IMG/VR virus record: IMGVR_UViG_3300032257_000005
Span: 1-64,000 of that record
Length of the DNA stretch: 64,000 nt
Source: a virus
Taxonomy: Duplodnaviria > Heunggongvirae > Uroviricota > Caudoviricetes
Direction: 5' to 3' (one strand)
The translations under genes and the position numbers were made by a program. Every line of letters begins with the position of its first letter. The stretch's first letter is position 1. This document shows, piece by piece, positions 1 to 64,000 of this stretch. The notes under the pieces were generated by a model. That model ran no database searches and was not told the origin of the DNA. It saw only the letters and a list, made by a program, of their open reading frames with translations.

Positions 1-126
1 GCGTTTGATTGTCCATATAGCAGTACGTTTGATTGCTCCATTAGGGACAGGCTTTTTCCACCATAAGTCTGATAGCTCACCACTATCTAATAATCTTCTA
101 CCTCTTGCGGAAAGTCGTGCTCTCAT
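1..126 (-). CDS. hypothetical protein; only the 5' part is in the window
   Basis: Open minus-strand frame runs from the ATG at 126..124 to the window edge. It is preceded by copy 1 of the conserved left-end leader motif. Confidence 0.3.
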   Translation of the reverse strand, partial: MRARLSARGRRLLDSGELSDLWWKKPVPNGAIKRTAIWTIKR

Positions 127-149
127 ACATCACCCTGTTAGTCTGTGTC
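124..149 (-). promoter_or_regulatory. conserved left-end leader/TIR motif, copy 1 (minus strand ...CAGACTAACAGGGTGATGT-ATG)
   Basis: Near-identical ~25 nt element directly abutting a minus-strand start codon. There are four copies at 124, 361, 513 and 888. Confidence 0.5.
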
Positions 150-362
150 TTTAATTCTGTTTCTCAATGCGTGGTATAAGCTTAAAGCTAGGCATAGCAA
201 TACAAACCACATAAGCCAGTGTGTATCCATCCAATTAGACTTTACTAGCCTTATATATTCATGTTTGCCATACATATCCTGAATCATTGAGACGCTGAAC
301 ATGGCAGACAAAAAGCCAAGTAAAAAACTATACCGCAATTGCTTTTTAGGCTTAATATTCAT
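138..362 (-). CDS. small hydrophobic membrane protein (74 aa)
   Basis: ORF with two hydrophobic segments. Its start codon is fused to leader motif copy 2. Confidence 0.4.
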   Translation of the reverse strand: MNIKPKKQLRYSFLLGFLSAMFSVSMIQDMYGKHEYIRLVKSNWMDTHWLMWFVLLCLALSLYHALRNRIKDTD

Positions 363-390
363 ATCATCACCCTGTTAGTCTGTTTACCTG
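361..390 (-). promoter_or_regulatory. conserved left-end leader/TIR motif, copy 2 (AAACAGACTAACAGGGTGATGAT-ATG)
   Basis: Sequence repeat, see copy 1. Confidence 0.5.
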
Positions 391-516
391 CATCTTGAAA
401 AACGGCTGTAGCATAATCTTCCTTACCGCCTTTAGCTTTTTCTTTTGGCGCAATATTTCTCGCTTAAGATATATTTCATCTAGCTCGTCCTGTGTTCTAT
501 CTCCGAAATAAGCCAT
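367..516 (-). CDS. small basic protein (~50 aa, MAYFGDRTQDELDEIYLKRE...). The start is reassigned to the ATG fused to leader copy 3.
   Basis: The ORF track gives 367..651, but motif copy 3 ends in an in-frame ATG at 516. The upstream in-frame 'RNDDM' is the translated motif itself. Confidence 0.3.
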   Translation of the reverse strand: MAYFGDRTQDELDEIYLKREILRQKKKLKAVRKIMLQPFFKMQVNRLTG

Positions 517-540
517 ATCATCATTCCTGTTAGTCTGTTT
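513..540 (-). promoter_or_regulatory. conserved left-end leader/TIR motif, copy 3 (AAACAGACTAACAGGAATGATGAT-ATG)
   Basis: Sequence repeat. Confidence 0.5.
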
Positions 541-890
541 GTTTGTGTCTATGATTTTTAATGCAGCCCTTAGTACCTTTCTCACACATTCTTGAACTAA
601 GTGTATTAACTTCACAAATGTCATTCCATAGGCCAAAATTATATTTTTCATCCAGTAAGTATGAATCTTGCATCAATCTACAATATAACCAGCTTGTTTT
701 GCTCACTAAATCACCAAGCCAAAAACTAAACCATGCAATAAGAAAATAATATCTATGTTTGGCTGTATTTTCATTTTGTTCAAGCCAATCAAAAAACGCA
801 TCAATTAAAAGAAATATAAACATTAGTAACGGCCATACAATAAATAGGCATATTAAAAAGCCAATTATTAAAGCAAATATAAACTCCTGC
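530..890 (-). CDS. membrane protein (~120 aa). The start is reassigned to the ATG at 890 behind leader copy 4.
   Basis: Multiple hydrophobic helices. The motif-fused ATG (MQEFIFALIIGFL...) lies inside the longer ORF 530..937. Confidence 0.4.
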
Positions 891-905
891 ATATCATCAT
901 TCCTG
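888..905 (-). promoter_or_regulatory. conserved left-end leader/TIR motif, copy 4 (short form CACAGGAATGATGAT-ATG)
   Basis: Sequence repeat. Confidence 0.45.
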
Positions 906-1634
906 TGTATCGGGTGCTGGTGTTTCTGGGAAATCAAGACCAGCTCTACACAGCTCGTCTAGTGCATTTTGAAATAGATCAACATAATTACTATCCATTT
1001 CTTTAGCCACAAGTTGTATTCCACGTTGAAGATTGCGCCTAACATTATGGAGATTTTCAACACTCACCCACTCAGAGCCTTGTCGCTGGTTATTCTGCTC
1101 TTTCCATAAATCATACATAGAATACATATCATCCAATCGATCTTTAATATCTCGTCGCAATGTTGTCAGCTCTTTATTTTTAGAGTCATTCATTGCTCGC
1201 AAAACATCCAAGTCTCTACGTAAGCAATATTCTATATTTAGCTCTTTATCATCACTCATATCATCCCACTTATCTGTGTTGTTGGTTTCATTATTAGGTA
1301 ATAGAAACTCCCTTGGTGTAATTTTTCCTGTTTCTAGGCTTAGCTTTATTGTGTTGGCTTTAGTAATCCCTAATAACTCGTCAGAGGATAGGCTTAATGC
1401 TTCACATATTAAAATTAAATTTCTTACGCTTAACCATGAGCTTGCATTTTCTATCATCACATATGAGGTTCTTTCTATATTCATATAATCAGCAAAACTA
1501 GCTTGAGATTCACCCATATTTTTTCTTATGGCTTTTAATTTATTAGCGATTTCTTTTTTAGGTTTATCTTTTTCAATATTAATCTTCTTCTTTAAATCAT
1601 TAATCTGCTTCTGTAAACCATCAATCTTATTCAT
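897..1634 (-). CDS. XRE-family helix-turn-helix transcriptional regulator with an N-terminal coiled coil
   Basis: Central segment ...IRKNMGESQASFADYMNIERTSYVMIENASSWLSVRNLILICEALSLSSDELLG has the classic Cro/C1-type HTH pattern. The N-terminal region is Lys/Glu-rich coiled coil. Confidence 0.5.
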   Translation of the reverse strand: MNKIDGLQKQINDLKKKINIEKDKPKKEIANKLKAIRKNMGESQASFADYMNIERTSYVMIENASSWLSVRNLILICEALSLSSDELLGITKANTIKLSLETGKITPREFLLPNNETNNTDKWDDMSDDKELNIEYCLRRDLDVLRAMNDSKNKELTTLRRDIKDRLDDMYSMYDLWKEQNNQRQGSEWVSVENLHNVRRNLQRGIQLVAKEMDSNYVDLFQNALDELCRAGLDFPETPAPDTQE

Positions 1635-2152
1635 CCTTCCACCTCATTATTACCACCAAAATGTTTAATAAATAACACTTCTATTTCTTCCCACTTTTGT
1701 TTTCTAGAAGCATCAGTATAAGCAGCAGCAGCAGCATTAGCAGCAGCATCATAAGCAGCATAAGCAGCATAAGCAGCATAAGCAGCAGCAGCAAGGGTTA
1801 TTTTATTTATATTACCTAACTTATACTCTCTAATAGCCGCTATGGCTTCGCGCGGAGCAGTGTTGTCATTATCTCTTTCATAGATATGCAAAACGCTTTC
1901 AGCAATATCAGCAAGAAATAAACAATAATCAAGGTAATCAAAACAGCGTAGACACCAGATAGCATCTTTAATGCCGTTAGACTTGAGTATAGTCATTAAG
2001 TCTATTGGCTCATCGTCTGGTTTGGTTTTACCCAGTGATTTTAATAGAGTCTCCCAGCCTGAAGTGCAAGGTAAATGGCTTTTAATATCATTCAGTGTTG
2101 TAATCATTATCATTCCCCTTGTGCATAGAAATAAACCCTCCAAGCTGGACAT
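1631..2152 (-). CDS. hypothetical protein with Ala/Tyr repeat (AAYAAYAAYAAYDAAANAAAAAY). The true start is probably internal, around 2107-2113.
   Basis: ORF. It contains a GCAGCAKMA microsatellite-like repeat at 1721-1800. Its 5' end overlaps ORF 2088..2294. Confidence 0.35.
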   Translation of the reverse strand: MSSLEGLFLCTRGMIMITTLNDIKSHLPCTSGWETLLKSLGKTKPDDEPIDLMTILKSNGIKDAIWCLRCFDYLDYCLFLADIAESVLHIYERDNDNTAPREAIAAIREYKLGNINKITLAAAAYAAYAAYAAYDAAANAAAAAYTDASRKQKWEEIEVLFIKHFGGNNEVEG

Positions 2153-2294
2153 ACTCTGATCGAGTAACCTCCACCCCGTCTACATAAAATTCATCAGGGG
2201 CAATAATACTTTTAGTATGCACATATTTATGGAAACTTTTCCAGAAAGCGACTGATGTTTCCTCCTGCCTGTCTATACTGTCTTTGTTAGTCAT
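2088..2294 (-). CDS. hypothetical protein
   Basis: ORF only. Confidence 0.3.
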   Translation of the reverse strand: MTNKDSIDRQEETSVAFWKSFHKYVHTKSIIAPDEFYVDGVEVTRSEYVQLGGFISMHKGNDNDYNTE

Positions 2295-2476
2295 ATTTTA
2301 CCCCTTGCTTGCTCAGATTTTTTAATTGCTTTTTTTATCTCTGATTCGCTGGGCACATACCCTGTGTTTAACCAATGCAAATAAATTTGATTTACAGGCT
2401 CAGGCGGTGAGCCAACACTATAAAGCCAAATACTCATATAATTTGTTAATAATCTACAACGGGCATGTTTCTTCAT
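2291..2476 (-). CDS. hypothetical protein
   Basis: ORF only; overlapping stop/start with its neighbour. Confidence 0.3.
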   Translation of the reverse strand: MKKHARCRLLTNYMSIWLYSVGSPPEPVNQIYLHWLNTGYVPSESEIKKAIKKSEQARGKI

Positions 2477-2502
2477 CCCTCACCCCTCCGCTTGCTGTTG
2501 TG

Positions 2503-2781
2503 CTATTCTTCATACAAATCATACTTTTTACAAATTTCATCTATTTCAGGTATTGCCCTGAAGATTGAAAACTCCCCTTCCCATTTTCCACTGAGTTTAA
2601 AATACTTTTCACCAGCTAATATTTTGAAACGTCTTAGCCTCATAGTTTCGATAACTGCCCAATCTTCAGGGCTGTATTCTTTTTTGTTTAATCCAAGAGA
2701 ATCAATAAGTATTCTAGACGCATCACAATGATATTCTTTACGCGCTTTAGGATACGTAACCGTTGTAAGCTCCCATGACAT
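2503..2781 (-). CDS. hypothetical protein
   Basis: ORF only. Confidence 0.35.
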   Translation of the reverse strand: MSWELTTVTYPKARKEYHCDASRILIDSLGLNKKEYSPEDWAVIETMRLRRFKILAGEKYFKLSGKWEGEFSIFRAIPEIDEICKKYDLYEE

Positions 2782-2783
2782 AA

Positions 2784-3137
2784 TTATTCCCCCGCCCCGT
2801 CTAGGGCTTGCTGAATCCTAACTAAGCATTTCATTAAATCATTATTCCTTTCTTCAAAATCTGCCGAACCTGCATAGCAAGACCAATCTTTTACTATTGC
2901 AGCAACTTTAACCATCTTCGCCTTTTCTGCCTCAAGCTCGGACTGTAACGCATCAGCTTGAAACGGCCATGTATTCATCATTGAATAGTGCATAACCTGC
3001 CTTTCTGCTGCCTCAAGCTCGGACTGAAAATGTTTAATAATTTGAATGACATTACTACACAGCTCACAGGCTAATTCATCATCCGACATATCCACAACAG
3101 CTTGCATATTATTTATCGCTACCTGTATATCACTCAT
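2784..3137 (-). CDS. hypothetical acidic coiled-coil protein
   Basis: ORF. It has an internal duplicated segment (..ALQSELEAEKAK.. / ..FQSELEAAERQ..; DNA repeat CTGCCTCAAGCTCGGACTG at ~2930 and ~3010). Confidence 0.35.
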   Translation of the reverse strand: MSDIQVAINNMQAVVDMSDDELACELCSNVIQIIKHFQSELEAAERQVMHYSMMNTWPFQADALQSELEAEKAKMVKVAAIVKDWSCYAGSADFEERNNDLMKCLVRIQQALDGAGE

Positions 3138-3640
3138 AACGGAACCCCATCTTTATCAAACCACTTATCCATTTCTTCCACCATATTATTGTAGTTTGTT
3201 CCTTTTACTTGGCTAAAAAGTATCTGCATTCTTGCGCCTCGTTGTGTGCAACATTTTTTAGCTGCCTCAAGCTCTGCCTTAGCTTCGGTTAGTTGTTGTC
3301 TTATACCCTCCACTTCTTCTAAAAAGTCTATATAATCCTCGCCGCTATATAATATCTGATCTTTCTCAAACTCAGCTATTGCTCCCTCAAGCTCACTGTT
3401 ACGTGCTTGTAGGTGTTCAACAGCTTTGAGGAAATTATCATATATGTTAGGTATCATTCTATGGTCACTCTTAAGCTGCTTTACTAAAGAGTCAATATCC
3501 TCCATAGATAGCTTATCAGTGCTCATGAATTTGGTAATATCAAATCTAAATTCCATATCAGTAAGCCTCGGCTTGTCCCTGCTGCCAACATTATCAAAGT
3601 CAGTCGCGTTTACGTGGTTTGGGTCTATGTGTTTAGTCAT
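3134..3640 (-). CDS. hypothetical protein
   Basis: ORF with stop/start overlap to the 2784..3137 gene. It shares the 'ELEAAKK' theme. Confidence 0.35.
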   Translation of the reverse strand: MTKHIDPNHVNATDFDNVGSRDKPRLTDMEFRFDITKFMSTDKLSMEDIDSLVKQLKSDHRMIPNIYDNFLKAVEHLQARNSELEGAIAEFEKDQILYSGEDYIDFLEEVEGIRQQLTEAKAELEAAKKCCTQRGARMQILFSQVKGTNYNNMVEEMDKWFDKDGVPL

Positions 3641-3650
3641 TGTCTGCTCC

Positions 3651-3866
3651 TTATTGGTTGGCTAGTCCGCATTTAATTTTTGTAGTGTCGCCGGGAAATC
3701 TATGCAAGTATTTATACTTCATTTCCCAAACGTAACTATTTCTTAAATTGCACCACCAGACAGATTCGTTACGCTTCCTTAATTTACGAGCGCGTTGCTT
3801 GCAAATTATTCTAACTGTATTCATACAACCTCCCACAATCCCCGCAACGCTTGGGGGTGTTAACAC
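3651..3866 (-). CDS. hypothetical basic protein
   Basis: ORF only. Confidence 0.25.
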   Translation of the reverse strand: MLTPPSVAGIVGGCMNTVRIICKQRARKLRKRNESVWWCNLRNSYVWEMKYKYLHRFPGDTTKIKCGLANQ

Positions 3867-4072
3867 CTAAACAAAGTATCATTGCCACCATGCGTTTGAT
3901 TTAATACGCTTGGGCTAGTTGACGTTTCACTTTCCCTTAATGGGTCAATTTCATGTTTAAATACTAAACTCAAATGACGTTTTATTGCTCGAACTTGGTC
4001 AATGGTTAATTCGTCAGTATCGGATATTTCAAAATACCCCTGTAACCAAAAGCAAAAATCAATAGTGTTCAT
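3860..4072 (-). CDS. hypothetical protein
   Basis: ORF only. Confidence 0.3.
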   Translation of the reverse strand: MNTIDFCFWLQGYFEISDTDELTIDQVRAIKRHLSLVFKHEIDPLRESETSTSPSVLNQTHGGNDTLFRC

Positions 4073-4089
4073 TTCTCTTTCCTTCTCTG

Positions 4090-4638
4090 TTAAACCGGCT
4101 CAATCACATTCAAAGCCTGCTCAATATCAGATACACGATAGTTTTTACCACCGATATTAATCGTTGCTTTTTCATTCACATCAATGCCAGAAATCTCTTT
4201 GAATATCTCAGCGTCAAAATTCGGCAGTTTAAACAGTTTGGCTTTATCTTCTTCGCTGGCTCTTGCGTACGAAGCCTTAAACGCTTCCTGATATTCGTAA
4301 ACTTTTAAATACCCGCCTGTAGTCTCATGTGATGGATGATCGGCTTTTTCTTTGTCTGTCATATTAGCCGCATCAATCCATTGAGTTAAATCGAAGTAAA
4401 GAAAATCAGGCTTATCGGCATTGTCCCAGTCATCTATAGAACATGGTTTATTGAACACACTAAAACCATCATAATCATTGGTGCTAAAATGGCCTGTTGA
4501 GTAATTACTAATTGACCAGCATCCTGTTGACCTGTGTCCCGTTGACCTATTCCCCGTTGACCAGTGTCCCGTTGACCAGTGTCCCGTTGACCAGTGTCCC
4601 GTTGACCTATTTCCCGTTGACCAGTTTCCCGTATTCAT
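4090..4638 (-). CDS. hypothetical protein with N-terminal (S-T-G-H/N-W/R)n pentapeptide repeats
   Basis: The N-terminus, NTGNWSTGNRSTGHWSTGHWSTGHWSTGNRSTGHRSTGCWS, is encoded by tandem 15-bp repeats at ~4501-4635. Confidence 0.4.
   Translation of the reverse strand: MNTGNWSTGNRSTGHWSTGHWSTGHWSTGNRSTGHRSTGCWSISNYSTGHFSTNDYDGFSVFNKPCSIDDWDNADKPDFLYFDLTQWIDAANMTDKEKADHPSHETTGGYLKVYEYQEAFKASYARASEEDKAKLFKLPNFDAEIFKEISGIDVNEKATINIGGKNYRVSDIEQALNVIEPV
4501..4635 (-). repeat. in-frame tandem 15-bp repeat (GTCCCGTTGACCAGT-like), about 9 units
   Basis: Directly visible in the sequence. Confidence 0.8.
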
Positions 4639-4717
4639 AATTCATTTCCTCGCTGTTGTTGTATGACTACCTCATGCAGCACAAGAGAGCCATAATCTTT
4701 ACTCACCGCAGTCATAA

Positions 4718-4933
4718 TTAATTAAAATGTAATAACCTATACTCAGTTCTCTTTGATGAAACTTTATAAGCTGAAATGAATAAACAAATACCTATAAGAC
4801 CTAATATAAATTCACCAGTAACTAAACATAGCAAACCTAAAACAACGTATAAAAAAGGTATATGTTCATAAATTAAATAAGGTATTTTAATATTCATAAT
4901 ATTATCCTGAATAAATAGATGAACTTTCTGCAT
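4718..4933 (-). CDS. small membrane protein (2 TM)
   Basis: ORF with hydrophobic helices. Confidence 0.3.
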   Translation of the reverse strand: MQKVHLFIQDNIMNIKIPYLIYEHIPFLYVVLGLLCLVTGEFILGLIGICLFISAYKVSSKRTEYRLLHFN

Positions 4934-5126
4934 TGAAATCTATTTCTTCAATTTCTTCAGGTTCATCATCGTAATGTTCTGCCCAATAGACTAATATTTG
5001 TTTAGCTTCACCATGACCAATATCAAATTCATTTATTAACTTGGCTCTAATTTCAACAATATTAGTTTCACCCATTTCACGTAGATTATCTAAAAATTCA
5101 AGATATATTTTCTTTGGTTTCTTCAT
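4902..5126 (-). CDS. hypothetical acidic protein
   Basis: ORF only. Confidence 0.3.
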   Translation of the reverse strand: MKKPKKIYLEFLDNLREMGETNIVEIRAKLINEFDIGHGEAKQILVYWAEHYDDEPEEIEEIDFNAESSSIYSG

Positions 5127-5403
5127 TAGTTTTCTCCTTGGTATCCAGTGTTGAGTTTAGCACACGATAAATACTTTTTATTTCATTCTCTATTGCTAGA
5201 GCAGACATTTTAGCCATTAACGGATCTGAATCAATTGAGTTTTTAATAACATCTACAGCCGATTCAATACCTATTAAATTGTCAATTAAAAATCTAATAT
5301 GTGATTCATATAAACCACATAATGCAGGGTAAGGTGATTCATCACCACGCGCTAATACATAATCATTAGCTTTTTCTTGATACTTTTCAAAAAATTCATT
5401 CAT
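5098..5403 (-). CDS. hypothetical protein (the start is probably the ATG at 5403, just downstream of the exonuclease stop)
   Basis: ORF; tight junction with the 5408..6085 gene. Confidence 0.3.
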   Translation of the reverse strand: MNEFFEKYQEKANDYVLARGDESPYPALCGLYESHIRFLIDNLIGIESAVDVIKNSIDSDPLMAKMSALAIENEIKSIYRVLNSTLDTKEKTNEETKENIS

Positions 5404-5407
5404 TGTA

Positions 5408-6085
5408 TTAATCCATAAATTGTAAACGTTTAAATATTTTACGTGCTTTAATGCAATCATTATTACAATATTCTGCAACTTTTTCATACTCACCATCTTT
5501 AATAGCTTGCCATACCATTGAACCATCAAAACCATCTTTACCTTCAATACCTAACAACTTACATAGGTTATCCATGCTGATCATTTTAGTAGAATCCCAT
5601 TCATGCATCGTATCGAATACACGATCTGACCACGGCCTTGCATCATGATAAAGAGGTATGGTTGGATGAACATTATTAATAACAGACCGTTTCCAGATAT
5701 ACTTTAAATCAAATCCGCAAATATTATGGCCTATCATCATAGGTATACTCATCCCGATAGCTTTACTAGCAGATTTATAAAACGTTATTAATAAACCAGC
5801 TTCAGATTCATCTAAATGTCGCATAACGTTTACAGGTGGTTCATCATCAATAGCATAACTAATACAAATTATCTCGCCGTAATTAGCATCTAGTGAAGTC
5901 TTGATCCATTTAGTTTCAGCATTCTTATCTGCATTAGCTATCTCAGTTGCAAACCATTTATCAAGCGTTTCCTGTTTCTTAATATTGCCGGGTGGATTTA
6001 AATTATCAATTATTTCTTTTTTAAATGTTTCAACAATTCCTTCTTGCTGGCATGGAATTGATTCGATATCTATGGTGAAATTCAT
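5408..6085 (-). CDS. 3'-5' exonuclease, DnaQ-like / PolB-exonuclease-related
   Basis: N-terminal Exo I-like motif MNFTIDIESIP (D-x-E). Later motifs ...ICGFDLKYIW... and ...EYCNNDC... (Y-x(3)-D) fit the fold of stand-alone PolB-type exonucleases. Confidence 0.55.
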   Translation of the reverse strand: MNFTIDIESIPCQQEGIVETFKKEIIDNLNPPGNIKKQETLDKWFATEIANADKNAETKWIKTSLDANYGEIICISYAIDDEPPVNVMRHLDESEAGLLITFYKSASKAIGMSIPMMIGHNICGFDLKYIWKRSVINNVHPTIPLYHDARPWSDRVFDTMHEWDSTKMISMDNLCKLLGIEGKDGFDGSMVWQAIKDGEYEKVAEYCNNDCIKARKIFKRLQFMD

Positions 6086-6103
6086 TTCATAACTCCCCTT
6101 TAA

Positions 6104-6790
6104 TCAAAATGAAATATCGTCATCAAAGTTACTTGGCATTGCATTAGGTGCAGGTTGCTGTTGTGGTGCAGGATTTTCAGACATAACCGGCATTTCATCT
6201 GGCAAAGCTGCGGCTGGTGGTTGTTCTGTTTTACTTTCACCTATTAATTCTTTCCATTCATTACTTTCTTTTATTTGTTTCTGCATACCATCAGATAACG
6301 TTTCAAATGTTTTCATATCAAAATCATCAAAATCAATAAACACTAATGGATTTATAGCTTTGGGTTTTTCCATACCTTCTATACATGAAATAACTGATGC
6401 AGGTTTAGCTTTCATTTTACCTTTGCTATTAGGTGAATGAATTATAGTCATTAAGCCGGGAGCATTAAGCATTTTTGAAATATCAAAATCTTCAGCTTCT
6501 TCATCAGAAACAAAATCCTTACCTCGCCATGTTACAATTCGTGCGCGTAGATTACCTAATTCGCTCATAGTTAAAGTTGGAAATTCAGCAATAATAAAAG
6601 GGCGTTGTACGCCTTTATCATCTGCTTCCATTAAACAACTAGTAAGCTCATACATCAAGCAAATTTTATGCTGATTTTTACTGTACATTTCGTTGTAAGT
6701 TGTACCTAAATCAATGATACGAATTAATCTACAAAAATGACTTCCTTCTGGTGCTAGTTGGAAATCTCCACTGTTTACGTGTGCTTTCAT
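6104..6790 (-). CDS. single-stranded DNA-binding protein-like (acidic C-terminal tail ...NFDDDISF)
   Basis: The C-terminal D-D-D-I-S-F closely mimics the conserved SSB or T7 gp2.5 acidic, aromatic-terminated tail. A Pro/Gln-rich linker precedes it. The gene sits next to the exonuclease. Confidence 0.45.
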   Translation of the reverse strand: MKAHVNSGDFQLAPEGSHFCRLIRIIDLGTTYNEMYSKNQHKICLMYELTSCLMEADDKGVQRPFIIAEFPTLTMSELGNLRARIVTWRGKDFVSDEEAEDFDISKMLNAPGLMTIIHSPNSKGKMKAKPASVISCIEGMEKPKAINPLVFIDFDDFDMKTFETLSDGMQKQIKESNEWKELIGESKTEQPPAAALPDEMPVMSENPAPQQQPAPNAMPSNFDDDISF

Positions 6791-6791
6791 T

Positions 6792-7739
6792 TTATTTACC
6801 TTCTCGGTTGTTTGCCTTAATCGGCGTTAATAGTTGCCGGTTACGGTTCCGGCTTGCTGTATCAATAAGCAACGTATATTGCACTATGGCGGCTTCTTTA
6901 ATAGCCTTCATCTGCATTGCCATTTCAAAAAGTGCTTTGTTAAGTTTAATATTTTTATCAATATTTTTAACTTCGCGTGTAGTGCTATTTCGATAGCCTT
7001 TACCGTCAGTCCACTTGGACATTCTAATACCACCGCGTAAAGCCTTTTCCTGTACTACGTTAAATGTACTCCATAAATCCATTCCTGTATCAGAACTTCT
7101 TTTAGGTCGTAACATTTGGCTAGTCAAATTTTCTGATGAAGTAATTATTTTTTGATTCTGCTTTGGTTCTGGCAAAATATAACCTAGTGCTGTACGTGCA
7201 AATATTTCTTGTTCAGCTCGATTTAGTTCAATCGCTTGCATACCTTCAATCTGACTAGTAATTAGTGGCACTTCATCAATTACGTTGTAACTACCTTCAA
7301 TTACACGTTCAGTAGCAAAACGGTTATGACGTACACTTACTTTATTAAAAGTTGAATCAGCAATAACAATACCATTAGCACATGCCATTCTAAAAACACC
7401 TGCATGTAATACAAAGCCGCTTGATCGGTCATGGCTATTAGTAAGTAGTAATTCTACAACTGAATCACCTACTGTAATATCATCGTTTAATCTGCGAAAT
7501 CGTACTAAATGTTTTGTGAAATCTTGCTTTGATTTGTCGCGTACATTTTTTTGAGTTGCATCAACTGGATACCAGCCTTCAGCACGTAGACCATCAATAA
7601 CATTAATGGTTGGTATAAAACCGTATTTGTCGGATACATCACTATGCGGTTGTTCAGCAAATACGCTTGGTGCGGTCATTATAATTTGATCGTTTTCAAG
7701 TGCTACTGAATGTGATTTTGTTTCTTCTCTATAGTACAT
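6792..7739 (-). CDS. conserved phage protein of unknown function (possibly DUF932-like). The start is reassigned to the ATG at 7739.
   Basis: Long ORF. The track start at 7748 is a GTG inside the Shine-Dalgarno sequence AAGGTGA of the conserved 5'UTR cassette. The next ATG at 7739 has proper spacing. Confidence 0.35.
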   Translation of the reverse strand: MYYREETKSHSVALENDQIIMTAPSVFAEQPHSDVSDKYGFIPTINVIDGLRAEGWYPVDATQKNVRDKSKQDFTKHLVRFRRLNDDITVGDSVVELLLTNSHDRSSGFVLHAGVFRMACANGIVIADSTFNKVSVRHNRFATERVIEGSYNVIDEVPLITSQIEGMQAIELNRAEQEIFARTALGYILPEPKQNQKIITSSENLTSQMLRPKRSSDTGMDLWSTFNVVQEKALRGGIRMSKWTDGKGYRNSTTREVKNIDKNIKLNKALFEMAMQMKAIKEAAIVQYTLLIDTASRNRNRQLLTPIKANNREGK

Positions 7740-7795
7740 AATATTCACCTTTTTTCGGTTTGTTTATTTAACTTACACTTTGAATTATACATACA
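7740..7795 (-). promoter_or_regulatory. conserved promoter + 5'UTR cassette copy a (minus strand TGTATAATT...N~22...AACCGAAAAAAGGTGAATATT-ATG)
   Basis: -10-like TGTATAAT box, then the conserved leader AACCGAAAAAAGGTGA. Five related copies exist. Confidence 0.5.
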
Positions 7796-7841
7796 TTATT
7801 ATGAATTGCAAACTTTTTTTAAGTGTATGAAATTCAACAAC

Positions 7842-8069
7842 TTATACCTGTATTCTATCTATTAATGCATCCCACCAGCCGTTTTTACTTTTAAAACTCT
7901 TAAAAACACGTACATGATCAGGAAAAGCCATTGCTAACTTAGCCATATTACCGATATCCGCTACAGAAATAGCGTTCATCAAATGAGTTTTAAAGCTACT
8001 CGACATACCATTATTCCATTCGTATAGGTCACGTTCAGCTTCAGTTAAAACAGTTAAATTAATTCTCAT
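7842..8069 (-). CDS. hypothetical protein
   Basis: ORF only. Confidence 0.3.
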   Translation of the reverse strand: MRINLTVLTEAERDLYEWNNGMSSSFKTHLMNAISVADIGNMAKLAMAFPDHVRVFKSFKSKNGWWDALIDRIQV

Positions 8070-8182
8070 AAATCACCTATTGCAATATTAAACAAGTTAA
8101 TGCATCATGAAATCTGACCTTTCCCTTAAAGGTCTTTCATTTCTAAACTCCCCTTTAGCGGTCTTTATGGCCGCTTTTTTAA

Positions 8183-9397
8183 TTATCCTTTTACATTTAT
8201 AACTTGCTTTAATGTATGAACGATATCAACTAAATCAGATTGATTTTCCATAACTACATCAATAGATTTATATGCCGATGGTATTTCATCAATTCTTGCT
8301 TCATCTTTTGGACATTCAATACCTTCTGTTTGTGAAATTAAATCATCAACTGTATACATTTTTTTAGCTTGATTTCGCCCTAACTTTCTACCAGCACCAT
8401 GAGAACATGAACAAAATGAATCTTTATTACCTTTACCTTTTACAATAAATGATTTTGCTCCCATACTGCCGGGTATAATTCCCATATCGCCTTCACGCGC
8501 ACGAATAGCACCTTTTCGAGTAACCCAAACATTTGAACCAAAATGGTTTTCTCTTGATATATAATTGTGGTGACAATTGATTGCACTTTTATCTGTTCCG
8601 AAATTTCCAAAATGATTATGTAGAACTTTTAAAACTGCTTGCATCATAACTAAACGACTTTGTTCAGCGAAATCTTGCGCCCATAAAACAGCATTACAAT
8701 AATCATCAAATATTTCTGTATGCTCAACTAAATAAGAAAGGTCTTTATCTGGAAGAAAAGGTGTAATATGATAACGTTCCATTTCACGTTTTGCTTGTTC
8801 AATAAAATATGAACCTATTTTATTTCCAGCACCCCTTGAGCCTGAATGTAACATAACCCAAACATTATCATTTTCATCAAGACATATTTCAATAAAATGA
8901 TTTCCTCCACCAAGCGTACCCATATGCTGCCATGAATTATAACCTTTAGCTTTAGGATGCTTGAGTATTATTTCATCATAACGTGATGCTAAGGGAATCC
9001 ATCTATCTGAAGCATCTACTGAAATTGTATCTTGCCAACCACCTTTATCATTTATACCGCCATTATCAGTACGTCCATGTGGTACAGCCGCTTCAATATC
9101 AGTTCTGATAGTATGTAAATTATCCGGTAATTCATTAGCAGTAATTGTTGTTTTTACTGCAATCATTCCGCAACCAAGATCAACACCAACCGCAGCAGGT
9201 ATAATTGCGCCTTTTGATGGAATAACAGAACCGATAGTTGCACCCATACCCCAATGAACATCAGGCATAGCCGCAATATGTTTATGAATGAAATTCATTT
9301 GCGACATGTTTTCTAATTGCTTCATAGCATTATCATCTATGTCATTAGTCCATATTTTTACTGGCTTACCTTTATTTATAACTTTTTTTATTGGCAT
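8183..9397 (-). CDS. rtcB: RtcB-family RNA 3'-phosphate/2',3'-cyclic-phosphate ligase
   Basis: 404 aa. Typical RtcB segments are present: N-terminal ...AAMPDVHWGMGATIGSV..., ...HSGSRGAGNKIG..., and C-terminal ...CSCSHGAGRKLGR.... Confidence 0.8.
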   Translation of the reverse strand: MPIKKVINKGKPVKIWTNDIDDNAMKQLENMSQMNFIHKHIAAMPDVHWGMGATIGSVIPSKGAIIPAAVGVDLGCGMIAVKTTITANELPDNLHTIRTDIEAAVPHGRTDNGGINDKGGWQDTISVDASDRWIPLASRYDEIILKHPKAKGYNSWQHMGTLGGGNHFIEICLDENDNVWVMLHSGSRGAGNKIGSYFIEQAKREMERYHITPFLPDKDLSYLVEHTEIFDDYCNAVLWAQDFAEQSRLVMMQAVLKVLHNHFGNFGTDKSAINCHHNYISRENHFGSNVWVTRKGAIRAREGDMGIIPGSMGAKSFIVKGKGNKDSFCSCSHGAGRKLGRNQAKKMYTVDDLISQTEGIECPKDEARIDEIPSAYKSIDVVMENQSDLVDIVHTLKQVINVKG

Positions 9398-9409
9398 AAT
9401 AATACCTCT

Positions 9410-9880
9410 TTAATTCCAATTTTCTCTCAATTTTACTTTCTCAAATACAGTTTTATGACCTGCAATATTATTACATTCTTTATGCGCTAATACTTTATTT
9501 TCCATTCTATTACTACCACCGTGTATTAAGCTTAATAAATGTTCTTCAGACATTTCATTGTCATTCATTTCCTGATTACAATAAAAACATTTATTACCAT
9601 CACGCGCTAAAAGTTGTCTTATTTGTTTTGATACATTTCTTTTAGTTGAATTAAATCTACCATCCCATTTTTTAGCTGTTAAAAAACAATCAATAGCTTC
9701 TGTTACAAATGGCGCGCTAACACTAATACCTCTTTTACCTTTATAAATAACACCAGTACCATGTTTACAATTAAACCTTAATAACTCATAAGGATTTGTT
9801 GCAGGTATTATTTCAGCACCTAATTGTTTTAACCATTTTTCAAAATTATTAATTCTATTAGTGCCTAATCGTCTAATCAT
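9410..9880 (-). CDS. HNH endonuclease
   Basis: C-terminal ...CFYCNQEM...EHLLSLIHGGSNRMENKVLAHKECNNIAGHK is an HNH motif with Cys pairs. Confidence 0.6.
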   Translation of the reverse strand: MIRRLGTNRINNFEKWLKQLGAEIIPATNPYELLRFNCKHGTGVIYKGKRGISVSAPFVTEAIDCFLTAKKWDGRFNSTKRNVSKQIRQLLARDGNKCFYCNQEMNDNEMSEEHLLSLIHGGSNRMENKVLAHKECNNIAGHKTVFEKVKLRENWN

Positions 9881-9894
9881 TTATAAACTCCCGA

Positions 9895-10215
9895 TTATGG
9901 TCTATACCGATTAATTAAAGTATCAGCAACTTCATCAAAATCAACTTTTCTTAATCCAGCTCTGATTAAATCATTATAGATAGATGCACTAACAACAGCA
10001 TCAGCTTCACTAAAGTAATGCTTTTCCATGTCTTTAGATAAAGTTTCAATAGGTGATTCATCCATTTCAATATTAGGTTGAATTTCTAATTGTGCATAAA
10101 ACTTAGCCTTATCATCCCACAATAGCATTTGTGTTTCTGATGTAGTAATCCAACTAACCATCATCCACGTTTCGATAGTTGAAAATTCATTTGGTTGCAT
10201 TATGCTGACTCCCAT
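9895..10215 (-). CDS. hypothetical protein
   Basis: ORF only. Confidence 0.3.
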   Translation of the reverse strand: MGVSIMQPNEFSTIETWMMVSWITTSETQMLLWDDKAKFYAQLEIQPNIEMDESPIETLSKDMEKHYFSEADAVVSASIYNDLIRAGLRKVDFDEVADTLINRYRP

Positions 10216-10409
10216 TGTAATTGTTGTGTATCATTTTCATAATTAAGCTGCTCAAATAACTGTACATGCCCATCATGCTTAGGCGTGTAAAAATTTATTA
10301 TTTGTTGTAATGAATAATCAGGTGTTTCATTAATACAATCCATTAGCTCATAATAAATATCAGTTGGGCATACAGTTAAAGCCTTTTGTTCTAAATCATC
10401 CCGTTTCAT
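10200..10409 (-). CDS. hypothetical protein
   Basis: ORF only. Confidence 0.3.
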   Translation of the reverse strand: MKRDDLEQKALTVCPTDIYYELMDCINETPDYSLQQIINFYTPKHDGHVQLFEQLNYENDTQQLQWESA

Positions 10410-10411
10410 TT

Positions 10412-10633
10412 TTAATTAACCTCAATTAATCCCTGTGGAAAATAACTTAGTAATTCATCTGTTATTTTATCTTCGGTATAGCAGTTATGAAATTCACCTT
10501 CAAACCATTCAAATGCTAACGCTCTACCACTTTTATAATCTTTTGCATTAATAACAGCTATACAATCTTTATCTAATGTTTTGCCATTTATAGAATGAAC
10601 ATGTATTTGACCAAATGTTATGTATACTTTCAT
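10412..10633 (-). CDS. hypothetical protein
   Basis: ORF only. Confidence 0.3.
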   Translation of the reverse strand: MKVYITFGQIHVHSINGKTLDKDCIAVINAKDYKSGRALAFEWFEGEFHNCYTEDKITDELLSYFPQGLIEVN

Positions 10634-10643
10634 TTTTTAATCC

Positions 10644-11708
10644 TTAATACGAAATTGTTATATGTGGTATTTGTCCTTTTGCTATCGCAATTATTGCTTT
10701 TTCTGCTTGTGTTTTATTCATACCACTAATAACAAAAGCATCTAAAGCAGCATTGTTTATTTTCTTTTTATGTGCTTTATTAGCCTCACGGTTTTTAGCA
10801 GCAATTTCTTCATTGATTCTTTCTTGCTCAATTCTATCTCGCTCGCGTTGTGCAGCTAATTCAATATCCTCCTTAGCTTTACGTTCTGCTTCAATAGCTT
10901 TTTTTTCAGCAAAAACCTTAGCTTGCAAAGCTTCATTTTTTTCTTTTTCTACGCGATCAGCATCTTCTTTGGCCTTCGCTTTTGCTTTAACCATTTCTTG
11001 CTCAATTCGTTTGGTTTCTATTTCCGCTTTTTCTTTAGCTTCTTTTTTTGCTCGTTCTTCACCTTCCAATCTTAATTTTTCTTCTTGGTCTTTGCGTTCA
11101 CGTTCTTCTGCTTCTTGTCTTAATTTTAATAGTTCAGCTTGTTCATCATCGTATTTAATACGTTTTTCTATAGCTTGTTTAACGTTAATCATTGCATTTT
11201 CTTTAGCTATAGCGGCCTCATTAGCATATTCTTCCCATGAATCATTTATTTTTTTTGATTCAATCTCTTTTAATATATCTTGTATGGCTTCTAGTTGTAA
11301 ATCCATCCAATTATCAAGAGAATAAATACCAGAACTTTTTATTTCTGAAATATTTGTAGTATGTTTTTCAATTCTATTTTTTTCAATTTCTTCCCATTCT
11401 GTTAATGGCTTACGAACTTCATCTTTCAGATTATCCAGATATTCACGTATTTTTTTACGTTCAGCATCAACTATTTTAGATTTAGCTTTCCAATCTGAAA
11501 CAAGATCTTTACCAGCATCATCAAGATATGTTTTTGATTTAGCAACCTTATAAGCCATACTAGCTATTTCTTTACGACCTTTACTTGTGGTTACATCAAA
11601 AGTAATATCAGTAACTTCATCCTTGATTTTTTTAAGTAGATCACTAGACCCGTCTTGGTTAAATACCTCTATAATATTTATTTTTTCTAAAACCGTTAAT
11701 TCATTCAT
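10644..11708 (-). CDS. hypothetical coiled-coil protein (Lys/Glu/Ala-rich, ERKAKEDIELAAQRERDRIEQERINEE...)
   Basis: Long ORF dominated by a charged heptad-like composition. Confidence 0.4.
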   Translation of the reverse strand: MNELTVLEKINIIEVFNQDGSSDLLKKIKDEVTDITFDVTTSKGRKEIASMAYKVAKSKTYLDDAGKDLVSDWKAKSKIVDAERKKIREYLDNLKDEVRKPLTEWEEIEKNRIEKHTTNISEIKSSGIYSLDNWMDLQLEAIQDILKEIESKKINDSWEEYANEAAIAKENAMINVKQAIEKRIKYDDEQAELLKLRQEAEERERKDQEEKLRLEGEERAKKEAKEKAEIETKRIEQEMVKAKAKAKEDADRVEKEKNEALQAKVFAEKKAIEAERKAKEDIELAAQRERDRIEQERINEEIAAKNREANKAHKKKINNAALDAFVISGMNKTQAEKAIIAIAKGQIPHITISY

Positions 11709-11710
11709 TT

Positions 11711-11911
11711 CTATTCCTCAACTTTATGTTTTTCATAGTAAGGTCGTGCATATTCCATAATTATTTTGCCTAACATCGGTTCGTTGTTAGTAACTATTGC
11801 GTATGATATTAATCCCGCAATCATTTCACCCTGATCTTTATCGTAATCTTCTTTAGGTATTCCATCAGGGCCAATAGCTTCCCATATAATATTTTGATTA
11901 TGTTTATTCAT
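11711..11911 (-). CDS. hypothetical protein
   Basis: ORF only. Confidence 0.3.
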   Translation of the reverse strand: MNKHNQNIIWEAIGPDGIPKEDYDKDQGEMIAGLISYAIVTNNEPMLGKIIMEYARPYYEKHKVEE

Positions 11912-11913
11912 TT

Positions 11914-12138
11914 CTAATCATCCAATTTAAAGTGTTCAGTTTCACCAGCGTTTTCAAAACGTTCTTTCATTTTTGTAAATTCACTATCAATTGCATTAAT
12001 AATTGCATCAATTTGTTTTTTATTATATTTATAATTTGATTTATCTGATAGATTACCAATTAAACGTATTTGTTTTATTGTTTTATTAGTTCTAATTGTG
12101 GCAAGACTTTTAAATTTTTCTTCACGATCAGTTTTCAT
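11914..12138 (-). CDS. hypothetical protein
   Basis: ORF. It is preceded by cassette copy e (AACCGAAAAAAGGTAAATGAA-ATG). Confidence 0.35.
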   Translation of the reverse strand: MKTDREEKFKSLATIRTNKTIKQIRLIGNLSDKSNYKYNKKQIDAIINAIDSEFTKMKERFENAGETEHFKLDD

Positions 12139-12356
12139 TTCATTTACCTTTTTTCGGTTGTTAGTTTAATGGCCGTATTGTTCAACAATAGTAAATTTAC
12201 CATTATTAGTATGATCTTTAGTAGTTATGCTTAAAATATAATCTTCAGCTTCATCTATTGTGTTGAATACTAAAGGTACATTTTTTCATTTGCAATATAT
12301 TCAGAACAATGTGTTTTATTATACGTGTATAATATTGAATACATTTTAATTCTCCT

Positions 12357-12665
12357 TTATAAACTCAAGTACAAGCCAGTTTCATTTTCAAAATATTCTT
12401 TCAGTTGATCAAAATAAAGACCTTCAACTTCAGAACGTACTGTGTAATTCATTGATCTGATATAACCAAATTCAGCACTATATGTATCATCAACTTTTAA
12501 TATCAGCTTAAAATAATTTGCTTTGTTACGTGCTTTACTAGGGAAGCGAAAGGATACTGAATTTTCATCCTTTGCAAAATTCTTTGCACCAATCATTGCT
12601 ACTAATCTATTGATACCGTTGTTAGCTTGGGCTAATTGGTTAAGTGCTGTATTTGCGTCTATCAT
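12357..12665 (-). CDS. hypothetical protein (the start is reassigned to the ATG at 12665)
   Basis: ORF. The track start is a GTG inside the Shine-Dalgarno sequence of cassette copy b. Confidence 0.35.
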   Translation of the reverse strand: MIDANTALNQLAQANNGINRLVAMIGAKNFAKDENSVSFRFPSKARNKANYFKLILKVDDTYSAEFGYIRSMNYTVRSEVEGLYFDQLKEYFENETGLYLSL

Positions 12666-12716
12666 GTTGTTCACCTTTTTTCGGTTCGTTTAAGTTATGA
12701 TTTAATTATACACACA
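12666..12716 (-). promoter_or_regulatory. conserved promoter + 5'UTR cassette copy b (GTGTATAATT...AACCGAAAAAAGGTGAACAAC-ATG)
   Basis: Sequence repeat, see 7740..7795. Confidence 0.5.
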
Positions 12717-12798
12717 ATAATCATAAATGCAAACAATTTGTAAGTTATTGATTTATATATGGATATAAAGATATATTGATACTACTATATATAACTTA

Positions 12799-13095
12799 TT
12801 GATATTATCGTATAATAATCAGATGAATTTAACGAAACGACAAAAATATAGACGTGATAACCCTGTACAGCCTAAAAAGAAATATCATAAATGGCAGAAC
12901 TATAAATTTTATAAAGTAATTGAAAAGGCTTTTGGAAAACCAAACGCTATTAAAAAATGTTCAGAACAAACAGGCTTTTCAATTTATACAATTTATAACT
13001 GGATAAAACGTTGTGGTGTTTATAATAAAAATTCACAAGATCTTTTACGCTATCGTGGGTTTGATCCTGAGACACTTGAGAAAATTGAAAAGTAA
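12799..13095 (+). CDS. small HTH-containing protein (possible early regulator)
   Basis: ...NAIKKCSEQTGFSIYTIYNWIKR... resembles an HTH. This is the first gene of the plus-strand block. Confidence 0.3.
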   Translation: MILSYNNQMNLTKRQKYRRDNPVQPKKKYHKWQNYKFYKVIEKAFGKPNAIKKCSEQTGFSIYTIYNWIKRCGVYNKNSQDLLRYRGFDPETLEKIEK

Positions 13096-13127
13096 TATTG
13101 ATATGACAACTTGAGGGTTATATAATT

Positions 13128-13397
13128 ATGTTTAGAAGAAAATGTATATTTTGTGGGTTAAAGGAAGGTTGTATAAAAAGAGTTGTTAAACGTTGGGCTT
13201 ATGAGTCAATTAAACATTCTTATCATGAAGATTGTTTTAAAAAAGTAATATGCAATCCTGAAGATAATGAAAAAATGGTAGATACAGCATTAGAGATTGA
13301 TGAAATATTATCTATTGAAAGAGAAAAGCAACGTAATAAAAAAGAATTTAAAAATAGAAAATTAACATATGCACAAGAATATCATTGCGATAAATGA
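13128..13397 (+). CDS. hypothetical Cys-containing protein
   Basis: ORF; CxxC...H..C pattern. Confidence 0.3.
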   Translation: MFRRKCIFCGLKEGCIKRVVKRWAYESIKHSYHEDCFKKVICNPEDNEKMVDTALEIDEILSIEREKQRNKKEFKNRKLTYAQEYHCDK

Positions 13398-13717
13398 TGA
13401 ATGGTGTAAAACCAAATCAACTAATGCAAAAACGTCATAATAATATGCGTGAGATAGGTTGTATTATTTGTAAAAAAGAAAAAGGTATTTTTACACCACC
13501 ACAAATTCATCATATTAACGGTTGTAAAACACAAGAACGACATGCTGAAACTTTAGCACTTTGTTACCTACATCATATGGCTGATCAGAACATGCCTATG
13601 GATGATCGTTACGTTAGTAGACACCCGTTTAAATGGCGTTTTGAAAGTCGCTATGGTACAGAACAAAAATTATTAGAATATCAAAATGAATTATTGGGAG
13701 AATATAATGGAGAATAG
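13394..13717 (+). CDS. hypothetical Cys/His-rich (zinc-binding, HNH-like?) protein
   Basis: CIICKK...IHHINGCK...CYLHH pattern. Confidence 0.3.
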   Translation: MMNGVKPNQLMQKRHNNMREIGCIICKKEKGIFTPPQIHHINGCKTQERHAETLALCYLHHMADQNMPMDDRYVSRHPFKWRFESRYGTEQKLLEYQNELLGEYNGE

Positions 13718-13719
13718 AA

Positions 13720-13899
13720 ATGCACATATTTCATAAATGGTCTAAATGGGAAAAGTATGAACAAAGTGTAATAGAATATCCGGGCATAATTGCACCTAAA
13801 AATATGCGAGGAAAACCAATTGAAAATACTCAATTAAGACAAAAACGATTATGTGAAAAATGTGGATATTTACAAGATAAAGAAATATATAGATATTGA
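13720..13899 (+). CDS. small KW-x-KWE / CxxC protein (59 aa), paralogue of 17213..17377; not in the ORF track
   Basis: MHIFHKWSKWEKYEQ...RLCEKCGY.... The start sits in the GAGAATAGAAATG context. Confidence 0.35.
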   Translation: MHIFHKWSKWEKYEQSVIEYPGIIAPKNMRGKPIENTQLRQKRLCEKCGYLQDKEIYRY

Positions 13900-14082
13900 T
13901 TTATTTAGAAAAAAAGCGTATAAAAAAAGACCAACCTCGTTAAAGGCTGGCCTCTTATCAAATCAAGTTCGTAGCTTGTTTGATAGCACCACTGGATTGT
14001 AAGGAATCCCTTGGAATGAATCTATTTTACATTCCAGAAAGTTCTATTTCAATCCTTTTATTAATTTAATAGGAGATTTTTA

Positions 14083-14688
14083 ATGACTACTTTAAAATTT
14101 AATTCAGAAAAAGATTTTGAAAATTATATATGTAAATTAATGGATGAAACAAAAGAGTGTCCATTGTTAGGAGAAAGTATTTCTGGATATCAACAAAAAT
14201 TTAATATTGGAAATTATGGTGAAATAGATATTATTAGATATCATTGTGATTATGAAGGCTATGTTTTTATAACAATAATTGAATTAAAAAAAGAAATTAT
14301 TGATATGAAAGCTGTTGCTCAAATATGTAGATATATAGAAGGTGTTAAAAATTTTATAGCTGATAAAACGAATAATTATATTAAAAATATAAATATTCAA
14401 GCTGTTCTGTCAGCACCCAATATAAAAATGAATGATGATACTATTTTCTTAATAAATGCTATTGAATGCTTATCTATATGTACAATAGACTTATCATTGG
14501 AGGATGGTTTTAAAAGTAATTGGATCTCAAGTGAAAATATTATAAATAAGCCTAATTATGGTGAAATGTGTCAATTATGGGAAAAAATAGATAAAGAAGT
14601 AAAAATATCTACTGAAGAATATCAATTATATTTAAAAAAAGAAAATTCAAATAACATTATAAATATAAATGGTGATAAGCATGACTGA
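14083..14688 (+). CDS. hypothetical protein, possible PD-(D/E)xK nuclease fold
   Basis: ...GEIDIIRYHCDYEGYVFITIIELKKE... resembles a D...E-x-K core. Confidence 0.3.
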   Translation: MTTLKFNSEKDFENYICKLMDETKECPLLGESISGYQQKFNIGNYGEIDIIRYHCDYEGYVFITIIELKKEIIDMKAVAQICRYIEGVKNFIADKTNNYIKNINIQAVLSAPNIKMNDDTIFLINAIECLSICTIDLSLEDGFKSNWISSENIINKPNYGEMCQLWEKIDKEVKISTEEYQLYLKKENSNNIININGDKHD

Positions 14689-15400
14689 ACAATCATCTTA
14701 TTACGCAATAATTCCTGCAAATGTTAGATATAGTGATAAATTAAAACCAATGGAAAAGTTAATGTATGGTGAAATAACTTGTTTAGCAAATAAAAAAGGT
14801 TATTGTTATGCATCAAATAAATATTTTGCTGAATTGTATAATGTTAGTAAAAATACAGTTAGTATTTGGATTAATAATCTTGTTAAACAAAGCTTTATAG
14901 ATACTAGGTTAATTAAAAAAGGAAAAGAAATTATAGAACGTAGGCTATATTTAAAAAACACTATACCTATCACTGAAAATGATGATAGGGGTATCATTAA
15001 AAACAGTGAGGATAATACTACAAGTATTAATAATACGAGAAAAGAAAGTGTCGAAAGAATTTTTGAATATTGGAAATTAATAATGAATACATCTAAATCG
15101 GTGTTTGATGATAAACGTGATAGAGATATACGAAAAGGTTTAAAGCTATTTAACGAAAATGAATTAATGCAAGCAATAGATGGTTGTAGTAAAACGCCTC
15201 ATAATATGGGTGACAATGATCAAAACACTAAGTATAATGGGTTGCATGTAATATTTAAAAATGCAGATCAAATTGAACGGTTTATAAATAATAATAAAAA
15301 TCCACCACGTAAACCAGAAAATGAAGTTGATAGGGTAAAAAGAAATTTATTAAATAATATAAATAATAGTCATGCAGTAATCGAAGGGGATTTTGAATGA
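14669..15400 (+). CDS. replication initiation/primosome-organiser-like protein (N-terminal DnaD-type HTH)
   Basis: N-terminal ...KLMYGEITCLANKKGYCYASNKYFAELYNVSKNTVSIWINNLVKQSFI... matches the HTH_36-type replisome-organiser motif. Confidence 0.45.
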   Translation: MVISMTEQSSYYAIIPANVRYSDKLKPMEKLMYGEITCLANKKGYCYASNKYFAELYNVSKNTVSIWINNLVKQSFIDTRLIKKGKEIIERRLYLKNTIPITENDDRGIIKNSEDNTTSINNTRKESVERIFEYWKLIMNTSKSVFDDKRDRDIRKGLKLFNENELMQAIDGCSKTPHNMGDNDQNTKYNGLHVIFKNADQIERFINNNKNPPRKPENEVDRVKRNLLNNINNSHAVIEGDFE

Positions 15401-15948
15401 TGAATGATAGATTTAGTGCATTTTGGTTTTCAATGATTGAATTATACGGTCAATCATGGATTAGAGAACATGGTGAACAACCCGGCCCACTTTGGGTAGA
15501 AGCTATAAAATCATTATCTGATGAACGTTTACAAGCTGCTATTTTAGTTTGTCGTGATTATGGTGATGATTACTGTATAAACTTATCTCAATTTATGGGT
15601 CGTGCTAGAGAAGTACGTTTACCACAAAAACATCCAGATGCTTTACCTGCACCAAAAGTTTCCAAAGAGAAACAACATCAAAATATCAAAAAAATAAATA
15701 AAGCAATTAAATCCATAAAATCTAAAAAATCAGTACGTAATGTTTATCTGCCTAACGAAACATTAGACGATTATAAAGATGCGCTTGGTCTTGCTGTACG
15801 TAAAGGTATTAGTGAGTTTGATTTTATATGGGATCGTTTAAAGCAAAATGGTTGGACGGTAGAAAAAGAAAAAACATACGCACAATGGGCAAGATCAATT
15901 CGATATAATTTATATAAAGGCACTATACAGTTGGTGTCATATGATTAA
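15397..15948 (+). CDS. hypothetical protein
   Basis: ORF with start/stop overlap to its neighbour. Confidence 0.35.
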   Translation: MMNDRFSAFWFSMIELYGQSWIREHGEQPGPLWVEAIKSLSDERLQAAILVCRDYGDDYCINLSQFMGRAREVRLPQKHPDALPAPKVSKEKQHQNIKKINKAIKSIKSKKSVRNVYLPNETLDDYKDALGLAVRKGISEFDFIWDRLKQNGWTVEKEKTYAQWARSIRYNLYKGTIQLVSYD

Positions 15949-16089
15949 TTTTTTTGATACTTTATTGACTGCACTTTTTAGTTTTTTCGGATCATTGCTT
16001 GTAGTTTTATTTCTTATAAGCATGGTATTAATAATACAGCCTTGGTTTTGGCTTGCAGTTATTGCTATTACTTTAATTTTAAATATCTA

Positions 16090-16275
16090 ATGGCAAAACA
16101 TAAAAAACAATACAAAAAAGAAAAAGTGGTAAAGATACCACACGAAATGTTATGGCCTAGAGAAATCGCGGCAGGGTACAGAAACGGAAAGACTATTGAA
16201 TGGGTGGTTGAACAATGTAAAAAATTTGCTAACCCTGAAGCTGCTTATGCATGGGTTAAATCATATATCAATTAG
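16090..16275 (+). CDS. hypothetical small basic protein (the start is probably MAKHKKQ)
   Basis: ORF only. Confidence 0.3.
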   Translation: MAKHKKQYKKEKVVKIPHEMLWPREIAAGYRNGKTIEWVVEQCKKFANPEAAYAWVKSYIN

Positions 16276-16284
16276 GAGAATACA

Positions 16285-16770
16285 ATGTCAGAAATGATGC
16301 AATTGAATAATGCAACAATTACCAAAACAGGTTTACAGATTCGTGAAGGTATTAATTTTGAAGAATGGGAACAAATAGGAAAGCAACTTGGTGAGGTTAA
16401 ACAGGGTTTGCTTTGGTGGATAGGTGATTGGTGTAATTATGGTGAGCGTAGTTACGGCGAGAAATATTCTCAAGCAATGGAAGAAACGGGTAAATCATAC
16501 GGCACAATTAAAAATGCTGCTTTTATGTCAAGACGTTTTCCACCACAACAACGTGATGATAAATTAACGTATTCACATTATGCAGTAGTAGCGGGTTTAC
16601 CTGATGAAATTTGTGATCGGTTATTAACATTAGCAAGTGATAATGATTTTACGGTTAAAGATTTAAAAGAAAAACGTTACGAAATGGAAGATAAGGTAAC
16701 ACCAAAAGTTAGAAATGAAGCGCATGTTACCTGTCCTGAATGTGGGCATAATTTTGAAGTAGAAAAATAG
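16285..16770 (+). CDS. hypothetical protein with a C-terminal zinc ribbon (CPECGHNFEVEK)
   Basis: ORF; CxxC...CxxC-like end. Confidence 0.35.
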   Translation: MSEMMQLNNATITKTGLQIREGINFEEWEQIGKQLGEVKQGLLWWIGDWCNYGERSYGEKYSQAMEETGKSYGTIKNAAFMSRRFPPQQRDDKLTYSHYAVVAGLPDEICDRLLTLASDNDFTVKDLKEKRYEMEDKVTPKVRNEAHVTCPECGHNFEVEK

Positions 16771-16807
16771 TTCACCAACTATAATTCATCAATAAAGGGG
16801 AATAATT

Positions 16808-17173
16808 ATGAGTAGCGAAATATTAACAGGAAAACTAGAAGGTGTAATTGCTAATCTAGCTGAATCATTTGGAACAACTGTACCACATCTTTATCAAGTT
16901 TTAACTAATCATGCTTATGTTAAAGCTTTACAAGCGGGAATGTTTTTTTTGCTTGTAGTTTTATTATGGTATCTATTCATAATAATAAACAAAAAAAAAG
17001 AAAGGTTTAATTTATTTTTTGATGATAATGAAGCTATAGATGTATTTAATTTTATTAGCAGTATTATTATTAGTTTAGCTTCTATAATTAGCCTAATTTG
17101 GATGATTGATGCATTTTCAATGCTTTTAAATCCAGAAAAATATGCTATAGACCAATTAATGAAGTTTTTTTAA
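16808..17173 (+). CDS. membrane protein
   Basis: Two long hydrophobic helices. Confidence 0.35.
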   Translation: MSSEILTGKLEGVIANLAESFGTTVPHLYQVLTNHAYVKALQAGMFFLLVVLLWYLFIIINKKKERFNLFFDDNEAIDVFNFISSIIISLASIISLIWMIDAFSMLLNPEKYAIDQLMKFF

Positions 17174-17212
17174 ATAAGTAATACCGATTCACCATCGTAT
17201 AGAGGAATATTA

Positions 17213-17377
17213 TGGATTTACCACTATGCAATAAATGGTATATACGACATGAATTCACAAAATGGGAGGATACAGAAAGATATAAAAAAGGTGAAATAGA
17301 ATTACAGAAACAAGAAAGAAGATGTATTTTTTGTAATAAATTAGAAAGTCAAATAATAGATGTAAAGCTTAATTACT
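17213..17377 (+). CDS. small KW-x-KWE / CxxC protein (54 aa), paralogue of 13720..13899; not in the ORF track
   Basis: MDLPLCNKWYIRHEFTKWEDTERY...RRCIFCNK.... Confidence 0.35.
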
Positions 17378-17394
17378 AAAAAGAGGAAATAGAA

Positions 17395-18405
17395 ATGGAA
17401 AATATAGAAGATTATATAGCAGGAAAGAAAAGTAAATTAATCAGATTATCTTTAATAGTTGTTCTATCTTGTATTGGTATTTTGTATGGATTATCTGGTA
17501 TTACAGATATTGAACCGGGTGAGGTTGGTCTTAAGGTACAGAAGATTGGTTTAGAACGTGGTATTGATAAACATACATTAGACACTGGTATTCATTGGAT
17601 TGAGCCATTTACAAATGATGTTGCGATTTATGATACACGATTAAAGCAATATGATTTACCTGATGTACCTGCACAAACTAAAGATGGTCAACCTATTCTT
17701 GTTGATATGTCGGTTGAGATAGGTTTGATTGATGAACACGTACCTACATTGCATGAAACAATTGGTAGTAATTATTATCATCAAGTTGTTTATCCTGCAT
17801 TACGTGCAGCATTAAGAAATAGTACAACACGTAAAATGTCTGATGAAATTTATACCGGTGTTGGTCGTGTGTTTATTCAAAACAGTATGGAAAAAACATT
17901 ACGTGATAAATTAAAACCAAAAGGTATTCATATTGCTTTGAACTTACGAGATATATCTTTTCAAAATCAAGATTTTGTTAAGACAATTGAATTGAAAGCT
18001 AAAGCTTCTCAACAAGTTGTTATTGAAACACGTAGAGCTGAAGCCGCAGTACAGGCTGCTATCAAAGTTAAGAATGTGGCTGAAGGTGAAAAACAAAAAC
18101 GTATTAAGGCCGCAGAAGCAAATGCTGAAGAACAACGTTTAGAGGGTGTAGGTAGACGCGCACAAAAAGAGCAAGATGCTAAAGGTATTTTGGCAATTGC
18201 TAAAGCTGAAGCTGAAGGTGTACGTTTACGCCGTGAAGCATTAAGTGGTGCAGGTGGTGCTGAATTAGTATCTATTGAATGGGCAAAAAATCTTGGCCCT
18301 AATGTGAAAGTATACGGTATTCCAACAGGTTCACCGGGTACAAGTGCTTTAATGGATCTAAATGGTTTATTAGGTGGTGCGTTTAAAGGAGCAATGCCAA
18401 AATGA
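17395..18405 (+). CDS. SPFH/band-7 (prohibitin/HflKC-like) membrane protein
   Basis: N-terminal TM, then ...IEPGEVGLKV...TGIHWIEPFTNDVAIYDTRLKQYDLP...TKDGQPILVDMSVEIGL.... This is the SPFH-domain pattern, with a coiled-coil Ala/Glu-rich C-terminus. Confidence 0.6.
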   Translation: MENIEDYIAGKKSKLIRLSLIVVLSCIGILYGLSGITDIEPGEVGLKVQKIGLERGIDKHTLDTGIHWIEPFTNDVAIYDTRLKQYDLPDVPAQTKDGQPILVDMSVEIGLIDEHVPTLHETIGSNYYHQVVYPALRAALRNSTTRKMSDEIYTGVGRVFIQNSMEKTLRDKLKPKGIHIALNLRDISFQNQDFVKTIELKAKASQQVVIETRRAEAAVQAAIKVKNVAEGEKQKRIKAAEANAEEQRLEGVGRRAQKEQDAKGILAIAKAEAEGVRLRREALSGAGGAELVSIEWAKNLGPNVKVYGIPTGSPGTSALMDLNGLLGGAFKGAMPK

Positions 18406-18649
18406 TGGATTGGGTAATTAATAATCCATTAACTCTTTTAGTTGGATTATCTGCGATAGTAATTATTGCGGTACTTATTATTACGCATTTTATTAGAAAT
18501 AAGGAGTGGAAAAAATGAGGTGGTTTATAGCAAGTATTGTTATAGGAATAATAGCTATTATTTTAGCGCCTTATGCCATGTGGTTAGGCAAGAAAATAAA
18601 AGCCTTTGTTATAGGTTTAGTTTCTAAACCAGACAATCAAGATAAATAA
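18402..18649 (+). CDS. two tandem tiny membrane peptides (18402..18516 and 18515..18649), possible SPFH partners
   Basis: Short hydrophobic ORFs (MMDWVINNPLTLLVGLSAIVIIAVLI..., MRWFIASIVIGIIAIILAPY...) not in the track. Each follows a GGAG-like RBS. Confidence 0.25.
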
Positions 18650-18650
18650 A

Positions 18651-19142
18651 ATGAATCTTATTGCTATTGATCCCGGTACTGAAATATCGGCAATTATTAT
18701 TTTTCATCAAAATGAAATTGTTTATGTTGGGATTGATGATAATTATGATATTTTAGAACGATTGAAAAAATTGTTTCAATATAGTGAAACTAGATATGAA
18801 ATAGCTATAGAAATGATTGCAAGTTATGGCATGAGTGTAGGGCAAACAACATTTGAAACTTGTGTATGGATAGGTAGATTTATACAGGCTTATGATGATG
18901 GTGATTGGGAGTTTGTGTATAGAAAAGAAGTTTGTATGCATTTATGTGGTTCTGCAAGAGCTAAAGATTCAAATATCAGGCAAGCGTTAATTGATATGTA
19001 CGGCGGTACAAAACAGATAGCAGTAGGTACAAAAAAGGCACAAGGCAAGCTGTACGGGTTCAAGTCACATCTTTGGGCAGCATTAGGTGTAGCTGAAACG
19101 TATAGAGAGAAAAAACGCTTAGAACGTATTACAGGGGTTTGA
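18651..19142 (+). CDS. RuvC-like Holliday-junction resolvase (putative)
   Basis: MNLIAIDPGTEISAIII... (D-P-G start), later ...IAIEMIASYG... acidic residues, 163 aa. This resembles phage RuvC/YqgF-type resolvases. Confidence 0.4.
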   Translation: MNLIAIDPGTEISAIIIFHQNEIVYVGIDDNYDILERLKKLFQYSETRYEIAIEMIASYGMSVGQTTFETCVWIGRFIQAYDDGDWEFVYRKEVCMHLCGSARAKDSNIRQALIDMYGGTKQIAVGTKKAQGKLYGFKSHLWAALGVAETYREKKRLERITGV

Positions 19143-19174
19143 TTAGTCTATAATAAGCCAAGGAGGGCGACATT

Positions 19175-19423
19175 ATGATACCGCCATTTATATTAGAATT
19201 ACTTGATAAAGAAATTGTTAAAAAAGTTTTAGATATTTTAAAAGACAGGAGGGTTTTATTAGGTATTGCATTAATAGCATCACATTATTTTGTATATTAC
19301 ATAGCATCAATGAATAAAGGCGATACTACGATTATTGAAAAAGTTGAAAAGCCAGTAATTGAAAAAAAGGAGGTTAAAAATGTTAAAGATTGTTATTACC
19401 AGCCTTATCCTAATAACCATTAG
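19175..19423 (+). CDS. membrane-anchored hypothetical protein
   Basis: ORF with a hydrophobic helix. Confidence 0.3.
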   Translation: MIPPFILELLDKEIVKKVLDILKDRRVLLGIALIASHYFVYYIASMNKGDTTIIEKVEKPVIEKKEVKNVKDCYYQPYPNNH

Positions 19424-19622
19424 TGCTTGCGGCTTACATCCTACAATTAAAGAAAATTGTGTTGTTGATACCAAGTTAGTTGAAAAACTATGGGTATTGG
19501 ATAGAGGTAAGACATACGGTGATTATATTAATAACACAAAACTGTATGAACAAATGATCAAACTTGATAACGCACGTAAAAATAAACTGAAAGAGGAATT
19601 AAAACAATGTTCAATAAAATAA
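19380..19622 (+). CDS. lipoprotein (start MLKIVITSLILITISAC-, lipobox ISAC)
   Basis: Signal peptide plus Cys lipobox. Confidence 0.4.
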   Translation: MLKIVITSLILITISACGLHPTIKENCVVDTKLVEKLWVLDRGKTYGDYINNTKLYEQMIKLDNARKNKLKEELKQCSIK

Positions 19623-19966
19623 TAAATGAATTTAAGTTGAATAGAGGTGATTTTGATGAAAAAAATAAATCAGGTTCTTTTGTTGTAAAAGGGTATGAGT
19701 ATGTTGGTAAGATTTGGCCTAAAGCTAATGATTATAGAGTTGTTGAGTATAAATTAAGAAGTTTTAATAGATATGGTATGCAAGCTAAGATTAATGAAGA
19801 ATGGATTGATGTTGTTGTATATGAAAATGGTTATGATGATGAAGGTAAAGTAAATCCTAGTAAGTGGTGTAAATTAAGTGATATTTGCTCATGGAGTAAA
19901 AACAGTATGACTTTATTTAAAAATTCAATTATTGGTATACCTGAAATACCTGAACCAGTTGAATAG
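19607..19966 (+). CDS. hypothetical protein
   Basis: ORF only. Confidence 0.3.
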   Translation: MFNKIINEFKLNRGDFDEKNKSGSFVVKGYEYVGKIWPKANDYRVVEYKLRSFNRYGMQAKINEEWIDVVVYENGYDDEGKVNPSKWCKLSDICSWSKNSMTLFKNSIIGIPEIPEPVE

Positions 19967-20004
19967 AATAAATTTAATATAATTAAAAATTAGGAGTTAA
20001 TAAA

Positions 20005-20574
20005 ATGCAAGAAAAATTAAAGATGCTTAGTATGATTCTATTATCTGCTTTATGGATATTCTTAATGGTACTGTTTTTTATATTACCCATTGAACAAGCC
20101 AAAGCGGATAACTCTGTTTTCTTTGGTATACGAACGCACGACTTTAAAGATATGGGCTATTCCGGGCAGATCTGCAATAAAGCGTGTATAGATATTGGTT
20201 ATCATAAAAACGTTTTACTAACGGGATTACTTTTTGATGCAACAACTGACAATAACAAATCATCATGGGGACGATTACAAGCCGGTGTAGGTTTATTAAA
20301 ACAAAACAATGTTTATACGATTGTTGGATTAGGTGGTGTAGGTGTAGGTGCTTTATCTGAAGATGGTGGTGTTGAAGTATCTTACAAGGTCGCTATTGAT
20401 AGAGATAAAATAGTCATGCGTGGATGGGATTTAGGAATACGATTACGTGAAAGTGAAGAAGATGAACTTATTACACCTATGAAGAAATTACCGACACCAC
20501 CAAAACATTATAATTGTAAACACCCGCATAAACATAAATGTGGTGATGATAAACATAGGAATAAGCATGATTAA
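20005..20574 (+). CDS. secreted/membrane protein with a His/Lys-rich C-terminus (KHPHKHKCGDDKHRNKHD)
   Basis: N-terminal signal/TM segment; His-rich tail. Confidence 0.35.
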   Translation: MQEKLKMLSMILLSALWIFLMVLFFILPIEQAKADNSVFFGIRTHDFKDMGYSGQICNKACIDIGYHKNVLLTGLLFDATTDNNKSSWGRLQAGVGLLKQNNVYTIVGLGGVGVGALSEDGGVEVSYKVAIDRDKIVMRGWDLGIRLRESEEDELITPMKKLPTPPKHYNCKHPHKHKCGDDKHRNKHD

Positions 20575-20751
20575 TTTGTTTAAACGATTATTATGTAGGC
20601 ATGAATTTGAATCATGGGTTACATATAATAAATTTGACTTTCCTATGCGAAGTTATAGGAAGTGTATTAAATGCGGAAACAATGAAATAAAGACAACGTA
20701 TAGAACGGGTTGTGAATCAATAAAATGGCTATGAAAGGAATGGACAAGTAA

Positions 20752-21009
20752 ATGACTGAAGAAAATAAAAAAATGAGAATGGAGAGAATTAATAGATTAC
20801 TTCATGAGCTTAGATATGAAATAGAGCGTGGGTTTATGGAGCATGAAATAGAAGAACGTATTGGATATGAATTTGTAGTGCCTATTAGTCGTGAAATAAA
20901 TAATGGTGTTGTTCATTGTAGATTTGAAACTAGGCCGGTACATATGGGTTCAGTTATGGGAAAAGATTTAAATATGGAGCCAAGATTAAAGATAATAAAA
21001 AATGAATGA
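20752..21009 (+). CDS. hypothetical protein
   Basis: ORF only. Confidence 0.3.
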   Translation: MTEENKKMRMERINRLLHELRYEIERGFMEHEIEERIGYEFVVPISREINNGVVHCRFETRPVHMGSVMGKDLNMEPRLKIIKNE

Positions 21010-21074
21010 TGATGATATTGAATACGTAGAAGAACGTGCAGCCATTCTTGAATACGATGCTGGCATGAATCGTT

Positions 21075-21320
21075 TTGATGCTGAAACTGAGGCTATTAGG
21101 TTATTACATGAACATAAACAACATAAAGAAATATCATGATGGTGTTGCTCATAACATAGATATATTTGTATGCCCTGAATGTGAGCAAGTGAAACCACAA
21201 CAGTATAAGAAAAGATACAAAGGAAGATCTATATGCATACGTTGCAAAAATAATTTACGTGCAGAAGTATTACGTAAAATACGTGAAGCTGATAAAAAGG
21301 TATTTGGGAGGATATTATGA
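21075..21320 (+). CDS. small zinc-ribbon protein (CPECE...CIRCKNN)
   Basis: CxxC...CxxC. Confidence 0.3.
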   Translation: MMLKLRLLGYYMNINNIKKYHDGVAHNIDIFVCPECEQVKPQQYKKRYKGRSICIRCKNNLRAEVLRKIREADKKVFGRIL

Positions 21321-21491
21321 GTGATGAAACATTTTTTTGTACAGGTTGTAGTATGCATAAGCCTATTCATTTAAAAACAAATCATAGAAAGCACAGACCG
21401 TTATGCGTGTCATGCAAAGAAAGAATGATTAATCGTATGAGTGAATTAAAGGCTGTAGAAGAAACTAAAAATATACTCAAGGAATTGAAAT
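21318..21491 (+). CDS. small zinc-ribbon protein (57 aa; CTGCS...CVSCKER); not in the track
   Basis: CxxC...CxxC; paralogue-like to 21075..21320. Confidence 0.3.
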
Positions 21492-21681
21492 GAGAATAAT
21501 AAGGAAAGAATCTGTAGCTGATAATTGCACTGAATGTATATATTTTAATACTGATTCAAATAATAATCCTTATTGTGAGCATGAAGAAGGTGGTAGCGTA
21601 TTAATTTTAATTATTGTAGAACGTGGATTTCCTAAAAATTGTCCACTTTATTATGATGAATCACTTGGAGTATGGAGGTAA
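21490..21681 (+). CDS. small Cys-rich protein
   Basis: ORF; CTEC...CEHE...NCP. Confidence 0.3.
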   Translation: MRIIRKESVADNCTECIYFNTDSNNNPYCEHEEGGSVLILIIVERGFPKNCPLYYDESLGVWR

Positions 21682-21950
21682 TGGATATTTATAAAGAAGT
21701 TTTAGATATTAAAAAGAAATATGATAAACAAGGAGCCTCTTATAATAATAGAACTATTTTTTTATCAAAAGATGAATGCAAAACGGTATTACGGCAAATA
21801 CATTTAAAATCCAAAGAAATAATATTATCACTTGAAAATATAGCTGTTATGGAAGCTTATCTTGAAATGGATGCTGAAGAATTATATTTTGATGGGCAAT
21901 TTAAGTTATTTGGATTTACTTTAAAATATGATTTTCAGGATGCGTTATGA
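21672..21950 (+). CDS. hypothetical protein
   Basis: ORF only. Confidence 0.3.
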   Translation: MEVMDIYKEVLDIKKKYDKQGASYNNRTIFLSKDECKTVLRQIHLKSKEIILSLENIAVMEAYLEMDAEELYFDGQFKLFGFTLKYDFQDAL

Positions 21951-22234
21951 AGTTATTTTTAGCTATTTGTATATTTGTAATTCCTTTTATTGTTATGTTA
22001 TGGGGTATCTTTAAGGTTAAGAAAAATAACAGAGTAAAAATATTTAAAAAATATGGTGTAGTTAAAGGTATGAAAGATGATAAATACGATATTTAATTAT
22101 TTGGTTACTATTTTTGGTTGTATAGGATTTTTTTATGTTTCAGATCAGCTTAGAGATTATGGATATAGTTGGGTAGTTGGAGCATTTGTTGCTATTGTTC
22201 TTTTGTCATTTGTTATTGATTGGAGTAGAAATAA

Positions 22235-22474
22235 ATGAAATTAATAACTGAAAAACAATATGCTGTATTAGTTGATTCATTAAAGTTTTATGCAGATCAA
22301 CATAATTATGATTCATTAACTGATGATGAAGATTTACGACATACTAAAATGAATAAAGATCATGGTGCAATAGCAAGAATGGCATTAGAATTTTATCAGG
22401 ATGAAGAAGAAAGAAATAAACAAAGAATAATTGATGAAGTGAATACGCACAATCAGAGATTAAGGGATAAATAA
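22235..22474 (+). CDS. hypothetical protein
   Basis: ORF only. Confidence 0.3.
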   Translation: MKLITEKQYAVLVDSLKFYADQHNYDSLTDDEDLRHTKMNKDHGAIARMALEFYQDEEERNKQRIIDEVNTHNQRLRDK

Positions 22475-22716
22475 TGTCAGATAAAATAGTTCATCATTTT
22501 CAGACTAACCATGAATTTAGAAAAGATGTAGGTTTTGCTACTGTAGAATTGAATATGATTGTATCAGAAGTATTAATGGAAAGACCTAATCATGATAATG
22601 AAGTTATATCAACTGCCGGTAAGGTTGTTGGTATTGTATTTAAAGAATCAGAAAAATTAGATACTGTCATTACTGGTTTAAAGACGTTAGTACGTAGATT
22701 AGAGGAATTAAAATAG
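22474..22716 (+). CDS. hypothetical protein
   Basis: ORF only. Confidence 0.3.
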   Translation: MSDKIVHHFQTNHEFRKDVGFATVELNMIVSEVLMERPNHDNEVISTAGKVVGIVFKESEKLDTVITGLKTLVRRLEELK

Positions 22717-23082
22717 TGGAATACTTTTACGTTTATTTGTTATTAAATTTAATTGCATCTTTAATAGGATATAGGTTAGATACTAGAACATCATATAACG
22801 TTAAAAATACTCATTGGTTAATACTCATATATATATTTTTATTTTTATTATTTTTATACATTCCGTGGTTGATTTTAACATTATCAGTTAGATATTTTTA
22901 TGATTGAATACATTCCATATTACATAGGGCTTAATTTAATATTAAGTATTATGTGTTTAAGACTGATACCTGTAAAAGCAGATACAAGTTTAATAGAAAA
23001 AATATTAGCGGCTACATTATCACTTTTATTTTTAGCACCATTAACATTATTAATTATGGTGAGAAATGCATTTAAAACCTAG
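22716..23082 (+). CDS. two small membrane proteins (22716..22907 and 22900..23082)
   Basis: Hydrophobic ORFs. Confidence 0.3.
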
Positions 23083-23560
23083 ACCTGTATACGAAAAGAA
23101 ATCTGATTTATCTAATGAATTAATGGTAGCTAATGCATTAGGTAAAGTTTGTAATTTTTATGCACAAAAAGCGGCTGAATTTTTTTGGTGTGATTTTATC
23201 ATGCGAAGGGATGCACGAATAATTAGTTATATGGAAGTAAAATGCCGTACAAATAAGCGTGATCAATACCCTACATACATGATAAGTAAGGCAAAATATG
23301 ATAAACTGATAGATATGGACAAGCCAGCAATACTTGCTGTTAGATGGATAGATTTCACTGGATTTATAAAACTAAATACGGCACAAATAAAAATAGAAAA
23401 AGGTGGTCGTAGGGATAGAAATGATAATAAAGATGTTGAAGAATGTGTGTTTATCAATATTGCTGATTTTAATTGTATTGCCAATAATGAATTAAGAGTA
23501 CGCGCACAAGAAACTGAGGAATGGTTAGCGGAATATACAAAGAATGAAATGTCATATTGA
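23066..23560 (+). CDS. hypothetical protein, possible PD-(D/E)xK nuclease
   Basis: ...ISYMEVKCRTNKRD... / ...AVRWIDFTGF... are D/E-x-K-like segments. Confidence 0.25.
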   Translation: MHLKPRPVYEKKSDLSNELMVANALGKVCNFYAQKAAEFFWCDFIMRRDARIISYMEVKCRTNKRDQYPTYMISKAKYDKLIDMDKPAILAVRWIDFTGFIKLNTAQIKIEKGGRRDRNDNKDVEECVFINIADFNCIANNELRVRAQETEEWLAEYTKNEMSY

Positions 23561-23581
23561 TATGACCTTTGGAGAATAGAA

Positions 23582-23782
23582 ATGGATATTAGCGTAAAAT
23601 TTATACTTACATCAATATTGTTTGTGCTTTTTTCTGGTTTAGTTGCTTCTTCAATAGAAGATGAAGCCAGTGGAGTTTATGTAGTATTGGCTATAATTTT
23701 TTATTTAAGCTTATTTTCTTTAATTTTTTATTTAAGCTTATTTTCTTTATTTGCATCTTGTTTTTATTGGGTATGGTCATGA
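23582..23782 (+). CDS. small membrane protein with an internal 27-bp tandem duplication (IFYLSLFSL x2)
   Basis: ORF; direct DNA duplication at ~23697-23750. Confidence 0.3.
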   Translation: MDISVKFILTSILFVLFSGLVASSIEDEASGVYVVLAIIFYLSLFSLIFYLSLFSLFASCFYWVWS

Positions 23783-23944
23783 ATGAAGATATAAAACATG
23801 AATTAGTAAAGTTAATGAAAGATGCTTTAGATAGAACAGTACCTGATATATGGTTTGATGCCTTTGCATTAGCTGCATTTAAAGTAGCTCACGGTGAGAA
23901 ATACAATATTGATATTGTAAATGATTGCAAGAAGGAGTTAATAA

Positions 23945-24280
23945 ATGAATGAAGAAATAGGTGATCATATGAGTGAAGAAATGATAGATGTTGAATTAAG
24001 GTGCGATAAAAAGTTAGCCGATAAAATAAATAAAATGACAAAAAAAGAGCTTATTGGTGAAATTATTGGAATCAGTGTTAAGGCATTAAATGATAATAAA
24101 AAACATAAAGTAGCAATGGAAGCTAAAAATGATGATATTTTTAAATTAAAAAATGAAATTAACTTATTAGAACGTGGAATTGTAATTTTAGATAAAAAAT
24201 TAGCTAAGTCTGAATCTTATGTAGAACAGGGTCGTGCTATGGTTGAATCAGTTATGGAACGTTGGTATCACTACGATTAA
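23945..24280 (+). CDS. hypothetical coiled-coil protein
   Basis: ORF only. Confidence 0.3.
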   Translation: MNEEIGDHMSEEMIDVELRCDKKLADKINKMTKKELIGEIIGISVKALNDNKKHKVAMEAKNDDIFKLKNEINLLERGIVILDKKLAKSESYVEQGRAMVESVMERWYHYD

Positions 24281-24291
24281 GGGGATAACAA

Positions 24292-24579
24292 ATGAAATTT
24301 GAAATAGGTGAAATAGCATACGCATATAGAGAAAGTACAAATGAATGGAATGAATGTGAAATAGTAGGTGGATTAGGGACATATCAAGTTGCCCCTAATA
24401 AATTTAAATCTAATCTTTATTTAATAAAAATTGAAGGTTACGTAAGTCATGTTAAAAGTGGTTATTGGTCAGTACCTCCATATAAATTAAAAAAGAAACA
24501 ACCTCCACAAGAACTAGGATCTTACGAAGCATTAAAGGATATATGGATACCTAATAGAAATGATTTAGTTGAATCATGA
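24292..24579 (+). CDS. hypothetical protein
   Basis: ORF only. Confidence 0.3.
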   Translation: MKFEIGEIAYAYRESTNEWNECEIVGGLGTYQVAPNKFKSNLYLIKIEGYVSHVKSGYWSVPPYKLKKKQPPQELGSYEALKDIWIPNRNDLVES

Positions 24580-25100
24580 AAATAAAAGATATGCAAAATG
24601 CATTTTATAGACATACAGTTCAAAGATACGAAATGTTAGCACCTAATATATATCTTGATTGGCGGTTTAATGAAATGGATTTACTTGGTTTACGTAAAAG
24701 TGGTTATATTGACGAGATTGAAATAAAACTTACCAAATCTGATTTTAAAGCTGATTTTAAAAAAACAGTTAAAGTTGATGGTGAAATGAAATCATTATTT
24801 CCCTGCGGTGTTAAGTATCCAGAAATAATTAATAAACCAAAGCATGATGCATTACAGGAAGGATTAAACCACTGTAATTATTTTTCATTTTTAATACCTG
24901 AAGAATTAGTTGATAAATGTGTAATACCAGAATATTCAGGTTTATATGTATATAAGGTTGATAATACTGGGATTGGTAGAGTTAGTGAAATAAAAAAAGC
25001 ACCTTTATTACATAAACGTAAAATAAGTGATCATTTTAAATATTGTATTGGTCGTAAAATGGCATACAGATATTGGAATAATGAATCAGATATATTTTAA
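24576..25100 (+). CDS. MmcB-like / PD-(D/E)xK nuclease-fold protein (putative)
   Basis: ...DWRFNEMDLLGLRKSGYIDEIEIKLTKSDF... is D...E-I-K-like core spacing typical of MmcB-type proteins. Confidence 0.35.
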   Translation: MKIKDMQNAFYRHTVQRYEMLAPNIYLDWRFNEMDLLGLRKSGYIDEIEIKLTKSDFKADFKKTVKVDGEMKSLFPCGVKYPEIINKPKHDALQEGLNHCNYFSFLIPEELVDKCVIPEYSGLYVYKVDNTGIGRVSEIKKAPLLHKRKISDHFKYCIGRKMAYRYWNNESDIF

Positions 25101-25110
25101 GGGGTAAGTT

Positions 25111-25374
25111 ATGAAGTTACAAGAATATTGCGATACTTTAAATATAGAAATAAGAATAATTTATTATCCAAATCAAGATAATAGATGGAGTGCTGCTTTT
25201 AATTGCTGTGAAGTATCTGAAGGATCTATGTTAATAAGTCAGTATGGAGATGGTAACAGTCCAGATGAAGCAATACGTGAGTACATTAACTGCATAGAAG
25301 GTAAAAAAATCGTGTTTAATGCGGGTAGTGATGATAGTAGAGAATATGTTGTACCAAAGGGAATTATATTATGA
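25111..25374 (+). CDS. hypothetical protein
   Basis: ORF only. Confidence 0.3.
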   Translation: MKLQEYCDTLNIEIRIIYYPNQDNRWSAAFNCCEVSEGSMLISQYGDGNSPDEAIREYINCIEGKKIVFNAGSDDSREYVVPKGIIL

Positions 25375-25545
25375 AACAAGACATAGGCGTAGAAAGGCCA
25401 AAAGAAAAAATATTGTTTGATGCTATTATAAGAACGATTGAAGAATACAGTGATGGTGTTCCATTCTTATCTACGCTTGGTGCATTAGAACTTGCGAAGA
25501 TAACGGTTATTGATGAACAAGTTGAATCTATACGGGGTGAATAGA

Positions 25546-25659
25546 AATGAATAAATCAATTAATGTTATATCAGCTATTATACTTGTTATTTTATTAACA
25601 CCGCTTTTATTGGCATGTATTATCCCTTGGTTTATGGGTAGAGCTGCGAGGCTATAAAT
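25546..25659 (+). CDS. tiny membrane peptide (MNKSINVISAIILVILLTPLLLACIIPWFMGRAARL); not in the track
   Basis: The start lies in the GTGAATAGAAATG context. Its stop overlaps the next start (TAAATG). Confidence 0.25.
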
Positions 25660-25900
25660 GAATAAAATAATTAATTCACCTCCACGAACAGGAATGAGTT
25701 CATTATCTAATTGTGGGGTAACTAAACAAGAATTTGAAAATGCAGTAAAAGTATTTAGTGTTCTTGGAGTCAGTCTTAATGATATCAATTTAAATTTAAA
25801 TAAATTTGCAAAATCAATTAAAGAATACAAAAAAAATAATAAGAAAAGCAACGGTTTTGATAAACGACATAATTTATTAATACGAAATAAGCATAGGTGA
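25658..25900 (+). CDS. hypothetical basic protein
   Basis: ORF. Preferred over antisense ORF 25528..25938 because of operon context. Confidence 0.35.
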   Translation: MNKIINSPPRTGMSSLSNCGVTKQEFENAVKVFSVLGVSLNDINLNLNKFAKSIKEYKKNNKKSNGFDKRHNLLIRNKHR

Positions 25901-25903
25901 TAT

Positions 25904-26134
25904 ATGAATAAGCTAATTATTATATTTATAATGCTCATGCCACTATCAGTATTTGGGACGAGGACTGATTATATTCAAACAAAAGTAATATGTGAGGAAG
26001 GCTATAAATTTCTCATTGTTTATGTATGGGGAGATAAAAACGAAAATGGCTCTATAAGATCGCCTTCAGTAGTGCAGATGTATGAAATTAACAGACAAAT
26101 ATCTTTACCACCAAGACCTATGAGATGTAAATAA
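25904..26134 (+). CDS. secreted small protein (signal peptide)
   Basis: N-terminal hydrophobic signal. Confidence 0.3.
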   Translation: MNKLIIIFIMLMPLSVFGTRTDYIQTKVICEEGYKFLIVYVWGDKNENGSIRSPSVVQMYEINRQISLPPRPMRCK

Positions 26135-26135
26135 T

Positions 26136-26708
26136 ATGAGTAGTTACATAATCATACGAGAAGATTTGGAAAACGAAACCAAGTGGCATATTGTTTGGGG
26201 TACTAATAATTTAGGCTCGGTTGTACCGAAAGAAGGTAAAGATGCTTTTTATGTCAGTCGATGGGCTGATGGATGTATTAGTATCAAACTTCCTTGGGAT
26301 TACATATATGCAGGTGAGCAACCAGAAAGGCTAGTTGAAGCTTTGCAGTTATCTATAAAAATGGATAAAGATGAAAAGGCAAAGAACCGAAAACGTTTTG
26401 AAAATAATTTCGATAGAGATTATGGTGATAGGGTTGATTTAAATTTAATTCAAACACGAGTGGTATTGGATAACCCCAAAGCCAGAATAAAAATAACAGA
26501 AAAATATGCAACACCAGAGATCTATTATAATGATAAATGGCTAGTGTTAGGTGGAACTGATTTGATTGATGATATTAAAACAACCACCTGTTTCAATTTG
26601 GACGAAGATTTAGAAAGTATGATTGAAGCTTACCGATCTCAAATTAACTTTGGTGCAAGAGTAACCGATACTGGTTTTTTTGTTGTTACTTCTTTAACGG
26701 ACGGATAA
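26136..26708 (+). CDS. hypothetical protein
   Basis: ORF only. Confidence 0.35.
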   Translation: MSSYIIIREDLENETKWHIVWGTNNLGSVVPKEGKDAFYVSRWADGCISIKLPWDYIYAGEQPERLVEALQLSIKMDKDEKAKNRKRFENNFDRDYGDRVDLNLIQTRVVLDNPKARIKITEKYATPEIYYNDKWLVLGGTDLIDDIKTTTCFNLDEDLESMIEAYRSQINFGARVTDTGFFVVTSLTDG

Positions 26709-26746
26709 TATGAGCAATTGGAAAAACAGAATAATAGGAACAGATA

Positions 26747-28015
26747 ATGCAATGGAAAAATAAAATAGTTGGTTACGGTGAAGATGCACCTGAAAACTTA
26801 TTGGCTAATCCTCAGAATTATAGATTGCATCCAAAGTACCAACAGGATGTACTAAAGGAGCAAATAGAAAAAGGCGGTATTATCGCACCTGTTATTGTCA
26901 ATAAACGCACAGGATTTATGATAGATGGTCACTTGCGAGTAACATTAGCTATTAGAGAAAATCAAAATACAATACCTATTGCTTATGTTGATCTATCTGA
27001 AGAAGATGAAAAGTTAATGCTTGCTACTTACGATGCTATAACTTATTTAGCAACAATAGAAGAAGATACGCGTAATACATTAGCGCAGGAAGTCGAAGAG
27101 CAGAAAGAAAATCTAGAAAAGTTATTAGATGAAATGCGTTTTGATCCACCTGCTGAAGATAATGAAGGTGAAGATGATGTACCAGAGGTTGAAGAAACTG
27201 CTATAAGTGTATTAGGCGATGTATGGATATTAGGAAATCATCGGTTAATGTGTGGTGACAGCACCAGTATAGATGCGGTTGAAAAGCTTATGGATGGACA
27301 GAAAGCCGATATGGTTTTTACAGATCCGCCTTATAACGTAAATTTTAAAGGTCAAGAATTAAGTAATACGACAAAAAATGGAAAAAAAATACTTCACCAT
27401 GAAGGTGCTAATACAAATCATGATAATATAAAAAATGATTGCATGGATGATAATTTATTTATTGAGTTTATAACATTATCATTAAATAATTTATCTAAAG
27501 TAAATAAAGGCGCATGGTATTTTTGTTTTGTTGATTTAAAGTTAGATTTAATTTTAGTGCCATTAAAGGAAACAGGTTTTTCTTGGAAATCAATAATTAT
27601 ATGGAAAAAAAATCAAGCTACTTTATCAGGCAAAGATTATAAAAGCAGATATGAGCCAATAGTGTATGGATGTCCTAGTAATTGCTTTTTTGGTGAAAGA
27701 TATAAACAGGAGGATATATGGGAGTTTACCCGAACACTTAAAAATGATTTGCATCCAACAATGAAGCCGATTCCGCTTATAGAAAATGCAATAAACAATT
27801 CATCTAAAGAAGAAATGAATGTAATAGATGTATTTGGCGGTTCAGGCTCTACTTTAATAGCTTGCGAGAAAACAAAACGTAATTGTTACATGATGGAACT
27901 AGACCCTAAATACATAGACGTAATAATTAAACGTTGGCAGGACTTCACAGGAAAACAAGCTACTCTTGAGAATACAGATAAAACATTTAAAGATATAGAA
28001 ACAGAACGATTATAA
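26747..28015 (+). CDS. ParB-like nuclease domain fused to a DNA (N6-adenine/N4-cytosine) methyltransferase
   Basis: N-terminal ...HPKYQQDVLKEQIEKGGIIAPVIVNKRTGFMIDGHLRVTLA... is a ParB-N/Srx fold. C-terminal ...MVFTDPPYNV... (motif IV DPPY) and ...DVFGGSGSTLIACEKTKRNCYMMELDPKY... (motif I) indicate a beta-class amino-methyltransferase. Confidence 0.7.
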   Translation: MQWKNKIVGYGEDAPENLLANPQNYRLHPKYQQDVLKEQIEKGGIIAPVIVNKRTGFMIDGHLRVTLAIRENQNTIPIAYVDLSEEDEKLMLATYDAITYLATIEEDTRNTLAQEVEEQKENLEKLLDEMRFDPPAEDNEGEDDVPEVEETAISVLGDVWILGNHRLMCGDSTSIDAVEKLMDGQKADMVFTDPPYNVNFKGQELSNTTKNGKKILHHEGANTNHDNIKNDCMDDNLFIEFITLSLNNLSKVNKGAWYFCFVDLKLDLILVPLKETGFSWKSIIIWKKNQATLSGKDYKSRYEPIVYGCPSNCFFGERYKQEDIWEFTRTLKNDLHPTMKPIPLIENAINNSSKEEMNVIDVFGGSGSTLIACEKTKRNCYMMELDPKYIDVIIKRWQDFTGKQATLENTDKTFKDIETERL

Positions 28016-28057
28016 TATGCTAAAATAAGTAAGTATCCATTTTTAACGGGGTTAGGA

Positions 28058-28453
28058 ATGAAAAAAGAATTACATTTAACAAAAAAAGATTTTCGTATTG
28101 AATGGTTTTCCGGTCAAGGTGCTGGTGGTCAGCATAGAAATAAACATCAGAACTGTTGTCGTATAATTCATAAAGAAACGGGATTAAAAGCACAAGGCAC
28201 TGAATCTAGAGAAAGACAATCAAATCAAAGAACAGCATTTACCAGACTTGCTAAATTAGTTATTGCTCATTATTACGCTGAAGATGAAAAAATAAGAATA
28301 AAAGCAGATGAAGTAATAAGGAATTATCACGGCGTTAGAAATGAAGTACATGATAAGGCTAGTGGGTTAAAATTATCATATAAAGATATTGTAGAAAACG
28401 GCAATATTGGAAAGATGATTGAAGCAAGACGTAAAATAATGGGATGCGAATAA
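28058..28453 (+). CDS. GGQ-motif peptidyl-tRNA hydrolase, ArfB/PrfH-like (release-factor catalytic domain only)
   Basis: ...FSGQGAGGQHRNKHQNCCRIIHKETGLKAQGTESRERQSNQRTAFTRLAKLV... matches the RF-1/ArfB GGQ-domain consensus (G-x-GGQHVNK...RSQ..NR..A...L). At 131 aa it has no codon-recognition domains. Confidence 0.65.
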   Translation: MKKELHLTKKDFRIEWFSGQGAGGQHRNKHQNCCRIIHKETGLKAQGTESRERQSNQRTAFTRLAKLVIAHYYAEDEKIRIKADEVIRNYHGVRNEVHDKASGLKLSYKDIVENGNIGKMIEARRKIMGCE

Positions 28454-28684
28454 ATGTCAGACGATAAAGATAATGTAGTTATGTTGAATGGATACACACG
28501 TTTAGATATTCCTGCTAATCGAGTATTAGAAGGTGCTAAAGATCAATTAAAAGATTGCATAATAATCGGATGGGATAAAGAAGATAAACTATACATAGCA
28601 AGCAGTACAGCTAAGACGGGTGATCTTATGGTATTAGTAAAATTAGCTGAAGATGATTTATTAAGTTATATGCGTGGGGATTAA
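28454..28684 (+). CDS. hypothetical protein
   Basis: ORF only. Confidence 0.3.
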   Translation: MSDDKDNVVMLNGYTRLDIPANRVLEGAKDQLKDCIIIGWDKEDKLYIASSTAKTGDLMVLVKLAEDDLLSYMRGD

Positions 28685-28883
28685 TATGATTAAGAAACCA
28701 GAATATTTAACCGATTGGAATTTCAGTGATACCGTAACTATTCCTGATGGTTATAATCTAAATAATGTGCCAGACATGACAAGGGATAATTTCAATACTC
28801 TTATTGAGGAACATAATAATCTAGTTACTGTTGTTAATCTATTATGTGAAAAGGCAGGAGTGGAGTTCAATGAAGGAGGCTAA
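28674..28883 (+). CDS. hypothetical protein
   Basis: ORF only. Confidence 0.3.
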   Translation: MGINMIKKPEYLTDWNFSDTVTIPDGYNLNNVPDMTRDNFNTLIEEHNNLVTVVNLLCEKAGVEFNEGG

Positions 28884-28894
28884 TAAAAAAGGAC

Positions 28895-29212
28895 TTGTTA
28901 GTTATGGAGATTGATATGTCTGATGATAATATTATAGATTTAAGTAAGCACTTAAAGAAACCATTTACTAATGAATGTATATTAGAAACCGATAGGGAAT
29001 TATTGTTAAGACATATCAAAGCGCGTCAATTAGATCTTACAGAGTATTTACAAATTATTGAACAACATAAAGATGGTTATTCATTAATGAAAGATAATAT
29101 GAAAAATACATTAAACGTAAAAGCTGAAAGGTTATACTCGTTAATAATATTAGCTGAAGGTATAGATCCTGATTCAGAGGACTGGAAGGTATGGGACGTA
29201 GAAAAACACTAA
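28895..29212 (+). CDS. hypothetical protein
   Basis: ORF only. Confidence 0.3.
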   Translation: MLVMEIDMSDDNIIDLSKHLKKPFTNECILETDRELLLRHIKARQLDLTEYLQIIEQHKDGYSLMKDNMKNTLNVKAERLYSLIILAEGIDPDSEDWKVWDVEKH

Positions 29213-29685
29213 CACCTGATTTATTAAAAAAGCTGGTAAATGTAATATCGGCTGGAAATTATATAAAGGTAGCGTGTCAATACGTAGGTATAAGCGAGGC
29301 TGCATTTTACAAATGGGGTGAACGCGGAAGGGCTGAGATAGAACGTATTGAGGCTGAAGAAGAAGCTACAGGAACGCATGTACGGGACGATAACGAATAT
29401 ATATACGTTGAGTTTGTTGAGTCCATTATGGAAGCTGAGGTAGCGGCAGAGGTTGCGTGTGTAACAAATATTAGGGTAGCGGCGGGTAACGGTAACGTAC
29501 AAGCGGCTATTGCTTACTTAGAACGCAAGCATAATAAACGATGGGGCAAGAAGGATCGACACCATATCGAATTAGAACAAACTAAGAAATACGATTTTAG
29601 CAATGTACCGACAGACGAATTAGAACGTGCTGAAGCTATACTAGCATTGGGTGTTATTGAAGATGATGAACATACGGAGGGTTAG
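29191..29685 (+). CDS. terS: terminase small subunit
   Basis: MGRRKTLTPDLLKKLVNVISAGNYIKVACQYVGISEAAFYKWGERGRAE... is the characteristic TerS N-terminal HTH. It lies ~4.5 kb upstream of TerL. Confidence 0.6.
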   Translation: MGRRKTLTPDLLKKLVNVISAGNYIKVACQYVGISEAAFYKWGERGRAEIERIEAEEEATGTHVRDDNEYIYVEFVESIMEAEVAAEVACVTNIRVAAGNGNVQAAIAYLERKHNKRWGKKDRHHIELEQTKKYDFSNVPTDELERAEAILALGVIEDDEHTEG

Positions 29686-29690
29686 TTATA

Positions 29691-30098
29691 ATGAATAAAG
29701 TATTTTTAGGTGGTACATGTAATGAAAGTAAATGGCGTGACGAATTAATATCATTATTAAATATTGAATATTTTAATCCGGTTGTAGAAGATTGGACACC
29801 AGAATGTATGCATGAAGAATTAAAACAACGTGAAATATGTGATTTTTGTTTATACGTAATTACACCTAGAATGACGGGTGTATATTCTATTGCTGAAGTT
29901 ATTGACGATAGTAATAAGAGGCCAGATAAGACGGTATTTTGTGTATTGGAATCAGATGTGAACGCATTTAGTTTTTCATCGGCGCAATTAAAAAGTTTAA
30001 ATCAAGTAGGACGAATGGTAGTTAGTAACGGCGGTTATTTTGCTGAAGATATGCAAGATGTTGCTAATTATTTAAACTATGCATCAGATAGAAATTAA
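29691..30098 (+). CDS. nucleoside 2-deoxyribosyltransferase-like protein (putative)
   Basis: MNKVFLGGTCNESKWRDELI...NPVVEDW... resembles the N-terminal signature of the Nuc_deoxyrib_tr-fold phage proteins. Confidence 0.3.
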   Translation: MNKVFLGGTCNESKWRDELISLLNIEYFNPVVEDWTPECMHEELKQREICDFCLYVITPRMTGVYSIAEVIDDSNKRPDKTVFCVLESDVNAFSFSSAQLKSLNQVGRMVVSNGGYFAEDMQDVANYLNYASDRN

Positions 30099-30119
30099 TT
30101 AAACAATGAGGAAATTATT

Positions 30120-30368
30120 ATGGAAGTAGGGGATAAGGTAGAGTTATATATAGATGTAGATGATGAATGTAATTCAGTATTAGGCGAAGGCGAAATAGTT
30201 GCTGTTACAGATAGGCTGTATAAAGTTTTGGTGTTAGGTAGTTATTTTAAGTTCAGCAAGAAAACATTAAAAGAAAATAGAGGCGGTAAGCATTTTATTA
30301 AGCCTATTGAAAAACCTGTTGAGCAATCCAATATATTTGTAAGATGGTTTAAAAAGTTATTCAGTTAA
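30120..30368 (+). CDS. hypothetical protein
   Basis: ORF only. Confidence 0.3.
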   Translation: MEVGDKVELYIDVDDECNSVLGEGEIVAVTDRLYKVLVLGSYFKFSKKTLKENRGGKHFIKPIEKPVEQSNIFVRWFKKLFS

Positions 30369-30544
30369 TCCCTGATCATACCGCTTAAAGAACGGTTGCT
30401 ACCCACACTTTGCCGGTAGTGTGATGATCGAGAATCCGGTATTCAATTATGGTGATCAGTTATCACAAAGCCGTCCATAAAAAACTACTTGCTAGACGGT
30501 GTAAGTAGGTGGTAACTGGTCGCCGCCATTTAAGGAGAATCGGA

Positions 30545-30694
30545 ATGTTAACAATAGAACAAATAAAAGAAGCACAACAAACGCTTAATCACCAACCCGT
30601 ATCAACAGAGGATAGGCAAATACAACCATTAAGTGATGAAGATGAAAAGCAGTTACTTGATGAAATGATGAAATTACAAGAGGAAATGTATTAA
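30545..30694 (+). CDS. hypothetical small acidic protein (start MLTIEQIKE)
   Basis: ORF only. Confidence 0.25.
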   Translation: MLTIEQIKEAQQTLNHQPVSTEDRQIQPLSDEDEKQLLDEMMKLQEEMY

Positions 30695-30715
30695 CTATAA
30701 GAAGGTTTTATATTA

Positions 30716-30880
30716 TGCCAAAATTAATAGATTTGAAAGGACAAGTTTTTAGTAGGCTTACAGTTATATCTCGTGCAGAAAATAGTAAGAGTGGTCAGGT
30801 AAGATGGAATTGCATTTGTAGTTGCGGTGAAGAATCGGTTATAGATGCGTGTAATTTAAGAAGTGGATCTACAAAATCAT
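30716..30880 (+). pseudogene. truncated N-terminal fragment of an HNH/YfdM-like endonuclease (54 aa, GQVFSRLTVI...WNCICSCGEE then stop)
   Basis: The N-terminus matches the common start of free-standing phage HNH proteins. The frame ends after ~54 codons and is followed by AT-rich non-coding DNA. Confidence 0.3.
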
Positions 30881-31101
30881 GAAGAAAATAATAATAATAA
30901 ACGTAATAATATAAAAATAAAATTTCGTAATAAATATAGATCGTTTATGGAAATGTGCAAAATATTTAATATTGATATTAATAAAGCCAGATCGAGAAGG
31001 CAGAGAGGATGGGGAGTTATAAAAATATTTACAGCTTAACTGTTGCAAAAGTAATAACATTACTGTATAGTATATGATTATATAATTAATGAGAATTTAC
31101 T

Positions 31102-31296
31102 ATGACTATTTACATTTGGGTACTTGTTATATTAATGTGTTTTGAATGTTTAGGTAGAATTTCTTGGTTACAACAAGGTAGAATTTCTTGGTTACAACAA
31201 GGTATAATTCCATCAAGAACTTCCACTAATATAGCATTTGATTTAATTATTTCTTTAGTGTTTATTTTTTGGGGTTTGTTTTTAGTATTAAAATGA
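31102..31296 (+). CDS. small membrane protein with a 24-bp in-frame tandem duplication (GRISWLQQ x2)
   Basis: ORF; direct repeat at 31157-31204. Confidence 0.3.
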   Translation: MTIYIWVLVILMCFECLGRISWLQQGRISWLQQGIIPSRTSTNIAFDLIISLVFIFWGLFLVLK

Positions 31297-31420
31297 GTAA
31301 GCAGTCTGATTATGACAAACGACAGGTATCTGAAGGTAATGTAAAAGTATGTCTTTGGATACCTGTTAAGAAGCGTAAGAAATTAATAGAATATGCCAAT
31401 AAGTTGAAGGGGAAATAGAA

Positions 31421-32173
31421 ATGACAAAATTACATGAGTTATTAGCAGTTGAAGGGGATCTTGAAGGTGTGTCTAAAAAGATCATTGATGAAGCGAATAA
31501 GACGTTTAAAGATAAGCCAGCGCATTTTTTAGGTGCTACTAAGCATTGGGATATGTTTGATGAAGTTGATCAATTAAATGCACCTACTGATGAACATCAG
31601 AAAATGGTTACTACTGTTAATCAAAAACTTGAATTTGTTTCAAAAAAGGTTGGCAAGTATTATGATGCTGTATTACAGAAAGAATCAACTAATCAACTAG
31701 CAAAATCAGATTTAATTGTTGATGGTGATATTTTGGCTAAAGATGTACCCGCTACTTTTTTATTAGGTATGGAAAAGCGATTAAAAGAATTGCGTAATAT
31801 GATGGATTCAATGCCAACATTGCAAGCAGGTAAAGCATGGGAACGTGACGATTCAACTAATACGTATAAAATGGTTCATCCTGATGTACGTTTTAAAACA
31901 GCTAAAACATTTCAGCATAAAGTTTTATATGATGCAACACCTGAACATCCTGCACAAATTGAACGATGGGAAGAAACAAAGAATGTAGGTAAATCAGTTC
32001 AAGACGTATGGTCAGGTATGCTATCAGTAAAAGAAAAGGCTGATATGATGGAACGAGTTGATAATTTAATGCGAGGTGTTAAGAAAGCACGTATGCGAGC
32101 TAATAATGTAGAAGCGGTTAAAAGTTCTATTGGTAGTAAGATGTTTCAATATATTATTAAAGGAAAGATTTAA
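31421..32173 (+). CDS. hypothetical protein (250 aa)
   Basis: ORF behind the duplicated leader TATGCCAATAAGTTGAAGGGGAAATAGAAATG. Confidence 0.4.
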   Translation: MTKLHELLAVEGDLEGVSKKIIDEANKTFKDKPAHFLGATKHWDMFDEVDQLNAPTDEHQKMVTTVNQKLEFVSKKVGKYYDAVLQKESTNQLAKSDLIVDGDILAKDVPATFLLGMEKRLKELRNMMDSMPTLQAGKAWERDDSTNTYKMVHPDVRFKTAKTFQHKVLYDATPEHPAQIERWEETKNVGKSVQDVWSGMLSVKEKADMMERVDNLMRGVKKARMRANNVEAVKSSIGSKMFQYIIKGKI

Positions 32174-32284
32174 AATTTTTATGGTAGCTTGAAATTTAGC
32201 TTTGTTGTTACTGAACTGAATCGACCACCATTTACACGGAAACTGATTCACAGATAAGCATTAGTTTTTTACCATAATAGATTT

Positions 32285-32357
32285 AAGCGAAAAAATAGTA
32301 AGACGGTTTCAGGTATTTTGATTAGAGGCGCGGGTTCGAATCCCGCTGATCACGCCA
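32285..32357 (+). ncRNA. tRNA-like 3' remnant (T-arm GCGGG-TTCGAAT-CCCGC + acceptor 3' strand TGATCAC + G + CCA) with no matching 5' acceptor strand
   Basis: The canonical T-loop TTCGAAT and encoded CCA end at 32357 are visible. No G-U-tolerant complement of TGATCAC occurs in the preceding 120 nt. Confidence 0.35.
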
Positions 32358-32565
32358 ATAAGTATTTATTAAGTATTTATTGGGTGATTATAGCAAAGTG
32401 GTAATGCGCTAATCACATTGATCTTAAAAAAACCTGATGAACATAATTACTTATAACGCTACTGTCAGCTATTAATTTAGCACTAGACTCATAATCTAAG
32501 ACAACGTTCCTGCTCGGTTGGCAATACCGGGCGGGGACTCTTTATTAATAACAAAAGAGTGAACT

Positions 32566-32913
32566 ATGAAAATTGATAATTTTTGTGATCCTAATAAACA
32601 AATGTCCCGATTAGGTAAGCATGAATGGGCCGTATCAAGACTTATTACGCTATCTAAAGATTTAAAAGTAATGAGTATACCGATAAACCATCTTAATATT
32701 TATTATATATATGAAAATTTAACATTAAGAGAAATGATAGGTCATATGAAATCAGTTTTAGATGCAGATTTAAAACATCCTATAATTTTAGATGAAGATG
32801 GGGAGGTTATGGATGGTCGGCATAGGATAATGAAGGCTATTATTGAAGGTAAAAAAATCATTAAGGCAGTCAGATTTGAAGAAAATCCATCGCCATGTAA
32901 GTTAATTGAATAA
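32566..32913 (+). CDS. ParB-like nuclease-domain protein (stand-alone)
   Basis: ...HPIILDEDGEVMDGRHRIMKAIIEGKK... (DGRHR motif). Confidence 0.45.
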   Translation: MKIDNFCDPNKQMSRLGKHEWAVSRLITLSKDLKVMSIPINHLNIYYIYENLTLREMIGHMKSVLDADLKHPIILDEDGEVMDGRHRIMKAIIEGKKIIKAVRFEENPSPCKLIE

Positions 32914-32956
32914 ATATACTTAAGTTAATTAAGTATGCTAATAAGTTGAAGGGGAA

Positions 32957-33139
32957 ATGAAAATGAGTGAAATAAAATTAAGCTTAGATGATGCAAGGCA
33001 ATTAAAAAAAGATTGCGAGAATGAAATAGATAGAATTATTAAGTCTTTTCAGGAAAGAACTAATATTGAAGTTGAAGAAATTCAGTTTAAGCATAAATCT
33101 GGAACTGGTCGATATACTGAAATTAAAGTAGATTTCTAA
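32957..33139 (+). CDS. hypothetical protein
   Basis: ORF behind the second copy of the duplicated leader. Confidence 0.3.
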   Translation: MKMSEIKLSLDDARQLKKDCENEIDRIIKSFQERTNIEVEEIQFKHKSGTGRYTEIKVDF

Positions 33140-33143
33140 TTGA

Positions 33144-33545
33144 ATGAAGATAGATTGGAAACAAGTATCTAAATGTGATGGATACAGATCTATGAAAGCT
33201 GTTGTAGCTAATGAAGCCAAGCGCAATGCTAAATGGAATCGTAAGCCTAACGAGCGGTATGCTAAAAAATTTAATTGGGCTATCAATAGAGCCAAGCATT
33301 ATGCGTATAAATTTTTAACATTAAATAATCAAATTATTCATAAAAATAGCTTAACGCTTACAATGATTATATTTTTAAATGAATGGGAAGCAAAACGTGA
33401 TTATTGTTTTCTTAATTACTATCAGGATGGTAAGTTTCCTAAATTTCATTCAAACAGTTTAAAGAATAAACGTGGTAAAACAGGTTATTTTAAAATGAAA
33501 GAAAAACCCCGATGGAATACAGTACGTAAAAAACGGGGATATTGA
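33144..33545 (+). CDS. hypothetical basic protein
   Basis: ORF only. Confidence 0.3.
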   Translation: MKIDWKQVSKCDGYRSMKAVVANEAKRNAKWNRKPNERYAKKFNWAINRAKHYAYKFLTLNNQIIHKNSLTLTMIIFLNEWEAKRDYCFLNYYQDGKFPKFHSNSLKNKRGKTGYFKMKEKPRWNTVRKKRGY

Positions 33546-33768
33546 GTCCGTAAGCAAATTGCTTGAAGGGAAAACGTAATAACCAGTAGTGAGTCAAGTC
33601 ATGGCCGTTATTGTAAGTACCAGATTAGAAGGGGAGGTTGCGTTAAACTTGAATAATATGCAAATATCCTTCTTTATGTAGACCGCATAAACCGTTTCTA
33701 TCGTTAATACCTTTGTGGCTAACGAGACATCTGTTCAATTTGCAGGGTAGGTAGAAGCACTAATTATT

Positions 33769-33867
33769 ACGGGAGTGGTGGAAATGGCAGACACGCTATA
33801 AGGTAGTGATGATAAAAGCATAGGCTGGTGCTTCATCGTGCAGGTTTGAATCCTGCCTTCCGTACCA
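33769..33867 (+). tRNA. non-canonical 99-nt tRNA-like gene (acceptor ACGGGAG/CTTCCGT with one G-U pair, T-arm GCAGG-TTTGAAT-CCTGC, discriminator A, CCA encoded); anticodon not assignable
   Basis: Acceptor and T-arm pairings are exact and a 3-bp D-stem (GTG/CAC) is possible. The body is ~10-20 nt too long for any standard class. A 5-bp stem (AAGCA/TGCTT) closes an 8-nt loop TAGGCTGG. Confidence 0.35.
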
Positions 33868-33888
33868 TACAAGCCAAGCATTTATTAA

Positions 33889-33963
33889 GTCGAGTTCATC
33901 TAACGGTTAGGATATCAGGTTTTCAACCTGAGTATGGGAGTTCAATTCTCCCACTCGACACCA
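33889..33963 (+). tRNA. tRNA-Glu (anticodon UUC)
   Basis: Clean cloverleaf: acceptor GTCGAGT/ACTCGAC, anticodon arm TCAGG-TTTTCAA-CCTGA (anticodon TTC), T-arm GGGAG-TTCAATT-CTCCC, discriminator A, CCA encoded. Confidence 0.8.
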
Positions 33964-34257
33964 TATAAGCCAAGCATTTACCTGAAGTCGCACCAGCATC
34001 GAGCTGGCCTAGGCGCGAAGGTAAAGAGGGAAGTTTCTAGAGCTTGATGGAGTTGCGACCATCCAATTTTTTAAAGGTGAAATATGATTATTTGGAACAG
34101 CACTAAGATAAAACAACGTACTTTAACGGTAAGAACTGGTTCAAGTGTTCAAGTTAAGTTTATGATAACAACTTGGTGGTTTTTATTTATTCCAATATTC
34201 AGAAATGAAAAATTAATATCAACTCAATAAAAAGTAATAACATCATGCTATGATAGA

Positions 34258-35694
34258 TTGATGCATGACGAAGAAAGAATAAAACAAGTAATAGCTTTAC
34301 AGGCTGAATTATACAAACGTGATTTCAGAAAATTCTTTTATGAATCATGGAAAATAATAGAACCATCTAATCCCGTTATTCCAAATTGGCATTACGATTG
34401 TATTGCTGAATATCTTGAGGCCGTTACTGCCGGTCAAATCAAACGATTAATTATAAACATCGCACCTCGTACAGGTAAGAGCCGACAAATCACAACGGCT
34501 TGGCCTGTATGGGAATGGATTAAAAAACCTCATAACCGATATCTATTTAGTTCATATTCAGGTGATCTTGCGCGTGATCATTCGCGTGAGCGTAGACTTA
34601 TTATTGAAAGCGATTGGTATCAAGAACGATGGGGTGATGTGTTCAAGATGCAAGGCGATCAGAACGTAGTTACTTACTTTGCTAATGATAAAGGCGGTAG
34701 ACAGCAAGCGCGTGGTACAGGCGGTGGTGGTACAGGTAAGGGTGGATCAAGAGTGATTATTGATGATCCGCATAATGTTAAAGAAGCTAAATCACCTGTA
34801 CAAATTATAAAAGCTGTTCATGATTTTGATGAAAATCTATCAACACGTTTAGATAATCCAAATACAGGCGCGTTTGTATTGGTTATGCAGCGACTTAATA
34901 ACAATGATTTAACAGGTCATATATTAAGAGAAATTGGTGGATATGAAATATTAAAATTACCAACAATAGCTAAATCAAAAACAATCGTTATATTTCCTAT
35001 TAGCAAAAAAGAAAGAATACGTGAAGAAGGTGATATATTATTTCCGTCAAGGCATGGCCCTGAATATCTTGCAGAACAAAAACGATCATTAGGAACGGCA
35101 GGTTTTGAAGCACAACATGAACAAGAACCTTTAATTGTTGGTGGTGATCGAATTAAACTAGATTGGTTTGATCGTTATGCAGTAAGACCTCAAAAATGGT
35201 TTAGATGTATTCAGTCATGGGATACGGGTTTAAAGCCTAAAGACACAGCCGCACCAAGCGTATGCTTAACGTTTATTCAAGATGCTAAAGATCATCCGTG
35301 GAAGATAGTTGATGTATATAGGGAAAAAGTTGGTTATCCTAAATTACGTAAAGCGGTAATAGATCTACATACAAAATGGAATCCTGAAGCAATATTAATA
35401 GAAAACAAAGCGAGTGGTATACAGTTAGTGCAAGAATTAAAAGGTAATCTACCTGTTATACCGATTGAACCTGAATCTGATAAGCAAACAAGAATGGAAA
35501 CGCAATCACCGCATGTTGAATCAGGTCAACTATCATTGCCTGATGAAGCTAAATGGTTAGGTGATTTTGAAACTGAAATTATGCAATTTCCAAACTGCGA
35601 TACATGGGATCAGATAGATACATTAAGCCAATTCTTAAAATACATATTTACTAAAAAGAAAAAAATAGAGCAAAGGAAGTTGTCAGGGCTTTAA
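34258..35694 (+). CDS. terL: terminase large subunit
   Basis: Walker-A-like ...INIAPRTGKSRQ.... 478 aa. Acidic nuclease-domain residues lie in the C-terminal half. It is followed by the portal gene. Confidence 0.7.
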   Translation: MMHDEERIKQVIALQAELYKRDFRKFFYESWKIIEPSNPVIPNWHYDCIAEYLEAVTAGQIKRLIINIAPRTGKSRQITTAWPVWEWIKKPHNRYLFSSYSGDLARDHSRERRLIIESDWYQERWGDVFKMQGDQNVVTYFANDKGGRQQARGTGGGGTGKGGSRVIIDDPHNVKEAKSPVQIIKAVHDFDENLSTRLDNPNTGAFVLVMQRLNNNDLTGHILREIGGYEILKLPTIAKSKTIVIFPISKKERIREEGDILFPSRHGPEYLAEQKRSLGTAGFEAQHEQEPLIVGGDRIKLDWFDRYAVRPQKWFRCIQSWDTGLKPKDTAAPSVCLTFIQDAKDHPWKIVDVYREKVGYPKLRKAVIDLHTKWNPEAILIENKASGIQLVQELKGNLPVIPIEPESDKQTRMETQSPHVESGQLSLPDEAKWLGDFETEIMQFPNCDTWDQIDTLSQFLKYIFTKKKKIEQRKLSGL

Positions 35695-35760
35695 TAAGTG
35701 TACTATACTGTATAAAATTGCTGGCGGGGCTGGCTAATCTTTAATCAGGAGTAGCCCGAT

Positions 35761-37239
35761 ATGCCAGTTAGTGATAAGCATAAAGAATATCAAAAATACG
35801 AAGAAGAATGGGAAAAATGCCGCGATACCATAGCCGGATCTAAAGCGGTTAAATTAGCTGGTCAGAAATACATTCCTAAATTGAGCGGTCAAGATTCACC
35901 TGAGTATGAAGCTTATATCAATCGTGCATTATTTTACAGTGCAACATCACGAACCGTTCAAGCACTTATGGGTTCAATTTTCCGCAAAGAATACACCTTA
36001 GAATACCCATCACATTTAGAACATCAATTAGAAGCCATTACATTAGACGGTAAGCCGTTTGATTCATTCTTGCGTTCAGTTGTTCGGCATGTCATATCTA
36101 CAGGCAGATTAGGTATATTAACTGATGTACTAGATACAGGTAACACAGTTGATTTCAGAGCGTACCTTGCATTGTATAAAACTGAAGCCGTTATTAATTG
36201 GCGTGAAGCTGTTGTAGGTAGTAGCAAGATAACAACCATGGTTGTTATGTATGAAAATTATGAAGTGTTAGCTGATGATGGATTTACGATTAATGAACGT
36301 CCACAATATCGTGTATTAACTTTAAACAAAGAAAAAGGTAGTGAAAATATACGTTATATGCAAGATGTCTATCGAAAAAATAAAGGTGATGAAAGATATA
36401 CACCTGTACCTGATATGCATACAGCACCTACACGAATGGGATTACCTTTAGATAAAATACCGTTTCAATTTATCAACACTTATGATCTGGATGTATCACC
36501 TGATCAACCACCTTTAATTCATTTAGCTGAAGTTAATCTTTCTCATTATCGTACCAGTGCTGATTTAGAACACGGCGCACATTTTACGGCATTACCGACA
36601 GCATGGGTTGCAGGTTTTAGTACAGATAGTGATTTAAGAATAGGATCGGCTACAGCGTGGGTTACTGAAGAAGTAGGTGCTAAAGTTGGATTTTTAGAAT
36701 ATACGGGTCAAGGCTTAAGTGCTTTACGTGATATTAAAAACGATAAAGAACAGTTAATGGCTATATTAGGTGCGCGTTTACTTGAAGAAAATAAGAAAGC
36801 GGCTGAAGCGGCTGATACATTAAAAATACGTGCAGCGGGTGAAAGCGGTTCATTAACAGCAATAGCTAAAAATATTTCTGCCGGTGTAGAGAAAGCGTTA
36901 AAAACATTAGCGTGGTGGAGTGGTGCAACAGATGCACAAATTGATGCTATTAAATTTGAATTAAATACTGACTTTATTGATAGTAAATTAACACCTCAAG
37001 AAATAGCAGAATTAACTAAAATGTATCAATCAGGTGCTATCAGTCAGGATACATTTTTATATAATCTTAAGCGTGGTGAAATATTACCTGAAGATATTAG
37101 TATTGAAGATGAAAAAAGTCTTATTGATACTCAAGGTGGTGGAATAGAAAATGATCCAGCTAATATTATTCCTATGAAGCGTAACTTTTCTATTGAATCA
37201 GATGATAATGGTAAGCCTATTGGTTTTAAGGAACAATAA
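35761..37239 (+). CDS. portal protein (putative)
   Basis: 492 aa; gene order TerL - this gene - MuF-like protein. Confidence 0.5.
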   Translation: MPVSDKHKEYQKYEEEWEKCRDTIAGSKAVKLAGQKYIPKLSGQDSPEYEAYINRALFYSATSRTVQALMGSIFRKEYTLEYPSHLEHQLEAITLDGKPFDSFLRSVVRHVISTGRLGILTDVLDTGNTVDFRAYLALYKTEAVINWREAVVGSSKITTMVVMYENYEVLADDGFTINERPQYRVLTLNKEKGSENIRYMQDVYRKNKGDERYTPVPDMHTAPTRMGLPLDKIPFQFINTYDLDVSPDQPPLIHLAEVNLSHYRTSADLEHGAHFTALPTAWVAGFSTDSDLRIGSATAWVTEEVGAKVGFLEYTGQGLSALRDIKNDKEQLMAILGARLLEENKKAAEAADTLKIRAAGESGSLTAIAKNISAGVEKALKTLAWWSGATDAQIDAIKFELNTDFIDSKLTPQEIAELTKMYQSGAISQDTFLYNLKRGEILPEDISIEDEKSLIDTQGGGIENDPANIIPMKRNFSIESDDNGKPIGFKEQ

Positions 37240-37372
37240 CATATAAGCACTATATGATAAAAAATGCCTATTGATAGGCTAAAGTTTCGCAGCCTGTTTA
37301 TTCCTCTGGGTTGGTGAGCATGTTTTGTCCGGTGCATGTGCGAAGAAAATCGGACTATTTATTATTTAAGGA

Positions 37373-37600
37373 TTGATTATGTCTATACGTAGGATAGATA
37401 CATTTAAAGATAATCCAGATGATATTGAATTAAGTTCAATACATACTATTGTTTTTGAATGTTCTGATTATGCGATTAGTAAGGATGTTTCACAATTTGT
37501 ATTAGTTGTAGAAGATGGTTTATCTAATCTTGAATTAGCGCAAAATTTACGTGAGTTTGCAGATATGGTTCAATTTGGAATAACAGGTGAGTTTCATTGA
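37373..37600 (+). CDS. hypothetical protein
   Basis: ORF only. Confidence 0.3.
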   Translation: MIMSIRRIDTFKDNPDDIELSSIHTIVFECSDYAISKDVSQFVLVVEDGLSNLELAQNLREFADMVQFGITGEFH

Positions 37601-37723
37601 TCATTGATAATATAAAAACGATTGAAAATTCAATAAATGATAATTCTACAAATGAAGATAATCAACAAGTAATATATAATTATGATGAAGCTGTTTATTT
37701 AATGTTGATCAATATGATATTAG

Positions 37724-39241
37724 ATGAAGATGACTAACTTAACAGATAAAATAGTTGATATACTAACTAAGCATGATATTGATTTACATCGTGTAGAAGC
37801 TAGTGTTAGTAAAGAGATCATAGGTATGATAAATGGTCTTTCTGCACAATTGCGTAAGCGTATTTTAAAATTTGATCCAACTAGTGTAAAAAATCCTATC
37901 TTTATTAATAAACGATTAAAACAACTTGTGAGTGTTGCCGGTGGTGATATAGATCAGGTTTATGCAACACTTGAGAAAACGTTAGCGGCTGAATTAAAAG
38001 ATATTGCATTATTAGAAGGTAGAACAACAACAGATACAATAAACAGAGCTATGCAGGTTGAACTTGCAAGTAAACATGTTAATGCATCTAAATTAAAAGC
38101 GTTAGCTAGTCGATCTATGATTGAAGGCGCGGTTGTTAAGTCGTGGTGGAAAAATCAAAGCACATGGTTAAAAGATGCCTTTAAGCGAAACATGCAAGAA
38201 GGTATTATAGGCGGTGAAGATATAGGTACATTAGTTAGGCGTATTCGTGGTACAAGAGAATCAGGTTTTACTGATGGGTTAATGCGTACACCTACACACG
38301 CTGCAAGACGTTTAGCAAGATCTGCCGTTATTACTGTTGCTAATGATGCGCGTGTTATGACGTTTGAAGAAAATGCTGATGTAATAAAAGGGATGCAATG
38401 GCTCAGCACTTTTGATTCTAGAACAAGTGACCAGTGTATCGCTCTTGACGGACAATCTTGGTTCCTCGACGGGAGGAAGATGAAAGGTACAACCGCAGAC
38501 TGGCGTGGCCCTCCGCCAGCGCACTGGAATGCTTATTCAGAAGGAACATTAATCACTACCGAAAAAGGCCAAGTACCAATTGAAAATATTAAAATTGGCG
38601 ACAGTGTTCTAACACATAAAGGTCGATACAAAAAAGTATCAGCTACTATGAGTAAGCGCAATGACACGAACTTCATCAATCGTCTTACAACGGATTCAGG
38701 TCGTATTTTTTTTGCAACAGATGATCATCCAATACTTGTTGTTGATAGAGGATGGATTAGAATTGATGATATTATAATTAATGATAAATTATTTGAATTA
38801 AATAATGGTATTAAATGGAATACCCCATTAGTTATTGACATACATAAAATAGATTATATAGGAATGGTTTATAATCTTTCAGTTGAAGATGATGAAAGTT
38901 ATATTGCTGAAAATATAGTTACGCATAATTGCCGTTCAACTATCGTACCTATTACAAAAACGTTTTCTGAAATGAATCGTAATCCAGATCTGAAAGGTAA
39001 ATTAAAAAAAGCAGATAAAGCTACACAAAATACATTACGACAAAGTGCTGATGGTGGTGCTAGTGCAAAACTAAATTATGAAGGTTGGTTAAAGAAACGA
39101 CCAAAATCAGAACAGATAGAAGTGCTTGGTCGTACAAAATATAAATTATGGAAAGAAGGTAAGATAGGGTTTACAGATCTTATAGATCAGTCGCATAATT
39201 CGATATCTACAGATGTTCTATTAAAAAGATTTGATAAATAA
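37724..39241 (+). CDS. head morphogenesis protein, Mu F / SPP1 gp7 family, interrupted by a mini-intein
   Basis: Family motif ...MQWLSTFDSRTSDQCIALDGQ...GPPPAHWN | CRSTIVPI... is split by a ~133-aa insertion with intein blocks. Confidence 0.65.
   Translation: MKMTNLTDKIVDILTKHDIDLHRVEASVSKEIIGMINGLSAQLRKRILKFDPTSVKNPIFINKRLKQLVSVAGGDIDQVYATLEKTLAAELKDIALLEGRTTTDTINRAMQVELASKHVNASKLKALASRSMIEGAVVKSWWKNQSTWLKDAFKRNMQEGIIGGEDIGTLVRRIRGTRESGFTDGLMRTPTHAARRLARSAVITVANDARVMTFEENADVIKGMQWLSTFDSRTSDQCIALDGQSWFLDGRKMKGTTADWRGPPPAHWNAYSEGTLITTEKGQVPIENIKIGDSVLTHKGRYKKVSATMSKRNDTNFINRLTTDSGRIFFATDDHPILVVDRGWIRIDDIIINDKLFELNNGIKWNTPLVIDIHKIDYIGMVYNLSVEDDESYIAENIVTHNCRSTIVPITKTFSEMNRNPDLKGKLKKADKATQNTLRQSADGGASAKLNYEGWLKKRPKSEQIEVLGRTKYKLWKEGKIGFTDLIDQSHNSISTDVLLKRFDK
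38531..38929 (+). mobile_element. mini-intein (~133 aa, no homing endonuclease domain) inside the Mu F-like protein; +1 Cys at 38930
   Basis: Block A-like SEGTLITTEKGQVPIENIKIGDSVLT, block B T-x-x-H (FATDDHPILV), block G VYNLSVEDDESYIAENIVTHN followed by Cys. Flanking exteins reconstitute the PP-x-H-x-N-C-R motif. Confidence 0.6.
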
Positions 39242-39357
39242 ATCAATAACTTAGCATAAATATAGAAAATAATTAATAAAAACACTTGCACAATATGAAA
39301 AGGTGTGTATAATTAAACTATAACTTAAACAAAGCAACCGAGTAAAGGTGAATTAAA

Positions 39358-39777
39358 ATGAGTACAAATAGCGCAATAGCAATGATTAATGATAACGAAG
39401 AAGTAACCGCAGTATATTGTCACTGGGATGGTTATCCTCAACATGTTGGTAATCTGCTTTTTAATAATTACAACACAAACGAAAAAGTAGAAGCATTGAT
39501 TGACTTGGGTAATATCTCAAGTTTAGATGAAAGCATTGAATGTCCTGAAGGTCATGATTTTGATAATAGAGCTGAAGGGTGTACTACTTTCTATGGTCGT
39601 GATCGAGGTGAAGAAAATCAAGAAGCTAATATATTTGATACATTGGATGATTTTGTAAAAGGGTATAAAGATAATTCATATTGTGAATATTTATATGTTT
39701 TTGCTCAAGGTAAGTGGAATTGCTTTGATGTTAGTAAAAATGATTGGATTATTTTAGATAAAAATAATACTAAGTAA
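39358..39777 (+). CDS. hypothetical protein
   Basis: ORF followed by a terminator. Confidence 0.35.
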   Translation: MSTNSAIAMINDNEEVTAVYCHWDGYPQHVGNLLFNNYNTNEKVEALIDLGNISSLDESIECPEGHDFDNRAEGCTTFYGRDRGEENQEANIFDTLDDFVKGYKDNSYCEYLYVFAQGKWNCFDVSKNDWIILDKNNTK

Positions 39778-39810
39778 CTTGTAACGATCTAAAAAAAGCG
39801 TAATATATTG

Positions 39811-39838
39811 AAACCAGCTTAACGGCTGGTTTTTTTAT
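39811..39838 (+). terminator. rho-independent terminator (AACCAGC-TTAACG-GCTGGTT + TTTTTT)
   Basis: Perfect 7-bp stem plus T-run. Confidence 0.6.
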
Positions 39839-39880
39839 GTCTGAAAAGTCATATTAATATTACCACTTAGAGGAAGTTAT

Positions 39881-40927
39881 ATGATTGCACAACCACTTGA
39901 AGCACCTATACATCTACGGGGTTTAAGTTTAGCCGCTACCAAACAGAAAGGCGGCAATAAAATAAAGTTCGTAAATCCAAATACAGACAACTATGAACGA
40001 AATCTAAATTATGCAGCCGCTTTACATAAGGCAGGTGTTGCTACTATCAAACGAAATGAGCTAAAAGGTAAAAACGCAGTTATTATTGGATCAGGTTCAA
40101 CATTAAAAGATCCTGATGTTATGGTTGAATTACTTAGATTGAAAGATGAAGGTTATATTTTATTTGCCTGTAAGCAAGCCATTAAAGTTTTAGTTGATGC
40201 AGGTATAACACCTCAATACGCGGTAACAATGGACCCCGGCCAGCACATTGCTAGACCTGAAAAGATATACAAAGCTGAAGGCACTACACATATTGTAGCC
40301 AGTTCAAGCGATCCGTTATTATGGCAATACTTATTAGCTGGTATGCCTTTTGGTGATTGGATTAAATCATTAAGCGAAGAAGATCAGAAAAAAGTATTAG
40401 AGAAAGATTACGATAATTACAAATCTGGAACCTACGAATTAAATGATGCTGGTGTTGATAAAGCTGAAGTATTAATATTTCATTCTGCTACAGGCTATGA
40501 AAATGAAGTAAAAATGTATAATGAATTATTTGATTTACATGATTGTATGGGTGGTGGATATAACGTTGTGAACAGAGCGTTATCTGCTGCAATGTTTATG
40601 GGTGTTGATAATATCGTTATGGCTGGTACTGATTGTGGCTGGCGCGTAGATGGAAAATTTTATGCTGATGATACAAATAATCGTCCCGGTGTTGATATGA
40701 ACGATGGGATGATGGTTGAAGGGACTGATAAAAACGGACAAAAAATAAATAACCCAAACGCTAGAGAATGGTTCACAAGACCTGATATGCTTGCATCTGG
40801 CGTAGCATTAGCTAAACTTGCAATTAAGTTCAATGGAAAAATTAAATTCATTGGTGATACACTTCCTGCAAAACTTATTGAGAAGGATGATTCTTTTTTA
40901 AATAAGTGTGCAAGTTTTCATAGTTGA
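39881..40927 (+). CDS. hypothetical protein, possibly Maf/DUF115-like (MptE-like) glycosyltransferase fold
   Basis: ...NAVIIGSGSTLKDPDVMVELLRLKDEGYILFACKQAIKVLVDAGITPQYAVTMDP... resembles the iiGxGPSL...ac..a...L...gI.PDy..s.D signature of the motility-associated-factor family. This is memory-based, not verified. Confidence 0.25.
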   Translation: MIAQPLEAPIHLRGLSLAATKQKGGNKIKFVNPNTDNYERNLNYAAALHKAGVATIKRNELKGKNAVIIGSGSTLKDPDVMVELLRLKDEGYILFACKQAIKVLVDAGITPQYAVTMDPGQHIARPEKIYKAEGTTHIVASSSDPLLWQYLLAGMPFGDWIKSLSEEDQKKVLEKDYDNYKSGTYELNDAGVDKAEVLIFHSATGYENEVKMYNELFDLHDCMGGGYNVVNRALSAAMFMGVDNIVMAGTDCGWRVDGKFYADDTNNRPGVDMNDGMMVEGTDKNGQKINNPNAREWFTRPDMLASGVALAKLAIKFNGKIKFIGDTLPAKLIEKDDSFLNKCASFHS

Positions 40928-40966
40928 AATATTTGAAATTTAAATTATACTATTCATCAATATAGG

Positions 40967-41791
40967 TTGGAGAGAACAATGGCTTTAAAATTAATCATCA
41001 AATCATTAGAAGAAGTTTCAGAGGCATTACGTAGCGAATACATTAAAGATGGTGATAGTTACGTATTAGATACGGACGATACAGAACTAAAAGCAAAGAT
41101 TGCTGAATTCAGAAATGAAAATATTACATTACGACAAAAGAATGAACTTTTGGGTGAATCTGAAAAAGAACTAACAGAATTACGTGAAAAATACGAACAA
41201 TACAAAGATCTTGATCCAGTGAAAGCGCGTGAAGCGGTTGAGAAAATGAACGCTATTGAAGAAAATCAATTGATTGATGCTGGTAAATTAGATGAAGTTG
41301 TTGAACAGCGTATCAGTAGGCGTGTAGAACGTATGCAGTCTGATTACGATGGTAAGATAACAGCATTGCAATCAGCTTTAGATAAAGCACAAGGTAACGA
41401 AAAAACTTATCGAGGTAAACTTGAAGAAGTAGTAATTGATAACGCATTGCAAACAGCATTAACTAATGCCGGTGCAATTCGTCAAGGTGCTATGACAGAT
41501 GCACTATCAAGAGGTAGGAACACTTGGAAATTGGATACGGACGGTAATCCAATTCCTATGAATGGCAGCGAGGTAATTTACGGAAAAGACGGCAAACAAC
41601 CTATTTCAACGGAGGAATGGGCGCAATCTTTAGTAGTAGATGCACCTTGGTTATTCGAGGGTAGTACCGGCGGCGGAGCTGGCGGAAATACAAATTCAAA
41701 TTTAGAAAGTGGAAAGATTAGTTTAACTGATCAAGACAGTTTAAATGCGAATATTGAAGCAATTGCTAAAGGTGAAGTCACTGTAGGCTAA
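40967..41791 (+). CDS. scaffolding protein (putative)
   Basis: Acidic, coiled-coil-rich 274-aa protein immediately upstream of the capsid gene. Confidence 0.45.
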   Translation: MERTMALKLIIKSLEEVSEALRSEYIKDGDSYVLDTDDTELKAKIAEFRNENITLRQKNELLGESEKELTELREKYEQYKDLDPVKAREAVEKMNAIEENQLIDAGKLDEVVEQRISRRVERMQSDYDGKITALQSALDKAQGNEKTYRGKLEEVVIDNALQTALTNAGAIRQGAMTDALSRGRNTWKLDTDGNPIPMNGSEVIYGKDGKQPISTEEWAQSLVVDAPWLFEGSTGGGAGGNTNSNLESGKISLTDQDSLNANIEAIAKGEVTVG

Positions 41792-41873
41792 TTGTATATC
41801 CGTGAACGGGGTTCACAAATTGAATCGGGGATTCAAGCTAACTTAATTTTAACGTAACTAGGAAACATATATC

Positions 41874-43013
41874 ATGGCTAATTCATTAGACAATATTATG
41901 GCTAAAATCCTTGCGCGTGGCTTGATGGTTCTACGTGAACAAGCAACCATGCCAAGAATCGTAAACGGTGACTACTCGCGTGAAGCTGCGCAAAAAGGCA
42001 CTACAATTGATATTCCAATATCTTCAGGTAAGACAGCTAGTGATGTAACACCATCACCAACTTATTCAAGTGCGCCTGATAGCTCTCCCGGTATTGTTCA
42101 AGTTCCTTTGAACAACTGGAAAAAGGTAGCATTTAGTCTTACTGATAAAGATCAGGTAGAGATTGATAAAAATGAACACTTTATGCCGCTAGAAATGGGT
42201 GAAGCAATTCGCGCACTTTCAAACGTTGTAAATGAAGATATTTTTGCAGAATACAAAGGCGTATATGGTTATGCTGGAACGGCTGGTACTACACCATTCG
42301 CTTCAACCGTAACTGCTGCAACCGATGCACGTAAAGTGCTTCATCAACAGCTTGCCCCTCGTATGGATCGCCGTGCAGTTCTTGATTATACTGCTGAAGC
42401 AAATGCACTGGCATTATCACCATTTTCTGATGCTGATAAAATCGGTACTAACGATATTCGTATTGAAGGTGAAGTTGGTAAAAAGTACGGTATTGATTGG
42501 TATGCTGATGATGCTGTACCTACGCATACACGAGGTACAGTAGCTTCTGTTGCTGTAGGTTCAACTACTGCTATAGGCGCATCTTCTTTAGGTGTAACGG
42601 GTGGAGGTGCTTTGGGTACAATGACTCACGGTGATGTTTTCACAATCGCTGGTGATACTCAAACATACGTGGTTAACGCCACTGTTACTATTGCATCTGC
42701 AACTACTAACATTTCAATTGATCCACCTTTGAAAGTTATTGCTTCTGCAACATCAGTTATTACTATAAAAGGTAGTCATACTGTTAACATGGCGTTCCAT
42801 CGTGATGCGTTTGCATTTGCGACACGTCCATTGATGCAGTCAACTACTGATACAGCTTTAGGCAGTAAGATTATGTCTATGACTGATCCACAAACAGGTA
42901 TTAGTTTGAGGCTGGAAGTGTCACGTCAATATAAACAGGTCACATGGGAACTAGACATTCTCTGGGGAGCTAAACTTGTACGCGCACCACTTGCTATGAG
43001 AATTGCAGGTTAA
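41874..43013 (+). CDS. major capsid protein (putative)
   Basis: 379 aa, follows the scaffold, Ala/Thr/Gly-rich. A strong terminator lies immediately downstream. Confidence 0.55.
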   Translation: MANSLDNIMAKILARGLMVLREQATMPRIVNGDYSREAAQKGTTIDIPISSGKTASDVTPSPTYSSAPDSSPGIVQVPLNNWKKVAFSLTDKDQVEIDKNEHFMPLEMGEAIRALSNVVNEDIFAEYKGVYGYAGTAGTTPFASTVTAATDARKVLHQQLAPRMDRRAVLDYTAEANALALSPFSDADKIGTNDIRIEGEVGKKYGIDWYADDAVPTHTRGTVASVAVGSTTAIGASSLGVTGGGALGTMTHGDVFTIAGDTQTYVVNATVTIASATTNISIDPPLKVIASATSVITIKGSHTVNMAFHRDAFAFATRPLMQSTTDTALGSKIMSMTDPQTGISLRLEVSRQYKQVTWELDILWGAKLVRAPLAMRIAG

Positions 43014-43036
43014 TAGATTAGTAACTAAAATAAAAC

Positions 43037-43070
43037 CTCGTTATGTATAAAAACATAGCGGGGTTTTTTT
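43037..43070 (+). terminator. rho-independent terminator after the capsid gene (CCTCGTTATGT..ACATAGCGGGG + TTTTTTT)
   Basis: Imperfect GC-containing hairpin plus T7 run. Confidence 0.5.
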
Positions 43071-43084
43071 ATAAGGAAAAATAT

Positions 43085-43483
43085 ATGAGATTACCAAAAG
43101 TAAAAATTGTAAATGATGCTACAGGTAAAACAAAAAAAGTAAATCAAATTGAATATGCTAATGATCTTGGTTTAGGAAAATTTATAGGATGGAGTTTAGC
43201 AGGTGAAATTCGTGGTGAATTTAACGAATCAGATCAGGTTTTAGCAAACAATGATCAAGCGATACATTCACCTAAAACATTTGAAGAAGGTGGCTGGGAA
43301 GTAGCTGCTGAGGCTGAATCAATTGTTGTAACACCTAGCGAAGAAGTAACAACAAGTGATAAAATTGAACTTGTAGAAAATAGTGATAATCAAGAAGTTC
43401 AAAATGAAGTTGCAGAAAGTGACGCAAAACAAAAAGTACAACCTAAGCGTGGTAGAGGAAAACGTAAAAAAGAGGAAGAATAA
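43085..43483 (+). CDS. hypothetical protein (possible head decoration/accessory), start MRLPKVKIV
   Basis: ORF with a Lys/Glu-rich tail. Confidence 0.3.
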   Translation: MRLPKVKIVNDATGKTKKVNQIEYANDLGLGKFIGWSLAGEIRGEFNESDQVLANNDQAIHSPKTFEEGGWEVAAEAESIVVTPSEEVTTSDKIELVENSDNQEVQNEVAESDAKQKVQPKRGRGKRKKEEE

Positions 43484-44241
43484 TGATCATTACATCGTTC
43501 AGTCAAAAAGGTTATCATGAGTATGGTAAACGGTTCATCACCACCTTTTTAGAACATTGGAAAGATGAAAAACTAACTGTTTATTATGAAAACGGTATAC
43601 CTTCAAGCAGGCCACAAGATAAACGTATTCAATATATTAATCTATGTCAATATGACGATTTCAATTCGTTTGAAAAAACATTATTAGAATCAGATCCAAT
43701 GTATCAAGGTATGATTGCATCACCTCCTAATGGTGATAAAGCGTATAACTTTAGATATAACGCCGCTAAATTCTTCAAAAAAGTATTTTGTATTGCTCAT
43801 GCTACTCGTAAGACTAAAGAAAAAGTTACGTGGGTTGATGCTGATGTTGAGTTTGTAAAAGAACTTCCTGAAGGTTTTATAGATAGCATATTACCTGATG
43901 ATATGTATTTAGCACATTTAGCACGTGAATGGCTTTATACTGAAGCTGGGTTTATGATTTTCAATTGTAATCATGCATCACATGAATACTTTATGCCGTT
44001 ATATTTAAACATGTATTTCACAGGTGCGTTTAAATACTTAGGTGAGTTTCATGATTGTTATGTATTGGATTGTTTAACTAAATTATTACAAGTTCCATGC
44101 GTTAATATTAATCCTAATGAAAAATCAAATCATCCATTCCAAGAATCTGTTATAGGTGAGTATATGCATCACTATAAAGGGCCAGAACGTAAAAAAGCTG
44201 GTGCTTTACTTGATACCGATCCTAAGAGGAAAACAGCATGA
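43483..44241 (+). CDS. hypothetical protein, possible nucleotide-sugar transferase (DxD-like VDADVEF)
   Basis: ORF; weak DxD context. First gene of the sugar island. Confidence 0.25.
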   Translation: MIITSFSQKGYHEYGKRFITTFLEHWKDEKLTVYYENGIPSSRPQDKRIQYINLCQYDDFNSFEKTLLESDPMYQGMIASPPNGDKAYNFRYNAAKFFKKVFCIAHATRKTKEKVTWVDADVEFVKELPEGFIDSILPDDMYLAHLAREWLYTEAGFMIFNCNHASHEYFMPLYLNMYFTGAFKYLGEFHDCYVLDCLTKLLQVPCVNINPNEKSNHPFQESVIGEYMHHYKGPERKKAGALLDTDPKRKTA

Positions 44242-44669
44242 AACGTAGATCATTCTTAACAAGTTTAGGTTTAATTGGAGCAGCTTCTTTTACAAAAGCA
44301 TCTGAACACTTGCCAGAAAAAATGATTGAAGCTACTAACGATGAGATATCTAATAGATTTTCAGTAGTTACAAAACCAGTTGAAAATATAACTAATGTGG
44401 ATTTTGGATTAATTATTAATGGTGTTAGCTATCGCACTATTGATTATTCAATATCTTATGAATCAGGTTTTATAATAAACAGAGAATTAAATGCGTCAAT
44501 ATATCTAGATAAGCTATCACTTGATTCCGGTGAAGAAGTAACCGTTGAATTAATACATAAAGAAGTTAATATTCATGAAAAGTTTAACGCCGTTATTACT
44601 CGTACAACAACAAGCATAGGATATGATAGCCCTTTAATTATGGATATAATTTTGAAGGAAGTATCATGA
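44238..44669 (+). CDS. exported protein with a twin-arginine (Tat) signal peptide
   Basis: MKRRSFLTSLGLIGAASFTKASE... has the S/T-R-R-x-F-L pattern plus a hydrophobic core and an A-x-A-like cleavage region. Confidence 0.45.
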   Translation: MKRRSFLTSLGLIGAASFTKASEHLPEKMIEATNDEISNRFSVVTKPVENITNVDFGLIINGVSYRTIDYSISYESGFIINRELNASIYLDKLSLDSGEEVTVELIHKEVNIHEKFNAVITRTTTSIGYDSPLIMDIILKEVS

Positions 44670-46681
44670 AGAAAGCACTTATAACTGGCATCACCGGCCA
44701 AGATGCAGCTTATCTTTCTGAATTACTTTTATCTAAAGGCTATGAAGTTCATGGAGCATCACCACGTAGAGCGTCCGGTAATTATTGGCGGCTACAATCA
44801 ATAGGGATACTTGATGATGAAGATAATCCTAGAGATAAGAATTTTAAATTAAAGTCACTAGATGTTACCTGTAGTTCATCAGTCACCAATATTATTAAGG
44901 ATGGACAATACGATGAAATTTATAATCTCGCTGCTCAAAGTTTTGTTGCCGAATCGTTTAATTCGCCTACAGCGACTTTCAACATCAATGCGATTGGAGT
45001 CCTCAATCTCCTTGAAGCGATTAAAATAAACTCACCAGAAAGTAAATTTTACCAAGCATCAACATCTGAAATGTTTGGATTAGTTAATATGGAGGCACAA
45101 AATGAAGAAACACCATTCCATCCACGTTCCCCTTACGGGGTGGCAAAAGTTGCAGCGCATTATGCGGTATGTAATTACCGCGAAGCATACGGATTATTTG
45201 CGAGCTGCGGAATCTTGTTCAACCACGAAAGTCCCTTGCGAGGAATCGAATTTGTCACAAGAAAAATTACTGATGGAGTGGCAAAAATCATTGCAGGTAA
45301 GCAAGAGAAATTATCGTTAGGTAATTTAGATGCATATCGTGATTGGGGTCATGCAAAAGATTATTGTATAAATAAAGATGTTCCAATGCTTACACCTAAT
45401 GGCTGGAAGTATTTTAATGAATTAAATATTGGTGATGAAGTTATTAACTTTAATCCTGAAACAAATTCACTATCAAGAGATATTATATTACAGGTTGTTG
45501 AACCTAAAATAGATTCATCTAAGAAAATACGTTTAACTGGTAGGTCAATAGATTTAACTTGTACACAAAACCATAGAATTTATTATCAACAAAAATCTAT
45601 AAATTCAAAAGGTGGTTGGAGTGATTGGAAAGTTACAACTGCTAGTGAATTTAATTATAAATTGAATATACTTGAAAATAGATCAAAATATGATTATAGA
45701 TTGCCACATTTTCAAGATTATAATGGTATTGAAAATAACAAAGTAACTGATAATCAAATATATCTTGTTGGTGCTTTATTAGCAGAAGGTCATTTAAGAA
45801 CAATACATAAACAGGGTAGAGGGCATAATGTAACAGTTTCTCAATCTGAAATTGCTAATCCTAGAATACATAATAAAATAAAATCAATACTAGATAATTT
45901 TAATTTTAAATATAGCGAAAGATTAAATAATTCAGGTGTTACTGAATGGGTTATTAATGCAGAAAATACTGAAGATATACTTAAATGGTTTGATAGTAAT
46001 GACTTACATAAAATGCCTACTTGGTGTTTTTCATTATCACAACGACAATCGAAAATATTATTTGATTCAATGATGGATTGTGATGGTTGTTGGGGTTCTA
46101 TGCAATACATTTCAAAACGATATAAATTATTAACAGATTTTCAAACAATAGCAGCAATTAGTGGTTATCAAACAACGAATCCAAAACAAGATAAATTTGG
46201 GTGCTGGAGAATAGCAAGTATTGTACAAAGAAGAAAATACTCATATATAACTAAAGCAGAAGAAATTGATGATGGAATTACAGATGTTTGGTGTATAACT
46301 ACAAATAATGGAACAATTATATCAAGAGATAAAGGATTGATATCAATATCTGGAAATTGTTACGGCATGTATTTAATGATGCAACAAGAAACACCTGATG
46401 ATTACGTATTAGCTACAGGTGTAAAACATTCTGTAAGAGATGTATTACGAATATGTTTTGAACGCTTTGATATGTTTTATCCTGACTATGTTGAAATGGA
46501 TCAACGGTATATGCGGCCTAGTGATGTTCCATTATTATTAGGTGATGCAACTAAAGCACATGAAAAACTTAATTGGCATCCATCATATGATTTTGAATTA
46601 TTAATAACTGAAATGCTTGATTATGATTTAGCGTGTCAAGGTGTCGATGCTATTAAATTGTTAGCGGATAGCTATAAATAA
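44666..46681 (+). CDS. gmd: GDP-mannose 4,6-dehydratase interrupted by a full-size LAGLIDADG intein
   Basis: Exteins [30 protein letters not shown]...[10 protein letters not shown]...FNHESPLRG...RDWGHAKDY | [21 protein letters not shown]...[16 protein letters not shown] are near-collinear with bacterial Gmd. Confidence 0.8.
   Translation: [671 protein letters not shown]
45365..46357 (+). mobile_element. intein with a LAGLIDADG homing-endonuclease domain (331 aa) inside gmd; +1 Cys at 46358
   Basis: Starts [13 protein letters not shown] (block A) and ends ...ISGN. The two dodecapeptide motifs are ...[12 protein letters not shown]... and ...[13 protein letters not shown].... The insertion site lies inside the conserved [9 protein letters not shown]/C-xxMWLMLQ segment. 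Confidence 0.7.
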
Positions 46682-46703
46682 TTACTAAATAGAGGAATAT
46701 TAA

Positions 46704-47348
46704 ATGTTACCACAAACAGGTGAAAGACAAGTTGCAGAACATATCGAAGGTATTAAACCAAACCATCGACAGCGTTATCAATTTGGTATAGATAAAATTA
46801 AAGAACATTTTTGTGCGCTAGAAAGGCCTATTACAATATTGGATGCTGCATGTGGTGTTGGTTACGGTACTATGATGATAGCTGAATCATTAGCTGATGG
46901 ATCTGATTTAAAAGGTAGTGTATTAGGTGTTGATATATTTGAAGGTGCTGTAGAGGCTGCAAAACGTGCATATAAATTAGATAACAATGATTTCATGCAA
47001 TTAGATTTAGGTAATTCTGATTTATGGAATGAAAAAATAGATAATGTCGATGCTATTGTCAGTATTGAAACTATTGAACATGTTAAAGATGCTGAAGATT
47101 TAATAAAGCGATATGCAGAAAAAACTAATTTTCTTATAGGTTCGGTTCCAAATGAAGATGTAGTCCCTTTTAATGCAATTACACATCCATTTCATTTTAG
47201 ACATTATACAAATAGTGAATTTGAAACATTGCTTAACGATTATGGTTTTAAAATAAAAGCGATAGGAACTCAATACGATAAAATTCCCGGCTTTGTTTAT
47301 CCGGGAGATGATGGTTATGGGAACGTTGTTTGTGCTATTAAAGAATAA
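46704..47348 (+). CDS. class I SAM-dependent methyltransferase
   Basis: Motif I ...ILDAACGVGYGT.... Confidence 0.5.
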   Translation: MLPQTGERQVAEHIEGIKPNHRQRYQFGIDKIKEHFCALERPITILDAACGVGYGTMMIAESLADGSDLKGSVLGVDIFEGAVEAAKRAYKLDNNDFMQLDLGNSDLWNEKIDNVDAIVSIETIEHVKDAEDLIKRYAEKTNFLIGSVPNEDVVPFNAITHPFHFRHYTNSEFETLLNDYGFKIKAIGTQYDKIPGFVYPGDDGYGNVVCAIKE

Positions 47349-47349
47349 T

Positions 47350-47814
47350 ATGAAAACTTTATTAGAAAGATTTAATGAAAAATGGATACCTGTAACAGAA
47401 AGTGGTTGCTGGATATGGACTGCCTTTGTAAATGAAAAAGGATATGGAAAATTTACCAATAATGGTAAAACTTATAGATCACATAGACTTTCATATGAAT
47501 TGTATATTGGTGAAATACCTGATGGTTTATATGTTTGTCATGAATGTGATAATACTTTTTGCGTTAATCCAAATCATCTTTTTTTAGGAAGTCAATTAGA
47601 TAATATACATGATATGTTAAACAAAGGTAGAGGATCAGCACCTCCTTTATTTAAAGGTGAAGATCATTCATTGTCAAAATTAACAGAAAATAATGTGATT
47701 GAGATTCGTAAATCTAAACATATGACACATAGACAATTAGCGGAAAAATATAATGTTAGTAAAAAACTTATATTTAATGTAATACATAAAAAAGCTTGGA
47801 GTCATGTACCGTGA
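47350..47814 (+). CDS. HNH homing endonuclease (paralogue of 51965..52437)
   Basis: ...GCWIWTAFVNEKGYGKFTNNGKTYRSHRLSYELYIGEIPDGLYVCHECDNTFCVNPNHLFLGSQLDN... is the HNH_3 pattern. It is wedged between the methyltransferase and the next gene with overlapping stop/start. Confidence 0.7.
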   Translation: MKTLLERFNEKWIPVTESGCWIWTAFVNEKGYGKFTNNGKTYRSHRLSYELYIGEIPDGLYVCHECDNTFCVNPNHLFLGSQLDNIHDMLNKGRGSAPPLFKGEDHSLSKLTENNVIEIRKSKHMTHRQLAEKYNVSKKLIFNVIHKKAWSHVP

Positions 47815-48671
47815 AAGTAGGTGTTTTCATAACTGAAAATAATCATGAGCATGATAAAATGCTTACTGCTTTTGCAAAAGGATTATGTGCAACAGGAATT
47901 GAACCGATTATATCTAATGTCAATAATTATGTTGATGTTGATATAGCGGTTATTTTTGGCGTATATAAAAAATCAGTACCCATTAGTTTTGCGCGTGGTG
48001 AGATTATGCGTAAACAAACTGAGGCTAATAGATTAACAATTGTTATTGAGAAAGGTTTTATTGATCGTGATGAATATTATATGGTTGGTATGAACGGATT
48101 AAATAATCGAGCTTATTTTAATAATGATGATTGTGATGATTTAAGATGGAATCAGTTAGATAAAAAAATTAAACAAATGAACTTAAACGGTAAGAATATT
48201 GTCATTTGTGGACAAGTACCATCTGATGCAAGCGTACAGGCTGTTGATATTGTGGATTGGTATGGATTATTGATAAAACAAATACGTGATATATCACAAA
48301 GACCGATAGTATTTAGACCGCATCCGTTAGCATTAAACACAACACCTGAATTTATTGGCACGACACGATCACACAAGACGCTACAGGAGGATTTCGATGA
48401 TGCCTATTGCGTTGTAACCTATAATTCAAATACAGCCGTAGACGCTGTAATAGCCGGTGTGCCGGTTGTTGCATTTGATTGCGGTTCTATGGTTTGGGAT
48501 ATATGCGGTAAATCTGTTAATTCAATTGAATTTCCATTAATACCTTTTGCAAAAGATATTGATCAGTGGGCTAATAATATTGCCTATGCACAATGGAATA
48601 TAGATGAATTCAGACAGGGGTTGCCATTTACTCATTTAATGCAAGTTCTAAAGCAGGAGATAGTTTTATGA
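47796..48671 (+). CDS. hypothetical protein (possible glycosyl/phosphotransferase); start uncertain (GTG 47811 or a later ATG)
   Basis: ORF only. Confidence 0.3.
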   Translation: MESCTVKVGVFITENNHEHDKMLTAFAKGLCATGIEPIISNVNNYVDVDIAVIFGVYKKSVPISFARGEIMRKQTEANRLTIVIEKGFIDRDEYYMVGMNGLNNRAYFNNDDCDDLRWNQLDKKIKQMNLNGKNIVICGQVPSDASVQAVDIVDWYGLLIKQIRDISQRPIVFRPHPLALNTTPEFIGTTRSHKTLQEDFDDAYCVVTYNSNTAVDAVIAGVPVVAFDCGSMVWDICGKSVNSIEFPLIPFAKDIDQWANNIAYAQWNIDEFRQGLPFTHLMQVLKQEIVL

Positions 48672-48964
48672 ATATTCTTGTTAGTATTGGATCTATTGCG
48701 GCTGTTGTTGGTTCTATTTCTGGTGGTATTTATTTTTATGAAAATCGTTTTGAAACAAAAATACACCATGAAGTTACATTAGCTGAAAATGAAAAAAGAG
48801 TTTCAGATCATTTATTAGATTTGCGTATTGATTTGTATGAATCAAGATTAGATAGATTAATTGATAAAAAATCACGCCAGACGATATCACCAAGAGAACA
48901 GCGTATAATTAAACGATTAAATAAAAGCTTAGATATTTTATATAAACGTAAAGAGGAAAAGTAA
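48668..48964 (+). CDS. membrane-anchored small protein
   Basis: N-terminal TM helix. Confidence 0.3.
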   Translation: MNILVSIGSIAAVVGSISGGIYFYENRFETKIHHEVTLAENEKRVSDHLLDLRIDLYESRLDRLIDKKSRQTISPREQRIIKRLNKSLDILYKRKEEK

Positions 48965-49194
48965 TGAATAGAGTTGCACATAATTTATCAGTATCAAGTG
49001 ATTTCATTCAAGATCAATTACATTGGATGCATACATTGTCAGTTGTAATATCTGATGTTAATGATGAAGATAAAACAATTGATCATTCTGAACAAATGAA
49101 CATGACGGTTGAACCTGCTATGAAGCCTGAAGATATTATTAGTGGTTTACGTGCGTTAGCAGATAAGATTGAGGAATACACAGGTGAGGCTTGA
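48964..49194 (+). CDS. hypothetical protein
   Basis: ORF only. Confidence 0.3.
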   Translation: MNRVAHNLSVSSDFIQDQLHWMHTLSVVISDVNDEDKTIDHSEQMNMTVEPAMKPEDIISGLRALADKIEEYTGEA

Positions 49195-50176
49195 TAATGG
49201 GATACTAGATCATGGTTTTAAATTTCCTGATTTAGCTGAATTTCCTGATTACGAAAATGAAGATAGATTTGATGAAGATGTTGATTTATCACCCCTGTAT
49301 AAACATTTTGTTGAAGCAAATGGAAAAGCATTTTTAAAAGAACTATCAAAATACACTAACGTTAATGAGCCTTGGATAAATAAGTTAATGTCTTATTTTT
49401 ACATATACTCTGGTTATGATAGGCATAGCAGTATAATTGATGGTGATTGTTTTTATAATTTATATAACAAAGGAATACACATAACCAGTTTACCTTTTGG
49501 TGATTTAGATGTAAGTAAAACAGTTGATAAATTATTGAATGATCCAGATTGGAAACCTGAACCGGGTACTTATGATCGTGGTGTTTATCTGGATGCAAAA
49601 AATATAGCATTTGTTAATGATAAGTTTAAAAAGGCTGGAATATTGAAAGCGGTAAGTGCTTATTCAGGTGGTTTAAAAGAAGTTAAAAATGTATTTCTTC
49701 ACGTATCAACACCAACAGATTATCATTATAAGCAGTTTATGTCCGATGCTACCACTACACCTAAATGGACTAATTTACATATAGATCCTAAAGAAGATGC
49801 TATGAAGGCTATTGTTTATTTAGAGGATAATGTAGGTGAAGAAAATGGTGCTTTTGGATACGTACCTAAATCGAATAGATTTCTGTATAAAGATTTAGAT
49901 AGTGTTTTTGCAAGAGCTATATCGACAGGTAATTATTGTCGCACTCCTGAAATGCGTAAAAGCGTTTTTAGTTTACCTAAACGATTCAGAATATCTAATA
50001 ACTTTGGTCGATGTATTTTAGATGGAAGTGAAATGTCAAAATATTTTGATGAACGATTTTTACGTGTAACATCTAATATGGGTAACGTATCTATTTTTGA
50101 TGCTGGTGCTGGTATGCATATGGGGGGCAAATGCAAAACAGGACGGCGTATTGCACTTCAGGTACTTATGAAATGA
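49169..50176 (+). CDS. hypothetical protein (335 aa) in the sugar island
   Basis: ORF only. Confidence 0.35.
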   Translation: MRNTQVRLDNGILDHGFKFPDLAEFPDYENEDRFDEDVDLSPLYKHFVEANGKAFLKELSKYTNVNEPWINKLMSYFYIYSGYDRHSSIIDGDCFYNLYNKGIHITSLPFGDLDVSKTVDKLLNDPDWKPEPGTYDRGVYLDAKNIAFVNDKFKKAGILKAVSAYSGGLKEVKNVFLHVSTPTDYHYKQFMSDATTTPKWTNLHIDPKEDAMKAIVYLEDNVGEENGAFGYVPKSNRFLYKDLDSVFARAISTGNYCRTPEMRKSVFSLPKRFRISNNFGRCILDGSEMSKYFDERFLRVTSNMGNVSIFDAGAGMHMGGKCKTGRRIALQVLMK

Positions 50177-50673
50177 TTACACAAAAAGTATTAAAAGAAT
50201 TATTTTTGCATGATGAAGAAAAAGGTGTTCTTTATTGGAAAAATCCTACGTCATTTAGGGTTAAGAAAGGTGAATTTGCTGGAACTGTATATCATGATGG
50301 GAATGTAAATATTCAAATTAAAGGAAAAGTATATAAAAGGCATCGTTTAATTTGGATGTTTAAACATGGCTACTTTCCTAAACAACTTGATCACATAGAT
50401 CGTGATCGAAGTAATGATAGATTAAATAATTTAAGAGAAAGTAACCAATCTGAGAATAATGCAAATAAAGCTAAAACAAATAAAAAAACATCTTCAATTT
50501 ATATTGGTGTTAGTTGGAGTGAATCTCGTAAACGATGGGAATCTAAAGTTATGAAGAACAGAAAAACTTATCATTTAGGTAGATTTAAATGTGAAATTGA
50601 AGCGGCAAAAGCTAGAGATAAGAAAGCAGTAGAATTATTTGGTGAATTTGCAGAGAGGAATTTTAATGAGTGA
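50173..50673 (+). CDS. HNH homing endonuclease with a C-terminal AP2 DNA-binding domain
   Basis: ...KRHRLIWMFKHGYFPKQLDHIDRDRSNDRLNNLRESNQSEN... (HNH), then ...SIYIGVSWSESRKRWESKVMKNRKTYHLGRFKCEIEAAKARDKKAVELFGEFA... (AP2). Confidence 0.7.
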   Translation: MITQKVLKELFLHDEEKGVLYWKNPTSFRVKKGEFAGTVYHDGNVNIQIKGKVYKRHRLIWMFKHGYFPKQLDHIDRDRSNDRLNNLRESNQSENNANKAKTNKKTSSIYIGVSWSESRKRWESKVMKNRKTYHLGRFKCEIEAAKARDKKAVELFGEFAERNFNE

Positions 50674-51376
50674 GTTAAATTTAAATGAAGATGTATTAAA
50701 ACGTAGGGTTTGGAATCAGAGTATTTATGATTCACATATAAAGGATTTCATGTTAGGTCAAACTCCACCATATATCAATAAAGATAGAAATGTTATAGAT
50801 GTTGGTGCTGCTGTCGGATTATATTCTAATTTTTGGGCTGATAAATGTAAAAATATTTATTCGTTTGAAGCGGTAACGCCAGTGTATGAACAACTAAAAC
50901 TAGTTGAAGCCAAGCATGGAAATATGGCTGCATTTAATGTTGCTGTATCTAATTTTGTTGGTAAGGCTGATTTTTGGGTTGATGATAAGCGATTATCTAA
51001 TTCATCATTTAGAGATTTAGTAGGCGGTCAGAAAATTACTGTACCTGTTACAACGATTGATCATGAAGATCTTGGTAAAGTTGGTTTTATTAAGATTGAT
51101 GTTGAAGGTCATGAATTAGATGTTTTGAAAGGTGCTGAAAAGACTATTGAAAAATATCATCCTACTATCATGTGTGAAATTTATCCTAAATTTAATAACG
51201 GTGATGTATCACATACATTTGATTTTTTATTTGATCGTGGTTATAACTGTTACTACAATATTAAAGGTCAAGGTTTAAGTCGGGTTATGGATACAGCGCG
51301 TGGTGTATTGGCTGCTACCAATGAAGGTTTGATTAAACAACACGATGGGGATTTTCTTTTTACTTATGGCAACTAA
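50666..51376 (+). CDS. FkbM-family methyltransferase
   Basis: ...VIDVGAAVGLYSNFWA...FEAV... plus overall FkbM-like length. Confidence 0.5.
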   Translation: MSELNLNEDVLKRRVWNQSIYDSHIKDFMLGQTPPYINKDRNVIDVGAAVGLYSNFWADKCKNIYSFEAVTPVYEQLKLVEAKHGNMAAFNVAVSNFVGKADFWVDDKRLSNSSFRDLVGGQKITVPVTTIDHEDLGKVGFIKIDVEGHELDVLKGAEKTIEKYHPTIMCEIYPKFNNGDVSHTFDFLFDRGYNCYYNIKGQGLSRVMDTARGVLAATNEGLIKQHDGDFLFTYGN

Positions 51377-51974
51377 ATTACAAAATAGTATGTTTATCCA
51401 TATACCAAAAACAGGCGGAAGATGGGTAAACAATATGCTTTTCAAAGCAGTTAAAGGTGCTGAATCTATTGGTGATCCTATTTATGATGCCCATGATTCA
51501 CCTGATATTGATTTACCTGTATTTGCTTTTGTGCGACATCCTATTGAGCTTGCTAATAGCTTATGGTGTCATAGATCAAGAAAGCATAGTAATACACGAC
51601 ATAAAGATTGGAACTGGCAACAAGATATAGAGTTTGAACGTGTATGTGGTGATTCAGATTATAATAAGTATTTTGAAAATGTTGCTGCTAATCCAAAAAT
51701 AATTACTAGTTATTATTATCATTTTATAGGTAAATATAAAAAAGTAAGATTAGGTCGAATGGAAACAATAGCTGAAGATCTTGTTAAGATACTTATTAAT
51801 TATGAAGAATCATTTAATGAAGATTTTATACGTGCTAATGCAATGAATAAGATTGGAAGCGGATCTGATCAGATTAATTTACCTAAAGACATATACAACC
51901 AAATAATGAAAAATGAAGAAGATTTTTGTTTGCAGTTTGGTTATACAGAACAGGAAGAAGTTAATGCATCGTAA
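51366..51974 (+). CDS. sulfotransferase (PAPS-dependent) family protein
   Basis: ...MFIHIPKTGGRWVNN... matches the 5'-PSB loop (h-I-P-K-T-G-T/S). Confidence 0.45.
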   Translation: MATKLQNSMFIHIPKTGGRWVNNMLFKAVKGAESIGDPIYDAHDSPDIDLPVFAFVRHPIELANSLWCHRSRKHSNTRHKDWNWQQDIEFERVCGDSDYNKYFENVAANPKIITSYYYHFIGKYKKVRLGRMETIAEDLVKILINYEESFNEDFIRANAMNKIGSGSDQINLPKDIYNQIMKNEEDFCLQFGYTEQEEVNAS

Positions 51975-52437
51975 ATATAAAAATAAATTAGAATCATTTA
52001 ATGATAAATACGAAGTTGTTGAAGAATTAGGTTGTTGGGTATGGACTGCATCAATATTAAAAGTAGGATATGGTTGCATGAGATGGGATGGTAAGACACA
52101 ATTATCACATAGAGTTTCTTATGATCTGCATAAAGGAAAAATACCAGATGGTATGCATGTTTTACATAAATGTGATAATAGATTTTGTGTAAATCCTAAT
52201 CATCTTTTTATTGGGACAAACTTAGATAATATAAAGGATAGATTATCTAAGAATAGACCAAAAACAGGATGTGTAGGTGAGAAATCTGGTAGAGCAATAT
52301 TATCAGAAGTTGATGTTAATAATATAAGAGCGATAAAAAAATATTGCAAATGCACACAGCAACAGTTAGCAGATATATATAATGTTTCAAAATCATGTAT
52401 AAATCATGCAATTCACTACAATTGGAAACATATATGA
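51965..52437 (+). CDS. HNH homing endonuclease (paralogue of 47350..47814)
   Basis: ...GCWVWTASILKVGYGCMRWDGKTQLSHRVSYDLHKGKIPDGMHVLHKCDNRFCVNPNHLFIGTNLDN.... Confidence 0.7.
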
Positions 52438-53174
52438 ACTACTTAGATAATGATATGCCAAAATGCTTCATTGGTTATGATAGAGCTGAATCTGCGGCTT
52501 TTTATACTTTATGTCATTCAATATGGAGGCGAGCATCAAGACCTGTTCATATTATACCTATTATGCTATCTGAACTTAAAGGTTTGATGTGGCGTGATCG
52601 TGATCCAATGCAAAGCAATGATTTTTCATTCAGTCGATTTTTAGTGCCGTATCTTTGTAATTATGAAGGTAAGGCGTTATTCATAGATGCGGATATGATG
52701 GTTGTTGATGATATTAATAACTTGTTTGATTTGTTTGATGATAGCTATTCAGTTCAATGTGTAAAGCATAATCATGTACCTATAGAAGAAGTAAAATATT
52801 TAGGTAATGTACAAACAAAATATAACAAGAAAAATTGGTCAAGTGTGCTATTATTCAATAATAGTAAGTGTTCTGCTCTCACCCCTGAATACATCAATAC
52901 TGCAAGTGGCTTAGATTTACATCAATTTAAGTGGCTTGATTCTGACAGTGAAATTGGTGATTTGCCTTTGCGTTGGAATTTTTTAGTATCGTACTATCAT
53001 GATTTACCTATAGAGGAAATTAGCTTACTTCACTGGACTGAGGGAGGGGCTTATTTTAATGACTACAAGAATTGTCCATATGCAGATATTTGGCAAGATG
53101 AATATAAAGATATGATTCATGTAACACAACCAGCAAGTGTTCATTATAGTGAAGTATCAGAAAAAATAGTATAG
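52434..53174 (+). CDS. glycosyltransferase family 8-like protein
   Basis: ...FSRFLVPYLCNYEGKALFIDADMMVVDDINNLFD... is a GT8-type DxD region. Confidence 0.45.
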   Translation: MNYLDNDMPKCFIGYDRAESAAFYTLCHSIWRRASRPVHIIPIMLSELKGLMWRDRDPMQSNDFSFSRFLVPYLCNYEGKALFIDADMMVVDDINNLFDLFDDSYSVQCVKHNHVPIEEVKYLGNVQTKYNKKNWSSVLLFNNSKCSALTPEYINTASGLDLHQFKWLDSDSEIGDLPLRWNFLVSYYHDLPIEEISLLHWTEGGAYFNDYKNCPYADIWQDEYKDMIHVTQPASVHYSEVSEKIV

Positions 53175-53181
53175 GTGAATT

Positions 53182-53697
53182 ATGACTACAGTTAACGCAA
53201 CAGTTTCACATGCAAGTGCTAATAGTTACATTACGTTAATTGAAGCTAATGCATATTGGGCTGATCATTTTTATAGTGAAACATGGGATGCATTACAAAG
53301 CGGTGATAAAAATACATTGATCGTTATGTCTACACGTTTGCTTGATGAATGGGTTGATTGGAAAGGTATTAAATCAAGTGATACGCAAGCACTACGTTGG
53401 CCTCGTTATAATACTGTAGATCGTGATAACTATTGGATTGATGGTGATGTTATACCTGTTGAGGTTAAAAATGCTACGGCTGAACTTGCAGGTTATTTAG
53501 CAAAAGGTGATGCAACTGCTGAACCTGATACTAAAGGCTTTAGTGAATTAAAGGTTGGTGAATTGCAATTAAAAATTGATAAATCAGATCGTGATAATAC
53601 CACAGTAATTCCTGATTCTGTTTTGGCTATCATTTCACATTATGGTGTTGTCAGATCAAGAAAGAATCCAAGCACTGTTAGTTTAATTAGAACTTAA
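53182..53697 (+). CDS. hypothetical structural protein
   Basis: ORF just upstream of the fibre gene. Confidence 0.3.
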   Translation: MTTVNATVSHASANSYITLIEANAYWADHFYSETWDALQSGDKNTLIVMSTRLLDEWVDWKGIKSSDTQALRWPRYNTVDRDNYWIDGDVIPVEVKNATAELAGYLAKGDATAEPDTKGFSELKVGELQLKIDKSDRDNTTVIPDSVLAIISHYGVVRSRKNPSTVSLIRT

Positions 53698-53701
53698 TAC
53701 C

Positions 53702-56509
53702 ATGCCTCGTTATTTTAACGGATTAAACGAATACTTAACTGCTGCTGCATTATCTGCACATCAGATAACAGGTGATGTTTCTATTGCTGTTACATTTAAT
53801 CCAGATACTTTACCGGCAAGTAATGCCGCAGAATGGGCTGTATTTCAATCTATAGGTGGAGAAACAACAGCTACTAATGCTCTTTATGGTGTTGGAATAA
53901 GAAATAATAGTGGAACATCATATTTTTCATTTTTTCATGAAAGTGGATCAGGAGTGAATCATAGGGTTGATTCAAATATTACCGTTAGTGCGGATACTGA
54001 ATATAAAATTATTGTTATACGTAATACATCAGCATTAACATATCAACTTATTGTTAACGGAACTGATCATGGTACTTTTTCATACACAACAAATCCTTCA
54101 GGAGGAAGTAGTACAAGATTAAGAATAGGTTCTGCATACAGTGGAGGTACTTCTGCTGCTCAATGGTTTAATGGTACTATAAGTGAGGTAGGTATATGGG
54201 ATGCAGGAATAAGTACCGCTGAAGCTATTTCATATACGGATGGATCGTATGAAGTTAAAAATATTGATACTTCTAATCTTGTTAGTCATTATAGAATAAC
54301 AGGTGGTATATCACCGGAACCTGATACCTTTGGATCAGTTGGAAGTTTAGTTATAAGTGGTACGCCAAATTCACCAGTTATAACAACACAAACTAGTATA
54401 ACGCCAAACTTAACTAATAATTCAAAACAAGGTTATGCTAGAAGTGGTGTTTTTAATATTATAAGTGATAATGAATCTTTATATATAAGAGATTCTCAAT
54501 GGTCTGTTATCGCTTCTGATACAGCCGTACTATCTGCTTTAACCAGTGTAACTAATCATCTTGGTGATATAGACGTTTATAACGGAATGATCTATACGGT
54601 AGCTAATAGATTTTCTACTTGTGCTGATAAAACAAATCATCAAATAGCAATTTATAACGCTTCAACTTTAGCATTAACTTCATCAAGAAGTATATCCGCA
54701 TCAGATCATACCGCCGCAGCCGCGATAGCGATAAACCATAGAGCTAATGAAATATATCTAGGATCTTTTTGTGATGGTGCGAATATAGAGATCCATGATT
54801 TAGATACATTAGCCTATTCAAGTTCATTAACACTTAGTTATAACGTTTCAAGCATTCAAGGTATCGCATATAAGAATGGTTATATTTATGCAATGGGTAC
54901 GGATGGAGATCTTTTTCAAATAAGACGAAGTGATGGAGATATAATTTGGCATGAGAATATGGGCGGTGGTTATCCTGAATATGAAGGTATTGATTTTTCA
55001 GGTGATGAATTTAGATACTTAGTTCATGCTTCATCAATTGTATATAACATACTGTTTATAACAGGTGTTCCAGTTGGTAATATTGATTTTAATGTAACTG
55101 GATCAAAGCATTTACATAAAGCAGATAGTACAAATGTATCGGTAATAACAGATTCAACTATTAACTTAGATGTACTTGATTCAAAACACATTCATAAATC
55201 AGATATATTTAACATAGTACAAACATATAATTTAAATATATTAGATTCTAAGCACTCACATAAAGCAGATAAAACTAATTTAAGTTTAACTGTTGATTTA
55301 GATACAAAAGACTCAAAACATACTCACAAGTCTGATAAAGTTAATTTAAATCAAACTCATGATTTAAATACACTAGATAGTAAGCATATTAATAAATCTG
55401 ATAATTTAATAATTGATCAAATACATAATTTAAACGCATTAGATAGCAAACACTTACACAAATCTGATAAGACTAATTTAGATCAAACTAATAACTTAAT
55501 TATATTTGATTCTAAACACATTCATAAATCTGATAAATCTAATTTAGATCAAACGCATTATTTAAATATTATTGATAGTAAACATCTGCATAAATCAGAT
55601 GAAACTTTATTCAATTTAACAATAACGCTTAATACATTAGATTCAAAACATATTCATAAATCTGAAAATAATGCTGTTGATCAAACTCATAATATCAATG
55701 TATTAGATAGTAAGCATTTACATAAATCAGATATTGCTGGATTAGAAGTTACAGAAGGTCTTGATGTACGAGATTCAAAACATCTTCATAAATCTGATAA
55801 AACTAACTTAGATCAAATACATGATTTAGGTGTTTTAGATAATACGCATAATCATACATCAGAACAAACTTCATTTAATTTAACTGTTGAATTAAATACT
55901 AAAGATTCTAAGCATATTCATAAATCTGATAATACTGCTATTGATCAGATACATAATTTAAATGCTTTAGATAGTAAACATACACATACTTCTGATAATG
56001 CTGCACTTGAATCAACAGTAGGATTACAAGTAAATGATTCTAAGCATCTACATAAATCGGATAAAACTAATTTAGATCAAGTTCATAATTTATCAGTTAA
56101 AAGTACAAAACATATTCATAAATCTGAAAATGTTGTAATACAATCTACATTAGAACTTGATGTACATGATAATAAGCATTTACATAAATCTGAAAATGCA
56201 GGTTTAATACAAACATTAACGTTATCAATTAAGAGTGCAAAACATATTCATAAGTCAGATAATGCTCAGGTAAATCAAACTAATATATTAAGAGCATTAG
56301 ACGGAAAACATTTGCATAAGTCTGATAAAGCTAATATTGTACAGAAGCATATATTAAAACCGAAAGATGCTAAACATTTACACAAGTCTGATTTCATTGA
56401 TTGGACACCAGCCGTTCCGTATGTTTCTTCACCAGAACGTACTATACTAGGAAAATATGAGGATAGAACTATATACTCTAAATATGTATCTAGGGTAATA
56501 CAATCATAA
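53702..56509 (+). CDS. tail fibre/spike-like protein (935 aa) with an N-terminal lectin/LamG-like jelly-roll region and ~19 tandem 22-aa His/Lys-rich repeats
   Basis: N-terminus ...VSIAVTFNP...EWAVFQSIGG...LRIGSAYSGG...WFNGTISEVGIWD... is LamG-like. The repeat unit is LDSKH(L/I)HKSDKTNLDQ(T/I)HNLN(A/I). Confidence 0.5.
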   Translation: MPRYFNGLNEYLTAAALSAHQITGDVSIAVTFNPDTLPASNAAEWAVFQSIGGETTATNALYGVGIRNNSGTSYFSFFHESGSGVNHRVDSNITVSADTEYKIIVIRNTSALTYQLIVNGTDHGTFSYTTNPSGGSSTRLRIGSAYSGGTSAAQWFNGTISEVGIWDAGISTAEAISYTDGSYEVKNIDTSNLVSHYRITGGISPEPDTFGSVGSLVISGTPNSPVITTQTSITPNLTNNSKQGYARSGVFNIISDNESLYIRDSQWSVIASDTAVLSALTSVTNHLGDIDVYNGMIYTVANRFSTCADKTNHQIAIYNASTLALTSSRSISASDHTAAAAIAINHRANEIYLGSFCDGANIEIHDLDTLAYSSSLTLSYNVSSIQGIAYKNGYIYAMGTDGDLFQIRRSDGDIIWHENMGGGYPEYEGIDFSGDEFRYLVHASSIVYNILFITGVPVGNIDFNVTGSKHLHKADSTNVSVITDSTINLDVLDSKHIHKSDIFNIVQTYNLNILDSKHSHKADKTNLSLTVDLDTKDSKHTHKSDKVNLNQTHDLNTLDSKHINKSDNLIIDQIHNLNALDSKHLHKSDKTNLDQTNNLIIFDSKHIHKSDKSNLDQTHYLNIIDSKHLHKSDETLFNLTITLNTLDSKHIHKSENNAVDQTHNINVLDSKHLHKSDIAGLEVTEGLDVRDSKHLHKSDKTNLDQIHDLGVLDNTHNHTSEQTSFNLTVELNTKDSKHIHKSDNTAIDQIHNLNALDSKHTHTSDNAALESTVGLQVNDSKHLHKSDKTNLDQVHNLSVKSTKHIHKSENVVIQSTLELDVHDNKHLHKSENAGLIQTLTLSIKSAKHIHKSDNAQVNQTNILRALDGKHLHKSDKANIVQKHILKPKDAKHLHKSDFIDWTPAVPYVSSPERTILGKYEDRTIYSKYVSRVIQS
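55090..56400 (+). repeat. 66-bp tandem coding repeat array (~19-20 units, DSKHxHKSDK...)
   Basis: Directly visible periodicity. Confidence 0.85.
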
Positions 56510-56532
56510 TTTAATTACTTAGGAGAAATACA

Positions 56533-56916
56533 ATGCCACGTTATCAAAATGACTCAATGCTAGATGCAGCGATAAACTGGGTAAAAGACAATACAGATAA
56601 GATTTTTATTTTATCATCAGGTACAACATCATTAACATATGATCAAGCTAAATCTTTTACGCTTGCTTCGGCTGCTGTCGCATCAACTATTTTTAGTATT
56701 GCGAATGGTGATGTATCAGGTAGAAAAGGAACAGTTGGTATTGTTTCTGCTGTATCGGTAACAACAACAGGTAGTGCAACACATTTTTGTTGTGTTAATG
56801 CATCAGCTTCAAGTGTTACGTATTTAACTGAAACATCTGCACAAGTATTAACGGCAGGTAATAGTTTAAATACACAGGCTTGGGATTTTGAGCTTGAGGA
56901 CAGCGTAGCTCCTTGA
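56533..56916 (+). CDS. hypothetical structural protein (Ser/Thr/Ala-rich)
   Basis: ORF with a terminator downstream. Confidence 0.35.
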   Translation: MPRYQNDSMLDAAINWVKDNTDKIFILSSGTTSLTYDQAKSFTLASAAVASTIFSIANGDVSGRKGTVGIVSAVSVTTTGSATHFCCVNASASSVTYLTETSAQVLTAGNSLNTQAWDFELEDSVAP

Positions 56917-56923
56917 TTTTTAA

Positions 56924-56955
56924 AGAGTTTTTCTTTTAACTCTTTTTTTATTTCT
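56924..56955 (+). terminator. rho-independent terminator (AAAGAGTT-TTTCTTTT-AACTCTTT + TTTTT)
   Basis: 8-bp perfect stem plus T-run. Confidence 0.55.
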
Positions 56956-57076
56956 AGCAGCGCAACATTTTCTACAAATAGATGCATAACCATCATAACG
57001 TGCTTTGTTTTTATTGAAATTGGAAATTGGATAATATGTTGAGCAATCAGGACAATGTTTATAATCATATTGAGGA

Positions 57077-57391
57077 TTGTATATGTCTACTATAAAAGTT
57101 GACTCAGATGGAGTTCAATTTTTTGATATATTAACGGGTGAGCATTTAGATTATACGGCTAAACATGCTGATTCGTTAGATCCTTTAGGGGATACTATAT
57201 CAAGTGCTGAATTTTCATCTACAGATACAGGACTTGCTTTTACTTCTGTTACCAAAACAACTTCTACTGTAGTTGGATGGGTAACACCTAGCGCGGGTAA
57301 TACTAACACTACTTATAATTTTACTAGTAAAGTATTTACGGCAGGTGGTCGTGTAGATAAGCTACCATTTAAAATTAAGGTAGGTAACTAA
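57077..57391 (+). CDS. hypothetical structural protein
   Basis: ORF only. Confidence 0.3.
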   Translation: MYMSTIKVDSDGVQFFDILTGEHLDYTAKHADSLDPLGDTISSAEFSSTDTGLAFTSVTKTTSTVVGWVTPSAGNTNTTYNFTSKVFTAGGRVDKLPFKIKVGN

Positions 57392-57765
57392 TGGGCTTGC
57401 GTGATACATTTAAAAATGCAGCACAAACGGCATTATCTGCGGCTGGTGATGTTGTTGAAAATGCTCATCTTTATCAAGAAGGATCTTCTGTTCATAATGT
57501 ATCATCAGGTACAGTATCAACAATTGATTCACGTTATTTATTAAGTGCTATTTTTAGCAAGTATAAAGCGTATGAAATAGTTGGCAGTCATATACAGCCG
57601 CATGACTTAAAGGCAACACTTGCTCAAAAAGGCTTTTCACCAATCCCAACTGTTAATGATTATGTTGTACGTATAGAAGATAATTGTAGTACACGTTATG
57701 ATGTAGTTGATGTAAAACAAGATGCTGCTGGTGCAACTTGGAATTTACAAATACGGAAAGCATAA
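57391..57765 (+). CDS. hypothetical structural protein
   Basis: ORF; ATGG/TAATG junctions. Confidence 0.3.
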   Translation: MGLRDTFKNAAQTALSAAGDVVENAHLYQEGSSVHNVSSGTVSTIDSRYLLSAIFSKYKAYEIVGSHIQPHDLKATLAQKGFSPIPTVNDYVVRIEDNCSTRYDVVDVKQDAAGATWNLQIRKA

Positions 57766-58211
57766 TGCCATTTATTAGTTTTACAAATTTACCAAGCTTT
57801 GAACATCGTTTAGATGCTTATGCAAAACTATTAAATGTAAAATCAGAAAAACTTGTTAGAAAAGTTGGCTTTGATTTATTTCGTGGAATAACTGAAAGAA
57901 CACCTGTTGATACAGGTTACGCAAGAGCCAGTTGGAATATTAGTGTCGGTTCACCTGATAGAACTGTACCTGATAAAATTGAAGGTGGTGAATCAGCCGC
58001 TAAACAAAGAAATCAACAACAGCTTGGTGGTATAAATGCTGCTGCACTTAAAAACTTTCCTGTTATCTATATAACTAATCCATTGGATTATATTGTATTT
58101 CTTGAACAGGGTAGAACAAAACAACTACCTGAAGGAAAAGGTTACATGGTGCAACGTACATTGGCTGATGTTGAAATGAAATTAAAATTAGCTATCAGTG
58201 AGTTATTATAA
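57764..58211 (+). CDS. hypothetical structural protein (head-tail connector/adaptor class by position)
   Basis: ORF only. Confidence 0.3.
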
Positions 58212-58606
58212 TGTCATTCACTACGATAAGGCGTGATATTTTTAATCGATTTGAAGCTAATTGGGTTACAACACCTATAGCTTATCAAAACATACCTTAT
58301 AAACCATCATTCAATCAGCCGTGGGTTAAGATTAATTTATTTGATGAAAGTTCAAGCCGTATTAATGTAGGACTACCTGCTATTTACAGACAAGTTGGAA
58401 CAGTTATCATTGAAATACATACAGAAGATGCAAAAGGTATTCAGGAAGGTCGTGGATATGGCGATACTATAGCGGCTATTTTTCGTGATCAGCAATTCAG
58501 TGGTTTAACGTTTAGTGATGTTAATGTAACAGCCGTAGGCAAGAATAACGGATATTGGCAAACTAATGTTATAGCGCCTTTTTATTGGGATGGTACTTAT
58601 CCGTGA
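58211..58606 (+). CDS. hypothetical structural protein
   Basis: ORF only. Confidence 0.3.
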   Translation: MSFTTIRRDIFNRFEANWVTTPIAYQNIPYKPSFNQPWVKINLFDESSSRINVGLPAIYRQVGTVIIEIHTEDAKGIQEGRGYGDTIAAIFRDQQFSGLTFSDVNVTAVGKNNGYWQTNVIAPFYWDGTYP

Positions 58607-58722
58607 GTCCTGCCACAAGGGTCTTGCATGAAACCTTAATACGAATATTAAAAGGTGGAGTAAAAGCATATGAGGTTTGGTATAAAGCTACACTTGAAGA
58701 AAATAAATTAAAAAAGAAATAA

Positions 58723-59298
58723 TTATTTATATCTCCAACATAATGCTCTACACCAAGATCCCTGCCAATCTGTACGCCTTCCATATTTTCTATGTAGCTT
58801 TGTCATTTCTGTTAAATTATCCCCACAAATATTATCCCAAATATCATGCCAAACAGCATTATATCTTTTACCTTTTGGTGGTTTCCATTCAAAGGCATCT
58901 GCATTTATAATATTTACACGTTTATCCTTATTATAATATTCAGCAACTAATGAAATAACATCACTGGATTTTTCAATCACTGTTACAGAGGTAACTAAAT
59001 CACTTTTTAATATTTCAGTAAGTGCAACACCAAGACCAAGACCGTTAATTAAAATATCACCACCTTTTTTAGCTTCTCTAATAAACTCATGATGATCTTC
59101 TATTTCTGCTGGCGTATTAGACATAATAGCTGTACCGTTACGCATTAATCGTTTAAATTTTCCGGGCTTAACATATCTTGAACCCATATGAAAAGAAGCC
59201 CTAATATTATAAAGCTTTGCATCATCTTCTGTTATTTCAAAATCTTCTACTGTCCAATTACCTGAATTGCCATTAGGAATATTAATATCTATTTTCAT
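58723..59298 (-). CDS. class I SAM-dependent methyltransferase-like protein
   Basis: ...GGDILINGLGLGVALTEIL... is a glycine-rich motif-I loop followed by an acidic residue. Confidence 0.35.
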   Translation of the reverse strand: MKIDINIPNGNSGNWTVEDFEITEDDAKLYNIRASFHMGSRYVKPGKFKRLMRNGTAIMSNTPAEIEDHHEFIREAKKGGDILINGLGLGVALTEILKSDLVTSVTVIEKSSDVISLVAEYYNKDKRVNIINADAFEWKPPKGKRYNAVWHDIWDNICGDNLTEMTKLHRKYGRRTDWQGSWCRALCWRYK

Positions 59299-59555
59299 TA
59301 TATTGTCCTATAAGATCGTAATACACCAAATTCAGCATAACTTTGCCGCATTTGTGTTTCGTTAATAGTCGCATCAATCAATCCAAGTAATTGATCGTTT
59401 TCAACACAATGAACACGCATTAACATTAATGAATGTATTGCTGCATCAAATTGCTCATGGGTTGTATTTGTATTATAAATTTTACGTACTTCACATAAGT
59501 CTTTATAGCAATTTTTAATATCAGAATAATAATCTTTCAGTTCGTCTACTTGCAT
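59298..59555 (-). CDS. hypothetical protein
   Basis: ORF only. Confidence 0.3.
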   Translation of the reverse strand: MQVDELKDYYSDIKNCYKDLCEVRKIYNTNTTHEQFDAAIHSLMLMRVHCVENDQLLGLIDATINETQMRQSYAEFGVLRSYRTI

Positions 59556-59556
59556 T

Positions 59557-59880
59557 TTAATCCACCTTTTTATTACTTAAAACTTTATTTGCAACATCCC
59601 AACCTTTTAAATATCTTTCGATGTAATCACTACTTTTACCTTCTCGATTTAATGATGCTATTGATATATCTCTTGCATTTTCATTTGAAACATTAAATAT
59701 AACAATTGAATCAAGAACACCCGCTAAAAAATTACTAAGCTGATCTTTTGTAATTATGTTTTTTTCACCAGTTAGCGCGATAGAAATAAGATCAACTTCA
59801 GCACCCCATAATTGCCATTTAAAATCTATCTCCATATTTTGATTTTTAATTAAACTTTCATACATTTTATTTAACCTCAT
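59557..59880 (-). CDS. hypothetical protein
   Basis: ORF only. Confidence 0.3.
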   Translation of the reverse strand: MRLNKMYESLIKNQNMEIDFKWQLWGAEVDLISIALTGEKNIITKDQLSNFLAGVLDSIVIFNVSNENARDISIASLNREGKSSDYIERYLKGWDVANKVLSNKKVD

Positions 59881-60073
59881 TAAAAGTACATAATGAAATT
59901 CTTACAGTTAACGCTTCCCCTTTCTCTTTTTCATTATAATTATTCATTACTTTAGTTTTACCTTCAACTATAGTTCCACTTGCCCATTCATCATCTAATG
60001 ATTCAACCATCATAGTAAAATTACCTTTACGATTATGACTAACGTTATAAATTTTACCTGTTTCAATTTTCAT
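59867..60073 (-). CDS. hypothetical protein
   Basis: ORF only. Confidence 0.3.
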   Translation of the reverse strand: MKIETGKIYNVSHNRKGNFTMMVESLDDEWASGTIVEGKTKVMNNYNEKEKGEALTVRISLCTFNEVK

Positions 60074-60416
60074 TTCTTTTTATCCTCTATCCACCATTGC
60101 AGCCAATCAATAAGTTTTTGTGCCTGCTCAATGTTAGTAGGCTGTATTTTACTAGTATGTAAAAGTTCGCCGCTAATTTGTATAAATTTAGATTCACCAT
60201 TCATCACCATGTATTAGTAATGTACATATATCACCTTCTCTATCCATAACATCAATATGATCTAATTTTAAACCATTTTCTTCACTCATTTCTTCCACAC
60301 TCCATTTAATAATCTACCTAACAATGTATTAAATAATCTACCGATTACCTTACCCTTACTTGCAGCGTTTACATGACCTAATAAACGTGCAAGTGCGTAT
60401 AGTGTTGAACGTATTT

Positions 60417-61223
60417 TCATAATGTTTCAGCTTTAGCTATACGCTGTACAAAAGTTTGATTTTCATCTTTATATTCTTCATGACTTTTTATTGTTGCTTT
60501 AAATGTTGCTGGTAAACCTAAATCTAAACCTGTTGGCGCACTACCTTTATATACAATAAGTTCACCAGTATCTTTAACAAACTTTTCTATATAAACAGTT
60601 CCATAAAACCCATCAAAAGAAAACCTAGCAATCGGCGTAACATTAAAATCTTCACGCTTTTTTACTTCACCATAATATTCACCATTTGGCTCAGGTAATT
60701 TAATAAGGTGAGGAAATACATTTTTTAATGCTTCCTGAAGTGATTGTAAAATAACATCATCTTCAGAATCTAATGATAAGAAATATAAAATATAGCTATC
60801 AGGTGCATTTTCAAATGCTTCTGTATGACATTGACCAAACGGCCATACTTTACGACTGATTTTATCAAAAGCATCTTCACGGCGTTGGCGTTCACGTTCC
60901 TCAAAACGCTCTTGTGCTTCTTTTTCTGATGCTAATCTTGCAGCTTCAACTTCTTCACTAGTACGGCGGCGTATTTCTTCAAGACTTTCAAGCGTACTAT
61001 CAACAAACTTTCCATCTAATCTGCTAACAATATCCTTTGCTTTAACTTCAGCTTTTTCTTTGTCTATAGATAGATTACGCACATAGTAATCACGAGTGAT
61101 TGTAAAAGAACCTTCTGGTGTAAAAACTTTTTCAGGATAGCGAACTCGCAAAGTATACATTTTTGTTTGTTCGCCAGTGCTGATGTAGTAAATAGTATTG
61201 CTTGTGTTGTCTTGTGGTAACAT
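60417..61223 (-). CDS. hypothetical protein with a central acidic coiled coil (the start is reassigned to the ATG at 61223)
   Basis: ORF. The track start is a GTG inside the Shine-Dalgarno sequence of cassette copy c. Confidence 0.35.
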   Translation of the reverse strand: MLPQDNTSNTIYYISTGEQTKMYTLRVRYPEKVFTPEGSFTITRDYYVRNLSIDKEKAEVKAKDIVSRLDGKFVDSTLESLEEIRRRTSEEVEAARLASEKEAQERFEERERQRREDAFDKISRKVWPFGQCHTEAFENAPDSYILYFLSLDSEDDVILQSLQEALKNVFPHLIKLPEPNGEYYGEVKKREDFNVTPIARFSFDGFYGTVYIEKFVKDTGELIVYKGSAPTGLDLGLPATFKATIKSHEEYKDENQTFVQRIAKAETL

Positions 61224-61262
61224 ATCATTCACCTTTTTTCGGTTAGTTGTTTATTTAATTCT
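61224..61262 (-). promoter_or_regulatory. conserved 5'UTR cassette copy c (AACCGAAAAAAGGTGAATGAT-ATG)
   Basis: Sequence repeat. The -10 box is weaker here and lies in the upstream coding sequence. Confidence 0.4.
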
Positions 61263-61474
61263 TTATATTTATTTTTAAAATAATCTTCCTGATATGACTT
61301 AACAGTTAAAGTATAAAATGATTCATTTTTACAAAACTCAACACCATTAACATCATCTTCTTTAGATAATAAATCACCAATTTTTTCTATTTTATCAGAT
61401 TCTTCTGTATTTCCTTCAATTGAAAATAATCTTACTGATCTACTTCTATTTGCTGATAATTTAATTAATCTCAT
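61229..61474 (-). CDS. hypothetical protein
   Basis: ORF only. Confidence 0.3.
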   Translation of the reverse strand: MRLIKLSANRSRSVRLFSIEGNTEESDKIEKIGDLLSKEDDVNGVEFCKNESFYTLTVKSYQEDYFKNKYKELNKQLTEKR

Positions 61475-61483
61475 AACAATACC

Positions 61484-61615
61484 TTAAGCTTTAACTAATT
61501 CGCCGTTTTTATATTTGTAAATTGTTTGGTGTTGGTTTTCTTTTTCTACCTTAACAACATAAGTGCCTATTGCTGTTGTTAGAACTAATGCTAATGCGAT
61601 CAATATTGTTTCCAT
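61484..61615 (-). CDS. tiny membrane protein (~43 aa, METILIALALVLTTAIGTYVV...); not in the track
   Basis: Start ATG behind cassette copy d. Confidence 0.3.
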   Translation of the reverse strand: METILIALALVLTTAIGTYVVKVEKENQHQTIYKYKNGELVKA

Positions 61616-61670
61616 TTCGTTTCACCTTTATTCGGTTAATTTGTTACTCTATGATTCAAATTATACACAT
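61616..61670 (-). promoter_or_regulatory. conserved promoter + 5'UTR cassette copy d (GTGTATAATTT...AACCGAATAAAGGTGAAACGAA-ATG)
   Basis: Sequence repeat. Confidence 0.5.
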
Positions 61671-61856
61671 ATATTCAAGATATACAAGTGAATTTATGAA
61701 AAAAGATGAAAATAATTTCAATATCCAGCTAAGTTATTGTTTTTGTTTGTAATATTAACATGACATTGTGGGCGATTCTAAGCCGTTCTAAGCGGTCTTA
61801 CTGTTAACCCATGTAACGCCATTGGATTTCATTTAAAATAGCCCACGTATTGACTA

Positions 61857-62027
61857 CTATAGCGATTCAAGTGCTAACCGTATGCCTTTACTCAGATTAC
61901 CACCACCTAATTTCTCACCTTTTTCAGCTAATCTATCGCACAACGTAATATTGCGGCGTTTCTGCACATCTTTATCAAGTCGATTTCGACCAGCACCTTT
62001 ACGCTTACCACCATGTTTGTTTTTCAT
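61857..62027 (-). CDS. small basic protein (56 aa, MKNKHGGKRKGAGRNRLDKDVQKRRNITLCDRLAEKGEKLGG...); not in the track
   Basis: Clean ORF with a stop/start junction to the 62030..62215 gene. Possibly nucleic-acid binding. Confidence 0.3.
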   Translation of the reverse strand: MKNKHGGKRKGAGRNRLDKDVQKRRNITLCDRLAEKGEKLGGGNLSKGIRLALESL

Positions 62028-62029
62028 TA

Positions 62030-62215
62030 CTATAGCCTTACTTTTTTATTTATATTAAAAAACGTACCATCATTGCATCGAACATTATTATTATTAACCA
62101 CTAAGTAATCAACTCCATTATGTTTTAAACATTCAGCAACAGCTATATTAATTTCCCATCCGTTAACTGTGCTACACCCACTTAAAAATAAAATAGATAT
62201 TAGTATTGTTTTCAT
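62030..62215 (-). CDS. lipoprotein-like small secreted protein (MKTILISILFLSGCS)
   Basis: Signal peptide plus lipobox LSGC. Confidence 0.35.
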   Translation of the reverse strand: MKTILISILFLSGCSTVNGWEINIAVAECLKHNGVDYLVVNNNNVRCNDGTFFNINKKVRL

Positions 62216-62219
62216 CTTA

Positions 62220-62594
62220 TTATTCCTTGCTTATTAAAAGTCTTAATTTATTCATTTCTTCTATATGAAATTCATAATCATCAACTATGCCAGTTTCCCA
62301 ATCTTTATGTGTATGAAAGCTACACGTAATTTCATATATACCGGGATCTTCATCAGGTAAATCGACAGGTAATCCAATGTATTCCGCTTCTGAACCATTA
62401 TCAAAAAATGATGGATGAATATTAGGTGCTACTATTACAAATACATTATGAGATATATCTACACCTATAATCCATTGTGAATTATGTTCTGAATCCCAAT
62501 TAGGTTCCGTTTCATCATCAGTTAATGTTATATTTTCAGGTGCTTGAACTTTTAATATATCATCAAGTAATTTATTCATATTTTCACCATCCAC
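62220..62594 (-). CDS. hypothetical protein
   Basis: ORF only. Confidence 0.3.
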   Translation of the reverse strand: MDGENMNKLLDDILKVQAPENITLTDDETEPNWDSEHNSQWIIGVDISHNVFVIVAPNIHPSFFDNGSEAEYIGLPVDLPDEDPGIYEITCSFHTHKDWETGIVDDYEFHIEEMNKLRLLISKE

Positions 62595-63249
62595 TATGTA
62601 TATCTGTATATACTTGTACTTGTTTTCTTATCTGATTCATTGCTGGCATATGATAAAAAGATAATCTAAAAAAATAACGCCAACCTCTAGTAGTAGCTGG
62701 CATACACTTATGTAATGTGCTTCGACTAAATTTTAAAATATGTCCTGCCTGTAAAATATCAATAAAACTATCATCAGAAATTTTATCAATTCTTTTTGAT
62801 ACTGATTGCCATACTTTATTTTCATCTACGTCTAAATATAAATCAGTATTCATAAAAGCTGTATTACATAAATCATGTTCGGTATCAATATGACAAATAT
62901 AATGTTTTATATCATTATTCAATGTAGATAAATCAGGTTGTGAACTTCTATCTTTTCTTACAACACCGTCACAATGCCAACCGGGTATACATGGATAAAA
63001 ATCCTGCATTAACATAACAGATTTAGTATCTATTACGGGATGATAACCCATTAAACTATGTCTATATATTTCTTTTTCTACATCTTTTATTATTTTATCC
63101 ATAATATTATTAGTTAATGGCCCTGCATTTTGTCTGCACCACTTCCATGATCCACCATATATCATAGGTTCATCTTGAATAACATGTTGAGATTCAACAC
63201 CAGTAACACTATTTATATATTGATAGTTTGATTTAAATTTATACTTCAT
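62584..63249 (-). CDS. hypothetical protein, possibly 2OG-Fe(II) oxygenase-like (H-x-D ... H)
   Basis: ...CIPGWHCDGV... and later ...HILKF... His residues. Weak evidence. Confidence 0.25.
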   Translation of the reverse strand: MKYKFKSNYQYINSVTGVESQHVIQDEPMIYGGSWKWCRQNAGPLTNNIMDKIIKDVEKEIYRHSLMGYHPVIDTKSVMLMQDFYPCIPGWHCDGVVRKDRSSQPDLSTLNNDIKHYICHIDTEHDLCNTAFMNTDLYLDVDENKVWQSVSKRIDKISDDSFIDILQAGHILKFSRSTLHKCMPATTRGWRYFFRLSFYHMPAMNQIRKQVQVYTDIHSGW

Positions 63250-63673
63250 TTTGTTTTACCATTCTATCGTATAAAACTACATTTACAGTTGCGGCTAAAT
63301 TCATACAACCGTTAGTTGGTATATAAACAGTATCACGACACCATGAAGTAATACGTTCACCTAATGTTGCATCTTCAGCACCAAATATATAAAACGCACG
63401 TTCTGGATGCTTGTATTCACTCAAAGGTATAGCACCTTCAATTAAATCAACTGCAACAGGTACGCAACCATGTGGAATAATATCTTTTAGATTATCAACA
63501 TTAAATAATGGTTTATGCCTAATCTGTTTCATGGTATCAGTTGGAAATGCTTTAAATCGCTTATTTGTATAAGCAATAAATTTAGCATCGTAACAACCAA
63601 CAGCACGTAAAGCTGCACCAACATTAACACCTGATTTCGGATTATCTAATCCTATACATGCATAGCCTCTCAT
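63239..63673 (-). CDS. SPOUT-family RNA 2'-O-methyltransferase (TrmL/TrmH-like)
   Basis: ...YACIGLDNPKSGVNVGAALRAVGCY... (motif 1), ...RAFYIFGAEDATLGERI... (motif 2), ...VYIPTNGCMNLAATVNVVLYDR... (motif 3). At 144 aa it matches the TrmL size. Confidence 0.6.
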   Translation of the reverse strand: MRGYACIGLDNPKSGVNVGAALRAVGCYDAKFIAYTNKRFKAFPTDTMKQIRHKPLFNVDNLKDIIPHGCVPVAVDLIEGAIPLSEYKHPERAFYIFGAEDATLGERITSWCRDTVYIPTNGCMNLAATVNVVLYDRMVKQNEV

Positions 63674-63972
63674 AACAATTCACATACAGGTGCTTTAACA
63701 AAACCTGATTTAATTCGCTTGCCTGTATCCTTAACAATACCTGCACTAATTAAAGCATCAAGCATACCTTCATTTTCACTGTAATCTTTAATAACAACTT
63801 CGTTATCATAAATTTCTTCTTGAACGTTAATAGTTGCAACAGCTATACGTTCACCAGTCGCTTTTTCATTTAGAACTAAAGCAGTTCTACCGTTATAATA
63901 AGTTTGACGTTCTATTACACAATCCCAATGTTTAAATATCATTTCAAATAACCTCCATTGATATGAAATCAT
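63670..63972 (-). CDS. hypothetical protein
   Basis: ORF with stop/start overlap to the SPOUT gene. Confidence 0.3.
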   Translation of the reverse strand: MISYQWRLFEMIFKHWDCVIERQTYYNGRTALVLNEKATGERIAVATINVQEEIYDNEVVIKDYSENEGMLDALISAGIVKDTGKRIKSGFVKAPVCELL

Positions 63973-64000
63973 TTTTAGATTTTTCTTTTATTTCATTTGC

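What the first reader, a model, noticed from the sequence alone, without database searches (positions are those of the whole stretch)
45365..46357. Full-length LAGLIDADG intein inside the phage gmd gene
The Gmd reading frame is continuous but carries a 331-aa insertion exactly inside the conserved RDWGHAKDY|xxMWLMLQQ segment. The insertion starts with Cys ([14 protein letters not shown]...) and contains two LAGLIDADG-type dodecapeptides ([25 protein letters not shown]). It ends ...ISGN followed by Cys. Flanking exteins align collinearly with bacterial Gmd.
Inteins in sugar-nucleotide enzymes are rare. The terminal ...SGN without the usual penultimate His is atypical and may affect splicing chemistry.
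Basis: partly seen in the sequence, partly recalled or inferred. Interest (0 to 1): 0.75.

Follow-up and report, generated by a model that had tools for sequence, protein, structure and literature searches.

The report
Homing-endonuclease intein in phage Gmd
A phage gene for the sugar-nucleotide enzyme GDP-mannose 4,6-dehydratase is interrupted in frame by a complete self-splicing protein element (an intein with a homing endonuclease), a normal member of a known phage-associated intein group sitting in an apparently unreported host protein.

Summary
ORF 44666..46681 (671 aa) is a Gmd interrupted by 331 codons (45365..46357) that start with Cys and end Ser-Gly-Asn before Cys+1. Removing them gives a 340-aa protein that aligns without a gap to solved Gmd structures. 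Pfam does not recognise the insert. An AlphaFold model (pLDDT 89) matches full-length inteins such as TliVMA, PI-SceI and PI-PfuI, and matches I-DmoI for the endonuclease. The insert has about 2,900 relatives embedded in many different host proteins.

The "atypical" SGN end is normal for this group. Of 117 full-length relatives, 115 have Gly before the last Asn, 105 have Cys at block F position 4, and 96 have Arg or Lys after the block B His. Two relatives with this layout were shown by others to splice well: the mycobacteriophage Bethlehem RDF intein and AceL NrdHF.

The same intein sits at the same Gmd site in about 19 other metagenomic sequences from bacteria, archaea and large viruses. Syntenic relatives of this phage have intein-less gmd, with Val where Cys+1 stands.

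Verdict: a real, probably active class 1 intein, and a new member of a known kind. I found no paper describing a Gmd intein. Interest is moderate.

The parts
44666..46681 (+). Gmd precursor ORF: 671 aa plus stop, calculated 76.6 kDa.
   Evidence: The exact protein is on three contigs of 50-200 kb.
44666..45364 (+). N-extein, 233 aa. It holds the Rossmann/NADP-binding part with [10 protein letters not shown], the STSE and YGVAK catalytic motifs, and ends ...RDWGHAKDY.
   Evidence: PF16363 positions 1-231. Aligned to 1RPN. GC 38.8%.
45365..46357 (+). Intein, 331 aa, 38.2 kDa: a Hint splicing domain split by a LAGLIDADG homing-endonuclease domain.
   Evidence: AF2 pLDDT 89.2, pTM 0.87. Foldseek matches TliVMA at 4e-14 (TM 0.74), PhoVMA, PI-SceI and PI-PfuI. 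2,867 relatives. GC 27.2% against a window mean of 32.4%.
45365..45403 (+). Block A (N1), [13 protein letters not shown], with the Cys1 nucleophile at 45365-45367.
   Evidence: Cys1 is present in all same-site Gmd inteins read through their N-terminal junction, and in all 117 full-length matches (178 of 182 N-terminal starts) among relatives.
45545..45586 (+). Block B (N3), [14 protein letters not shown], with Thr67 (B:7), His70 (B:10), Arg71 (B:11) and Ile72 (B:12).
   Evidence: Among 117 relatives: T or S 116, His 117, Arg/Lys 96. It aligns to ...VSPNHRMIY of AceL NrdHF 6zgq.
45737..46219 (+). LAGLIDADG homing-endonuclease domain, about residues 125-285. Boundaries are approximate and taken from the model's secondary structure.
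   Evidence: Foldseek matches I-DmoI at about 1e-06 with target-normalised TM 0.68. PF14528 LAGLIDADG_3 is hit by 4 of 11 family members, best 4.5e-09.
45761..45790 (+). LAGLIDADG motif 1, [10 protein letters not shown], with putative catalytic Glu141.
   Evidence: Glu is kept in all family members except the Bacteroidia copy, which has Lys.
46055..46087 (+). LAGLIDADG motif 2, [11 protein letters not shown], with putative catalytic Asp240.
   Evidence: Asp-Gly (Asn-Gly in P0002) is kept in the family members that cover it.
46283..46327 (+). Block F (C2), [15 protein letters not shown]. Cys310 is at F:4, and Gly316 stands where His F:13 usually is.
   Evidence: F:4 is Cys in 105 of 117 relatives; the F:13 equivalent is Gly in 80 of 117. 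The same VWC is in Museum gp52 RDF, and VYC in the Shivani RNR intein.
46337..46360 (+). Block G (C1), LISISGN plus Cys+1, with Ser329 (G:5), Gly330 (G:6), Asn331 (G:7) and Cys+1 (46358-46360).
   Evidence: G:6 is Gly in 115 of 117, G:7 is Asn in 117 of 117, and G:5 is Thr in 64 and Ser in 27. The +1 residue is C/S/T in relatives.
46358..46681 (+). C-extein, 107 aa plus stop. It starts [21 protein letters not shown]. Cys+1 replaces the Val found in intein-less alleles.

Best explanation
The insert is a bona fide, full-length, mobile intein in the gmd gene of an uncultured tailed phage.

Splicing (inferred, not shown). After translation of the 76.6-kDa precursor, the Hint domain most likely splices by the standard class 1 route.
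- Cys1 makes the N-S acyl shift. Thr67 and His70 (block B TxxH) activate the scissile bond.
- Cys+1 takes over the N-extein by trans-thioesterification.
- Asn331 cyclises to release the 38.2-kDa intein.
- An S-N shift then yields a contiguous 38.4-kDa Gmd, with Cys in place of the usual Val after RDWGHAKDY.

The missing histidines. [quoted passage not shown] By homology with the solved relative AceL NrdHF, Arg71 (B:11) probably takes their role by contacting the C-scissile carbonyl. Ser329 (G:5) probably holds His70. Cys310 occupies the active-site position that Asp holds in most class 1 inteins.

Mobility. The nested LAGLIDADG domain keeps both acidic residues (Glu141, Asp240). It most likely cuts intein-less gmd at the conserved ...GAYTGGGG...GAYTAY|GTN... 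site and so drives homing. This would explain why the same intein sits at the same site in unrelated bacteria, archaea and viruses.

What is shown and what is inferred. Shown here: anatomy, fold, conservation of the catalytic positions, collinear exteins, presence/absence among syntenic phages, and incongruent intein and extein similarity. Inferred: actual splicing, the choice of nucleophile, the role of Arg71, and endonuclease activity.
For: Anatomy and collinear exteins.

Fold: the AF2 model has pLDDT 89.2. Its best PDB matches are homing-endonuclease-bearing inteins: TliVMA at E 4.3e-14 (TM 0.74), then PhoVMA, PI-SceI and PI-PfuI. I-DmoI matches the endonuclease part.

Sequence: a family profile hits the AceL NrdHF intein 6zgq at E 2e-06 and a BIL Hint domain. 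Four of 11 family members hit Pfam LAGLIDADG_3.

Relatives: 2,867 relatives were found. Most of the listed matches align end to end (query 1 to 331/332) with internal segments of proteins of 400-3,300 aa. Hosts include NrdD, RNA ligase and other Gmds, as well as annotated phage inteins in RNR ('contains intein splice site') and the mycobacteriophage RDF/phosphoesterase.

Catalytic positions in 117 full-length relatives: Cys1 117, B:10 His 117, B:11 Arg/Lys 96, F:4 Cys 105, G:6 Gly 115, G:7 Asn 117. The combined signature CHRCSGN, which is this intein's, is the second most common after CHRCTGN.

Experimental precedent for this layout: the Bethlehem gp51 RDF intein splices completely, its endonuclease is toxic in E. 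coli, and G316H slows splicing (PMC5050341). In AceL NrdHF, with T-G-N and Arg69, G145H is dead and R69A is slow (PMC7891396).

Same site in other genomes: P0001-P0013, viral contigs L081-L084, genomes L092-L095 and L098.

Syntenic relatives: phage contigs L002, L003 and L007 share scaffold, MCP at 63-69%, o43483, gmd, methyltransferase and o47796. Their gmd is intein-less, with Val at the +1 position.

Incongruence: L093 (Patescibacteria) and L094 (Methanosarcinales) have inteins 69% identical but exteins 58% identical. L092 and L094 have exteins 72% identical but inteins 49% identical.

Composition: intein GC is 27.2% against 38.8% in the N-extein.
Against: - No experiment exists for this protein. 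Splicing and endonuclease activity are inferred.
- Pfam and NCBIfam intein and Hint models do not match the insert itself, even at E up to 1.
- Both histidines that usually assist Asn cyclisation are absent.
- Cys at F:4 together with Ser-Gly-Asn, and the closest solved relative being an experimentally class 3 intein, leave the identity of the first nucleophile open.
- The closest intein copy is only 57% identical, so no recent homing event is visible.
- The syntenic intein-less phages are only 63-69% identical in the capsid protein.
- I could not read the model's coordinates to measure active-site distances.
Confidence: 0.85

Rival explanations
1. Class 3-type or dual-nucleophile splicing. 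[quoted passage not shown] Cys1 would then be dispensable or serve a redox or regulatory role.
For: - The closest solved relative by sequence is AceL NrdHF. It is experimentally class 3 and has the same layout: SxxH-R, Cys at C2:4, T-G-N, and no F:13 or G:6 His.
- F:4 Cys is conserved in 105 of 117 relatives and G:5 is Thr or Ser in 91 of 117.
- One clade member, P0046, naturally starts with Ala.
- Hoffmann 2020 note that AceL NrdHF behaves 'more like a class 1' intein at several positions.
Against: - Cys1 is conserved in 178 of 182 N-termini in the clade and in all Gmd copies. That is not expected if it were dispensable.
- B:12 is Ile, not the class 3 Trp.
- Cys is the second most common residue at F:4 among inteins in general (Mills 2014, PMC4031507).
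- Kelley 2016 classed the mycobacteriophage inteins that begin with Cys, including the RDF intein, as class 1.
Confidence: 0.1
2. A decayed or domesticated intein remnant that no longer splices. Either the 77-kDa protein is non-functional (gmd is a pseudogene in effect), or it works with the insert as a permanent domain.
For: Both assisting histidines are absent. Pfam intein models do not match. Gmd is accessory for a phage, so loss could be tolerated.
Against: - Every catalytic position of the clade is intact: Cys1, Thr67, His70, Arg71, Cys310, Asn331 and Cys+1.
- The 331 codons are open, with chance probability about 3e-15.
- The +1 residue is Cys in the other 17 intein-bearing copies read through the junction (Ser in two more), and Val in all intein-less alleles examined, which implies selection for splicing.
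- The insert splits the invariant RDWGxAxDY|VxxMW motif in the middle of the fold.
- Relatives with this exact layout splice efficiently.
Confidence: 0.04
3. An ordinary lineage-specific Gmd insertion domain that is not an intein.
For: None beyond the absence of direct Pfam hits.
Against: - The fold matches full-length inteins.
- Homologous inserts lie in NrdD, RNR, RNA ligase, phosphoesterase and many other unrelated hosts.
- The closest Gmds lack the insert.
Confidence: 0.01

Closest known systems
Mycobacteriophage Bethlehem gp51 (and Museum gp52) RDF/metallophosphoesterase intein, a class 1 intein with penultimate Gly (Kelley et al. 2016, mBio, PMC5050341)
   Same: It is a full-length intein with a LAGLIDADG endonuclease in a phage gene. 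It has Cys1, TxxH, V-W-C in block F and T-G-N at the end, and it aligns end to end at about 24% identity. It was shown to splice completely, and putting His at the penultimate position slows it.
   Different: The host protein and insertion site differ. Its +1 residue is Ser, not Cys, and its G:5 is Thr, not Ser. Identity is only about 24%.
AceL NrdHF split intein (PDB 6zgq; Hoffmann et al. 2020, PMC7891396)
   Same: It is the best solved match by sequence (E 2e-06). Block B reads S/TxxH-R with a hydrophobic residue at B:12. It has Cys at C2:4, ends T/S-G-N, and lacks both assisting His residues. Arg at B:11 compensates. It comes from a phage-like contig.
   Different: AceL NrdHF starts with Ala and is proven class 3. 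It is naturally split, with a free-standing GIY-YIG gene in place of a nested LAGLIDADG domain. Its host is NrdF. Only the N-terminal half aligns significantly by HMM.
Archaeal and yeast homing-endonuclease inteins TliVMA, PhoVMA, PI-SceI and PI-PfuI (PDB 7qsu, 7qst, 1ef0, 1dq3)
   Same: The overall architecture is the same: a Hint domain interrupted by a two-motif LAGLIDADG endonuclease. Foldseek E runs from 4e-14 to 1e-09, with TM up to 0.74.
   Different: Sequence identity is 10-13%. Those inteins are larger and, from general knowledge, carry the canonical His-Asn end.
T5-like phage RNR large-subunit inteins (e.g. Salmonella phage Shivani, annotated 'contains intein splice site')
   Same: They belong to the same clade: Cys1, TPNH, VYC in block F, and C-G-N plus Ser at the C-terminal junction. 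Identity is about 25% over the full length.
   Different: The host protein is different, a DNA-precursor enzyme of the kind typical for inteins.

Membership tests
Intein (Hint-fold protein-splicing element), class 1 | In-frame insertion in a conserved host protein, with the exteins collinear with intein-less homologs. | tested here: met
   The spliced sequence gives one gapless match to TIGR01472 and to 1RPN. Intein-less alleles exist.
Intein (Hint-fold protein-splicing element), class 1 | Hint fold. | tested here: met
   The AF2 model (pLDDT 89) matches TliVMA, PhoVMA, PI-SceI and PI-PfuI. The family profile hits 6zgq and the BIL domain 2lwy. Direct Pfam Hint/Intein_splicing models do not match.
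Intein (Hint-fold protein-splicing element), class 1 | N-terminal nucleophile (Cys/Ser/Thr at position 1). | tested here: met
   Cys1 is at 45365-45367. It is conserved in all Gmd copies and in 178 of 182 clade N-termini.
Intein (Hint-fold protein-splicing element), class 1 | Block B TxxH. | tested here: met
   T67-Q-N-H70.
Intein (Hint-fold protein-splicing element), class 1 | C-terminal Asn followed by Cys/Ser/Thr at +1. | tested here: met
   Asn331 and Cys+1.
Intein (Hint-fold protein-splicing element), class 1 | Penultimate His (G:6). This is common but not defining. | tested here: not met
   The residue is Gly330. Gly is the norm in this clade (115 of 117), and published work shows it is compatible with splicing.
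Intein (Hint-fold protein-splicing element), class 1 | Actual protein splicing that yields ligated exteins. | not testable with these tools
   This needs expression with tagged or MS detection.
LAGLIDADG homing endonuclease (two-motif, monomeric) | Two LAGLIDADG helices, each ending in an acidic residue followed by Gly. | tested here: met
   [10 protein letters not shown] (Glu141) and [11 protein letters not shown] (Asp240).
LAGLIDADG homing endonuclease (two-motif, monomeric) | The fold of the family. | tested here: met
   I-DmoI matches at about 1e-06 with target TM 0.68. LAGLIDADG_3 is hit by 4 of 11 family members.
LAGLIDADG homing endonuclease (two-motif, monomeric) | Site-specific cleavage of the intein-less allele (homing). 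| not testable with these tools
   Only indirect evidence is available: the same site across three domains and viruses, presence/absence in syntenic phages, and incongruent intein and extein identities.
Class 3 intein | No Cys/Ser/Thr nucleophile at position 1. | tested here: not met
   Cys1 is present and conserved.
Class 3 intein | WCT triplet: Trp at B:12, Cys at F:4, Thr at G:5. | tested here: inconclusive
   The residues are Ile72, Cys310 and Ser329, so only the Cys matches exactly. The proven class 3 relative AceL NrdHF itself has Met-Cys-Thr.
Class 3 intein | Block F branched intermediate, with an absolute requirement for the F:4 Cys. | not testable with these tools
   This needs C1A and C310A mutants.
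GDP-mannose 4,6-dehydratase (host protein) | Match to the family models and to solved Gmd structures over the full length. | tested here: met
   PF16363 gives 1.3e-111 and 1RPN gives 1.6e-107. The TIGR01472 score of the spliced form is 411.8 bits, just under the 415-bit equivalog cut-off. The name is therefore well supported, but the exact substrate is not proven.

The most novel reading that the evidence does not exclude
The Gmd intein belongs to a large, mostly phage- and virus-associated clade with the signature Cys1 ... His-Arg ... Trp-Cys(F:4) ... Thr/Ser-Gly-Asn. This clade would be the natural bridge between class 1 and class 3 splicing. Its F:4 Cys would already sit within reach of the N-scissile bond and could initiate splicing when Cys1 is lost, oxidised or blocked. 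That would explain how AceL NrdHF (Ala1) and P0046 (Ala1) arose from Cys1 ancestors by a single substitution. It would run against the view that class 3 inteins cannot evolve directly from class 1 (Beyer 2020, PMC7664689). In the phage, three active-site cysteines (Cys1, Cys310, Cys+1) could also make Gmd maturation redox-conditional.
Probability: 0.15. Interest if true: 0.6.

Novelty: new member of a known kind. Interest (0 to 1): 0.38.

Why it matters
- It adds a new host protein and insertion site, Gmd after RDWGxAxDY, to the intein catalogue. I found no paper that describes a Gmd intein. The large survey by Novikova et al. lists only UDP-glucose/GDP-mannose dehydrogenase among sugar-nucleotide enzymes.
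- It shows that current Pfam and NCBIfam models miss this intein clade entirely. It also shows that annotation pipelines truncate such genes. For example, NCBI protein P0007 starts inside the intein although the 663-aa ORF is intact.
- Gmd turns out to carry inteins at three or more sites in uncultured organisms. This fits the rule that inteins target invariant active-site motifs, and extends it beyond replication proteins.
- The penultimate-Gly/B:11-Arg layout with a short, well-defined target could be a useful splicing and endonuclease reagent.
- None of this changes how inteins are understood.

Tried and rejected
1. Megablast of the gene against 50,697 deposited phage genomes found no match. 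The phage is uncultured, and its capsid protein is only about 46% identical to Vibrio phage MAR10-like siphoviruses.
2. Pfam, NCBIfam and PHROGs on the insert alone gave nothing significant. PDB phmmer with the single sequence gave only weak hits. A family profile was needed.
3. Twelve IMG/VR loci (the first being L034) showed a 1,439-nt match and looked like mini-intein-bearing gmd genes. Inspection of L034 showed that the extra length is tblastn joining an adjacent SDR gene, and its Gmd is intein-less. I rejected this lead.
4. I tried to align the C-terminal half to 6zgq with a 'mini-intein' profile. Only the N half aligned. The C half was compared by eye with the IntC sequence in the paper's supplement.
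I repeated it with the single sequence.
6. Tori and Perler 2011 (class 3 definition; PMC3133030) is not held. What I say about class 3 inteins that start with Ser or Cys rests only on the remark in Tori 2010.
7. I could not extract coordinates from the AF2 model, so no active-site distances were measured.
8. I considered an assembly chimera. I rejected it because the exact protein lies on three long contigs and homologous precursors are intact ORFs in about 19 other sequences.
Full report
**1. Observation**

The region is as described. ORF 44666..46681 (+) encodes 671 aa. Residues 1-233 and 565-671 are GDP-mannose 4,6-dehydratase: PF16363 gives E 1.3e-111 in two stretches, and TIGR01472 gives 389.6 bits. 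Between them lie 331 codons, 45365..46357. They begin with TGT (Cys) and end TCT-GGA-AAT (Ser-Gly-Asn), and TGT (Cys) follows.

Deleting the 331 codons in silico gives a 340-aa protein. It matches TIGR01472 in a single stretch (residues 2-325 against model positions 1-340 of 342, 411.8 bits). It also aligns without a gap across the junction to P. aeruginosa GMD 1RPN: [19 protein letters not shown] against RDWGFAGDYVEAMWLMLQQ, E 1.6e-107.

With the insert's own composition (27% GC), 331 stop-free codons have a chance probability of about 3e-15. The other five frames hold 13-60 stops. The exact protein occurs on three long metagenomic contigs, one of which (86.3 kb) was read.

**2. What the insert is**

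Direct family searches fail. There is no Pfam hit at E up to 1, nothing meaningful in NCBIfam, and only a marginal PHROG hit to an intein-bearing PhoH family. Three independent lines nevertheless identify the insert as a full-length intein with a nested LAGLIDADG endonuclease.

- **Structure.** An AlphaFold2 model built on 11 family sequences has mean pLDDT 89.2 and pTM 0.87.
  - Its best PDB matches are the endonuclease-bearing inteins TliVMA (E 4.3e-14, TM 0.74), PhoVMA, PI-SceI and PI-PfuI.
  - The free-standing LAGLIDADG enzyme I-DmoI follows for the central domain.
- **Profile searches.** A profile of the family hits the AceL NrdHF intein (6zgq, E 2e-06) and a bacterial intein-like Hint domain.
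  - Four of 11 family members hit Pfam LAGLIDADG_3 (best 4.5e-09), and one hits Hom_end.
- **Exhaustive HMMER search.** It finds 2,867 relatives (331 below 1e-10).
  - Most of the listed matches align from query residue 1 to 331 or 332 with an internal segment of proteins of 400-3,300 aa.
  - Sampled hosts are NrdD, an RNA ligase and other Gmds.
  - In deposited phages the relatives are the T5-like RNR intein (annotated 'contains intein splice site') and mycobacteriophage inteins in the RDF/phosphoesterase and a DNA methylase.

**3. Catalytic positions and the 'atypical' SGN end**

I placed the standard blocks on the sequence.

| Block | Sequence | Key residues |
|---|---|---|
| A | [13 protein letters not shown] | Cys1 |
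| B | [14 protein letters not shown] | Thr67 (B:7), His70 (B:10), Arg71 (B:11), Ile72 (B:12) |
| F | [15 protein letters not shown] | Cys310 (F:4), Gly316 where His F:13 usually stands |
| G | LISISGN + Cys | Ser329 (G:5), Gly330 (G:6), Asn331 (G:7), Cys+1 |

The counts among 117 relatives that align over the full length are as follows.

| Position | Count (of 117) |
|---|---|
| Cys1 | 117 |
| B:7 Thr or Ser | 116 |
| B:10 His | 117 |
| B:11 Arg or Lys | 96 |
| F:4 Cys | 105 |
| F:13 equivalent Gly | 80 |
| G:5 Thr / Ser | 64 / 27 |
| G:6 Gly | 115 |
| G:7 Asn | 117 |

The combined signature C-H-R-C-S-G-N, which is this intein's, is the second most frequent after C-H-R-C-T-G-N. The missing penultimate His is therefore the rule in this clade, not a defect of this copy.

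Published work on two relatives with this layout shows that it works.

- Kelley et al. 2016 report that phage class 1 inteins often replace the penultimate His by Gly, Lys or Ser. The Bethlehem gp51 RDF intein (penultimate Gly) splices to completion, its endonuclease is toxic, and G316H causes precursor accumulation (PMC5050341). The orthologous Museum gp52 intein aligns with ours and shows C1, TANH, EVWC and HLTGN|S.
- Hoffmann et al. 2020 show that AceL NrdHF lacks both the C2:13 and C1:6 His and ends Thr-Gly-Asn. G145H inactivates it. Arg69 at N3:11 lies 2.5 A from the C-scissile carbonyl, and R69A slows splicing (PMC7891396).

Our Arg71 is the equivalent residue. That it replaces the penultimate His here is an inference from homology.

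**4. Which cysteine starts the reaction?**

AceL NrdHF is an experimentally proven class 3 intein: Ala1, with the first attack by Cys124 at C2:4. Its IntC sequence...EFHCLSVPGKSFVVTDEHGNRSVTGN|S (supplement), lines up with our ...[26 protein letters not shown]. The Gmd intein shares everything with it except residue 1.

Three points favour the ordinary class 1 route.
- Cys1 is conserved in 178 of 182 clade N-termini and in every Gmd copy.
- B:12 is Ile rather than the class 3 Trp.
- Cys is the second most common residue at F:4 in inteins generally (Mills 2014).

On this reading Cys310 stands in the place of the usual Asp. A class 3-type or dual mechanism cannot be excluded, and I rate it at about 0.1. 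One clade member, P0046, naturally starts with Ala.

**5. Distribution and mobility**

- **Same intein, same site.** It sits between ...RDWG[HYF]A..[DE][YF] and C[EKRY][AG]M... in ten proteins from the word-indexed search. These include MAGs of Pyrinomonadaceae, Bacteroidia and Omnitrophota.
  - It is also in three further representatives (P0011-P0013).
  - It is in four IMG/VR contigs of 18-389 kb (L081-L084, 49-56% identity).
  - It is in four GTDB genomes: Anaerolineae, Patescibacteria, a Methanosarcinales archaeon and another archaeon.
- **Closest viral Gmds lack it.** None of the 80 closest viral Gmds carries an intein; the best is L001 at 68%.
- **Syntenic relatives.** Contigs L002, L003 and L007 are syntenic relatives of this phage, sharing scaffold, capsid protein at 63-69% identity, o43483, gmd, methyltransferase and o47796 (L003 lacks a detectable methyltransferase match).
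  - Their gmd is uninterrupted.
  - L002 also lacks the HNH gene and the 143-aa ORF that flank gmd here.
- **The +1 codon.** All intein-less alleles have Val (GTN) at the +1 position. The window and 17 of the 19 other copies read through the junction have Cys (TGY); two, P0004 and P0007/L098, have Ser.
- **Intein and extein similarity disagree.**
  - The Patescibacteria and Methanosarcinales copies have inteins 69% identical and exteins 58% identical.
  - The Anaerolineae and Methanosarcinales copies have exteins 72% identical and inteins 49% identical.
- **Composition.** The intein is more AT-rich (27.2% GC) than the N-extein (38.8%) or the window (32.4%).

Both LAGLIDADG acidic residues (Glu141, Asp240) are intact here. 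The Bacteroidia copy has Lys at the first one and is probably inactive. Together these points argue for horizontal spread by homing. However, the nearest copy is only 57% identical, so no recent event is documented.

**6. Comparison with what is known, and novelty**

This is a canonical intein in every structural respect. It belongs to a populous, already sampled clade of phage- and virus-associated class 1 inteins with penultimate Gly.

What appears new is the host protein and site. Full-text searches for inteins together with GDP-mannose returned no description of a Gmd intein. The broad survey of Novikova et al. lists only UDP-glucose/GDP-mannose dehydrogenase among sugar-nucleotide enzymes. 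From memory, and not checked, InBase listed inteins in a Trichodesmium nucleotide-sugar epimerase-like protein.

Gmd in fact carries inteins at three or more sites. P0016 (1,059 aa) has one inside the catalytic ...AAS|TSEMFG motif. It has another, from the same clade, 17 residues downstream of our site...PEDY|CISSD...FVGN|CMATGE.

I therefore file it as a new member of a known kind, of moderate interest.

**7. Context**

The window is part of an uncultured tailed phage. It has a terminase at 34258.., a portal, a Mu-F-like protein, a scaffold, and a P22-type capsid protein about 46% identical to Vibrio phage MAR10.

gmd lies within the head-gene region. Nearby are a SAM methyltransferase, an MptE/Maf-like protein and a family 8 glycosyltransferase, which suggests a virion or host glycan modification pathway. 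This last point is inference.

**8. Limits**

Nothing here shows splicing or DNA cleavage directly. The mechanism rests on conservation, a predicted fold and experiments on relatives that are 24% identical or less.

Noticed in passing
window 38531..38929 (within ORF 37724..39241, +): A second intein lies in the same phage. It is a 133-aa Hint mini-intein inside the Mu-F-like head-morphogenesis protein. It interrupts the MuF domain at Pfam position 106 of 112: ...GPPPAHWN | AYSEGTLITT...ATDDHPILV...MVYNLSVEDDESYIAENIVTHN | CRSTIVP.

It starts with Ala, so it has no N-terminal nucleophile. It has Asn, not Cys or Asp, at block F position 4, and it ends Thr-His-Asn before Cys+1. It is therefore neither class 1 nor class 3 by sequence, and it looks class 2-like (KlbA-like).

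Pfam gives Hint_2 at 33.5 bits and Intein_splicing at 33.9 bits. The best PDB matches are the BIL domain 2lwy (9e-10) and the class 2 Mja KlbA intein 2jmz (1e-05). The only word-indexed homolog, P0158 (40% identity), also aligns with Ala at position 1, Asn at F:4 and HN|C. Reviews state that all known class 2 inteins are KlbA orthologs, so this one may deserve its own follow-up.
   Followed up: partly
window 47293..47814 (+); gene called as 47317..47814 in the source contig: A free-standing HNH_3 homing-endonuclease gene (PF13392, 2.2e-08) lies between the methyltransferase and the next conserved ORF. The syntenic relative L002 has only a 33-nt gap at that place. This is therefore a second mobile insertion in the same small gene cluster.
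   Followed up: partly
window 44238..44669 (+): A 143-aa ORF lies immediately upstream of gmd and overlaps it by 4 nt. It has a twin-arginine-like N-terminus (MKRRSFLTSLGLIGAASF...). It has no Pfam hit and no counterpart in the syntenic contigs L002, L003 and L007.
   Followed up: no
P0016 (1,059 aa, representative library): This Gmd carries two other inteins at different sites. One is inside the catalytic ...HAAS|...AHN|TSEMFG motif. The other, from the same clade as ours (28% identity, ending VGN|C), lies 17 residues downstream of our site, at ...PEDY|C...|CMATGE. Gmd therefore has at least three intein insertion points.
   Followed up: partly
L098 682..2673 (Bacteroidia MAG JBMOGB010000001.1): NCBI's annotated protein P0007 (390 aa, 'GDP-mannose 4,6-dehydratase') starts inside the intein, although the full 663-aa intein-bearing ORF is intact. 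P0006 and P0008 look the same. Annotation pipelines evidently do not recognise this intein clade, and Pfam gives no hit on the window's insert. This copy has Lys in place of the first LAGLIDADG Glu, and Ser at +1.
   Followed up: yes
window 39881..40927, 46704..47348, 52395..53174 (all +): Sugar-modification genes are interleaved with the virion structural genes. They are an MptE/Maf-like protein (PF01973, 2.6e-17), a SAM methyltransferase next to gmd, and a family 8 glycosyltransferase. No GDP-fucose synthase, Rmd or aminotransferase partner for Gmd was recognised among the ORFs scanned.
   Followed up: no
window 8183..9397 (-) and 26747..28015 (+): The phage encodes an RtcB RNA ligase (PF01139, 8.8e-122). 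It also encodes a 422-aa DNA methylase whose N6_N4_Mtase match comes in two stretches. I did not check whether that reflects an insertion.
   Followed up: no
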